Notes under the pieces: model-generated
Seen by the model: the letters and a program-made list of their open reading frames with translations, nothing else
What the model was told of the DNA's origin: nothing
Databases searched by the model: none
Shown here: piece after piece, positions 1 through 39,154 of the stretch
Position numbering within the stretch: the first letter of the stretch is position 1
How the letters are laid out: each line of letters begins with the position of its first letter
Translations under genes and position numbers: made by a program
Source of the DNA: Pseudomonadota bacterium
Lineage (GTDB): Bacteria; Pseudomonadota; Gammaproteobacteria; Burkholderiales; SG8-39
Reading direction: 5' to 3'
Length of the DNA: 39,154 nucleotides
Assembly (NCBI GenBank): GCA_021813275.1
Contig: JAKALD010000003.1
Coordinates: forward strand, 1-39,154

Positions 1-1214
<1,214 letters not shown>

Positions 1215-1301
1215 GCTCGGCTGCTGGCTCGCCGGGACCTCGGCAGAGCGCCTGAAGGGCCCGCGCGCGGAGGGGATTCGGCAGTGGTCGAAAAACGCGA
1301 A

Positions 1302-1310
1302 ATTTTAGCA
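1302..1310 (-). promoter_or_regulatory. Putative extended -10 (TGnTAAAAT) for gyrA
   Basis: Minus strand reads TGCTAAAAT about 90 nt upstream of the gyrA start, in an otherwise GC-rich spacer. Confidence 0.5.
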
Positions 1311-1408
1311 CGCAGGGTGCGCTTCGAGACCGCGCTCCGCAGGAGCGCAACGCGCTGCCGCTGCGCTAGAATCGCCGCGAGGCCCCGCCGCGGCGGGGCC
1401 TTTCCTTC

Positions 1409-2755
1409 ATGGCCGATTCCTTCCTCATTCGGGCGCGCTGGATCGTCCCGGTCGAGCCCGAGCACGCGCTGCTCGAGGACCACGCCGTCGCGGTGAGCGA
1501 CGGCCGGATCGAGGCGCTGCTGCCGGCCGCGGAAGCGGCGCGGCGCTTTCCCGGGCGGCCCACCGTCGAGCTCGCCGAGCACGTGCTCATCCCGGGGCTG
1601 GTGAACGCGCACACGCACGCGGCCATGGCGCTGCTGCGCGGGATCGCCGACGACCTGCCGCTGATGCGCTGGCTGCAGGAGTACATCTGGCCGGCGGAGA
1701 CGCGCCACGCCTCGCCGCAGTTCGTGCACGACGGCACGCTGCTCGCCTGCGCGGAGATGCTGCGCGGCGGCGTGACCTGCTTCAACGACATGTACTACTT
1801 CCCCGAGGCCGCGCTCGAGGCCGCGCTCGCCGCGGGCATGCGCGCCTCGCTCGGCATGATCGTGATCGAGTTCCCGACCGCCTACGCGAGCGACCCGGAG
1901 GACTACCTGCGCAAGGGGCTCGCGCTGCGCGACCGTTACGCCGGGCACCCGCTCGCGTCGTTCTGCCTCGCGCCGCACGCGCCCTACACGGTCTCCGACG
2001 CCACGTTCCGCGAAGTGGCGAAGCTGTGCGCCGAGCTCGGCGTGCCGGTGCACGTGCACGTGCACGAGACGCTCGAGGAGGTCGAGCGCTCGGTCCTCGA
2101 GCACGGCGTGCGCCCGCTCGAGCGGCTGCGCCGCCTGGGGCTCCTGGGGCCCGAGCTGATCGCGGTGCACGCGGTGCACCTTGCGCCCGAGGAGATCGAG
2201 CTCCTCGCGCGGCACGGCGCGTCGGTGGCGCATTGCCCCTCCTCCAACCTCAAGCTCGCGAGCGGCTTCGCACCGGTCGCGCAGCTCGCGGGCGCGGGCG
2301 TGAACGTGGCGCTCGGCACCGACGGCGCGGCGAGCAACAACCGGCTCGACGTCTTCCAGGAGATGCGCACTTGCGCGATGCTCGCCAAGGCCGCGGCGGG
2401 CGACGCCGAGGCAATGCCCGCGCATGCGGCGCTGCGCGCCGCGACGCTCGCCGGCGCCGAAGCCCTCGGCCTGGGCGAGCGGACCGGCTCGATCGTCCCG
2501 GGCAAGGCGGCCGACCTGACGGCGGTGCGCCTCGCCGGGCCCGAGCTCTCGCCCTGCCACGACCCAGTCTCGCACCTGGTCTACGCGGCCGGCCGCGAGC
2601 ACGTCACGCACGTCTGGGTGGAAGGCCGCCCCCGGGTGCTTGACGGTGTGCTGCAAGGTATTGATTTGATGGACTTGGATTCCCGTTGCAAGTTGTGGCA
2701 GAATAGGCTTGCAAGTCGTCCTGTCTCCGCAACACGAAGAACTTCGGAAAAGTAA
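1409..2755 (+). CDS. TRZ/ATZ-family amidohydrolase (MTA/SAH deaminase-like)
   Basis: PGLVNAHTH metal motif, HVHET, HCPSSNLKLASG, GTDGAASNN; typical position next to ubiG/gyrA. Confidence 0.9.
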   Translation: MADSFLIRARWIVPVEPEHALLEDHAVAVSDGRIEALLPAAEAARRFPGRPTVELAEHVLIPGLVNAHTHAAMALLRGIADDLPLMRWLQEYIWPAETRHASPQFVHDGTLLACAEMLRGGVTCFNDMYYFPEAALEAALAAGMRASLGMIVIEFPTAYASDPEDYLRKGLALRDRYAGHPLASFCLAPHAPYTVSDATFREVAKLCAELGVPVHVHVHETLEEVERSVLEHGVRPLERLRRLGLLGPELIAVHAVHLAPEEIELLARHGASVAHCPSSNLKLASGFAPVAQLAGAGVNVALGTDGAASNNRLDVFQEMRTCAMLAKAAAGDAEAMPAHAALRAATLAGAEALGLGERTGSIVPGKAADLTAVRLAGPELSPCHDPVSHLVYAAGREHVTHVWVEGRPRVLDGVLQGIDLMDLDSRCKLWQNRLASRPVSATRRTSEK

Positions 2756-2767
2756 GAAGGGGATACC

Positions 2768-3427
2768 ATGATCAAGAAACTGTGGGCGCCGTTGCTGCTG
2801 AGCGCTGGTGTCGCGCTCTCCGCCGTGTCGGTCAACGCACTGGCCCAGGCCAATCCGAACGAGGGCTACTGGACCAGCAGCAATCAAAAGGACGTCTGGA
2901 AGAGCGGCACGGGCCTGTGCTGGCGCGCCGGCTACTGGACGCCCGCCATGGCGACCGAGGAATGCGATCCCGAGCTGGTGAAGAAGGCGGCGGCCCCGGC
3001 GCCGGCGCCCGCTCCTGCCCCGACGCCCGCGCCGGCGCCGCGTCCGGTCGCGCAGAAGATCACCCTCTCGGCCGACGTGCTGTTCGACTTCGACAAGTCG
3101 GCGCTCAAGCCGGCCGGCAAGGAGAAGCTCGACGAGCTGGTGGGCAAGATCAAGGACATCAACCTCGAGGTGATCATCGCGGTGGGCTACACCGACCGGA
3201 TCGGCAGCGTCGCCTACAACCAGCGGCTGTCGGTGCGCCGCGCCGAATCGGTGAAGCGCTACTTCGTCTCCAAGGGCATCGAGGCGAACCGCATCTACAC
3301 CGAGGGCAAGGGCAAGTCGCAGCCGGTCAAGACCTGCCCGCGCCACATGAAGAGCGTGAAGGCCCTGATCGCGTGCCTGGCGCCGAACCGCCGCGTCGAG
3401 ATCGAGGTCATCGGCACGCGCAAGTAG
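2768..3427 (+). CDS. ompA: OmpA-family outer membrane/peptidoglycan-binding protein
   Basis: Signal peptide, betaproteobacterial WKSGTGLCWR N-domain, PA-rich linker, OmpA C-domain (LFDFDKS, GYTDRIGS, YNQRLSVRRA, PNRRVEI); gyrA-ompA-ubiG-gph synteny. Confidence 0.95.
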   Translation: MIKKLWAPLLLSAGVALSAVSVNALAQANPNEGYWTSSNQKDVWKSGTGLCWRAGYWTPAMATEECDPELVKKAAAPAPAPAPAPTPAPAPRPVAQKITLSADVLFDFDKSALKPAGKEKLDELVGKIKDINLEVIIAVGYTDRIGSVAYNQRLSVRRAESVKRYFVSKGIEANRIYTEGKGKSQPVKTCPRHMKSVKALIACLAPNRRVEIEVIGTRK

Positions 3428-3447
3428 CTCCGCGCCTCGCCGACAAG

Positions 3448-3478
3448 AAGGCCCTGCCCCGGCAGGGCCTTTTTATTT
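3448..3478 (+). terminator. Rho-independent terminator after ompA
   Basis: AAGGCCCTGC-CCCG-GCAGGGCCTT stem-loop followed by TTTATTT. Confidence 0.9.
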
Positions 3479-3511
3479 GAACTCGCCCCGCCGCGGGCGC
3501 ACTAACCGACC

Positions 3512-4219
3512 GTGAGCATCGCGCCGAACGTCGATCCCGCGGAGCTGGAGAAGTTCAGCCAGCTCGCGCACCGCTGGTGGGACCCGCACAGCGAGTTTCG
3601 CCCGTTGCACGAGATCAACCCGCTGCGGCTGGCGTGGATCGGCGAGCATGCGGCGATCGCCGGGCGCAACGTCCTGGACGTCGGCTGCGGCGGCGGGATC
3701 CTCGCCGAGGCGATGGCGCGGCTCGGGGCGCGCGTCACCGGCATCGACCTCTCGGAGAACGCGCTCAGGGTCGCGCAGCTGCACCTGCTCGAGAGCAACC
3801 TCCCGGTGCGCTACGAGATGGCCGGCGCCGAGGACTACGCGCAGGCGCACGCCGGCGAGTTCGACGTGGTGACCTGCATGGAGCTGCTCGAGCACGTTCC
3901 CGACCCGGCGCGCACGGTCGAGGCCTGCGCGCGGCTCGCGGCGCCCGGCGCGCGTGTGTTCTTCTCCACGATCAACCGCAACCCGAAGTCGTACCTGTTC
4001 GCCGTCATCGGCGCCGAGTACCTGCTGAAGCTCCTGCCTCGGGGCACGCACGACTACACGCGCTTCATCAGGCCCTCGGAGCTCGCGCGCTGGAGCCGCG
4101 AGGCGGGGCTCCGCCCGGCCGAGCTGACCGGCATGAGCTACAACCCGCTCACCAAGCGCTATCGGCTCGGGCCGGACTGCGGCGTCAACTACATCATCTC
4201 CTGCGTGAAGGATGCCTGA
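3512..4219 (+). CDS. ubiG: Ubiquinone biosynthesis O-methyltransferase
   Basis: [38 protein letters not shown] motif, [11 protein letters not shown]. Confidence 0.97.
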
Positions 4220-4877
4220 GCGTTTGACGGGTCTCGGCGCGGCCCTCTTCGACCTCGACGGCACGCTCGCCGACACCGCGCCCGACCTCGGCGCGGCGTT
4301 GAACCGCCTGCGCGCCGAGCGCGGCCTCGAGGAGCTTCCGGTCGCGGCCGTGCGGCCGTACGCATCGATGGGCGCGCGCGGCCTGCTGCGCGCGGGCTTC
4401 GGCCTGGCGCCCGAGGATCCCGGCTACGACGCGCTGCGCGACGCGTTCCTCGAGCATTACGCGGAGCGCGTGTGCGAGCGCACGCGGCTCTTCCCAGGAA
4501 TGCCGGAGCTCCTCGCCGCCCTCGAGGCCCGAGGCGTCGCCTGGGGCATCGTCACCAACAAGGCCGCGCGCTTCACCGAGCCGCTCGTCGCGGCGCTCGG
4601 GCTCGCGGGCCGCGTCGGCTGCGTCGTGAGCGGCGACACCACCGCCAACTCGAAGCCGCACCCGGAGCCGCTGCTGCACGCCGCGAAGTGCCTCGGCCTC
4701 GCGCCCGAGCGCTGCTGCTACGTCGGCGACGACCTGCGCGACGTGCAGGCGGCGCGCTCGGCCGGAATGACGCCGATCGCCGCGCAATGGGGCTACCATC
4801 CTCCCGATCACGGAGGCCCCCGGAGCTGGGGGGCCGACGTCATCGCGCATCCCATGGAGCTGCTGGAGTACCTATGA
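4212..4877 (+). CDS. HAD-IA phosphatase (Gph/MupP-like)
   Basis: [26 protein letters not shown] motifs; follows ubiG. Confidence 0.9.
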
Positions 4878-5839
4878 AAGCCGTCGCCCACACCTTCGCC
4901 GACATCGAGCTTCCCAGGCCCGCGCCCGCCGGCCGCGACCTTCTCGTGAAGGTCGAAGCGGTCTCGGTCAACCCGGTCGACTTCAAGCAGCGCATCGCCA
5001 GCCCACCCGCGCCGCTGCGGGTCCTCGGCTGGGATGCGGCCGGCATCGTCGAGGCGGTAGGGAGCGAAGTCTCGCTCTTCAAGCCCGGGGACGCCGTCTT
5101 CTACGCCGGGGACGTGACGCGCCCGGGCTGCGACAGCGAGTACCACCTCGTCGACGAGCGCATCGTCGGCAGGAAGCCGAAGAGCCTCGATCTTGCGCAG
5201 GCGGCCGCAGTGCCGCTCACCGCGATCACCGCCTGGGAGGGGCTCTTCGACCGGCTGAAAGTCAAGGCGGGCGGGATGATCCTGGTCATCGGCGGGGCGG
5301 GCGGCGTCGGCTCGATCGCCATCCAGCTCGCGCGCATCGCCGGCCTCACCGTCGTCGCCACCGCCTCGCGGCCGGAGTCGGTCGCCTGGGTGAAGGAGAT
5401 GGGCGCCGAGCACGTCGTTAGCCACCGCGAGCCGCTGCGGGCGCAGATGGAGGCGATCGGCAGGAAGGAAGTCGAGTACATCGCCTGCTTCAACGACCTC
5501 GACCAGCACTGGCCGGCGATCGGCGAGCTGATCGCGCCGCAGGGAGGGATCGTCGCGATCGTCGCCAACCGCAACCCCCTGTCGATGGACGCCGTGCGCG
5601 CCAAGAGCGCGACGCTCGCCTGGGAGCTCATGTTCACCCGGCCGCGCTTCAAGACCCCGGACATGATCGAGCAGCACCGGCTGCTCGGCCAGGTCGCCGA
5701 CTGGCTCGATTCCGGGAAACTGCGCGGGACCCTGCGCGAGAAGCTCTCGCCGATCAACGGCGAGAACCTGCGCAAGGCGCACGAGCGCGTCCAGTCGGGG
5801 ACCATGATCGGGAAGCTCGTGCTCGCCGGCTGGAGCTGA
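4874..5839 (+). CDS. Zinc-binding alcohol dehydrogenase / quinone oxidoreductase family protein
   Basis: ATG 4874 overlaps the upstream stop (ATGA); SVNPVD, LGWDAAG, AAVPLTAITAWE, GGAGGVGS, GKLVL motifs. Confidence 0.9.
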   Translation: MKAVAHTFADIELPRPAPAGRDLLVKVEAVSVNPVDFKQRIASPPAPLRVLGWDAAGIVEAVGSEVSLFKPGDAVFYAGDVTRPGCDSEYHLVDERIVGRKPKSLDLAQAAAVPLTAITAWEGLFDRLKVKAGGMILVIGGAGGVGSIAIQLARIAGLTVVATASRPESVAWVKEMGAEHVVSHREPLRAQMEAIGRKEVEYIACFNDLDQHWPAIGELIAPQGGIVAIVANRNPLSMDAVRAKSATLAWELMFTRPRFKTPDMIEQHRLLGQVADWLDSGKLRGTLREKLSPINGENLRKAHERVQSGTMIGKLVLAGWS

Positions 5840-5895
5840 TCTGCCGGGTCTTGAAGCTGCGGCGTTCGCCCCGATATGGGAAACTGTGCAGCTTC

Positions 5896-6264
5896 GGGGG
5901 CGACCTGGTTTCGACGTGGGTCGCGAAGCAGCGCAGGGCATGCCGAGGACCAGATCACCTCGCAAATCCAGTCTGGAAACACACAAACGCCAACGACGAG
6001 CGTTTCGCTCTCGCGGCCTAACACCCGCGGGACGCTGCACTAGCCTGCTGATGGGCTAGGCCCTCGAAAGAGGGTGCAGCGTCATTCACATCAGCCTCTC
6101 TTCCGGGTCTGGCCGCTTGGCCCGGGGGATCCGTCGAAGCGGCTGGCCAAGCGTCAGCCCGCCGGCCGGCGGTCGCGAGGCGAGATCCAAATGGCCAGGC
6201 TAAGCATGTAGGCCTGACTGCGGAGGACTTACGGACGCGGGTTCGATTCCCGCCGCCTCCACCA
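5896..6264 (+). ncRNA. ssrA: tmRNA; tag peptide ANDERFALAA encoded at 5989-6021
   Basis: 5' GGGGGCG pairs with 3' CGCCTCC-A-CCA including the G3:U alanine determinant; GGTTCGATTCC T-loop; internal frame GCC AAC GAC GAG CGT TTC GCT CTC GCG GCC TAA. Confidence 0.98.
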
Positions 6265-6478
6265 TAAATTCAAAGTGTTATGTATTATTGGGGCGTTTTG
6301 GGGGCTAGACCCCGCCCTGCTGCGCCAGTGCCCAACCGATCCTAAGCACTTCCCGCCTGTGCCAGTACGTCCTGCGTCGCCTTCTGCTGCTTGTCCGGCC
6401 CATAGCCGCACTTGCGCAGGACGCGTACCCGTCAATTAAGCGGCTCGCTAGGGGTACGCCTCGCGGGCGACGTTGCAC

Positions 6479-9400
6479 CTAGGCACGCAGCACCGTGACG
6501 AACTCCGCCAGGATCGCAACACGTCCGGCGTCGTCTTCTGTGAGCACGATCGGCTGAAAATCCGGATTCGTCGGCGACAACACGACGCGCGTGTGCCGCC
6601 AGCCGCCCTCGTCGTTGCCCTCCTTCTCGGACGAGTAGCGCTTCACCGTGAACGCGCCGCCGGTCTCGGGGTCCGCAGGCCCCCGATACTGCGCGAGCAC
6701 AATCTTCCCCTGCCTCGTTCCAGCCGGTTTCGCCCGAAAAACGATGTAGTCGCCGTCTCGGATGGTCGGCTCCATCGACCGGCCAACAGCCCGGCACACG
6801 AACATCCGGTCGTCGATTCGCCCGACGCCGTCGGCCTCTACCCAGCCTTCGGGCTCCACGGCCTCGCCACTCCCGAAGTACCCTGCTGCGGCCTTAAGCG
6901 TATAGATCGGTAGCAGGGACCTGAAGGCATCGCGCCTCACGCGCTCGTCCTCTAGCGAGATCAAGCGGAGCTGCGGCTCCGGGCGGGCCCGAACCAACGC
7001 ATCGGAGAGCTCCGCCAGCGACCGGACACCCCCCGCCAGCGCGGCCTCCAACTTTCGTTGCTGCACGAACATGTAGCGCCATTGCCCATACTTAGTGGCG
7101 CTCATCTTCTCGCACCAGAGTCGTGCCGCCTCGCTCTTCAACGCCGTGTTCGGCCGAATCTCGCCTTTGGTCTCCGCGAGCCACATGACCTCGCGACCGT
7201 CCTGGTCGCGCGCAGCGATCATAAAGTCCGGGTAATACTGCCGCGGCCGGTTGCTCTCATAGTAGGTGACGGAGAACCCCAGCCGCTCGTTCTTGAAGTA
7301 GCGGACGACGTCCTTCGCGCCATCGAGGAAATCGGCGAAGCGCTTCTCGAGGTCCGTGTGACACGGCACCTTGTTGGTATGACAACGCTTGCCCTCGGCG
7401 ACGATTCCGGTCCACTGGAAGCGGCGCAGGTTCGCCGAATCGAGCCACTCAGGCGATCCGAGGATCGGCACCGCCTCGACGCCCGCCACGCCTGAGCCGC
7501 GGATCGCGTTCTCCAGCACGTCCAAAGCGGGACCTCGCCAGTACGGGATGCCGATGTCGCGCGGGTCGCTTCGCTGTCCGCCGACCTCCATCGTTACCAC
7601 GCGCCGGTCGACGTATCGCCGGCTCACCTCAAGCAGCTCCTCGAACGTGGGGCCAATGCCAAGCTCCGCCGCCTCTCCTGGGTTGGTCTGCTGGTGCAGT
7701 TCCTCGGCAATGCGGAAGGCGCTTCGCAGTGTCGGCCACTCGGCACGGAACTCCTCGAGATGCATCACGATCTCCGGTGCGCCGCCCACGACGGGTCTCA
7801 TCCGCACGTCCGGAGGCGTCTCTTTCGGGTTGATCCGGATCTGCGGCAAGTCCTCCACCCGGATCAAGTCCGCCAGCGACTCCGCCACGCCGACCGCCCA
7901 CGACCGCACGTTCGGCACCTGCACGCGGTACTTCGCCTTCTTCGGATCGGCCTCGATCCAGACCGGCTTCTGGCCCCACTCGCCGGTCTTGGGACGCTTG
8001 CGCTTCTCGACCGGGAAACCGACGAAGGGGATGCCGAAGGCGTCCACCGTCTCCTCGCTTCCCTCCGATCGTTCCTCGATCGGCTGGTTCAGCACGTCGT
8101 AGTTCGTGCGCCGCAATCCTCGACCGATGATTTGCTCGGTAAGGAGCGGCGAACCGAAGGCGCGCAGGCCGAGGATGTGCGTGACGCTCTTCACGTCCCA
8201 GCCCTCGGAGAGCATGTTCACGCTCACGATGGCGCGCACGTGCTCGCCAGGCTTTCCCTTCGAACCGACGGTGTTCACCATTTCGCGCAGCACCGCTTCG
8301 TTGCCCTTGTCGGCGTCGAAGACCTTGGAGTCGATCGGGATCGTCATCCAGCGCGTGCGGTCGTCGTCGTCCGGGTTGCGCAGCAGCTCGTACTCTCGGG
8401 TGAGGTGCTCGAAGAGCCACGCTGCACGCTGGGCACTGTCCGTCACGCAAAGGAGCACGGGGCTCGGCCCGGCCCGCATCGTCTCGAACGTGCCCGACCA
8501 CTCGTCGTGATCCTTCCTCCACGAGGAATAGATGCTCGCGATCGCGCCCTTGCAAGCGCGCAGGTACTCCTCCTTGGTCCTGGCGCCCTTCACCAGATCC
8601 CACAAGTCGAGATACACCCGCCCGTGCTCGTCCGGGTCGGGCAGGCGCACGACCTTCACCAGCCCAGACTCGAACGCGTCGTAGACCGAGAAATCGCAAA
8701 CCAGCCATTCGAAGAGCGTGCCCTCCGGCTTCGGCGAGCCGGAGCCGTACCAGGGCGTCGCCGACAGGTCGATCACCAGGCTCACGCGCGCGGCCTTGCC
8801 GATGCGCTGGAGGATCTTGCTCCACTTGATGTGTTCGGGCTCCTCACCCTTCCGGCCGCGCTTCTCGCCGTAGACGTGGTGCGCCTCGTCGTTGATCACC
8901 ACGAGGTCGCGCCATCCGCCGAGCAGCCGCCGGATCGGCGCGTTCGGGTCTTGCCGGGCACGACGCTGCATAGCGCGCAGCACCGCCTGCGGGACGAACC
9001 GCCCCTCCTCGAGCGGCACCTCGCCCTCGCCGATCCAATCCTCGCGCTTGTTCTCGAGTGGGATGCCCTGCCAGTTGCGCACCAGCACGTTCGGGTGGAA
9101 CTCCTCCCGGTACTCCGGCGGCACCATCTCGAAGCCGTCGTACAGGTTATGCTCGCCAGACGGCTCGAGCCCGTCGCCGCGCGGCTGCCCGCGCACTCTA
9201 TCGCGCACCGTAAGGTTCGGCACAAGCACCAGAAAGTTCGCCGAGAGCGACGAGCCGCTCACCTTGCGCTTGTGCAGCGTCGCCCAGGTGACGAAGAGCG
9301 CCATCACCACGGTCTTGCCGGTCCCGGTCGCGAGCTTAAGTGCGTAGCGCACCAGGTCGCCAGTCTCCGGCATCTTCCTCCGGCCCTGCACCTCGTACAG

Positions 9401-9799
9401 GTAGATGACCGTCTCGACCGCCTCCTGCTGGCAGAAGAAGAAGCGCTTGCCAGTCGCCTGGCGCTCCTCGTCGCGCTCGAACCACCACTCGAGCAGCCGC
9501 CGCGTCACCACCGCCGTGCCCTGGTAGCCGGCCTCGCGCCACGCGCGCACTTCGTTGCGGAGTTGGTTGACGAACTCGTTGAGTTCGGCAGCAGAGGCCG
9601 AGAGGTCGTCGAACAGCTGCGCTTCCTTCCCGACGACGCCGGCGATGCCGCCCTTCACGTCCTTGGCGGAGGCGAGGAAGCGCATAGAGGGACGGCGAGT
9701 CTCGACGCGCTTCGAGCGCCCGCCCGGCAGGAGCTGGTAGTGTCGGTCCGGCTCGCGGAAGGCGTCGCAGATGACGACCCGATCGACAACGTAAGCCAC
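6479..9799 (-). CDS. Type III-like restriction subunit (SF2 helicase + PD-(D/E)xK nuclease) with C-terminal S24 peptidase domain
   Basis: ATGTGKT Walker A, DEAHH, SAT, MLSEGWD, QIIGRGLR helicase motifs; YYPDF...AETKG nuclease; C-terminal AAAG...GRSMEP...TVKR LexA-type peptidase motifs. Confidence 0.88.
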   Translation of the reverse strand: MAYVVDRVVICDAFREPDRHYQLLPGGRSKRVETRRPSMRFLASAKDVKGGIAGVVGKEAQLFDDLSASAAELNEFVNQLRNEVRAWREAGYQGTAVVTRRLLEWWFERDEERQATGKRFFFCQQEAVETVIYLYEVQGRRKMPETGDLVRYALKLATGTGKTVVMALFVTWATLHKRKVSGSSLSANFLVLVPNLTVRDRVRGQPRGDGLEPSGEHNLYDGFEMVPPEYREEFHPNVLVRNWQGIPLENKREDWIGEGEVPLEEGRFVPQAVLRAMQRRARQDPNAPIRRLLGGWRDLVVINDEAHHVYGEKRGRKGEEPEHIKWSKILQRIGKAARVSLVIDLSATPWYGSGSPKPEGTLFEWLVCDFSVYDAFESGLVKVVRLPDPDEHGRVYLDLWDLVKGARTKEEYLRACKGAIASIYSSWRKDHDEWSGTFETMRAGPSPVLLCVTDSAQRAAWLFEHLTREYELLRNPDDDDRTRWMTIPIDSKVFDADKGNEAVLREMVNTVGSKGKPGEHVRAIVSVNMLSEGWDVKSVTHILGLRAFGSPLLTEQIIGRGLRRTNYDVLNQPIEERSEGSEETVDAFGIPFVGFPVEKRKRPKTGEWGQKPVWIEADPKKAKYRVQVPNVRSWAVGVAESLADLIRVEDLPQIRINPKETPPDVRMRPVVGGAPEIVMHLEEFRAEWPTLRSAFRIAEELHQQTNPGEAAELGIGPTFEELLEVSRRYVDRRVVTMEVGGQRSDPRDIGIPYWRGPALDVLENAIRGSGVAGVEAVPILGSPEWLDSANLRRFQWTGIVAEGKRCHTNKVPCHTDLEKRFADFLDGAKDVVRYFKNERLGFSVTYYESNRPRQYYPDFMIAARDQDGREVMWLAETKGEIRPNTALKSEAARLWCEKMSATKYGQWRYMFVQQRKLEAALAGGVRSLAELSDALVRARPEPQLRLISLEDERVRRDAFRSLLPIYTLKAAAGYFGSGEAVEPEGWVEADGVGRIDDRMFVCRAVGRSMEPTIRDGDYIVFRAKPAGTRQGKIVLAQYRGPADPETGGAFTVKRYSSEKEGNDEGGWRHTRVVLSPTNPDFQPIVLTEDDAGRVAILAEFVTVLRA

Positions 9800-9813
9800 G
9801 AGTTACACTGCCG

Positions 9814-10026
9814 TTACGAATTCACCAGCGAATCCCACGCCGCTCGCCAGGTCGGCTTCTTCGCATTGAATTTGTACCAACGAAGTCCGCCGATGGAAAT
9901 AACGAGGGTCCCTTTGTGCTTTTTGCCCCATTTGTCCCACACCTTGATCGAGATCCCCTTCTTCCCTAGCCAGACAGATTCGTCGATGTCTAGCTTTGCC
10001 CACTTACTCGGTTTTCCCTTGGCCAT
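9814..10026 (-). CDS. Small basic Trp/Lys-rich hypothetical protein (70 aa)
   Basis: ATG with strong AGGAGG RBS; fills the gap between the MTase and Res genes in the same orientation. Confidence 0.75.
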   Translation of the reverse strand: MAKGKPSKWAKLDIDESVWLGKKGISIKVWDKWGKKHKGTLVISIGGLRWYKFNAKKPTWRAAWDSLVNS

Positions 10027-10049
10027 CCCTGTTTCCTCCTTTCGCTTCC

Positions 10050-12563
10050 TCAGATCAGATCTCTAACTACCGTGGACTCGTTGCCGTACACGTCCACGAC
10101 CTTCACTGCAATCCGCTTGTACCCCCGTACCGGGAACGGCTCAGAGTCGAGCTTTAGCGAAAATTCTTCCGGGTCCACCTCCACTCTTAGCGCGGCCTTG
10201 ATGTTCGGCGCTTTCTTGAAGTCAAAGAACATCTGGCAGTCCACGAAGCAGTCGCCGTCGTAGTCCTCGTCGAGATACCACGCCGATACGTAGCCCGAGT
10301 CCGCACCCTTGTACTCGGTCGTACGGCGCTTGCGGTCGAAGAGGGCCACGCCCTTGAGCGTGACACGGAGCTGCTTCTCCTTGCCGTCCTTTGCGGCCTT
10401 AACCTCGATGTCGGGCAGCGCGAGCGGAGAAAAAAGCGTCTCCGGCTGGGTCGCCTTGAGCCCCTCGGCAAGCGTATCCGGGCGGATCATGATCAGCTCG
10501 ACCTTGACCTTGCCCCGCTTCTCGAGCTGCGACTTCACTTCGCCGACGTTAGCCTCGAAGGCCCAGCCGAGCACGTGCACCTCAAGGATGCCGGAGGCGA
10601 GCGCGTCCTGGACGGCGTCGTTAATCTGCTTGCCGGTCACTCGGCCCGAGAGCGGCCCGATAGACATTGCGATCTTCGCGTTCTCAGTCTCCGCCACCGC
10701 GTGCACGAGCCCCGTCGCACCCTGGATTGCCGCATCCCTCCGATAGAGGCGGCAGACGACCTCGATGTAGTTCTCGAGTTTTGCCGCCTCACCGATCCCC
10801 GGCTCCCGGACGACGTAACCCTTCCAGTCCTCGACGGAGTAGCGGCCGAGGGACATGACTTCGAAGGGCCCTGTGACCCGGAGGGCAGATTCGTCCACCT
10901 CTGGCTTGTCTACCAACAAGAGATCGCCTGTCTCCCGCTCGTTCGAGACCGCACCCAACGTCACCTTTTCTGGCGACTCATAGACAAATCCGCTCCCCAA
11001 ACCCTGACCCCAGGTCTTGAAGTGCGGGAACACGGCAGCCAGAATTGCCTTTCGGGCGACGTTGATCGCAACTCGAGAAGTGTCACATGTGATCCAGCGC
11101 CTCCCCCATCGTTCACTGCATAACGCAGTCACGCCGGATCCGCAGGTAATGTCCAGCACCAAATCTCCAGGGCCGGTGGTCATGTGTATACAGCGCTCCA
11201 CTACCTTCTCCGACGTTTGCACAGCGTAGCGCTTGCCACTTGCGCCCTGAGTGTCGCTCCAGAGGTTCGTTACCTCCATGTACGGAAAGTCATCAAAGAA
11301 GAACACGTACTGAAGGCTGTCGCCTGGGGCCTCCAGTCGACGCTGCTCTATCAGGCGCTTCATGCCAGCCGGATTAGTCTTCCAGCTGTGGCCTTCGCGC
11401 GGTGAGAACTTCCTCCCTTCAAACTTTACGTCGAAGACACACGAAGGTGTCAGGCCCGACGAATTCAAGTCAATCAGGCGGTAGATCTTGGCTCCGTCCG
11501 GAAGTGACGTCGGGTCCTCCCGTTCTTCATCCGACATTGACCGGCGACTGCCGTCCGGAAGTTCAACACGAGTAAACTGCGTACCGGATCCTACGCCTCG
11601 GTCGGTGTAGATCTTTTGGTAGCGGACCTGTGGCTTGTCCTTCGAGTACCACAGCAGATAGTCGCAAATGCCTGCGAGTAACGTATTGCGAAGCGGAATC
11701 TTCGTACGGAAGGAAATCTGAGCAACGAAGTTGGACGCACCGAACACTTCGTCCATCAAGGCCCGTGCCCTGTGGACGTGCTCGTCCCCAATCTGAACGA
11801 ACACGCTGCCGCTGCCCCGGAGCAACTCCCGGCAGAGATACAGCCGCTCTTCGAGATACGAGAGCCAAGAATGAACCCCAAGCGCCCATGTATCTCGAAA
11901 TGCCTTGATGGTCAGGACATCGTCGGCTGATTCGTTTTCCTTGTTCTTCGTCGAATCCACCCGCTGCTGGAAGTTCGAGTCGTACTTGATGCCATACGGC
12001 GGGTCGATGTAGATCATCTGCACTTTGCCGCGTAGGTTCTCGTAGTGGAGCAGCGACTCCATCACGTGCAGCGAGTCGCCGCAGATAAGCTTATTCTTCC
12101 AACCCTCCTCGTGGGTGTAGAACTCGACGCGCTTGCTCCGGTCGGTCTCGCGCAGCGTCTTCTCGAGGTCGGCGAAGAGGTGCCCCTGGCGCGCCGCACC
12201 TGACTTCTCCTCGGCCGCCCGGCGCGCGCGCTCGATGATTTGCGCGATGCGCGACTCGGACACGATCTCGTTGCGCTGGAGCGGCAGCACCGGCACCTCG
12301 CGCCGGTTGCGCTTGCCCGCCCAGAAGAGCACCGGGTCCGCCGCCGGGTCCATGTCCACGACCACCGGCCGCTCGTCGCCCTCCGGCAGCTTGCCGACGT
12401 GAATGGCCTTGCTCCAGCCGTTGTCCATCGGCAGCGTCACCATCTGGTCCTCGGCCGGCAGGAGAGACGTGTGCCCGGTCTCGGGCGCGCGCGGCTCCTT
12501 GATGTCCTCGTAGGTGTAGCGGGTGACCTTCTTCTCAGCCTTGGGCTTCGGGGTGCGGGCCAT
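10050..12563 (-). CDS. Site-specific DNA methyltransferase (Type III Mod-like, beta class)
   Basis: NKLICGDSL, catalytic IDPPYG precedes SAM-binding LDITCGSG (motif order IV-TRD-I); C-terminal VKVVDVYGNE; start set at ATG 12563 (MARTPKPK) with AGGGA upstream. Confidence 0.92.
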   Translation of the reverse strand: MARTPKPKAEKKVTRYTYEDIKEPRAPETGHTSLLPAEDQMVTLPMDNGWSKAIHVGKLPEGDERPVVVDMDPAADPVLFWAGKRNRREVPVLPLQRNEIVSESRIAQIIERARRAAEEKSGAARQGHLFADLEKTLRETDRSKRVEFYTHEEGWKNKLICGDSLHVMESLLHYENLRGKVQMIYIDPPYGIKYDSNFQQRVDSTKNKENESADDVLTIKAFRDTWALGVHSWLSYLEERLYLCRELLRGSGSVFVQIGDEHVHRARALMDEVFGASNFVAQISFRTKIPLRNTLLAGICDYLLWYSKDKPQVRYQKIYTDRGVGSGTQFTRVELPDGSRRSMSDEEREDPTSLPDGAKIYRLIDLNSSGLTPSCVFDVKFEGRKFSPREGHSWKTNPAGMKRLIEQRRLEAPGDSLQYVFFFDDFPYMEVTNLWSDTQGASGKRYAVQTSEKVVERCIHMTTGPGDLVLDITCGSGVTALCSERWGRRWITCDTSRVAINVARKAILAAVFPHFKTWGQGLGSGFVYESPEKVTLGAVSNERETGDLLLVDKPEVDESALRVTGPFEVMSLGRYSVEDWKGYVVREPGIGEAAKLENYIEVVCRLYRRDAAIQGATGLVHAVAETENAKIAMSIGPLSGRVTGKQINDAVQDALASGILEVHVLGWAFEANVGEVKSQLEKRGKVKVELIMIRPDTLAEGLKATQPETLFSPLALPDIEVKAAKDGKEKQLRVTLKGVALFDRKRRTTEYKGADSGYVSAWYLDEDYDGDCFVDCQMFFDFKKAPNIKAALRVEVDPEEFSLKLDSEPFPVRGYKRIAVKVVDVYGNESTVVRDLI

Positions 12564-12580
12564 ATCGGTCTTGTCCCTCG

Positions 12581-15340
12581 TCACTTGGTTCCGGCAACGG
12601 CTCGGCCGGTAGTGCACATGCCACGATAGTCGCAGGCTCCGCACTTCTTCGGCCCCGCCACGGTCGGCAGCGAAGCCGTGCGAAGTGCCTCGGCCGCTTC
12701 GCGGACCTTCGACTTCACGTCTGCGATGAAGTCGTCGTCCACCGACCGCGGCTTGCGCTTGCGCTCGTCTAGCTCGTAGATCTCGACGTAGTCCGGCCGC
12801 CGGCCGGTGAGGTCCTGGTAGCCCAGCGCGTACACGTGGAGCTGCGCCTCGGTGACCTCTTCGGGCTGGGCACGGTCGGTCGACTTGAGATCGACGATCG
12901 TGGTTTCTCCGGTGTCGATGCGACGGACCAAATCGATGCGCCCGACGATGCTTACGCCGTCGCCGAGACTCACCTCGATCTGCTTCTCCGAGAACTCGAT
13001 CTTGTCGAACAACGCCGCGTTGTCGGCCAGGTAGTCGCGGAGCACGCGTTCGGCCGTCGCCTCGAGCTCCTGCCGGAGCGCCGGGTAAGCGTAAGGCGCG
13101 TGCAGATGCGTCTCGACCAGCCGCGGCACCTCGCTCGCGTTGGCCACGTCGCCGCGCAGGGCGCGAGCGTGCACCTCTGCCAACGCGTCATGCAGCGACT
13201 TGCCGTAGCCCAGCGCCTCGTGGATCGGCGCATTGAAGCCGTACAGGATGCGCAGCTTGAACTGGTAGGGACACTCGAAGAAGTACTTCAGGTCGGAGAA
13301 GGAAAAGACGACGTTGGCGACGCCAGCGCGCGGTCTCGGCGGGAGGCGCTTGCGCGTCGAGTAGTCGGGCGCGCGGCGTTTGACGTACTTCGAGGCGAGG
13401 ATGTCGTCCCAGAACTGCGAGCGCTTCTGGAAGAGCTGGTTGCCTGGGATCGGCGCCCAAGTCAGGTGCAGGAATTTCTGGCTACGCGTCATGGCGACGT
13501 AGAAGAGCCGCCGTTCATCCTCGATCGTCCCCTCGAAGCGTACTTGCCCCTTGATGCCGGCACGCGGCAGCAGATGCCAAACATTCCGCCCGCCTGGCTT
13601 CTTGGCGGGAAACCGGTTCTTGAGCAGTGCAGGCACGAACACCACCGGCCACTGCATCCCCTTGGCCTGATGGATGGTCATGATCCGCACGGCGTCGAGG
13701 TTGGCGTACTGATTGTCCTGCCAGCCCTCAGGGTAGGCGTCCTCGGCGCGGTACTGCAGGAAGTCGGCGAACGAGCCGTACTTCTCGACCGGCTTCGACT
13801 GGAAGTGGATCGTCTCGAAGTCCGAGATGACCTGGCTGAACTTGCCGAGGTTGTAGAAAACCACTTCGCCACGGCCGCCTGGAATCAGCTCCTCGCGGAC
13901 ACCGGCCTGCTCGAGGAACGCTAAGAAGACGCGCTGGATCGAGTACTGTCCCCAGCGCCTCTGGTCGGGATCGATCAACGCCGCCTTGGCAGCGGCAGCA
14001 CCCGCGATCGCCTGATCGAGTGCTGCCGGTTCGAGGCCGAGACCGGCGGACTCCCAGGCGGCTTTCAAGGCTGCGGCGTCCACTCCCGGTCGATCGGCGA
14101 TGAAGTAGAACAGCTGCCGGGCAGCTCCCGCCTCGGCAGTGCCGAACAGATTGGTCATGCCGGTGACGACGAACGGGATTCCGGCCGCCCGAAGAGCTCG
14201 CGTGATGGGCTCGGCGTTCGCCTTCACGCTGCGGAGCAAGACCGCCATGTCGGACCACGACAGGCCACGCTCGACCTCGTCCTCCTTGAACGCGACGCCG
14301 CGGAGAGCTCGAATCGTCTCGACGATGTGCCGGGCCTCGGCATCCGGATCGGCGAACGACAGTGCCACGACGTCGCCGCTCTCGTAGGGCTGCGCGCCGG
14401 TCGGTTTCATCGCCTTCGTGAGCCGCGCGCCGTTCTGCTCGATGAAGCCGCGCGCCGTCTCAATCACGCCCTCGCATGAGCGGAAGTTCTCCTCCAGAGG
14501 AATCTGCTCAACGGCCGGGTAACGTCTCTCAAACGTGAGGATGTTCTCGACGTCGCTGCCGCGCCACTGGTAGATAGTCTGGTCGTCGTCGCCGACCACG
14601 CAGATGCGCGCCCCCAGTTCGTGCAGCGACCAGACGATCGCTTCCTGCACGGGGTTGACGTCCTGATACTCGTCCACGATGACGTACTTCACGCGCTCGG
14701 CGACCCGTGCTCGCAGGCCCTGGTCGTTGGTGAGGAGCGTCACAGCCTCTTCGAGGATCGACGAGTAATCCAGGTAGCTCTTGTCATCGAGCAGCTTCTG
14801 GTAGGCCGGGAGGCCGTTGAGTACGGAGCAGCCGTTGAGCTGAGCATCGTCGCGCTCCGCTTCTCGCAGGATCGACAGCGCAGTGACGTAGTGCTTTGTG
14901 TCGAGATAGCGCCTCAGCGCGGCACCGTTGAGGTCTGTAGACGTGGTGAGCCCGCTCTTGCTGCTGTTCCGATCGACGAAGAGCCCCTGCTGGACCTCGT
15001 TCAGGACCTCGAACTTGAGGTGCTTCGGCGATTCGGACTTCAGAAGCTCCAAGCAAAAGGCGTGGATCGTGCCGACGAACATCTCTGCCATCCCGGGCAT
15101 GTCGCCAAGCGCCTGGCGGGTGCGCGTGACGATCCGCTCCTTCAGTTCGGCCGCGGCCTTGTCCGTGAAGGTGAAGGCGATGATGTTGCGCGGGGCAAGC
15201 GAGTCTTCTCTGCCCGGCGTCAGCAAATGGACCACGCGCCGTGCGACGACCTCGGTCTTTCCCGAGCCGGCGCAAGCGATGAGCTGCAGGTTGCGGCCAT
15301 CGAACTCAATGGCCTTCTTCTGTGACGCGGTGAGTTTCAT
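12581..15340 (-). CDS. UvrD/PcrA-like SF1 helicase fused to a 4-Cys PD-(D/E)xK (AddB/Cas4-like) nuclease
   Basis: AGSGKT, TFTDKAA, VDEYQD, VGDDDQTIYQWRG, TIHQAKG, ERRLFYVAMTR; C-terminal CPYQ...GRID...IVDLK...QLHVY...CGACDYRGMC. Confidence 0.92.
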   Translation of the reverse strand: MKLTASQKKAIEFDGRNLQLIACAGSGKTEVVARRVVHLLTPGREDSLAPRNIIAFTFTDKAAAELKERIVTRTRQALGDMPGMAEMFVGTIHAFCLELLKSESPKHLKFEVLNEVQQGLFVDRNSSKSGLTTSTDLNGAALRRYLDTKHYVTALSILREAERDDAQLNGCSVLNGLPAYQKLLDDKSYLDYSSILEEAVTLLTNDQGLRARVAERVKYVIVDEYQDVNPVQEAIVWSLHELGARICVVGDDDQTIYQWRGSDVENILTFERRYPAVEQIPLEENFRSCEGVIETARGFIEQNGARLTKAMKPTGAQPYESGDVVALSFADPDAEARHIVETIRALRGVAFKEDEVERGLSWSDMAVLLRSVKANAEPITRALRAAGIPFVVTGMTNLFGTAEAGAARQLFYFIADRPGVDAAALKAAWESAGLGLEPAALDQAIAGAAAAKAALIDPDQRRWGQYSIQRVFLAFLEQAGVREELIPGGRGEVVFYNLGKFSQVISDFETIHFQSKPVEKYGSFADFLQYRAEDAYPEGWQDNQYANLDAVRIMTIHQAKGMQWPVVFVPALLKNRFPAKKPGGRNVWHLLPRAGIKGQVRFEGTIEDERRLFYVAMTRSQKFLHLTWAPIPGNQLFQKRSQFWDDILASKYVKRRAPDYSTRKRLPPRPRAGVANVVFSFSDLKYFFECPYQFKLRILYGFNAPIHEALGYGKSLHDALAEVHARALRGDVANASEVPRLVETHLHAPYAYPALRQELEATAERVLRDYLADNAALFDKIEFSEKQIEVSLGDGVSIVGRIDLVRRIDTGETTIVDLKSTDRAQPEEVTEAQLHVYALGYQDLTGRRPDYVEIYELDERKRKPRSVDDDFIADVKSKVREAAEALRTASLPTVAGPKKCGACDYRGMCTTGRAVAGTK

Positions 15341-15597
15341 ACCGCGCGACTGTGAGGCGCGGCGTACGACAACCCGGCGACGCGAGCCGTGCGATGCGCC
15401 AACTCTCCCTCGCGCGACTGGTTCGACGACAACACGCCATTCGCGAGCACGAAGCCAGCTACGCCCCCATGCGTGAGGTAGTGGACGACGCGCTTGTATT
15501 CCGCGGCGTCGATCCTGCCGCGCAGCGCATCGGCCAGCTGCCGAAGTTGCGCTTCATACCCTAAAGTCGCACCGTTTGCCGCAATCTTCTTCGCCAC
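15337..15597 (-). pseudogene. hsdM: Internally deleted Type I RM modification subunit (hsdM) relic
   Basis: GATLGYEAQLRQLADALRGRIDAAEYK resembles the HsdM N-terminus and is joined directly to GVAGFVLANGVLSSNQSREGE, resembling the post-catalytic HsdM segment; the SAM and NPPF motifs are absent. Confidence 0.78.
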
Positions 15598-15846
15598 GCC
15601 CCTACCCCTTTTCTTGCTCAATTTCACCATATCATTGCACGGTGGCATCACCAATTATCCGGCCTCCTACACAGTCCGGAGCCCCAGACCCTACTCAAAG
15701 CCCGTCAACCCTAAGCGCCACCCAAAAGAGCCGCAACCTGCGCGCCAGGTTCCCTGTCACCCGGTTGCTGATTCACGACGCGGGCCGCCGCGTCGCTTCG
15801 CAAAGCTTGAAGATCTTAAACGCGCCGCCCGGCGCGGGTCGTAGCT

Positions 15847-15940
15847 GTCCCTTTCTTTCGCCCCTCATCTTCGAGTGAAGGGGACGAAAGCGTGAGCCGC
15901 TGGAGCAAGCCGCCAGAGCCTGGCGGCTAAAGCGTCTCCA
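15847..15940 (+). ncRNA. Structured element upstream of radC (candidate radC RNA/ssDNA motif)
   Basis: Hairpin CTTTCG-CCCCT...AGGGG-A-CGAAAG (15855-15890) and TGGAG...AGCCGCCAG-AGC-CTGGCGGCT...CTCCA (15901-15940), located in the radC leader. Confidence 0.55.
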
Positions 15941-16028
15941 AAGCAGAACCTCCCTCTCCCGTCCCCCAGAGGAGGCGAAGAGAACTCCGCATGAGCAGCA
16001 GTTTTTTCACAGCGCACAGGAGGCGCAC

Positions 16029-16661
16029 ATGCTGCTCAGCAACGAAGTAACCCACGCAACCGACCTCGACCTGCTCACCGTTGTCCTCGGCAACCGCAGC
16101 ACAGCCGGAGCACTGCTCAAGAAGGCCGGCGGATCGCTCTCCAACCTGCTCCACGCCATACCTTCCGAGAACGGGGATCTTTTCTGCGCCCAAGGCTCGA
16201 GCGCCTACGCGCCGGGCCCGATCGCCAAACTACAAGCAGCACGCGAGCTTGCAGCGCCCGGCATCGCGGAGAATCTGAGGGGACGGGATTGTCTGACGAG
16301 CCCGGGAGCGGTGCGGGACTTCCTCAAGCTACGGCTTGCGGGGCGGCCACACGAATTCTTTGTCTGTATCCAGCTCGACGCGCAGCATCGCGTAATCGCG
16401 ATCGAAGAGCTTTTCCGAGGGACACTGACGCAGACGAGCGTTTATCCGCGGGAAGTCGTCAAGGCCTCGCTACGGGCGAACACCGCAGCGGTGATCTTTG
16501 CGCACAATCACCCCTCGGGCGTCGCGCAGCCGAGCCAAGCCGACGAGCTCCTGACCCGCACGCTCAAGGAAGCCCTGGCCCTGGTGGACGTCAAAGTCCT
16601 CGATCACTTCGTCGTCGCAGGCACGAGCACGCTTTCCTTCGCCGAGCGCGGCCTGCTCTGA
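16029..16661 (+). CDS. radC: RadC-like JAB/MPN domain protein
   Basis: [24 protein letters not shown]...[19 protein letters not shown]; AGGAGG RBS. Confidence 0.93.
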
Positions 16662-16729
16662 TCCACAACTGCGCGGAGAACCCTCGCGAAGCGCCAGCGA
16701 TGTTCCCCTCGCGCGCCCCTGCCCAGCGC

Positions 16730-16930
16730 TCACGACTTCAAGAGCTTTGGATGCCGCTTTTTCAACCACTCGAGAACGCTGTCCCGCAGCTCACTCGCCA
16801 GCTCGTGAATTTCCCGCGCCTCGCGCTCGGACATCACGCCGGCAGACTCGCAGCATGAGGCACGATGCGCGCCGTACGCGCGCGCTTTCTCAAGTACGGG
16901 TGCATCAACGCCTGACAACGAGCCTAACGG
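16730..16930 (-). pseudogene. C-terminal fragment of a HEPN-like partner of the MNT gene
   Basis: ESAGVMSEREAREIHELASELRDSVLEWLKKRHPKLL resembles the C-terminal helix of proteins encoded downstream of wHTH-nucleotidyltransferases; no credible start of its own. Confidence 0.55.
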
Positions 16931-17007
16931 GCCGAGCCGAAAGGCTCGACCTCCTGCAGTCCAAGAAGAGGCGAGGGGCACACATCCCCTCGCGCACCCC
17001 ACCCGTC

Positions 17008-17370
17008 CTACGCCGCGCGCTTCTCGATCGGCCTAACCCCCAGACGAAGCCCGGTAGCGGCAAGTAGCGCACTGAGACTTCGAAGTTCCGGATTTCCCGC
17101 CTTCGAGAGCATTCTGTACACCGCCTCACGAGTGAGTCCCGCGCGACGTGCCACTTCCGCAATGCCGCCCTGCGCCTGCGCGATCTGACGAAGTGCCAGC
17201 AGGATCGCGCCTTGGTCGCCGTCCTCGAGCACGGCCTCGAGGTAGCCGGCAGCATGAGCCGGGTCCTTCAGCTGGTCGATGAGCCAGGGCTCGTACGGCA
17301 CGCTAGCGGGAACCGCGCGGCCTTTGCCGCGCGGTGCGCGCCTTGTAGTCCTTGAAGTACTCTTTCGCAC
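17008..17370 (-). CDS. Addiction-module antitoxin, HTH (HigA-like); start uncertain
   Basis: LKDPAHAAGYLEAVLEDGD...ALRQIAQAQGGIAEVARRAGLTREAVYRMLSKAGNPEL...LLAATGLRL. Confidence 0.88.
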   Translation of the reverse strand: MRKSTSRTTRRAPRGKGRAVPASVPYEPWLIDQLKDPAHAAGYLEAVLEDGDQGAILLALRQIAQAQGGIAEVARRAGLTREAVYRMLSKAGNPELRSLSALLAATGLRLGVRPIEKRAA

Positions 17371-17650
17371 GCTCGATGTCCTTATCCTGCGTCCTCTTGT
17401 CCCCTCCGCGAAGGAGAAGCACCACCACCTGGCCGAGCCGCGCGAAATAGACGCGGTAGCCCGGGCCCCAATCGATCCTCAGTTCCAGCACGCCTTCGCC
17501 CACCGGCTCGGTGTCGCCGAAGTTCCCTTGTGCCAGACGCGCAAGCCGCGCCTCTATCCGGCTGACCGCTTGCACGTCCCGCAAACCGAGCAGCCAATCG
17601 CGGACCGGTTGCCTGCCCTCCGCATCCTGGTAGAAGTAAATCTCGAGCGT
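17303..17650 (-). CDS. RelE/ParE-family addiction-module toxin (HigB-like); canonical start codon missing
   Basis: Frame reads TLEIYFYQDAEGRQPVRDWLLGLRD...GNFGD...VGEGVLELRIDWGPGYRVYF...GGDKRTQDKDIERAKEY; the homologous start position is ACG at 17650. Confidence 0.85.
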   Translation of the reverse strand, partial: TLEIYFYQDAEGRQPVRDWLLGLRDVQAVSRIEARLARLAQGNFGDTEPVGEGVLELRIDWGPGYRVYFARLGQVVVLLLRGGDKRTQDKDIERAKEYFKDYKARTARQRPRGSR

Positions 17651-17679
17651 GATTGTAACCTAAAGGTTGCCCAAGGGGT

Positions 17680-17777
17680 AACTCGCGCTCGACAATCGCG
17701 GACAGCGCCGCGATTTCTTCGGCGCTCGACTCGTGCGGGCTAAGCCACTTATTTCTTTGCCAGCCGGCCAAGCTCAT
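17680..17777 (-). pseudogene. N-terminal fragment of the HEPN-like partner gene
   Basis: MSLAGWQRNKWLSPHESSAEEIAALSAIVERE; ATG overlaps the MNT gene end by 29 bp; similarity stops where the addiction-module promoter begins. Confidence 0.6.
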
Positions 17778-18354
17778 GCTCGTCCCCGATCAGGAACATC
17801 TTCTCGCCCTTCAGCACCGTGCGCAGGAAATGCTGCTCCGCCGCGAGCCTGGCCCGGAAATCCTCCGGCGCATACACCGAAGGGTTGATCTCGCGGCCGA
17901 TCGCCTTCTGCGCCTTGCCGAGCGCGTCGGAAACCTCCGCGAAGGACGCTTCCCCGATCACCATGACGTCCACGTCGCTCGCGCGCCGCTCGGTCCCTTT
18001 CGCGATCGACCCGTAGACGAACGCGACGCGGATCCTGTCGGCAAGCGGCGCGAGCGCTGCCCGGACCGCATCCCCTACCCCCGCGGTCTTTGCGACCAGG
18101 CCACGCAGCTCGGCGTAGATCGGCGAGCCCGGGTTCGCCTGGTAGTACACCTGCCGGCCGCGCACCGCGCGTCGGACCACCCCGGCGCGCGCGAGGAACT
18201 CGAGCTCGCGCTGCACTGCGCCGCGCCCGAGCCCGCCGAGCTGGATCAGGCTCTCCTGGAGGTGCTCCTCGTCGGCGCGCGAGTACAGGAGCGCCAGCAG
18301 CGTCTGGCGCGTCTTGCCGAAGAGCGACGGTGCCGCTCCGGGGATGGCCCTCGC
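17749..18354 (-). CDS. wHTH + minimal nucleotidyltransferase (MNT) antitoxin-like protein, 5' end disrupted
   Basis: Open frame SLFGKTRQTLLALLY...LGRGAVQRELEFL...YYQAN (wHTH) then VYGSIAKG...SDVDVMVIG (GS/DxD NTase motif); in-frame TAG at 18357-18355 and no ATG/GTG/TTG before the HTH. Confidence 0.8.
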   Translation of the reverse strand, partial: ARAIPGAAPSLFGKTRQTLLALLYSRADEEHLQESLIQLGGLGRGAVQRELEFLARAGVVRRAVRGRQVYYQANPGSPIYAELRGLVAKTAGVGDAVRAALAPLADRIRVAFVYGSIAKGTERRASDVDVMVIGEASFAEVSDALGKAQKAIGREINPSVYAPEDFRARLAAEQHFLRTVLKGEKMFLIGDEHELGRLAKK

Positions 18355-18392
18355 CTACCCGTCAAGGGTAGCGGAATACCCACCGAGGGTAG
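18355..18392. promoter_or_regulatory. Tandem palindromic operator TACCC-N5-GGGTA x2
   Basis: CTACCC-GTCAA-GGGTAG (18355-18371) and ATACCC-ACCGA-GGGTAG (18376-18392), 21 bp apart, at the 5' end of the wHTH-MNT gene. Confidence 0.7.
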
Positions 18393-18561
18393 CCCCGTGA
18401 CCGCCGCCGAGCCGCTTCACATTCGCTCGCACTCGGGCACGCACATGAGACCTCGCCAACCGCGATCGCGCCGCCGCCGGCATGACCGCCCGCCCGGCTC
18501 CCCGCGGGACCGGACCGTTTCCCCGTGCTACACTGTCCCAACTAGTTAACCAGGTCATCTC

Positions 18562-18810
18562 GTGGACAAGCTGAGCGTATTCGAAGCGAAGGCCCGCTTC
18601 TCGGAGGTCGTCAATCGCGCGCAAGAAGGGAAACAGACGGTCATCACCAAACGTGGCAAGGCGGTCGCGCGCGTCGTTCCCGAGAAGGCGAAGCGCGCCG
18701 AACGCTGGGACCGCTCCGAGGCGATCGGACGGATCGCCGCGTTCAGCAAGACCTGCCGCATCCGCCGCAAAGTGGATCTGCAGAAGCTCATCGAGGAAGG
18801 CCGGCCGTAG
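18562..18810 (+). CDS. Phd/YefM-family antitoxin
   Basis: SVFEAKARFSEVVNRAQEGKQTVITKRGKAVARVVP; TGnTACACT -10-like site upstream. Confidence 0.9.
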   Translation: MDKLSVFEAKARFSEVVNRAQEGKQTVITKRGKAVARVVPEKAKRAERWDRSEAIGRIAAFSKTCRIRRKVDLQKLIEEGRP

Positions 18811-19211
18811 TGCCGCTCATCGTGGACGCGAGCGTCGCGCTCGCGTGGTTCGTGCGTACCCAGGCGACCGGCTACACGGACCGCATCAGGCGCCACGCGC
18901 GCCGCGAGCGCCTGCACGTCCCCGGCGTCTGGCCCCTGGAATTCACGAACGCGCTCCGGCAGCTCGAACGCCGCAAGCTGCTGACGGCGCAGCAGGTCGA
19001 CACGATCATCGACCTGGTCGAGCCGCTGGACATCGTCGTCCACGGCGAGCCGCCGGAGCGCCGGCGCGTGCTGGCGATCGCCAGGGAGCACGACCTGACG
19101 ACTTACGACGCTGCGTATCTCGATCTCGCGACCGCGCTTCGCTACCCGGTCGCATGCCGGGACGGAGCGCTGCGCAAGGCGCTCCGCGCCGCGGGTTTGA
19201 AGCTCGCGTAG
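18810..19211 (+). CDS. VapC-family PIN-domain toxin
   Basis: LIVDASVALAW, WPLEFTNAL, LTTYDAAYLDLA, acidic PIN residues; 1-bp overlap with the antitoxin. Confidence 0.9.
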   Translation: MPLIVDASVALAWFVRTQATGYTDRIRRHARRERLHVPGVWPLEFTNALRQLERRKLLTAQQVDTIIDLVEPLDIVVHGEPPERRRVLAIAREHDLTTYDAAYLDLATALRYPVACRDGALRKALRAAGLKLA

Positions 19212-19227
19212 GCTCGGCCCTGGCGGT

Positions 19228-20526
19228 CTAGGATCGCGCCACCGGCGCGGTGGCAGCTCCCCCGGCCTTCAACGCCGAGTGCACACGCTCCTCAACCCGC
19301 AGCAGCCCCACCGCCTTCAGGAGCTGCGCGTCCTTGCTCGCCGCGAATCGCCGCGCGCTCATCGCCTCGAGCATCTCCGGATAAACGGGATCGGTTTGCG
19401 CCGCGAGCGCCACCTTCACGGACGGACTGATACCCTTGTGCCAGATCGTATGCCCCGCCGGCGTGAGCCACTCGCGCACGGCGAGCATCAGCGCCGAGCC
19501 ATCGCTCAGCTTGAATTCGTTCAGCACCGTCCCGGTGCCGAAGGTCTTCTGGCCCACAACGGTCGCGCGCTTCGCATCCTGCAGCGCGCCGGTGACGATC
19601 TCGGCGGCGCTCGCGGTGCCGCCGTTGACGAGCACCGCCATCGGCAGCTCGAGCGGGTCCTTCTCGTGCTTGGCCGCTACCGCCTGCACGTGCCCCTTGG
19701 CGTCGCGCTCGAGCAGCACGTTGCCGCCGCGCAGGAACTCGCTCGCCACCGAGATCGCCTGGTCGAGCAGCCCGCCCGGGTCGTTACGCAGGTCGAGCAC
19801 CACGGCGCGCGCGCCCGCCTTGCGCAGTGCCGCGATCGCGCGCCGCAGGCTCGCCGCGGTCCCGGTGCTGAAGTCGGCGATGCGCACGTCCGCAACGCGC
19901 GTCCCAGGCACGAGATGCCAGCTCACGCTGTGCACGTGGATCACGGCGCGCACGATCGCGACGCTCCGCGCCTGGTCGCTGCCGGGATCGCGTATGGTCA
20001 GGACCACCTTGCTGTGGACCGGCCCGCGGATCTCGCGCACCACCTCCTGCAGGGTCTCGCCGGTCACGTCCTTGCCGTCGACCTTGAAGATGATGTCGCC
20101 CGCGCGTAATCCCGCCTTCTGCGCCGGCGAGCCGTCGAGCGGCGCGACGACGACCACCTGCTTGCCGCGCATGCGCACTTCGGCGCCGATGCCCGGGAAA
20201 TGGCCCTGCAGCTGCTCGCGCGACTCGCGCACCATGCGCGGCGTGAGGAACACGCTGTGCCCGGTGTCGCCGAGCGAGTCGACCATGCCGGTGATCGCCG
20301 CGTAGGTCATGCGCCGCGGCCGGATCGCCTTGCGATCGACGTAGTGCCGCCCGATGAGGTTCCACGCCTGCCCGATCAGCGCGAAGTCCGGCCCGGCGCC
20401 GCCGGGGTCGGCGAGCACGTTGCGCTCGAGGAGCGCGCCGCCCGCGATCGAGCTCAGCACCAGGCCGAGCAGGCCCGCGAGCGTCAGCCGGTACCAGCCC
20501 GTGCGGCGCGGGTCGTCGTGCGGCAT
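19228..20526 (-). CDS. S41 family C-terminal processing peptidase (PDZ + S41)
   Basis: GIG...SPAQKAGLRAGD PDZ, LDLRNDPGGLL, TASAAEI catalytic Ser, GQKTFG, IWHKGISP. Confidence 0.92.
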   Translation of the reverse strand: MPHDDPRRTGWYRLTLAGLLGLVLSSIAGGALLERNVLADPGGAGPDFALIGQAWNLIGRHYVDRKAIRPRRMTYAAITGMVDSLGDTGHSVFLTPRMVRESREQLQGHFPGIGAEVRMRGKQVVVVAPLDGSPAQKAGLRAGDIIFKVDGKDVTGETLQEVVREIRGPVHSKVVLTIRDPGSDQARSVAIVRAVIHVHSVSWHLVPGTRVADVRIADFSTGTAASLRRAIAALRKAGARAVVLDLRNDPGGLLDQAISVASEFLRGGNVLLERDAKGHVQAVAAKHEKDPLELPMAVLVNGGTASAAEIVTGALQDAKRATVVGQKTFGTGTVLNEFKLSDGSALMLAVREWLTPAGHTIWHKGISPSVKVALAAQTDPVYPEMLEAMSARRFAASKDAQLLKAVGLLRVEERVHSALKAGGAATAPVARS

Positions 20527-20570
20527 GCCGGTGGCTCGTCGAGCGCTTTGCAGCGGCAGTCAGGCCGCCG

Positions 20571-20981
20571 TCACTTCGCCGGATGACGGAACAGGCGCGA
20601 GGCGTGCCACAGGTAGAACGTGACGGGCTGCGAGGCGGCGAGCACCTTGCCGTTCGCGTCGAGCAGCTCCGCCTTGAGGGTATGGGCGCCGCGGTCGATG
20701 CCGTGCAGCTGGATCACACCGCCGCTGGTGGGCTTGGGCAGCGCGGTGCCGTCGACGAGCAGGCGCACGCTCCCCCCCGGGTCGCCGCCCGAGCTCTGCA
20801 CCTTGACGGTCACGTCACCGAGGTTGCTGTGGATGGTCTCCTGGTCGGCCGGCTGCACGATCGAAATCTCGGCCGCGCGCGCGAGCGGCGCGGCGGCCAA
20901 AGCGAGAAACGACAGCAGGACGAAAGCTCGAATCCGGCCCTCTCCCAAGAAGCTCCGCCGGTCAGTGCCTTGTGCGCGCAT
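20571..20981 (-). CDS. Exported hypothetical protein with Ig-like beta domain
   Basis: Signal peptide ending ARA; ISIVQPADQETI...LLVDG...GIDRGAHTLKAELLD...VTFYL pattern. Confidence 0.7.
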   Translation of the reverse strand: MRAQGTDRRSFLGEGRIRAFVLLSFLALAAAPLARAAEISIVQPADQETIHSNLGDVTVKVQSSGGDPGGSVRLLVDGTALPKPTSGGVIQLHGIDRGAHTLKAELLDANGKVLAASQPVTFYLWHASRLFRHPAK

Positions 20982-21027
20982 CTTGCGGCTCCTTTACACA
21001 GCTTGGACCGCGCGGCGCGGCGCGAAT

Positions 21028-22380
21028 TCACCGCTTTTCGCGCCGCGCGAGCACCCGGTCCACGATCGCGCCGGCCTGCCCGAGGTAATTGGCCGGATCG
21101 CACAGCCGCGCGAGTGCCTCGCGGTCGAGGTGCCGCGCGATCTCCGCATCGGCCGCGAGCACCTCGAGCAGCGGCCGGTCCTGACGGATCGCCTCCCTGC
21201 AAAGATCATACACGAGGTCGTGCGCGCGCTCGCGGCCCATGTGCGGCGCAAGCCCCATCATCACGGCCTCCGACACGATGAGGCCGCGGGTGGCCTCGAG
21301 ATTCGCGCGCATGCGCTGCGCGTCGACCTCGAGCCCCGCGAGTACGAACTTCGCCTGCTTGAGCGCCCCGGCGAGGAGGCAGAACGCCTCGGGCAGCACG
21401 ATCCACTCGATCTCCCACGGCCCGGTCGAGCGCTCGTGGTCGGCGACCATGGCGTCGAGCAACGCGGCCGCGTGCTGGCGCAGCACTGCGACGGCGGCGT
21501 GGATATAGCAGCACGAGATGGGATTGCGCTTCTGCGGCATCGTGCTAGAAGACCCGCGCCCGGGCGCGAAGGGCTCGGAGACCTCGCCGACCTCGGTCTG
21601 CATCATGAGCTTCACGTCCATGGAGAGCTTGCCGAGCGTGCCGCCGACGAGGCCGAGGAAGCAGCCCGTCTCGGCAATGCAGTCGCGGATCGTGTGCCAC
21701 GCGATCTGCGGCTGCCCCAGGCCGAGCTCGCGCATCAGCGCCTCCTGGGTCTCCAGCGCGCCGCGCTCGAGCGAGGCGAGCGTGCCCGCCGCGCCGGCGA
21801 ATTCGCCCACAAGGACGCGCGGGCGCAGCTGCGCGAGCCGCTCGCGGTGGCGCTCGATCGCCGCGAGCAGGCCCGCCATCTTGTAGCCGAAGGTCACCGG
21901 AACGGCCTGCTGCAGGTTGCTGCGCCCGGCGAGCGGCGTGTCGCGATGGCGCGCCGCGAGCCGCGCGAGCTCGCCCGAGATGGCGCGCAGCTCCTCGTCG
22001 ACGAGCGCGAGCGAGTCCCGGATCTGGAGCACCGTCGCGGTATCGGTGATGTCCTGGGTGGTCGCGCCCCAGTGGCAGTATTCGCCGAGCCGGTCGCGGC
22101 ACAGCGCGTTCAACTGCGAGACGACCCCGAGCACCGGGTAGCCGATGCGCTCGGTCTGCGCCCGGAGCTTCTGCATGTCGATTCGCTCGATCGCGCAGTG
22201 GCGCGCGATCTCGTCGGCCGCCTCCTGCGGGATGATCCCGAGGCGGCCCTGCACCCGCGCGAGCGCCGCCTCGATCTCGAGGTAGCGGGCGGTGCGGCTC
22301 TCGTCCGACCAGACCCTGCGCATCGCCTCGCTGCTGAACAGGTTGCCGAAGATCGACGAATCGATGATGGTGGCCGCCAC
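21028..22380 (-). CDS. Fumarase/adenylosuccinate lyase superfamily protein (PcaB-like)
   Basis: GTG start with GGAGGAG RBS; HWGATTQD, GSSSTMPQKRNP signature, DHERSTGPWEIEW. Confidence 0.88.
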   Translation of the reverse strand: MAATIIDSSIFGNLFSSEAMRRVWSDESRTARYLEIEAALARVQGRLGIIPQEAADEIARHCAIERIDMQKLRAQTERIGYPVLGVVSQLNALCRDRLGEYCHWGATTQDITDTATVLQIRDSLALVDEELRAISGELARLAARHRDTPLAGRSNLQQAVPVTFGYKMAGLLAAIERHRERLAQLRPRVLVGEFAGAAGTLASLERGALETQEALMRELGLGQPQIAWHTIRDCIAETGCFLGLVGGTLGKLSMDVKLMMQTEVGEVSEPFAPGRGSSSTMPQKRNPISCCYIHAAVAVLRQHAAALLDAMVADHERSTGPWEIEWIVLPEAFCLLAGALKQAKFVLAGLEVDAQRMRANLEATRGLIVSEAVMMGLAPHMGRERAHDLVYDLCREAIRQDRPLLEVLAADAEIARHLDREALARLCDPANYLGQAGAIVDRVLARREKR

Positions 22381-22636
22381 GTTGCTCTCCTCCGGATGTG
22401 CGAACCCGCCGCGTCGCCGTGTGGCGACAAGAGAGTCCTTGACCGTCAATACCTTCGCAGATGTGCGGGGATTGCGTCGCCGCCAGGCGACGCGCGCTCT
22501 CCTCGCCGCTGCGCGCGCTTCAGCATAGCGCATTGTTTTCCCGCCGTTATGTCCGCTGGCATGCAATTCGCAAGGAGACCGCGGCCGGCGCGCGCAGCGC
22601 GCCTGCTCTTTCTCGCATCCGTGAAAGGAGAATGCC

Positions 22637-23158
22637 ATGCATGCGACGCAGTCAGGACTGGACCTTGCGCGGCGCGCCGTCGCGCTCCTCGCGCTCGGCG
22701 CGGCCTCGGCGCTCGGCGTCCGCGCGGCGCTCGCCGACAGCACCGCGGCCGCCGCGCACGACTCCGGGGTGCTCAAGCTCTACGACAGCAACGGGGACGG
22801 CAGCGTGTCGCTCAAGGAATGGCTGAGCCACCACGGCTCGGAGCGCGCTTTCCGCGCCGCCGACGCCAACCACGACGGCCGGCTCGACGCCGCCGAGGTC
22901 GTCAAGGCCAATTCCTACGACGATCGCATCCGCGCCGCGGAATTCGCCGGGGACGCGTGGATCACCGCGAAGGTGAAGGCGGCCCTGGTGCAGGACGGCG
23001 CGGTGCCGGTGCTCGGGGTGCAGGTGCAGACGCAGGACGGCACCGTCCAGCTCTCGGGCTTCGTGACGAGCGCGCAGCAGGCGGCACGCGCCGCGCAGAT
23101 CGCCGCGCACGTGGACGGCGTGAAGAAGGTGATCAACTCGCTGGTGGTCAAGTCTTGA
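22637..23158 (+). CDS. Exported EF-hand + BON domain protein
   Basis: Signal peptide; loops DSNGDGSVSLKE and DANHDGRLDAAE; DAWITAKVKAAL...GTVQLSGFV...VDGVKKVINSL BON domain; AAGGAG RBS. Confidence 0.85.
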   Translation: MHATQSGLDLARRAVALLALGAASALGVRAALADSTAAAAHDSGVLKLYDSNGDGSVSLKEWLSHHGSERAFRAADANHDGRLDAAEVVKANSYDDRIRAAEFAGDAWITAKVKAALVQDGAVPVLGVQVQTQDGTVQLSGFVTSAQQAARAAQIAAHVDGVKKVINSLVVKS

Positions 23159-23276
23159 GGCGCCCCGCGGCACCCGCCCGAGCGCCGGCGATGCCGGCCG
23201 CGCGCGGTAAGATGCGCGGGTTCGCGCCGGCCGCCATGCTGCGGCCGCGCCCTGCCCCTGGAGGACCGTCCCCGAC

Positions 23277-23825
23277 ATGGCGTCGTCGATCGGATCGCTC
23301 GCGATCGTCGCCGGCCTCGGCGCCGCGCTGGTGGTCGCGCTGGTCTTTTCGGAGAAGCTCCGCGCCAAGCTCTATCCGCCGGAAAAGTTCTGGCCTTATT
23401 TCGCGCGCCGGGTGCTCAGCCCCGCCGAGCAGCTTCTTTATGGGAGACTGGTCGAGGCGCTACCCGAGCACATGGTGCTCGCGCAGCTGCCGCTCGCGAA
23501 GGTGATCGCGGTCAAGCGGCAGCCGTACGCGGAGACCTGGGCGAACCGCATCGCGCACCGGACGCTCGACTTCGTGGTGTGCCGGCCGGATTCCACGGTG
23601 GTGGCGGCGATCCAGCTCGAGGACCCGGGCCGGCGCGATCCGCTCCCGAGGCAGGCCGATCGCTTCATCGATAACGCGCTCGCCGCGGCCGGCATCGCGC
23701 TGCTGCGCTGGAACGCCGCCGCGCTGCCGAGCGAGGCCGAGATCCGGCGGCTTATCGCGCCCGGCCCGGTGGGCGCTCCGGCCCGGGCGCGCGAGGATCT
23801 GCGCGCTGCCAGATCCCGTCGATGA
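23277..23825 (+). CDS. DUF2726-like membrane-anchored protein
   Basis: N-terminal TM; VLSPAEQLLYGRLVEALPEHMVLAQ, LDFVVC, AIQLED, ALAAAGIALLRW. Confidence 0.78.
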   Translation: MASSIGSLAIVAGLGAALVVALVFSEKLRAKLYPPEKFWPYFARRVLSPAEQLLYGRLVEALPEHMVLAQLPLAKVIAVKRQPYAETWANRIAHRTLDFVVCRPDSTVVAAIQLEDPGRRDPLPRQADRFIDNALAAAGIALLRWNAAALPSEAEIRRLIAPGPVGAPARAREDLRAARSRR

Positions 23826-24681
23826 CGGCCGCGCGCGCGGCCTCGCCCGGGGGCTGCAGGCCGTACATGGCGGCGAGCGTGCGCAGCACGCTGTAGTGGT
23901 CGATGCGCTCGGCGTACTTGCCGGGGCGCACGTGCGCGCCCACGAAGAGCGTCGGAATGTGGTTGCGGATCGATCCGTCGTCTTCGTCCCAGGTGAGGAC
24001 CAGCAGGCTGTCGTGCGTGCGCGCCCAGCGCACGTAGCCCTCCAGGTTGCGCTGGAGCCAGCGGTCGCCCGCCGCGATCGCTTCCGCCTGCGGGCCGTCG
24101 TGCATGTCGTTCACCATGTTCGGCACCACGATCGCTACGGTCGGCAGCTTCGCGTAGTCGGCGGGAAACGCGTCGAACGGCAGGTTCGCGGCCGCAGGGA
24201 CGTTGACGCCCTGCCAGTTCACCGCCGGGTTGTGCTTGCGCTCGTAGAGCCCGGCCGCGCAGCCGGCATAGCCCGGATGCGGCAGCGACTCGGAGTAGGT
24301 CGCGAAGCTGTAGCCCTTGGCGAGCAGCTCGCTCGCGAGGTTTGCGCCCGAGAGCACAGCGAGGCAACCGTCGTCGCGCACGCCGTGCGTGCTGCCGGAG
24401 AAAAGCGCCAGGTAGTTCGGCTGGCTGGGGTGCGTGACGGCGTGGGACTGCGTGAAGAGCGCGCCCTCGCGCGCGAGCGCGTTGATGTAAGGCGCCTCTG
24501 GGTTGCCGATGATCTGCCGGAACGCCTTGTTTTCCTCGATCACGATCACGACGTGAGCGGGCCGCGGAAGGGCCTGCGGCTCGGCCGCCGAAGCGGCGAG
24601 CGGAGCCCAGAGTCCCAGGCACAGGGCGGCGGCCGCTGCCAGGGCGCGCGCGGCGCCGAAGGCCCGCTCAGAAGAACTCAT
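23752..24681 (-). CDS. Exported phosphoesterase / acid phosphatase family protein
   Basis: HVVIVIEEN, THPSQPNYLALFSG, KHNP, NDMHDG, LTWDED, HYSVLRT; ATG overlaps the end of the upstream gene. Confidence 0.88.
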   Translation of the reverse strand: MSSSERAFGAARALAAAAALCLGLWAPLAASAAEPQALPRPAHVVIVIEENKAFRQIIGNPEAPYINALAREGALFTQSHAVTHPSQPNYLALFSGSTHGVRDDGCLAVLSGANLASELLAKGYSFATYSESLPHPGYAGCAAGLYERKHNPAVNWQGVNVPAAANLPFDAFPADYAKLPTVAIVVPNMVNDMHDGPQAEAIAAGDRWLQRNLEGYVRWARTHDSLLVLTWDEDDGSIRNHIPTLFVGAHVRPGKYAERIDHYSVLRTLAAMYGLQPPGEAARAAVIDGIWQRADPRAPGPERPPGRAR

Positions 24682-25411
24682 ATTCAATGTGCGCGAGGAA
24701 GGTCTGGCTGGGCGCCGCCGCATTGACGCCGAACACGACCCCGACCCGATACGCGAGCTCGCTGCCGCGGGCGCTCCGCAGCTCGCCGGTGAGCACAGGG
24801 CCGGCCTGGATCGCATTGTCGCTCGGCCGCAGGTACGCCTCGAAGCCCGGCGCGATCGCGGGCGTGATCCGGTAGGTGAGGCTGTAGGCGCTGCGGAACT
24901 CGAATTTCCCGCTGGCGCCCCCGCCGACCTCTTTTTCCCAGATCAGGTTGAGGCGGTGGTTGAAGCGGCCGCTCTGCTTCGCGATGAGCGGCCCGAATTC
25001 GACCGCGTTCGGCACGTCGGGCTGGACGTTGCGCTCGTACGAGAGCAGGAAGCCGACGTCCGCCCAGTACTCGCCCTGCGGGGTGAGCTGGAACACGTTC
25101 TCGAACTCGTTGCCGACGCGCCGCTGACCCTCGCCCGGCTGGCGCGCGTATTCGCCCAGGTAGATCTCGGGACGCCACCAGTCGGTGAAGGCGTGGCCGA
25201 CCGCGATCTCGTAGGCGCGCTCGCCGCTTACCGCCGGATCGCTGTCCCGAACCTGGAAGCCGCGGACTTCGAGCTCCGTCTGCCCTTTGGTGACGTAGGG
25301 CGAGTACACGATGAAATCGTCGGCGCGGCACGCAAGCGGGACGAGCGCCAGCGCCGAAGCGGCGAGCACGGGCCCGAGAGCGGCCTGCCGGAGGGAACGC
25401 ATCGCGCGCAT
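24668..25411 (-). CDS. Putative outer-membrane beta-barrel protein associated with cupredoxin iron-uptake loci
   Basis: Signal peptide, VYSPYVTKGQTELE start, alternating beta-strand pattern, terminal IEYEFF aromatic C-terminus. Confidence 0.7.
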   Translation of the reverse strand: MRAMRSLRQAALGPVLAASALALVPLACRADDFIVYSPYVTKGQTELEVRGFQVRDSDPAVSGERAYEIAVGHAFTDWWRPEIYLGEYARQPGEGQRRVGNEFENVFQLTPQGEYWADVGFLLSYERNVQPDVPNAVEFGPLIAKQSGRFNHRLNLIWEKEVGGGASGKFEFRSAYSLTYRITPAIAPGFEAYLRPSDNAIQAGPVLTGELRSARGSELAYRVGVVFGVNAAAPSQTFLAHIEYEFF

Positions 25412-25425
25412 CGTCGGACGCGCCG

Positions 25426-25773
25426 CTACTTCGCCGGCGGAGCGACCACGACCCAGCCTTGCATGGACTGGTCGAAGTCGTTGAAGAACTTGTAGCGGCC
25501 GGGCTTGAGCGGACCGATGTACACGGTCACCTGGCTGTGCGCCGGCACCACGATCTCGCGCGACAGGTCGTAGCTCTCGAACTCCGCCGGCAGCGCGCCG
25601 TCGTTGCGGATGAGGAGCTTGACGCGCGTGTTCGCCGGGACCGTCAGCTCGGCGGGCGAGAACTGATGCTTCGTGATGACGAGCTGCTTCGCCGGGATTT
25701 CGTCGGCGAGAGCCGGGGTGCCGAGCCCGAGCGCGAAGCACAGAGCCGGCCACGCCAGGTGCGATTTCGTCAC
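25426..25773 (-). CDS. Cupredoxin-domain protein (EfeO-N/FtrB-like)
   Basis: Signal peptide; FSPAELTVPA...PAEFESYDLSREIVV...IGPLKPGRYKFFNDF. Confidence 0.85.
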   Translation of the reverse strand: MTKSHLAWPALCFALGLGTPALADEIPAKQLVITKHQFSPAELTVPANTRVKLLIRNDGALPAEFESYDLSREIVVPAHSQVTVYIGPLKPGRYKFFNDFDQSMQGWVVVAPPAK

Positions 25774-25829
25774 TGCTTTTCTCCAGGCCGCGCGGTCGGC
25801 ATTTGGGCAGCCGGGCGCAGGTAATTAAC

Positions 25830-25885
25830 AAGAATAGTTCTCATCATCAGGCCAAGCGGCGTAGTTGTCAATAATTCTCATTTGC
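25830..25885 (-). promoter_or_regulatory. Two Fur-box-like sites overlapping a sigma70 promoter
   Basis: GCAAATGAGAATTATTGAC and GATGATGAGAACTATTCTT each match 13/19 of GATAATGATAATCATTATC; TTGACA-N17-GATGAT spans them. Confidence 0.78.
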
Positions 25886-25948
25886 ACTACGGCCGCAAGA
25901 CTGGCAGAGCTTGCGCTCGACAGAGCCGCAAGCTTTTGATTTTTAGTC

Positions 25949-27448
25949 CTAGACGGGCAGACCGAAGTCCACCCCCTCCACAACGTGGTGATCGGCAGCG
26001 ATCGGGAAGGCATCGAGGTCCTTGGTGATCGCCGCGCGCAGGAACGCGTCGACCCACCAGAACACGTCGTGCTCGCGCACCGAGCGCCGGAGCCTGCGCA
26101 TGCGGGCGCGCCGCTCGGCCGCGTCCATCTGGTAGGCAAGGCGAATGGCGTCGGCGACCCCTTCGATGTCGTAGGGATTGACGAGCAGCGCGCCCTTCGC
26201 AAGCTGCACGGCCGCGCCGGCGAACTCCGACAGGATCAGGACGCAGTCCTCCTCGATGCTGCACGCGCAATACTCCTTCGCCACCAGGTTCATGCCGTCC
26301 TTGAGCGGGGTGATGAGCGCGATGTCGGCGGCGCGATAGTAGGCGAGCAGCTCCATCCGCGACAGGCTGCGGTAGGCGTACCACACCGGCACCCAGCCGC
26401 CCGGGCGCGCGAAGCTGCCGTTGATCTTGCCGGTGAGCTGCTCGATCTCGGACTTCAGCCCGCGGTACTCCGCGATGTCCTCGCGGCTCGGCACCACGAC
26501 CTGGATGAGCGAGATGCGCTCGCGCAGCTCGGGGTAGCGCTCGAGCACGTTCTGGAACGCCTTGAGCCGCAGCGGGATGCCCTTGGTGTAGTCGAGCCGG
26601 TCGATGCCGAGGATCAGCTTGCGCTTGGGCAGCAGCGCGTGCAGCTCGCGCGCGCCCGCCGCCACCTCCGCGCTCGCCGCCTGGCGCATGAAGGCGTTGT
26701 AGTCGATGCTGATCGGAAAGGCGCCGATGCGGGTCGTGCGCCCGCGGTGCGTGGCGAGCAGCACCTGGCCGCGCCCCTCGATGCGCGCGTCCTTGAGCAG
26801 CGCGCGCACGCACTGCGTGAAGTTGTGCCGGTCGCGAACCGTCTGCAGCCCGACGAGATCGTACTCGAGCAGCGCCTCGAGCAGCTGCATGCGCCACGGC
26901 AGCTTGAGGAAGATGTCGAGCGGCGGAAACGGGATGTGCAGGAAGAACCCGATGCGCGAGGCCACGTCGAGCCGCCGCAGCTCGGCCGCGACGTTCATCA
27001 GGTGGTAGTCGTGCACCCAGATGAAGTCCTCCTGGCTGCTCGCCTCGCGCACCACGTAGGCGAACTTGCGGTTCACGGTGCAGTAGGCCTGCCAGTAGCC
27101 GGGGTCGAAGTTGCACAGCGACTGCAGGTCGTGGAACAGCGGCCAGATGACCTCGTTGGCGAAGCCCTCGTAGAAGCCGCGCACTTCCTCCGCGGTCAGC
27201 GCGACCCCGCGCAGCGCATAGCCCGCGTCCTCGCTCGCCGCGGCGAGCTCCTGGCTCAGGTCGGGCATCGACTCGGACGCGCCGGGCCATCCGATCCACG
27301 TGCCGCCGCGGTGGCGCAGCACCGGCAGCAGCGCGGTGACCAGTCCGCCGGCGCCGGGCAGCGCGCGCCAGCGCCCGGAGGGCTCGCGGCGGAAGGCGAA
27401 CGGGAGGCGGTTGGACACCACGACCAGCTGTCCGCGTTTGGCTTGCAT
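25949..27448 (-). CDS. otsA: Trehalose-6-phosphate synthase (GT20)
   Basis: VVSNRLP, AGGLV, WVHDYHL, FFLHIPFP, IDRLDYTKG, DGMNLVAKEY, LSEFAGAA. Confidence 0.9.
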   Translation of the reverse strand: MQAKRGQLVVVSNRLPFAFRREPSGRWRALPGAGGLVTALLPVLRHRGGTWIGWPGASESMPDLSQELAAASEDAGYALRGVALTAEEVRGFYEGFANEVIWPLFHDLQSLCNFDPGYWQAYCTVNRKFAYVVREASSQEDFIWVHDYHLMNVAAELRRLDVASRIGFFLHIPFPPLDIFLKLPWRMQLLEALLEYDLVGLQTVRDRHNFTQCVRALLKDARIEGRGQVLLATHRGRTTRIGAFPISIDYNAFMRQAASAEVAAGARELHALLPKRKLILGIDRLDYTKGIPLRLKAFQNVLERYPELRERISLIQVVVPSREDIAEYRGLKSEIEQLTGKINGSFARPGGWVPVWYAYRSLSRMELLAYYRAADIALITPLKDGMNLVAKEYCACSIEEDCVLILSEFAGAAVQLAKGALLVNPYDIEGVADAIRLAYQMDAAERRARMRRLRRSVREHDVFWWVDAFLRAAITKDLDAFPIAADHHVVEGVDFGLPV

Positions 27449-27595
27449 GGCAACAGTCTCCCGAAGTCGTGGACAGGACGCGCCGCGGCGCAAGCGCGCC
27501 GCGCGCAGCCGTCGCGCGGCGCGATCCCGATTATCGCGCAACGCCGGGGCCCGGCGCGCGGCGGCGCGTTATCATGCACGCGGTATTCGCCGCGC

Positions 27596-28681
27596 ATGAC
27601 CCAGCCCCGGACCGAAAACATCAACGTGGCGTCGCTGGACGCCATGCCTTCGCCGCGCGAGCTGAAGGCGCGCGTTCCGCTCGGCGACGCGGCCGCGGCC
27701 TCGGTCGCCGAGTCGCGCGCGACGCTGTGCCGGATCCTCGACCACAGCGATCACCGCCTGTTCGTCGTGGTCGGGCCCTGCTCCATCCACGATCCGCGCG
27801 CCGGGCTCGAGTACGCACAGCGGCTCGCCGCGCTCGCGCGCGAGCTGCGCGACACCTTCTACCTCGTGATGCGGGTGTATTTCGAGAAGCCGCGCACGGT
27901 CTCCGGCTGGAAAGGCTACATCAACGATCCGCGCATGGACGACTCGTTCCACATCGAGGAAGGCATGGAGCGCGCGCGCGCCTTCCTGCGCGCGGTGGCC
28001 GAGCTCGGCCTGCCGGCCGCGACCGAGGCGCTCGACCCGATCGCGCCGCAGTACCTGGGCGACCTGGTCGCCTGGTACGCGATCGGCGCGCGCACCAGCG
28101 AGTCGCAGACGCATCGCGAGATGGCGAGCGGGCTCTCGGCGCCGGTGGGCTTCAAGAACGGCACCGACGGCGACGTGGGCGTCGCGATCAACGCGATCCG
28201 CTCGGCGAGCCGCCCGCACAGCTTCCTCGGCATCAGCCAGGACGGCGTCTCGGCCATCGTGCGCACGCGCGGCAACCGCTACGGCCACCTGGTGCTGCGC
28301 GGCGGCCAGGCGGGCCCCAATTACGACACCGCGCACGTCGCGCTCGCCGAGCAGGCGCTCGCGCAGGCCGGCCTCGCGGCGAACATCGTGGTCGACTGCT
28401 CGCACGCGAACTCGTTCAAGAAACCGGAGCTGCAGCCGCTCGTGTTCCGCGACTGCATCCACCAGATCGTCGAGGGCAACGCCTCGCTCGTCGGGCTGAT
28501 GCTCGAGAGCAACCTGGTGGGCGGCAACCAGCCGATCCCCGAGGACCGCTCGAAGCTCGTCTACGGCTGCTCGGTCACCGATCCGTGCATCGACTGGGAG
28601 ACGACCGCCGCGCTGCTGCGCGCGAGCGCCCCGCAGGCCGGCCCGGCGCTGCGCGCCCGAGCGCCGCGCGCAGTCAGCTAG
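27596..28681 (+). CDS. 3-deoxy-7-phosphoheptulonate (DAHP) synthase, class I alpha
   Basis: VVGPCSIHD, RVYFEKPRT, IGARTSESQTHRE, GFKNGTDG, DCSHANS, YGCSVTDPCIDW. Confidence 0.95.
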   Translation: MTQPRTENINVASLDAMPSPRELKARVPLGDAAAASVAESRATLCRILDHSDHRLFVVVGPCSIHDPRAGLEYAQRLAALARELRDTFYLVMRVYFEKPRTVSGWKGYINDPRMDDSFHIEEGMERARAFLRAVAELGLPAATEALDPIAPQYLGDLVAWYAIGARTSESQTHREMASGLSAPVGFKNGTDGDVGVAINAIRSASRPHSFLGISQDGVSAIVRTRGNRYGHLVLRGGQAGPNYDTAHVALAEQALAQAGLAANIVVDCSHANSFKKPELQPLVFRDCIHQIVEGNASLVGLMLESNLVGGNQPIPEDRSKLVYGCSVTDPCIDWETTAALLRASAPQAGPALRARAPRAVS

Positions 28682-28718
28682 GCCGCGTAATATTCCGAAC
28701 CTCGTTCTCGCCGAGCCC

Positions 28719-29858
28719 ATGGCGCTCAGTCGAGCCTCCGAATCTCCCGCCGCCGTGCAACTCGTGCCGCGCGAGGCGGGCGCCGAGCTGCGCTGCGCCG
28801 GGGCCTGGGTCGTGCACAGCATCGCCGGGCTGGAGCGCCGCCTGGACGCGATCGAGTGGCCCGCCGCCGGAAGCCTGGTGATCGACGCTTCGGCCGTCGA
28901 CGCCATGGACACCTCGGGCGCCTGGGTGCTGCAGCGGACCGTGCGCGCGCTGCGCGCGCGCGGCCGCGAGGTCGAGCTGCGCGGAATGCGCCCCGCGTTC
29001 GAGGCCCTGCTGCAGCTGGTGACGGAGCGCAGCGCCGCCGCCGCGCCGGCCGCCCCGCAGGCGCCGGGCGCGCTGTTCCGCATCGGCGGCGCGACGGTGG
29101 AGGCACTGCGCAGCGCGCTCGGGCTCGTCGCCTTCCTCGGCGAAGCGGCGCTCGTTCTCGGGCGCTCGCTCGCCCAGCCGCGGCGCATCCGCTGGCGCGC
29201 GATCCTGCACAACCTGCAGAGCGCCGGCTACGAAGCGCTGCCGATCACCGGGCTGCTGTCGTTCCTGATGGGGGTCGTGATCGCCTACCAGGGCGCGGAG
29301 CAGCTCGCGCGCTTCGGCGCCAACATCTACATCGCCGACCTGGTCGGCCTGTCGATGGCGCGCGAGCTCTCGCCGCTGCTTACCGCGATCATCGTCGCCG
29401 GCCGGTCGGGATCCGCCTACGCGGCGCAGATCGGGACCATGAAGGTCACCGAGGAGATCGACGCGCTGCGCACCATCGGCGTCGTTCCCATGGAGCTGCT
29501 GGTGCTGCCCAAGATGCTGGCGCTCGTCATCGCGCTGCCGCTGCTCACCGTGTACACCGACGTCATGGGCGTGTTCGGCGGCATGGTCATGGCGAGCGCG
29601 CAGGTCGGCGTCGGCTTCGGCGCGTTTATCGACCGCCTCGAGCACGCGATGACGCTCTCCTCGTACCTGACGGGGATCGGCAAGACCCCCGTGTTCGCGG
29701 TCATCGTGGCGCTGGTGGGGTGCTATCAGGGCTTTCAGGCCACCGGCAGCGCTGACAGCGTGGGCCGGCAGACCACGGTGAGCGTCGTGCAATCCATCTT
29801 CCTGGTGATCGTCAGCGACGCGCTGTTCTCGATCGCGTTCAGCCGCTTCCACCTATGA
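28719..29858 (+). CDS. MlaE-family ABC permease with N-terminal STAS-like domain
   Basis: DAMDTSGAW STAS-like segment; RELSPLLTAIIVAGRSGSAYAAQIGTMKVTEEIDAL. Confidence 0.92.
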   Translation: MALSRASESPAAVQLVPREAGAELRCAGAWVVHSIAGLERRLDAIEWPAAGSLVIDASAVDAMDTSGAWVLQRTVRALRARGREVELRGMRPAFEALLQLVTERSAAAAPAAPQAPGALFRIGGATVEALRSALGLVAFLGEAALVLGRSLAQPRRIRWRAILHNLQSAGYEALPITGLLSFLMGVVIAYQGAEQLARFGANIYIADLVGLSMARELSPLLTAIIVAGRSGSAYAAQIGTMKVTEEIDALRTIGVVPMELLVLPKMLALVIALPLLTVYTDVMGVFGGMVMASAQVGVGFGAFIDRLEHAMTLSSYLTGIGKTPVFAVIVALVGCYQGFQATGSADSVGRQTTVSVVQSIFLVIVSDALFSIAFSRFHL

Positions 29859-30658
29859 GCGCCCCGATCGAGCCGATGCAGGGCAGCGCCCCGATGGTCG
29901 AGATCCGGGACCTGAACACGCGCTTCGGAGCAGCGGTGGTGCACGAGAACGTGAGCCTCGCGGTGCGCCCCGGCGAGATCTTCGCGCTGGTCGGCGCGAG
30001 CGGCTGCGGCAAGTCGACGCTCCTGCGCGAGACGATCGTGCTGCAGCCGCCGCAGTCCGGCTCGATCCGCGTCTTCGGGCTGGAGGTGATCGGGCTGAGC
30101 GATCGCGACGCCCTGCCGCTGCGCCGCAGGTGGGGCGTCATGTTCGAGCGCGGCGCGCTGTTCAGCTCGCTGACGGTGCTGGAGAACGTGGGCATGGTGC
30201 TGCGCGAGCACACGCAGCTCGGCGAGCGGCTGATCGACGAGATCGCGGCGCTCAAGGTCGCGCTGACCGGGCTCCCGCCGGACGCGTGCGCCAAGTACCC
30301 GAGCGAGCTGAGCGGCGGCATGCGCAAGCGCGCGGCGCTCGCGCGCGCCCTCGCGCTCGACCCCGAGCTGCTGTTCCTCGACGAGCCCACCGCCGGCCTC
30401 GATCCGCTGAGCGCGAGCGGCATCGACGTCCTGATCCGGCATCTGAAGGAGTCGCTCGGGCTGACCATCATGCTGGTGACGCACGACCTCGACCTGCTGT
30501 GGCGCACCGCCGACCGCGTGGCGGTCATGGGCGAGTCGCGCATCCTCGGAATCGGCACCATGGAGGAGCTGTCGCGCTCCGAGCACCCGCTGATCCGCGA
30601 GTACTTCTACGGGCCGCGCGGGCGCGCGGCGCGCGAGCAGGCATGGAAACGAAAGTAA
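29855..30658 (+). CDS. MlaF-family ABC ATPase
   Basis: GASGCGKS, LSGGMRKR, LFLDEPTAGLDP, VTHD. Confidence 0.93.
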   Translation: MSAPIEPMQGSAPMVEIRDLNTRFGAAVVHENVSLAVRPGEIFALVGASGCGKSTLLRETIVLQPPQSGSIRVFGLEVIGLSDRDALPLRRRWGVMFERGALFSSLTVLENVGMVLREHTQLGERLIDEIAALKVALTGLPPDACAKYPSELSGGMRKRAALARALALDPELLFLDEPTAGLDPLSASGIDVLIRHLKESLGLTIMLVTHDLDLLWRTADRVAVMGESRILGIGTMEELSRSEHPLIREYFYGPRGRAAREQAWKRK

Positions 30659-31542
30659 GCTACGTCGCGGTCGGAATTTTCGTGCTCGTCCTCGGCGCGG
30701 CGCTGATCGGCGGCGTGCTGTGGATCTCGAGCGGCACCGCGTACCGCGCCGCGTACGAAACCTACGTGACCTACATGAGCGAGTCGGTCGCCGGCCTGAG
30801 CCTCAGCGCTCCGGTGCGCGATCACGGAGTCGAGGTGGGCCAGGTGCGCCGCATCGCGCTCGCGCCGCTCGACCCGGAGCAGGTCGAGCTGACGCTCGAC
30901 ATCGAGCGCGGCACGCCCGTGAAGCAGGACACCTTCGCGACGCTGCGCACCCAGGGGCTGACCGGCATCGCCTTCGTCGAGCTCTCCGGCGGCAGCCGCG
31001 GCTCGCCGCCATTGCGCGCCCTGCCCGGCCAGCCGCACCCGGTGATCCCCAGCAAGCCTTCCTTCATGCTGGGCCTCGAGAAGCAGGTGAGCGCGCTGCT
31101 CGCCAACCTCGACCGCACCAGCGAGCGGCTGAACGCCATCATGGACGACGACAACCGCCGTTCGATCGCGCAGACGCTGCGCAACCTCGACCGGCTCTCG
31201 CAGACGCTCGCCGCGCGCTCGGCGGCGATCGACTCGAGCCTGGCCGACGCGGCGCGCGCCATGCGCGACACCGCGCGCGTCACCGCCGAGCTGCCCGAGC
31301 TGGTCGAGCGCCTGCAGCGCAGCGCCGTCGCGTTCGAGCGCATGGCGAACGAAGTGGGGCGCGCGAGCGCGAGCGCGAGCGAGACGCTGGCCGGCACAAC
31401 CCTGCCGCAGGTGAATGCGCTGGTGGGCGAGCTGCGCGAGCTCACCGGCTCGCTGCAGCGCTTCAGCGGCGAGCTGGAGCGCAACCCGAGCGTGCTGCTG
31501 TACGGCCGGCCCGCGCCGAAGCCCGGGCCGGGGGAGCGATGA
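30643..31542 (+). CDS. MlaD/MCE-family substrate-binding protein
   Basis: METKVSYVAVGIFV TM, SVAGLS...GVEVGQV, QGLTGIAFVELSGG, helical tail ending LERNPSVLLYG. Confidence 0.9.
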   Translation: METKVSYVAVGIFVLVLGAALIGGVLWISSGTAYRAAYETYVTYMSESVAGLSLSAPVRDHGVEVGQVRRIALAPLDPEQVELTLDIERGTPVKQDTFATLRTQGLTGIAFVELSGGSRGSPPLRALPGQPHPVIPSKPSFMLGLEKQVSALLANLDRTSERLNAIMDDDNRRSIAQTLRNLDRLSQTLAARSAAIDSSLADAARAMRDTARVTAELPELVERLQRSAVAFERMANEVGRASASASETLAGTTLPQVNALVGELRELTGSLQRFSGELERNPSVLLYGRPAPKPGPGER

Positions 31543-32162
31543 GCCCGACGGGCAGCCGCCTGCGCGCCGCGGCGGCGCTCCTCGTCGGGGCGCTCGCTGC
31601 CGGCTGCGCGCCGCAGCCGCCGCGCGCCGCGGCCGCGAACGTGTACCTGCTCAGCGCGCTTCCGGCCGCGAGTTCCCACCGCCCCGCTCGGCGCGAGGGC
31701 GTACTGGCGGTGAGCCCGCCGCGCGCGCAGCCCGGTTTCGACACGGACCGAATGGTCTACGTGCAGCGCCCCTACGAGATCGAGTACTTCGCGGACAACC
31801 GCTGGGCCGAGCCGCCCGCGCGCATGCTCGCTCCGCTCCTCGCGCAGGCGCTCGAGCGAAGCGGCGCCTTTCGCGCGGTCGTCCAGGCCCCGAGCGCGGT
31901 CGCGGCCGACCTGCGGCTCGACACCGAGCTCGTGCGGCTGCAGCAGGACTTCAGCACTCGTCCCAGCCGGATCGAGCTCACGCTGCGCGCGCAGCTCGTC
32001 GACCTGCGCCACGGGCGCAGCCTCGCCACCCGCGAATTCGACGTGACGGAGCCCGCCCCGCACGACGATCCCTACGGAGGCGTCGTCGCCGCCAACCAGG
32101 CGGTTGCGCGCATGCTCGGCCAGCTCGTCGCGTTCTGCGCCGACGCTGCGGCAAACCCCTGA
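31539..32162 (+). CDS. ABC-type transport auxiliary lipoprotein (PqiC-like)
   Basis: Lipobox LAAGC; GFDTDRMVY, NRWAEPPARML, LDTELVRLQQDF. Confidence 0.87.
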   Translation: MSPTGSRLRAAAALLVGALAAGCAPQPPRAAAANVYLLSALPAASSHRPARREGVLAVSPPRAQPGFDTDRMVYVQRPYEIEYFADNRWAEPPARMLAPLLAQALERSGAFRAVVQAPSAVAADLRLDTELVRLQQDFSTRPSRIELTLRAQLVDLRHGRSLATREFDVTEPAPHDDPYGGVVAANQAVARMLGQLVAFCADAAANP

Positions 32163-32177
32163 CGCTCCCCCTCGCCG

Positions 32178-32795
32178 ATGCTCCAGCGCCTGATCGAGCT
32201 GCGCGAGCGCACGGTCTATTACGTCGCAGGATCCCGGCCCGCGGCCTATTTCATCGCCGACGTTGAGGCGCAGGGCGTCCTCGTCAACTCGCCCGCCTTC
32301 GATCCCCGCCTGCTGCAGGGGCTGCAGGCGCTCGCCCCGCTGAAGTACGTGTTTCTCCCGAGCCGGCGCGGCGCGCTCGACCTGGATCGCTGGCGCGGCG
32401 CGAGCGGCGCCGAGACCCTGGCGACCGAGGCCGAGGCGCCCGCGATCGCCGGCACGATCGACTTGATGCTCGCGCGCGGCCGCAAGCTCACCCGGACCAT
32501 CGACTTCCTGCAGATGGCGGGCGTCACCGAAGGCAGCTGCGCGCTGCGCATCCGGAACAACGGCGGCGTGCTGTTCTTCGGTCCGATCCTCGAGCCGGGC
32601 GCCGACGGCTGGCCCGTCCTCGTGCCGCACGCCGACGATCACTCCGCCGAGAACCGCCTGCTGGGCGCGCTTGGCCTGCAGGACCTGCGCTTCGAGTACG
32701 CGTTCACCGACGTCTTCGAGCCCGGCCGAACGCGCTTCGGCCCCGGAGCGGATGCGGCGATCCGGATCCGCCTGCAGCGCCTGCTCGAGGCGTAG
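32178..32795 (+). CDS. Hypothetical protein with degenerate metallo-beta-lactamase-like fold
   Basis: Spacing of AYFI...GVLVNSP...YVFLPSRRG...GVTEGS...LFFGP parallels MBL-fold proteins, but the metal ligands are absent. Confidence 0.6.
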   Translation: MLQRLIELRERTVYYVAGSRPAAYFIADVEAQGVLVNSPAFDPRLLQGLQALAPLKYVFLPSRRGALDLDRWRGASGAETLATEAEAPAIAGTIDLMLARGRKLTRTIDFLQMAGVTEGSCALRIRNNGGVLFFGPILEPGADGWPVLVPHADDHSAENRLLGALGLQDLRFEYAFTDVFEPGRTRFGPGADAAIRIRLQRLLEA

Positions 32796-32801
32796 CCGGC
32801 G

Positions 32802-33113
32802 CTACATGCCGAGCATGCGGCCGATCTGCGCCACGTACTCGGCGACCGTGATGGCTTCCTCGACCACCGCTTCGCGAACGTTCTCGAGGCTGGCGCGCAC
32901 GTTGCGCAGGCCGCGGTGCACCTCACCCTGGTCGCGCTGCGGGGACTTGAGCAGGCGGCGCAGCGCCTCGACCTCGTCGCGCAGCGACTGCAGGTCTTCC
33001 GACCCGCCCTGCACCTTCGCGAGATCCTGCTCGAGCGCGCCGACCAGCCGCGCGACCTCGGCCAGGTCGATCTCCCGGCCCGCGCCGCTCTCGGGTGCCG
33101 CTTTCTTCACCAT
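32802..33113 (-). CDS. Small coiled-coil hypothetical protein
   Basis: ATG 33113 MVKKAAPES..., amphipathic helices, ends IGRMLGM; follows the BON lipoprotein gene in the same orientation. Confidence 0.7.
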   Translation of the reverse strand: MVKKAAPESGAGREIDLAEVARLVGALEQDLAKVQGGSEDLQSLRDEVEALRRLLKSPQRDQGEVHRGLRNVRASLENVREAVVEEAITVAEYVAQIGRMLGM

Positions 33114-33136
33114 CGAACGAGCTCTGCGGGCCTTCG

Positions 33137-33571
33137 CTACGAGCCGCTGACGACCGCGAGGTGGTTCTCGACGGCCTTCACGCCCGGTACCGCCGCGGCC
33201 GCTTTCGCCGCCTCGTCGCGCTGCGCGGCATTGGCCACCGTGCCGTACAGCCTCACCTGGCCATCGGACGTCTGCACGTCGATCCCGCCGGCATCGAGCC
33301 CCTTGACCCCGCCCAGGGCCGCCTTGACCTTCGCCGCCAGCGCCTTGTCCGCGCTGCCCTGCTCGGCCGGCTGAGCGGGTGCCGGCGCAGGCGGCTGCGC
33401 GGCCGGCGGCGGTGCAGGCGGGATTTCGGCGGGCTTGACGGCCGGGGCGGCGGCCGGAGGAGGAGGCGGAGGCACCGGCTTCTTCTCGCACGCCGCCAGG
33501 CCCAGGCCGAGAAGGCCCGCCAGCGCGATTCTCACTGCGGAGCGCCTCGCGTTCTTCGTGCCTGTGCTCAT
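33137..33571 (-). CDS. BON-domain lipoprotein with Pro-rich linker
   Basis: Lipobox LAAC; ADKALAAKVKAAL...IDVQTSDGQVRLYGTV...VPGVKAVENHL. Confidence 0.87.
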   Translation of the reverse strand: MSTGTKNARRSAVRIALAGLLGLGLAACEKKPVPPPPPPAAAPAVKPAEIPPAPPPAAQPPAPAPAQPAEQGSADKALAAKVKAALGGVKGLDAGGIDVQTSDGQVRLYGTVANAAQRDEAAKAAAAVPGVKAVENHLAVVSGS

Positions 33572-33692
33572 CGCTGCCTCCGTCGGTATTGGTATTCCGC
33601 CGCTATTCTATCCAACCCGACGCCGGCCGCGGCGGCGTGCGCGCCGCCGGGATTCATGCCATCCTTTCCCGCGACCCCGTGCCTGCCGTCCC

Positions 33693-34238
33693 ATGAAGGC
33701 CAGCGTTCCGCCTGTTCACCAGATCTCGCTGCGCGTGCGCGAGCTCGCGCAGCTGTTCAACTCGATGGACCCGACGCCCTTCCATCACAAGGATCTCGAT
33801 CCTGACGCCGAGGAGTTCATCGAGAGCTGGGCGCAGGAATTTCCGCCCGACAGCCGCTTCCAGATCGTCGTTCACCTGCAGCAGCAGCCGGCCGAGAAGG
33901 ATCCCGGCGCGCTCGTGGGCGAGGCGATCCACAACTTCTTCGACTACAAGGCGGGCATGGCGCAGCGCGAGCTGCGCAGGCTGTGGCGCGTGGGCCGGGC
34001 GAGCCTGCTCGTGGGCCTCGCGTTCCTCGCCGCGTGCCTGCTCGCCGCGAACGCGGCCGGCGCGCTGCTGAGCGATCCGGTGCGCACGCTCGCGCGCGAG
34101 AGCCTCACCATCGTCGGCTGGGTCGCGATGTGGCGCCCGATCCAGATCTTCCTGTACGAATGGTGGCCGATCGCGCGCCGCCGGCGCGTCTACCTCAGCC
34201 TGAGCCGCGCGCAGGTCCGCGTCCTGCAGCCGGGCTGA
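33693..34238 (+). CDS. Conserved hypothetical membrane protein
   Basis: QLFNSMDPTPFHHKDLDPDAEEFI, two C-terminal TM helices, GWVAMWRPIQIFLYEWWP. Confidence 0.78.
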   Translation: MKASVPPVHQISLRVRELAQLFNSMDPTPFHHKDLDPDAEEFIESWAQEFPPDSRFQIVVHLQQQPAEKDPGALVGEAIHNFFDYKAGMAQRELRRLWRVGRASLLVGLAFLAACLLAANAAGALLSDPVRTLARESLTIVGWVAMWRPIQIFLYEWWPIARRRRVYLSLSRAQVRVLQPG

Positions 34239-34304
34239 GCGCCCGGTATCGGATTTGCGCCCGGGCGCGTCTGTTGTAGGCTTTTTGCAAAGGAGCTCCA
34301 CCCG

Positions 34305-34976
34305 GTGCGCATCCTGGTCGTGGAAGACGACGCGGTGCTGGCGGCGGCGCTGACGCGGGCGCTGCAGCAGGCGGCCTACGCCGTCGACCTGGTCGAAGAC
34401 GGCGCGCAGGCCGAAGGTGCGCTCGCGGCAGGAGACTACGACCTCGTGCTGCTCGACCTGGCCCTGCCCCGCCTCGACGGGCTCGAGGTGCTCAAGCGGC
34501 TGCGGGCGCGCGGCTCGCACGTGCCGGTGCTCGTGCTCACCGCGCGCGACACGCTGCAGGATCGCGTCGCCGGGCTCGACCTCGGCGCCGACGACTACCT
34601 GACGAAGCCTTTCGACCTGCCGGAATTCGAGGCGCGGGTGCGCGCGCTGCTGCGGCGGGCGAACTACACCGCCGGCACGAGCCTCACGCACGGCAAGCTG
34701 CGCTTCGATAGCGCGGGCCGGCGCCTGTTCTGGGAGGACCGGCCGATCGACCTGTCGATGCGCGAGCTCGCCGTCATCGAGCTGCTGCTGTCGCGCCAGG
34801 GACGCGTGGTCAGCAAGGAGCAGATGCTCGACCACCTGTTCGGGTGGGGCGAGGGCGCCGGCTCCAACGCGATCGAGGTGTACGTGCACCGGGTGCGCAG
34901 GAAGCTCGAGCCGTTCGGCATCGACATCCGCACCGTGCGCGGCATGGGTTACCTGCTTGAGCGCCGCGGCGAGTGA
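34305..34976 (+). CDS. OmpR-family response regulator (TctD/QseB-like)
   Basis: ILVVEDD, LLDLALP, GADDYLTKPF, SNAIEVYVHRVRRKL, TVRGMGY. Confidence 0.95.
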   Translation: MRILVVEDDAVLAAALTRALQQAAYAVDLVEDGAQAEGALAAGDYDLVLLDLALPRLDGLEVLKRLRARGSHVPVLVLTARDTLQDRVAGLDLGADDYLTKPFDLPEFEARVRALLRRANYTAGTSLTHGKLRFDSAGRRLFWEDRPIDLSMRELAVIELLLSRQGRVVSKEQMLDHLFGWGEGAGSNAIEVYVHRVRRKLEPFGIDIRTVRGMGYLLERRGE

Positions 34977-36384
34977 ACCGGGCGTCACGCTGCGGCGCAA
35001 GCTGCTCGCTTGGATCCTGCCGCCGCTGCTCGCCGTGTTCGTGCTGGACGCGGTCGGCAGCTGGTTCGTCGCGGCGCGGGTCTCGGCCAGGATCTACGAC
35101 GCGGAGCTCGCGGAGATCGCGCGCGAGCTGCTGCTGCACGTGAGGACGCCGTCGCCGGCCGCGCTCGACTTCGAGCTGTCGCCCCAGGCCGAGCGCATCC
35201 TGCTGCTCGACGAATCCGACCAGGTCACCTACTCGGTGAGCTCCGGCGCGGGACAACTGGTGGCCGGCGACCCGCAGCTGCCCGCCGCCGTGCCCGGGCG
35301 CGACGGGATCGACTATGGCGACGCGACGCTCGGCGGCGTCCCGCTGCGCGTGGTGCAGCTCGCCGCGAGTCCGCCGGGCGGCGCCCCGGGGCAGACGGCG
35401 ATCATCCGGGTGGCCGAGACGCTGAACAAGCGCCACCGGCTCTCGGAGCTGATCCTGGTCGGGATCATCGTGCCGCAGCTCGCCCTCATCCTCGTGGCCG
35501 CGCTGTTCATCGCGCTCGGCGTCGCGCGCGGGTTGCTGCCGCTCGCGCGGCTCAGGGAGGCGGTGGCCGCGCGCTCGCATCGCGATCTGTCGCCGATCGC
35601 GGTCGGCGGCGTGCCGGGCGAGGTGCGCCCGCTCGCCGAGGCGGTGAACGACCTGATGCGCCGGCTCGACGGTGTGCTCACCTCGCAGAACCGTTTCGTC
35701 GCCGATGCCGCGCACCAGCTGCGCACGCCGGTCGCCGGCCTCAAGGCGCACATCGAGGTCGCGCTGCGCGAGCAGGATCTCGAGCAGACCCGGCGGGCCC
35801 TTGCGCACCTCTATACGAGCGTCGAGCGGCTCTCGCGGCTGGTCGCGCAGCTGCTGACGCTCGCGCGCAACGAGCCGAGCGCGCTGCCCGCCGTCGCCTT
35901 CGCGCCGCTCGACCTGAACAGGCTGGCCCTGGAGACCACCATGGAATGGGTGCCCGAGGCCTACCGCAGGAGCATCGACCTGGGCTTCGAGGGGGCGCCC
36001 GCGGCGGTGACGGTCGAGGGCGATGCCGCGCGCCTCACCGAGCTCGTCAACAACCTGCTGGACAACGCGGTGCGCTACACGCGCGCCGGCGGCCGGGTCA
36101 CGGTGCGCGTGATTCCCGGCGAGCGGCCGGCCGTCTCGGTGAGCGACGACGGCCCGCGCATCCCGCCGGAAGAACGGCAGCGCGTGTTCGAGCGCTTCCG
36201 CCGGCTGCTCGGGACGCACGCCGACGGCAGCGGGCTCGGCCTCGCGATCGCGCGCGAGATCGCGAACCTGCACGGCGCCGAAATCACGCTCGAGGACGAC
36301 GTCGACGGCGTGGGCAACACCTTCAGCGTGAGTTTCCCGGCACCCGCCCCGCCGCCGCGCCCTGCAGCCGAAAGCATCGCGTAA
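34957..36384 (+). CDS. Sensor histidine kinase (TctE/QseC-like)
   Basis: Two TM segments, FVADAAHQLRTP H-box, NLLDNAVRY, DDGP, GSGLGLAI. Confidence 0.94.
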   Translation: MSAAASEPGVTLRRKLLAWILPPLLAVFVLDAVGSWFVAARVSARIYDAELAEIARELLLHVRTPSPAALDFELSPQAERILLLDESDQVTYSVSSGAGQLVAGDPQLPAAVPGRDGIDYGDATLGGVPLRVVQLAASPPGGAPGQTAIIRVAETLNKRHRLSELILVGIIVPQLALILVAALFIALGVARGLLPLARLREAVAARSHRDLSPIAVGGVPGEVRPLAEAVNDLMRRLDGVLTSQNRFVADAAHQLRTPVAGLKAHIEVALREQDLEQTRRALAHLYTSVERLSRLVAQLLTLARNEPSALPAVAFAPLDLNRLALETTMEWVPEAYRRSIDLGFEGAPAAVTVEGDAARLTELVNNLLDNAVRYTRAGGRVTVRVIPGERPAVSVSDDGPRIPPEERQRVFERFRRLLGTHADGSGLGLAIAREIANLHGAEITLEDDVDGVGNTFSVSFPAPAPPPRPAAESIA

Positions 36385-36410
36385 GGTTCGCGTAACGGTC
36401 CCGTAATTCC
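36380..36410 (+). promoter_or_regulatory. Three CGTAA direct repeats with 11-bp period (OmpR-type binding site candidate)
   Basis: CGTAAggttcg CGTAAcggtcc CGTAAttcc at 36380, 36391 and 36402, upstream of the TerC gene. Confidence 0.6.
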
Positions 36411-36477
36411 TGGGAAAGTAGCGCGTCATCGCGCACTCCTAGTCTGGAGCCTCCGCGCCGAGAAGGAGGCCCCGGAC

Positions 36478-37182
36478 ATGCCGGGCATGCTGGCCGACCC
36501 CTCGATCTGGATCGCGCTCATCCAGATCTGCGTGATCAACGTGCTGCTGAGCGGCGACAACGCTGTGGTCATCGCGCTCGCCTGCCGCTCGCTCCCGCCG
36601 CGGCAGCAGCGCCAGGCGTTCGTCGCGGGCGCGGCCGGCATCGTCGTGCTGATGACCGCGCTCACGGCGGCGGCCGCCTACCTGCTCAGCCTGCGCTACC
36701 TCGAGCTGGTCGGGGCGCTGCTGCTGCTGTGGATCGGGGTGCGCCTGCTCGTCCCGGAGGACGACGCCGGCGACATCGAGGACAGCAGCGGCTTCTGGGC
36801 CGCAGTGCGGACCATCATCATCGCCGACATCGTGATGAGCCTGGACAACGTGCTCGGCATGGCGGCCGCGGCGCGCGGCCATCTCGGCATGCTGTTCGTG
36901 GGACTGATCATCACGATCCCGCTCATCCTGTTCGGCAGCGCGCTCATCATGCGGCTGATGGAGCGCTTCCCGATCTTCATCACCCTCGGCGCCGGGCTGC
37001 TCGGCTGGGTAGCCGGCGAGATGGCGGTCGCCGACCCCAGCGTCAAGAACATCGTCGGAACGCGCGCCCATGCGGTCGAAACGCTGGCGCCGCTCCTTGG
37101 CGCGCTCTCGGTGGTCGCGGTCGGCACGCTGCTCGCGCGCCGCCGCGCGGCATCCGGCATGCCGGAAAGGACCGGCCCGTGA
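36478..37182 (+). CDS. TerC/YjbE-family membrane protein
   Basis: LLSGDNAVVIALACRSLP, AVRTIIIADIVMSLDNVL; AAGGAGG RBS. Confidence 0.92.
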   Translation: MPGMLADPSIWIALIQICVINVLLSGDNAVVIALACRSLPPRQQRQAFVAGAAGIVVLMTALTAAAAYLLSLRYLELVGALLLLWIGVRLLVPEDDAGDIEDSSGFWAAVRTIIIADIVMSLDNVLGMAAAARGHLGMLFVGLIITIPLILFGSALIMRLMERFPIFITLGAGLLGWVAGEMAVADPSVKNIVGTRAHAVETLAPLLGALSVVAVGTLLARRRAASGMPERTGP

Positions 37183-37598
37183 AAAGCATCCTGGTGAGCG
37201 TGGAGGACGGCGGCCACCCTGGCCTCCACTACGTCGTCGACCTCGCGCGGCGCGAGCCGCTGCGCGTGCACCTGCTCAGCGTGCGCGCGCCGCTGCCGCA
37301 GTACGTCGGCCGCTTCTTCTCGGCCGATGCGATCCGCAGGCTGCACCGCGAGGACGGCGAGCGGGCGCTCGCCCCGGCCCGCCGCGTTCTCGACCAGGCC
37401 GGGGTCGAGCACCGCGACCACGTGCGGGTGGGCTACAAGGCCGAAACGATCGTGCGCGCCGCCCGCGAGCTGGGCTGCGAGCGGATTGTCCTGGCGGGCC
37501 AAGGGCCGGCGCTGCTTTCGAGAATGCGCCTCGGTACGGTCGCGGGCCAGGTTCGCCATCTGCTCGCGAGCGCGCACCTCGGCTGCGAGGTCGTGTAG
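37179..37598 (+). CDS. Universal stress protein family
   Basis: GTG overlapping the TerC stop; KSILVSVE, VHLLSV, VRVGYKAETIVRAARELGCERIVL, LGTVAGQV. Confidence 0.82.
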   Translation: MKSILVSVEDGGHPGLHYVVDLARREPLRVHLLSVRAPLPQYVGRFFSADAIRRLHREDGERALAPARRVLDQAGVEHRDHVRVGYKAETIVRAARELGCERIVLAGQGPALLSRMRLGTVAGQVRHLLASAHLGCEVV

Positions 37599-37710
37599 CC
37601 CGCGCTGCGCCGCCGCGCGACCGCGCCGCGGCGATTGACGGTACCATTACGCCCGGAACCCAAGATAGGCGCCCGGCGCCCGCGCACGGCCGGGGCGAGG
37701 CGCCCGGGCC

Positions 37711-38766
37711 GTGGACAACGCGAACAACGCGATCTTCAGCATCGAGCAGGAGGAATTGCGCGGCGCGGCACGCACGGTCGCCGAGATCGAGTGGCTGCTG
37801 CTGATCCTGGTCCTGCTGTTCCTGGTCGTGTCGCACGTCACGCCGCTCGCGCGGCCCGCGATCCAGGCGGCGCTGCTCTTCTACGGCGCCTTCATCCTCG
37901 CGTTCCACTACGCCAACTTCTACCGCAGGGAGTCGCGCTGGAAGATCGCGATCGAGACCTGGGTGATGCTCGCGTTCATCACCTGGACCCTGTGGTTCAC
38001 CGGCGACCTGTCGAGCCCGCTGCTCAACCTTTACCTGCTGGTGGTGATCACCAGCGCCCTCAGCCTGGGCAAGGCGGCCACCCTCGTCGAGATGGGGTTC
38101 ATCGCCGCGTGCTACGTGCTGCTCGACTCGGCGCGCACGCCCCTGGCGTCGTGGTCCGTCAGGCACGGCCTGGGGCTGCTCGCCCAGCTCGCCCCGGTCA
38201 TCCTGGTGGCCTACGTCACGACCATGTTCTCGGCCGACATCCGCTACGGCCTGAACAAGGCCAAGCAGCTCTCGGAAACCGACGAGCTGACGGGCGTGCT
38301 CAACGTGCGCGGGCTTTCGGCGCTGTTCGACCGCGCGTTCTCGCAGGCCGCGCGCTACGCGCGCCCGCTCAGCCTGCTGATGATCGACTGCGACAACCTG
38401 AAGGCGGTGAACGACCGCTACGGCCACGATGCCGGCAACGAGCTGCTCAAGCAGCTCTCGCGCAGCATCGTGCGCGAGCTGCGCGCGACCGATATCGTCG
38501 CCCGCTACGGCGGCGACGAGTTCGTGGCGGTGCTGCCGGAAACCGACCGCGGCCGCGCGCAGGAGGTGGCGCAGAGGATCGTCGAGGTGATCGCGCGCGA
38601 GCGGCTGCAGTTCCGCGGCCAGACGATCGAGAGCGGCGTGAGCGTCGGGATCGCGAGCTATCCGGAGGACGGGCGCACCATCGACAACCTCATGCTGCGC
38701 GCCGACAGCGCGATGTACCGCGCCAAGCAGACCGGCAGGGGGCGCGTCGCCTCCGCGGCGAGCTGA
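37711..38766 (+). CDS. Membrane-bound diguanylate cyclase (GGDEF)
   Basis: Several N-terminal TM helices; TDELTG, NDRYGHDAG, RATD I-site five residues before an intact GGDEF, SVGIA, ADSAMYRAK. Confidence 0.94.
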   Translation: MDNANNAIFSIEQEELRGAARTVAEIEWLLLILVLLFLVVSHVTPLARPAIQAALLFYGAFILAFHYANFYRRESRWKIAIETWVMLAFITWTLWFTGDLSSPLLNLYLLVVITSALSLGKAATLVEMGFIAACYVLLDSARTPLASWSVRHGLGLLAQLAPVILVAYVTTMFSADIRYGLNKAKQLSETDELTGVLNVRGLSALFDRAFSQAARYARPLSLLMIDCDNLKAVNDRYGHDAGNELLKQLSRSIVRELRATDIVARYGGDEFVAVLPETDRGRAQEVAQRIVEVIARERLQFRGQTIESGVSVGIASYPEDGRTIDNLMLRADSAMYRAKQTGRGRVASAAS

Positions 38767-38775
38767 GGGCCGCGC

Positions 38776-39126
38776 TCAGTCGGGCGCGAGCGCGAACTCG
38801 CGCGCCGGCGAGGAGTAGCAGAGCACGATCTCCGCGGGATCGCTCCCGACGTTGCGGATCGCGTGCACCGCGCCGCGCGGCACCACCGAGCGCTCGCCCG
38901 CGGCGAGCGCGGCCTGCTCCGCGCCGAGCCGGCATTGCACCTTGCCGCGCACCACGTAGATCGATTCCTCGCAGTTGGCGTGCACGTGCGTATCGGTCGC
39001 CATGCCCGGCCGCAGCAGCATGCGGGCGAGCGACATCTCTCTGCTGTTGCCGACCTCGCCGCTCACGAGCCACTCGATCGAACCCCACTCGAACTCGTTG
39101 CGAATCGTCGCCTTCGATGCCTGCAT
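38776..39126 (-). CDS. Cupin domain protein
   Basis: HVHANCEESIYVVRG and VPRGAVHAIRNVG cupin motifs. Confidence 0.88.
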   Translation of the reverse strand: MQASKATIRNEFEWGSIEWLVSGEVGNSREMSLARMLLRPGMATDTHVHANCEESIYVVRGKVQCRLGAEQAALAAGERSVVPRGAVHAIRNVGSDPAEIVLCYSSPAREFALAPD

Positions 39127-39154
39127 GATCGCGTCCCTCGCTGCGTGGATGGCC

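Follow-up and report, generated by a model that had tools for sequence, protein, structure and literature searches.

A fusion of a UvrD helicase to a Cas4-like nuclease (UvrD-Cas4), located beside Type III Mod and Res genes, was predicted in silico by Hudaiberdiev et al. in 2017 (PMC5704561), and according to the available part of that paper the fusion is predicted to have an ancillary role in defence and is also found with Dcm/Vsr or alone. This was the only paper retrieved from the main texts of the open literature with 'UvrD-Cas4' as a name and with the combination of Cas4-like, UvrD and type III RM, and no experimental work on the UvrD-Cas4/Mod/Res core was found in the literature searched. 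The locus described here is built from these three components as well, with an SF1 UvrD-like helicase-Cas4-like fusion beside Mod and Res, and it shares the features that define the published system, namely UvrD and a four-Cys Cas4-like domain in one polypeptide, adjoining Mod and Res. As this three-gene neighbourhood has been in print since 2017 the core is not new. The available main text of PMC5704561 makes no mention of S24, and gives no small gene, cross-phylum spread or experiment. The S24 tail on Res and the small fourth gene of our locus appear to be undescribed. Restriction enzymes endanger their own host, and what is known of their restraint, both under DNA damage and upon entry into a new cell, comes mainly from Type I enzymes, via the host ClpXP. 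Damage-induced proteolytic alleviation of restriction has been documented for that type (PMC4231737 and PMC12707154, available text).

The window, i.e. the whole stretch of 39,154 nucleotides that was analysed, was confirmed to contain four ORFs on the minus strand, for UvrD-Cas4, Mod, a 70-aa protein and a Res with a C-terminal S24 domain, next to the tmRNA gene:

5896..6264, plus strand, tmRNA gene (ssrA), located with ARAGORN, tag ANDERFALAA, putative left border of the island
6479..9799, minus strand, Res with S24 tail, whole ORF of 1106 aa with a GTG start (ORF, Pfam)
6980..9799, minus strand, Res core, residues 1-940 (ResIII, RE_endonuc, motifs)
9814..10026, minus strand, 70-aa protein, basic and rich in Trp, Lys and Gly (ORF with Shine-Dalgarno)
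10050..12569, minus strand, Mod, beta-class DNA methyltransferase, 839 aa (Pfam, PADLOC, DPPY)
11250..11732, minus strand, hypervariable centre of Mod, about residues 280-440 (identity across homologues)
12581..15340, minus strand, UvrD-Cas4 helicase-nuclease, 919 aa (Pfam, motifs, conserved position upstream of Mod)

The preliminary description of this DNA had placed four co-oriented genes behind ssrA, and all four are indeed on the minus strand; since the tmRNA gene is on the plus strand the operon and ssrA are convergent, 214 bp apart. The genes are separated by 11, 23 and 14 nt, which agrees with the earlier range of 14–23 bp for two of the gaps and corrects it for the third, of 11 nt. The catalytic motifs had been called intact, and they are both intact and conserved across the homologues of UvrD-Cas4, Mod, Res and S24. 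The operon lies in an island of lower GC content, 0.56–0.66 against about 0.70. The 3' end of the tmRNA gene is not repeated at any other place in the window, no convincing direct repeats bound the island and no integrase is present among the ORFs scanned. A scan of positions 6200–16100 gave no promoter-like site; the terminator-like sites number 5 where 6.8 are expected. The best reading is that the locus sits in a decayed genomic island beside ssrA.

UvrD-Cas4 combines an SF1 UvrD-like helicase and a C-terminal PD-(D/E)XK/Cas4-like nuclease in one polypeptide, with Pfam matches to UvrD-helicase (1e-55), UvrD_C (2e-32), PDDEXK_1 (1e-27) and Cas4 (1e-7). The NCBIfam matches, to PcrA, UvrD, RecB, AddA and Cas4, are partial and every one is below its cut-off, and in PADLOC the protein is matched just by generic GajB/RTasHel helicase models and by Cas4/DruK nuclease models, the GajB models being the top matches for the helicase part and the Cas4 models covering the C-terminal 280 residues. 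The motifs GSGKT and DEYQD and all four cysteines are conserved in 27/27 homologues, and it is from this four-Cys pattern that we infer the 'FeS' label of the nuclease. The start of Mod was set at the ATG that matches the starts of the homologues, while the longer GTG ORF extends to 12644. Mod is matched by Pfam N6_N4_Mtase (9e-30) and by the PADLOC model MTase_III PDLC03632 (431 bits), its DPPYG is found in all 31 homologues, and DPPY, which precedes the CGSG (AdoMet) motif, is of the m6A type and gives the predicted type of modification. The centre of the protein has a mean identity of 29–43% over 30 homologues against 75–94% in the flanking blocks, the pattern expected of a specificity domain, and it matches a dip in GC to 0.56 at 11001–12000; it is likely to be the target-recognition domain.

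The 70-aa ORF is preceded by the Shine-Dalgarno sequence AAGGAGG. The protein has no family match in Pfam, NCBIfam, PADLOC or PHROG (best PHROG E 0.32), and in the ESM Atlas it falls into unnamed clusters only (score 0.88). Four homologues with 57–77% identity were found among 5.8 billion proteins, with invariant positions including G46, G47 and W50 and a nearly invariant R49, and judged from this alignment the protein is a member of a real small-protein family. An AlphaFold2 model from a 12-row alignment has a mean pLDDT of 64.8 and a beta-rich layout, and is too weak for a fold search. The gene is present at the same Mod-Res junction in 5/11 metagenome loci (L103, L104, L105, L107 and L113). 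It had been counted as a member of a four-gene system, and its co-occurrence with the other genes in the same order had been named as a check, which gave 0/43 for the genome loci; the gene is thus not part of the core and constitutes an occasional add-on, and the four-gene system does not hold, the S24 tail being optional as well (see below). The best reading of the 70-aa protein is that of an optional accessory that recurs at the Mod-Res junction.

The Res core is an SF2 ATPase (TGTGKT, DEAHH) followed by a C-terminal PD...ExK endonuclease. Pfam recognizes ResIII (3e-11), and RE_endonuc at 8.5e-4 with 19.6 bits, which is under the cut-off of 23.4, and the motifs TGTGKT, DEAHH, QIIGRGLRR, PD and ExK are conserved in 32/32 homologues. 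The profile of the BPTD_3080 family (NF046055) gives 581 bits over the whole protein, under the cut-off of 800, with profile positions 2–961 covered, and in the genome search the match is divided into two stretches of 317 and 265 bits. With NF012027, the curated family of Type III Res, the score is 20.1 bits where the cut-off is 564, the PADLOC REase_III models match short stretches with 45 and 34 bits, and the full-length Res has no match to a PDB chain at E<=0.01. Judged by these profile scores Res lies outside the canonical Type III Res proteins.

UvrD-Cas4, Mod and Res follow one another in this order and on the same strand in 29 of 43 genome loci, and 13 of the 14 loci without the full order stop at a contig edge, which leaves 29 of 30 informative loci; the exception is L019, where the 4 kb that precede Mod contain no UvrD-Cas4. 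The co-occurrence of the UvrD-nuclease with mod-res homologues, proposed earlier as a check, is accordingly conserved, and with this gene directly upstream of mod-res the system goes beyond the two genes of a plain Type III system, as had been suggested. The distance from UvrD-Cas4 to Mod is at most 60 nt at 18/28 junctions and usually 12–27 nt, and that from Mod to Res is at most 23 nt at 30/38 junctions. The 43 genome loci span more than 12 phyla, with Res 65–92% identical across them. All are MAGs, and among the collections searched the system was met in MAGs alone: no pattern match for Res was obtained in viral contigs, and the 48 of 72,556 plasmid records that match Res are all below 60% identity, those listed (15 of 48) having an identity of about 28–29% and in most cases the annotation BPTD_3080 family. 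Clustering of the flanking ORFs over the loci revealed no additional conserved neighbour; the clusters seen in 5 and 9 loci consist of ABC-type ATPases and of spurious antisense ORFs in high-GC DNA, and were rejected. Environmental bacteria carry the three-gene UvrD-Cas4/Mod/Res system in abundance, and the operon is a genuine restriction-modification operon that has been transferred widely.

How firmly UvrD-Cas4 belongs to the RM genes is a separate question. There are two lineages of the protein, about 66–85% and about 46–50% identical to that of the window, with similar Res partners, and in L035 a Res of 92% identity is accompanied by a UvrD-Cas4 of only 48%. Genes for a 1051-aa helicase-PLD protein, an RNase T-like exonuclease and a ParD-like protein can intervene between UvrD-Cas4 and Mod. 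Together with the Dcm/Vsr and solo contexts in PMC5704561, where the available text calls the role ancillary, these findings indicate that the coupling may be loose, and UvrD-Cas4 could be a co-traveller with a separate single-gene defence or repair function in defence islands, the more so as UvrD-Cas4 is missing from most loci of the BPTD_3080 family. We hold this to be quite unlikely, given the same-strand position and the usual spacing to Mod described above, and given that the divergence of UvrD-Cas4 runs parallel to that of Res in most loci. One BPTD_3080 locus (L089) has the order Mod-Res-UvrD-Cas4 with a UvrD-Cas4 of 56% identity, and its presence in another gene order suggests repeated recruitment to such RM systems, which also argues against a mere co-traveller.

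The C-terminal part of Res has the following features:

6479..6979, minus strand, LexA-like S24 tail, Res residues 941-1106 (Pfam, hhalign)
6641..6643, minus strand, codon of the partner Lys1053 in TVKRY (conservation, hhalign)
6776..6778, minus strand, codon of the predicted nucleophile Ser1008 in GRSMEP (conservation, hhalign)
6881..6886, minus strand, predicted self-cleavage site Ala972-Gly973 in KAAAGYFG, with AAA-G at 970-973 (spacing, conservation)

Pfam recognizes the tail as Peptidase_S24 at 7e-10 and 39.1 bits (cut-off 23.3), and an hhalign comparison with the genome's own LexA gives a probability of 93.5% and an E of 2e-7, pairing GRSME with GMSMR, TVKRY with TVKRL and LSPTNPDFQPI with LLPENPDFAPI. 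Gly973 is located 35 residues ahead of Ser1008, the corresponding distance in the own LexA being 34. In the PDB the tail alone finds only LexA C-terminal domains, weakly (E 0.03–0.07), and an AlphaFold2 model from a 27-row alignment has a mean pLDDT of 46.7, too weak for a fold search. Both Ser and Lys are conserved in 24/24 tail-bearing Res homologues, and in two wider sets of tail-bearing proteins the Ser is invariant (57/57 and 58/58) and the Lys and the Ala/Cys-Gly pair are at least 90% conserved (115 proteins in total). Ala or Cys before Gly are the scissile pairs of LexA/CI and UmuD, and by a strict pattern AAA-G occurs in 47/115 and AAC-G in 26/115 of the tails, i.e. in at least 73/115, with AAAG in most of the others as well. 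With the Ser/Lys dyad and the Ala-Gly site retained in the sequence, the tail looks like a working LexA-type autoprotease module and is predicted to be self-cleaving. An ssrA-like ...AAA-COOH end reportedly acts as a ClpXP degron (Neher et al. in 2003). Exposure of such a degron by cleavage was considered, and is weakened as a proposal by the 26 tails in which the cut would leave AAC; fragments of LexA are reported to be degraded by ClpXP (bioRxiv 10.1101/2020.07.14.201889, available text).

LexA-type C-terminal domains are also dimerisation domains, and all the partner enzymes need, to our knowledge, two cooperating molecules per double-strand break, so a tail that does not cleave and serves just for dimerisation or for binding to RecA filaments has to be weighed. 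We regard this as very improbable, because an invariant Ser and a Lys and Ala/Cys-Gly pair kept to such a degree in 115 diverse tails are hard to explain without catalysis. No report of an S24 peptidase domain in restriction enzymes was found in the main texts of the open literature, judged by the titles and first lines of the abstracts of the papers listed, and a search of the same kind for fusions of an S24/LexA-like domain to a restriction endonuclease or anti-phage protein gave no relevant paper; the mentions of S24 in the Millman preprint are table numbers and not the peptidase. UvrD, S24, LexA and Cas4 are all unmentioned in PMC8259958, and UvrD and S24 are both unmentioned in the available text of the 2025 RM review PMC12707154.

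The tail is present on Res in 27 loci and missing in 9, and the tail-less forms are scattered on the Res tree (a quick IQ-TREE tree, in which L021 is labelled as lacking S24 merely because its contig ends and is to be ignored). The natural tail-less Res ends at about residue 932–945 and has the same gene partners, indicating that Res is self-sufficient and the tail an addition to it. This family of tails, with 2208 hits in all, is also C-terminal in other proteins. Among the 57 scanned there are 14 with ResIII, 9 Schlafen-type helicases, 7 Type ISP, 4 Eco57I/MmeI-type, 3 Type I S, 3 MZB helicases and 3 GIY-YIG proteins, and AlwI, LlaJI and HsdR_N are also represented; the further 58 include 8 XRE-HTH repressors and more restriction fragments.

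A self-cleaving tail could act on Res in two directions. By analogy with known alleviation, a brake that is triggered by damage is the direction that we prefer. In the opposite case the tail would hold Res inactive or tethered, and self-cleavage induced by activated RecA, arising from phage replication or from first cuts resected by UvrD-Cas4, would free a fully active Res. This fits with the presumably active tail-less forms with the same partners, with a cut at 972 that would leave Res only about 30 residues longer than these forms, and with an operon that encodes its own ssDNA-producing helicase-nuclease. A nuclease that becomes more active during host DNA damage would however cause more self-killing and be sensible only as abortive infection, and on XRE-HTH repressors (8/58) and Type I S subunits (3/57) cleavage is expected, by analogy with LexA, to dismantle the protein; we therefore consider activation unlikely, though less so than a co-travelling UvrD-Cas4.

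With the damage-triggered brake, the locus is probably a horizontally mobile Type III-like RM system that has a nuclease for end processing as an accessory and whose Res carries an autoproteolytic brake that senses damage. The roles suggested in the preliminary description, processing of the cut ends by the UvrD-nuclease and regulation of the activity by proteolysis, are still plausible as hypotheses. Mod would methylate an asymmetric target on the host DNA, with the specificity given by its variable central domain, and Mod-Res would cleave unmodified incoming DNA by means of the SF2 ATPase and the PD-ExK nuclease. UvrD-Cas4 would then load on the cut ends, unwind and degrade them and make the break irreparable, independently of the host RecBCD/AddAB. 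Cleavage at Ala972-Gly973 would detach the tail from Res and, in the preferred reading, constitute a built-in restriction alleviation that spares a host with unmodified or broken DNA, e.g. just after entry of the system into a new host. Cleavage of LexA-like proteins is stimulated by RecA on single-stranded DNA, and a RecA dependence of the tail is assumed here by analogy; at least one LexA-like protein is reported to be RecA-independent (PMC7101444, available text).

More speculatively, and with more doubt than for the brake itself, this S24 subfamily may be a portable damage-sensing 'fuse' on unrelated DNA-cutting immunity enzymes, triggered by RecA to cut itself off and thereby untethering or destabilizing the nuclease. 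The carriers would be Type III-like Res, Type I S and R, ISP, IIG, IIS, Schlafen-type and MZB helicases and GIY-YIG proteins. RecA filaments would report broken or unmodified host DNA, e.g. on arrival in a naive host, and the kill step as well as the ssDNA signal would come from UvrD-Cas4, without host end-processing enzymes. If true, this could explain the spread of the operon at 65–92% protein identity over more than 12 phyla, it would be a direct link of the SOS signal to innate immunity, and a self-cleaving LexA-type module in many restriction types would represent a general and portable means of restraint. The collected sequences provide concrete constructs and mutants for testing.

Compared with the classical Type III RM systems EcoP15I and EcoPI, the locus has the same order of mod before res, a beta-class Mod with a variable centre and a Res made of an SF2 ATPase with a C-terminal PD-ExK nuclease. 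It differs in the remotely related Res, the third conserved gene and the protease tail on Res, so that the Type III architecture is found in both Mod and Res while Res falls outside the curated family NF012027. Further hallmarks of Type III systems are the hemi-methylation of an asymmetric site and an ATP-dependent cleavage for which two unmodified sites in inverse orientation are required. The nearest curated Res family is BPTD_3080 (NF046055), with a partner Mod 36–43% identical to ours and a Res of 26–30% identity that stays below the 800-bit cut-off. In the loci of this family that were examined Res mostly precedes Mod, and UvrD-Cas4 is missing in 15/16 and the S24 tail in 16/16; no paper was found under the name 'BPTD_3080' in the main texts of the open literature. 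Partners of DISARM and BREX had been reported as lacking, and PADLOC gives no such match for Mod, the 70-aa ORF or Res, nor DrmA/DrmB/DrmC or PglZ/BrxC/BrxL for UvrD-Cas4 among the matches listed (25 of 67). GajA, the OLD-family ATPase-nuclease whose presence beside GajB defines Gabija, has no PADLOC match in any of the four genes.

AddAB/RecBCD-type enzymes, ZomB and GajB all have an SF1 UvrD-like motor with or beside a nuclease. UvrD-Cas4 of the window, unlike the AddAB/RecBCD-type enzymes and GajB, consists of one chain that has one Cas4-like domain, and it resembles ZomB in domain composition; ZomB, with UvrD and Cas4-like parts, is described as an ATP-dependent nuclease on duplex DNA (bioRxiv 10.1101/2020.06.16.154153, available text). 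The alleviation of EcoKI by ClpXP is a functional analogy and not a family relationship: in both cases a nuclease would be shut down by proteolysis when the host DNA is endangered, but the host protease acts in trans on HsdR whereas here the protease would be part of Res. With LexA, UmuD and lambda CI the tail shares the motifs of the Ser-Lys dyad, the Ala/Cys-Gly about 35 residues before the Ser and the motif LxPxNPxFxPI. It differs from them in the insert GPADPETGG...EKEGNDEGGW, and in that the module is attached to a restriction enzyme of 940 residues and not to a DNA-binding or polymerase-accessory domain.

The assembly is MAG-like, with 3.67 Mb in 376 contigs, of which the window is one entire contig. 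Beyond the tmRNA gene, from ~6.3 to 18 kb, the GC content is 0.56–0.66, compared with ~0.70, and neither an integrase nor an att repeat was found in this island. The features, with domains assigned by Pfam for UvrD-Cas4, Mod and Res, are as follows.

5896–6264, plus strand, tmRNA gene
6479–9799, minus strand, Res, 1106 aa, with ResIII, a weak RE_endonuc match and Peptidase_S24
9814–10026, minus strand, 70-aa ORF
10050–12569, minus strand, Mod, N6_N4 methyltransferase, 839 aa
12581–15340, minus strand, UvrD-Cas4 protein (UvrD-helicase, UvrD_C and PDDEXK_1/Cas4), 919 aa
within 15337–18216, rest of the island, 105-aa ORF, by eye like an HsdM N-terminus, no family match
16029–16661, rest of the island, RadC/JAB protein
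17008–17370, rest of the island, HI1420-type antidote protein
17749–18216, rest of the island, MntA-like nucleotidyltransferase

The four-gene arrangement of the preliminary description is borne out by the ORFs and domains with small corrections, the gaps from UvrD-Cas4 to Res being 11, 23 and 14 nt. At 6169–6573, overlapping both the genuine tmRNA gene and the 3' end of Res, ARAGORN lists a second, starred 'tmRNA', which is probably a false call.

Mod matches the PADLOC Type III model PDLC03632 with 431 bits, and Res gives faint matches of 45 and 34 bits to PADLOC REase_III. In NCBIfam, Res is nearest to NF046055 (BPTD_3080 family restriction endonuclease) with 581 bits against a cut-off of 800, and with the canonical Type III Res model it reaches 20 bits, where the cut-off is 564. 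Since both scores are below the cut-offs, the system is Type III-like by architecture but a member of neither curated Res family. Among 401 sampled genomes of the window's phylum, 24 have bona fide BPTD_3080 systems scoring over the cut-off, and these systems differ in several respects: their Res has 26–30% identity to the window Res and mostly precedes Mod, the S24 tail is missing in all 16 extended loci, and UvrD-Cas4 in 15 of them, the sole exception (L089) having a 56% identical UvrD-Cas4 that comes after Res.

A search of 5.8 billion proteins gave 1708 Res relatives at E≤1e-10 among 8000 scored, and the best 120 clusters are all 1101–1120 aa long with S24 and ResIII, 81–93% identical, and from many phyla wherever the source names the organism. 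A scan of one genome per species gave 43 loci (L004–L046), all in MAGs and with a Res of 65–92% identity to the window's, from Acidobacteriota, Pseudomonadota, Actinomycetota, Chloroflexota, Planctomycetota, Bacteroidota, Gemmatimonadota, Nitrospirota, Verrucomicrobiota, Binatota and others. In PLSDB 48 plasmid records match, all below 60% identity and, among those listed, mostly annotated as BPTD_3080 family, and nothing was found in the viral contigs searched for Res; the collections searched thus yielded no cultured carrier of this Res clade. A quickly computed ML tree of the Res core disagrees with taxonomy throughout, with for example a Rhodanobacteraceae and a Dehalococcoidia locus as sisters with branch lengths of 0.03, and several of the loci are embedded in megabase contigs; the cross-phylum spread is therefore real horizontal transfer and not mis-binning.

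The preliminary description placed the UvrD-nuclease in one operon with mod-res, and this linkage is real, since at 29 of the 43 loci tblastn finds a same-strand UvrD-Cas4 homologue upstream of Mod (including fragmentary copies in L025, L026, L042 and L044). In 13 of the remaining 14 a contig edge lies at most 540 nt from Mod or Res, and only L019 has room upstream (4 kb) and yet no UvrD-Cas4. Mod and Res lie no more than 23 nt apart at 30 of 38 junctions, and UvrD and Mod no more than 60 nt apart at 18 of 28; UvrD-Mod gaps of 320–1000 nt are due to an extra N-terminal segment of ~100–120 aa (LKRQIL..MTR.QLK....G...VD.RS) in or preceding Mod, seen in L009, L011 and L030. No other conserved neighbours were found across the loci.

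Some junctions carry inserts. Between Mod and Res, L006, L011 (9445–9944) and L026 have a DUF2283 and PBECR2-like pair, the putative PBECR2-like toxin being below the Pfam cut-off, and a similar pair is found in L008. The Mod-Res insert of L035 (6879–9934) encodes a DUF4062/HATPase_c_4/Fic-like_C protein and a CBASS-type oligonucleotide cyclase, the latter matched by PADLOC with 423 bits. Between UvrD and Mod, L008 (3457–6612), L016 (4292–7447) and L027 (2010–5198) encode one protein of 1051–1062 aa, an SF1 helicase (AAA_11/AAA_12) with PLD and a topoisomerase-type Zn-ribbon that matches the Mokosh MkoA/MkoC models. With such inserts at both junctions, the operon is a landing pad for other defence and toxin–antitoxin genes.

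PADLOC identifies the helicase-nuclease by the generic GajB, RTasHel and Cas4 models only, and 27 of 27 proteins keep its helicase motifs, the four Cys and the Asp/Lys/QxxxY of the nuclease. A second UvrD-Cas4 lineage, in L035, L038, L043 and the metagenome loci L103, L105, L107 and L113, is 46–50% identical to that of the window and is partnered with a Res of 68–92% identity, and the other lineage (~66–85%) pairs with similar Res, which suggests module exchange. Because two lineages pair with similar Res and inserts are tolerated before Mod, UvrD-Cas4 may work in trans rather than as a subunit. It would degrade the DNA ends produced by Res, as also thought in the preliminary description and by Hudaiberdiev et al. 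(2017), and ZomB, of related architecture, has ATP-dependent nuclease activity on duplex DNA (bioRxiv 10.1101/2020.06.16.154153).

In 31 Mod sequences the N- and C-terminal blocks have 75–94% identity to the window Mod, residues ~280–440 have 29–43% and residues ~520–560 have 32%, and the GC minimum coincides with the first variable stretch. Such a pattern is what an exchangeable target-recognition domain would show, and it favours a working restriction-modification (RM) system with many specificities; the DPPY motif suggests m6A. The Mod gene of L041 is broken up by an ISL3-family transposase (6458–7867).

The 70-aa gene has a strong ribosome-binding site, and its homologues (67–79 aa), in which G, W and D positions are invariant, are nearly all preceded by GGAGG. 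None of the 43 genome loci has the gene. A metagenome scan with the protein alignment gave 11 loci, and in five of them (L103, L104, L105, L107 and L113) it lies precisely at the Mod-Res junction of this system, Mod and Res being 246–254 nt apart where both ends are seen. L106 (1928–2770) has a homologue immediately ahead of a gene resembling a Type I S subunit; the island there also encodes a SMODS cyclase and what looks, by eye only, like an HsdR N-terminus. The other five are short contigs that lack the system. Recurrent at the Mod-Res junction and absent from the genome loci, the gene is a genuine accessory, rare and with a tendency to nest in RM operons. A controller-like or DNA-binding role is a guess prompted by its location and its basic, Trp-rich composition.

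Of the 43 genome loci, 27 have the S24 tail and nine lack it, the Res end being out of sight in seven. Tail-less proteins end at ~residue 932–945 and are scattered over the tree beside tail-bearing sisters (e.g. L016/L017 and L023/L015, both on starred branches), so the tail has been repeatedly lost or gained on an otherwise complete enzyme. A profile of the 27 tails aligns by hhalign with the genome's own LexA (probability 93.5%, E 2e-7), pairing GRSME with GMSMR, TVKRY with TVKRL and LSPTNPDFQPI with LLPENPDFAPI. Upstream, KAAAG places Gly973 35 residues ahead of Ser1008, and VAAG in the genome's own LexA is 34 residues ahead of its Ser. The motifs are kept in all 24 aligned tail-bearing Res with the single exception of a Ser replacing the Gly. 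L030 also has a stand-alone 128-aa ORF (21459–21845) with 72% identity to the tail and without the AAAG region, ~8 kb downstream of the system and, by eye, adjoining a YgjP-like metal-hydrolase ORF.

Run against 1.84 billion representative proteins, the tail profile found 2208 at E≤1e-3, of which 358 reach E≤1e-30. The Pfam scan covered 115 of the best 150 (P0127–P0276), the 35 omitted all being at most 215 aa. In the 57 proteins with 350 aa or more, the tail is preceded by ResIII (14), a Schlafen group-3 helicase (9), a Type ISP specificity domain (7), Eco57I (4), N6_Mtase (4), a Type I S subunit (3), MZB (3), DEAD (3), GIY-YIG (3), SWI2/SNF2 (2), or, in single cases, AlwI, LlaJI, HsdR_N, DUF3427 and others. 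This one subfamily, with the consensus LPLYSLxAAAGxFG...GxSMEP...TVKRY, thus forms the C-terminal end of many restriction and defence proteins that are unrelated to each other, including Eco57I/MmeI-type and Type I R proteins. Eight of the 58 shorter proteins are XRE-HTH repressors, and the remainder with a recognised domain are mostly restriction fragments. The Ser is invariant across both sets, with at least 90% conservation of the Lys, two Ala and the Gly; of the 115 proteins, at least 47 have Ala ahead of the Gly and 26 have Cys, the two residues found there in LexA/CI and in UmuD. From this conservation we read the tail as a catalytically live portable module, mostly on DNA-cutting immunity proteins.

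By analogy with LexA-like proteins, RecA on ssDNA would stimulate cleavage at the predicted site Ala972|Gly973, parting the tail from Res. Self-cleavage could then be a trigger that activates Res, as the cleaved protein would resemble the natural tail-less enzymes, but we prefer the tail as a brake, a built-in restriction alleviation, because on repressors and S subunits the module should dismantle its carrier, and because easier establishment in unmodified hosts would fit the cross-phylum spread. Damage-triggered proteolysis of a restriction subunit also has a precedent in EcoKI/ClpXP (PMC4231737 and PMC12707154). The mechanism of the tail is the aspect of the system most worth testing.

According to Hudaiberdiev et al. 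(PMC5704561), UvrD-Cas4 fusion proteins form one clade, which is most often found beside Type III Mod and Res genes, in some cases together with WYL/HTH or Schlafen-like genes, and for which an ancillary defence role is predicted; the three-gene core is therefore already known on paper. No later paper taking up this core, and no description of a restriction-associated S24 tail family, was found in the literature searched, nor was any mention of UvrD or S24 found in a 2025 review of RM biology (PMC12707154) or in a paper on m4C Type III systems (PMC8259958). The observation holds, and the system goes beyond a plain Type III one: the three-gene core is of a known, predicted kind, and the Res-S24 fusion, the broad restriction-associated tail family and the recurrent small gene are new as far as the literature was searched.
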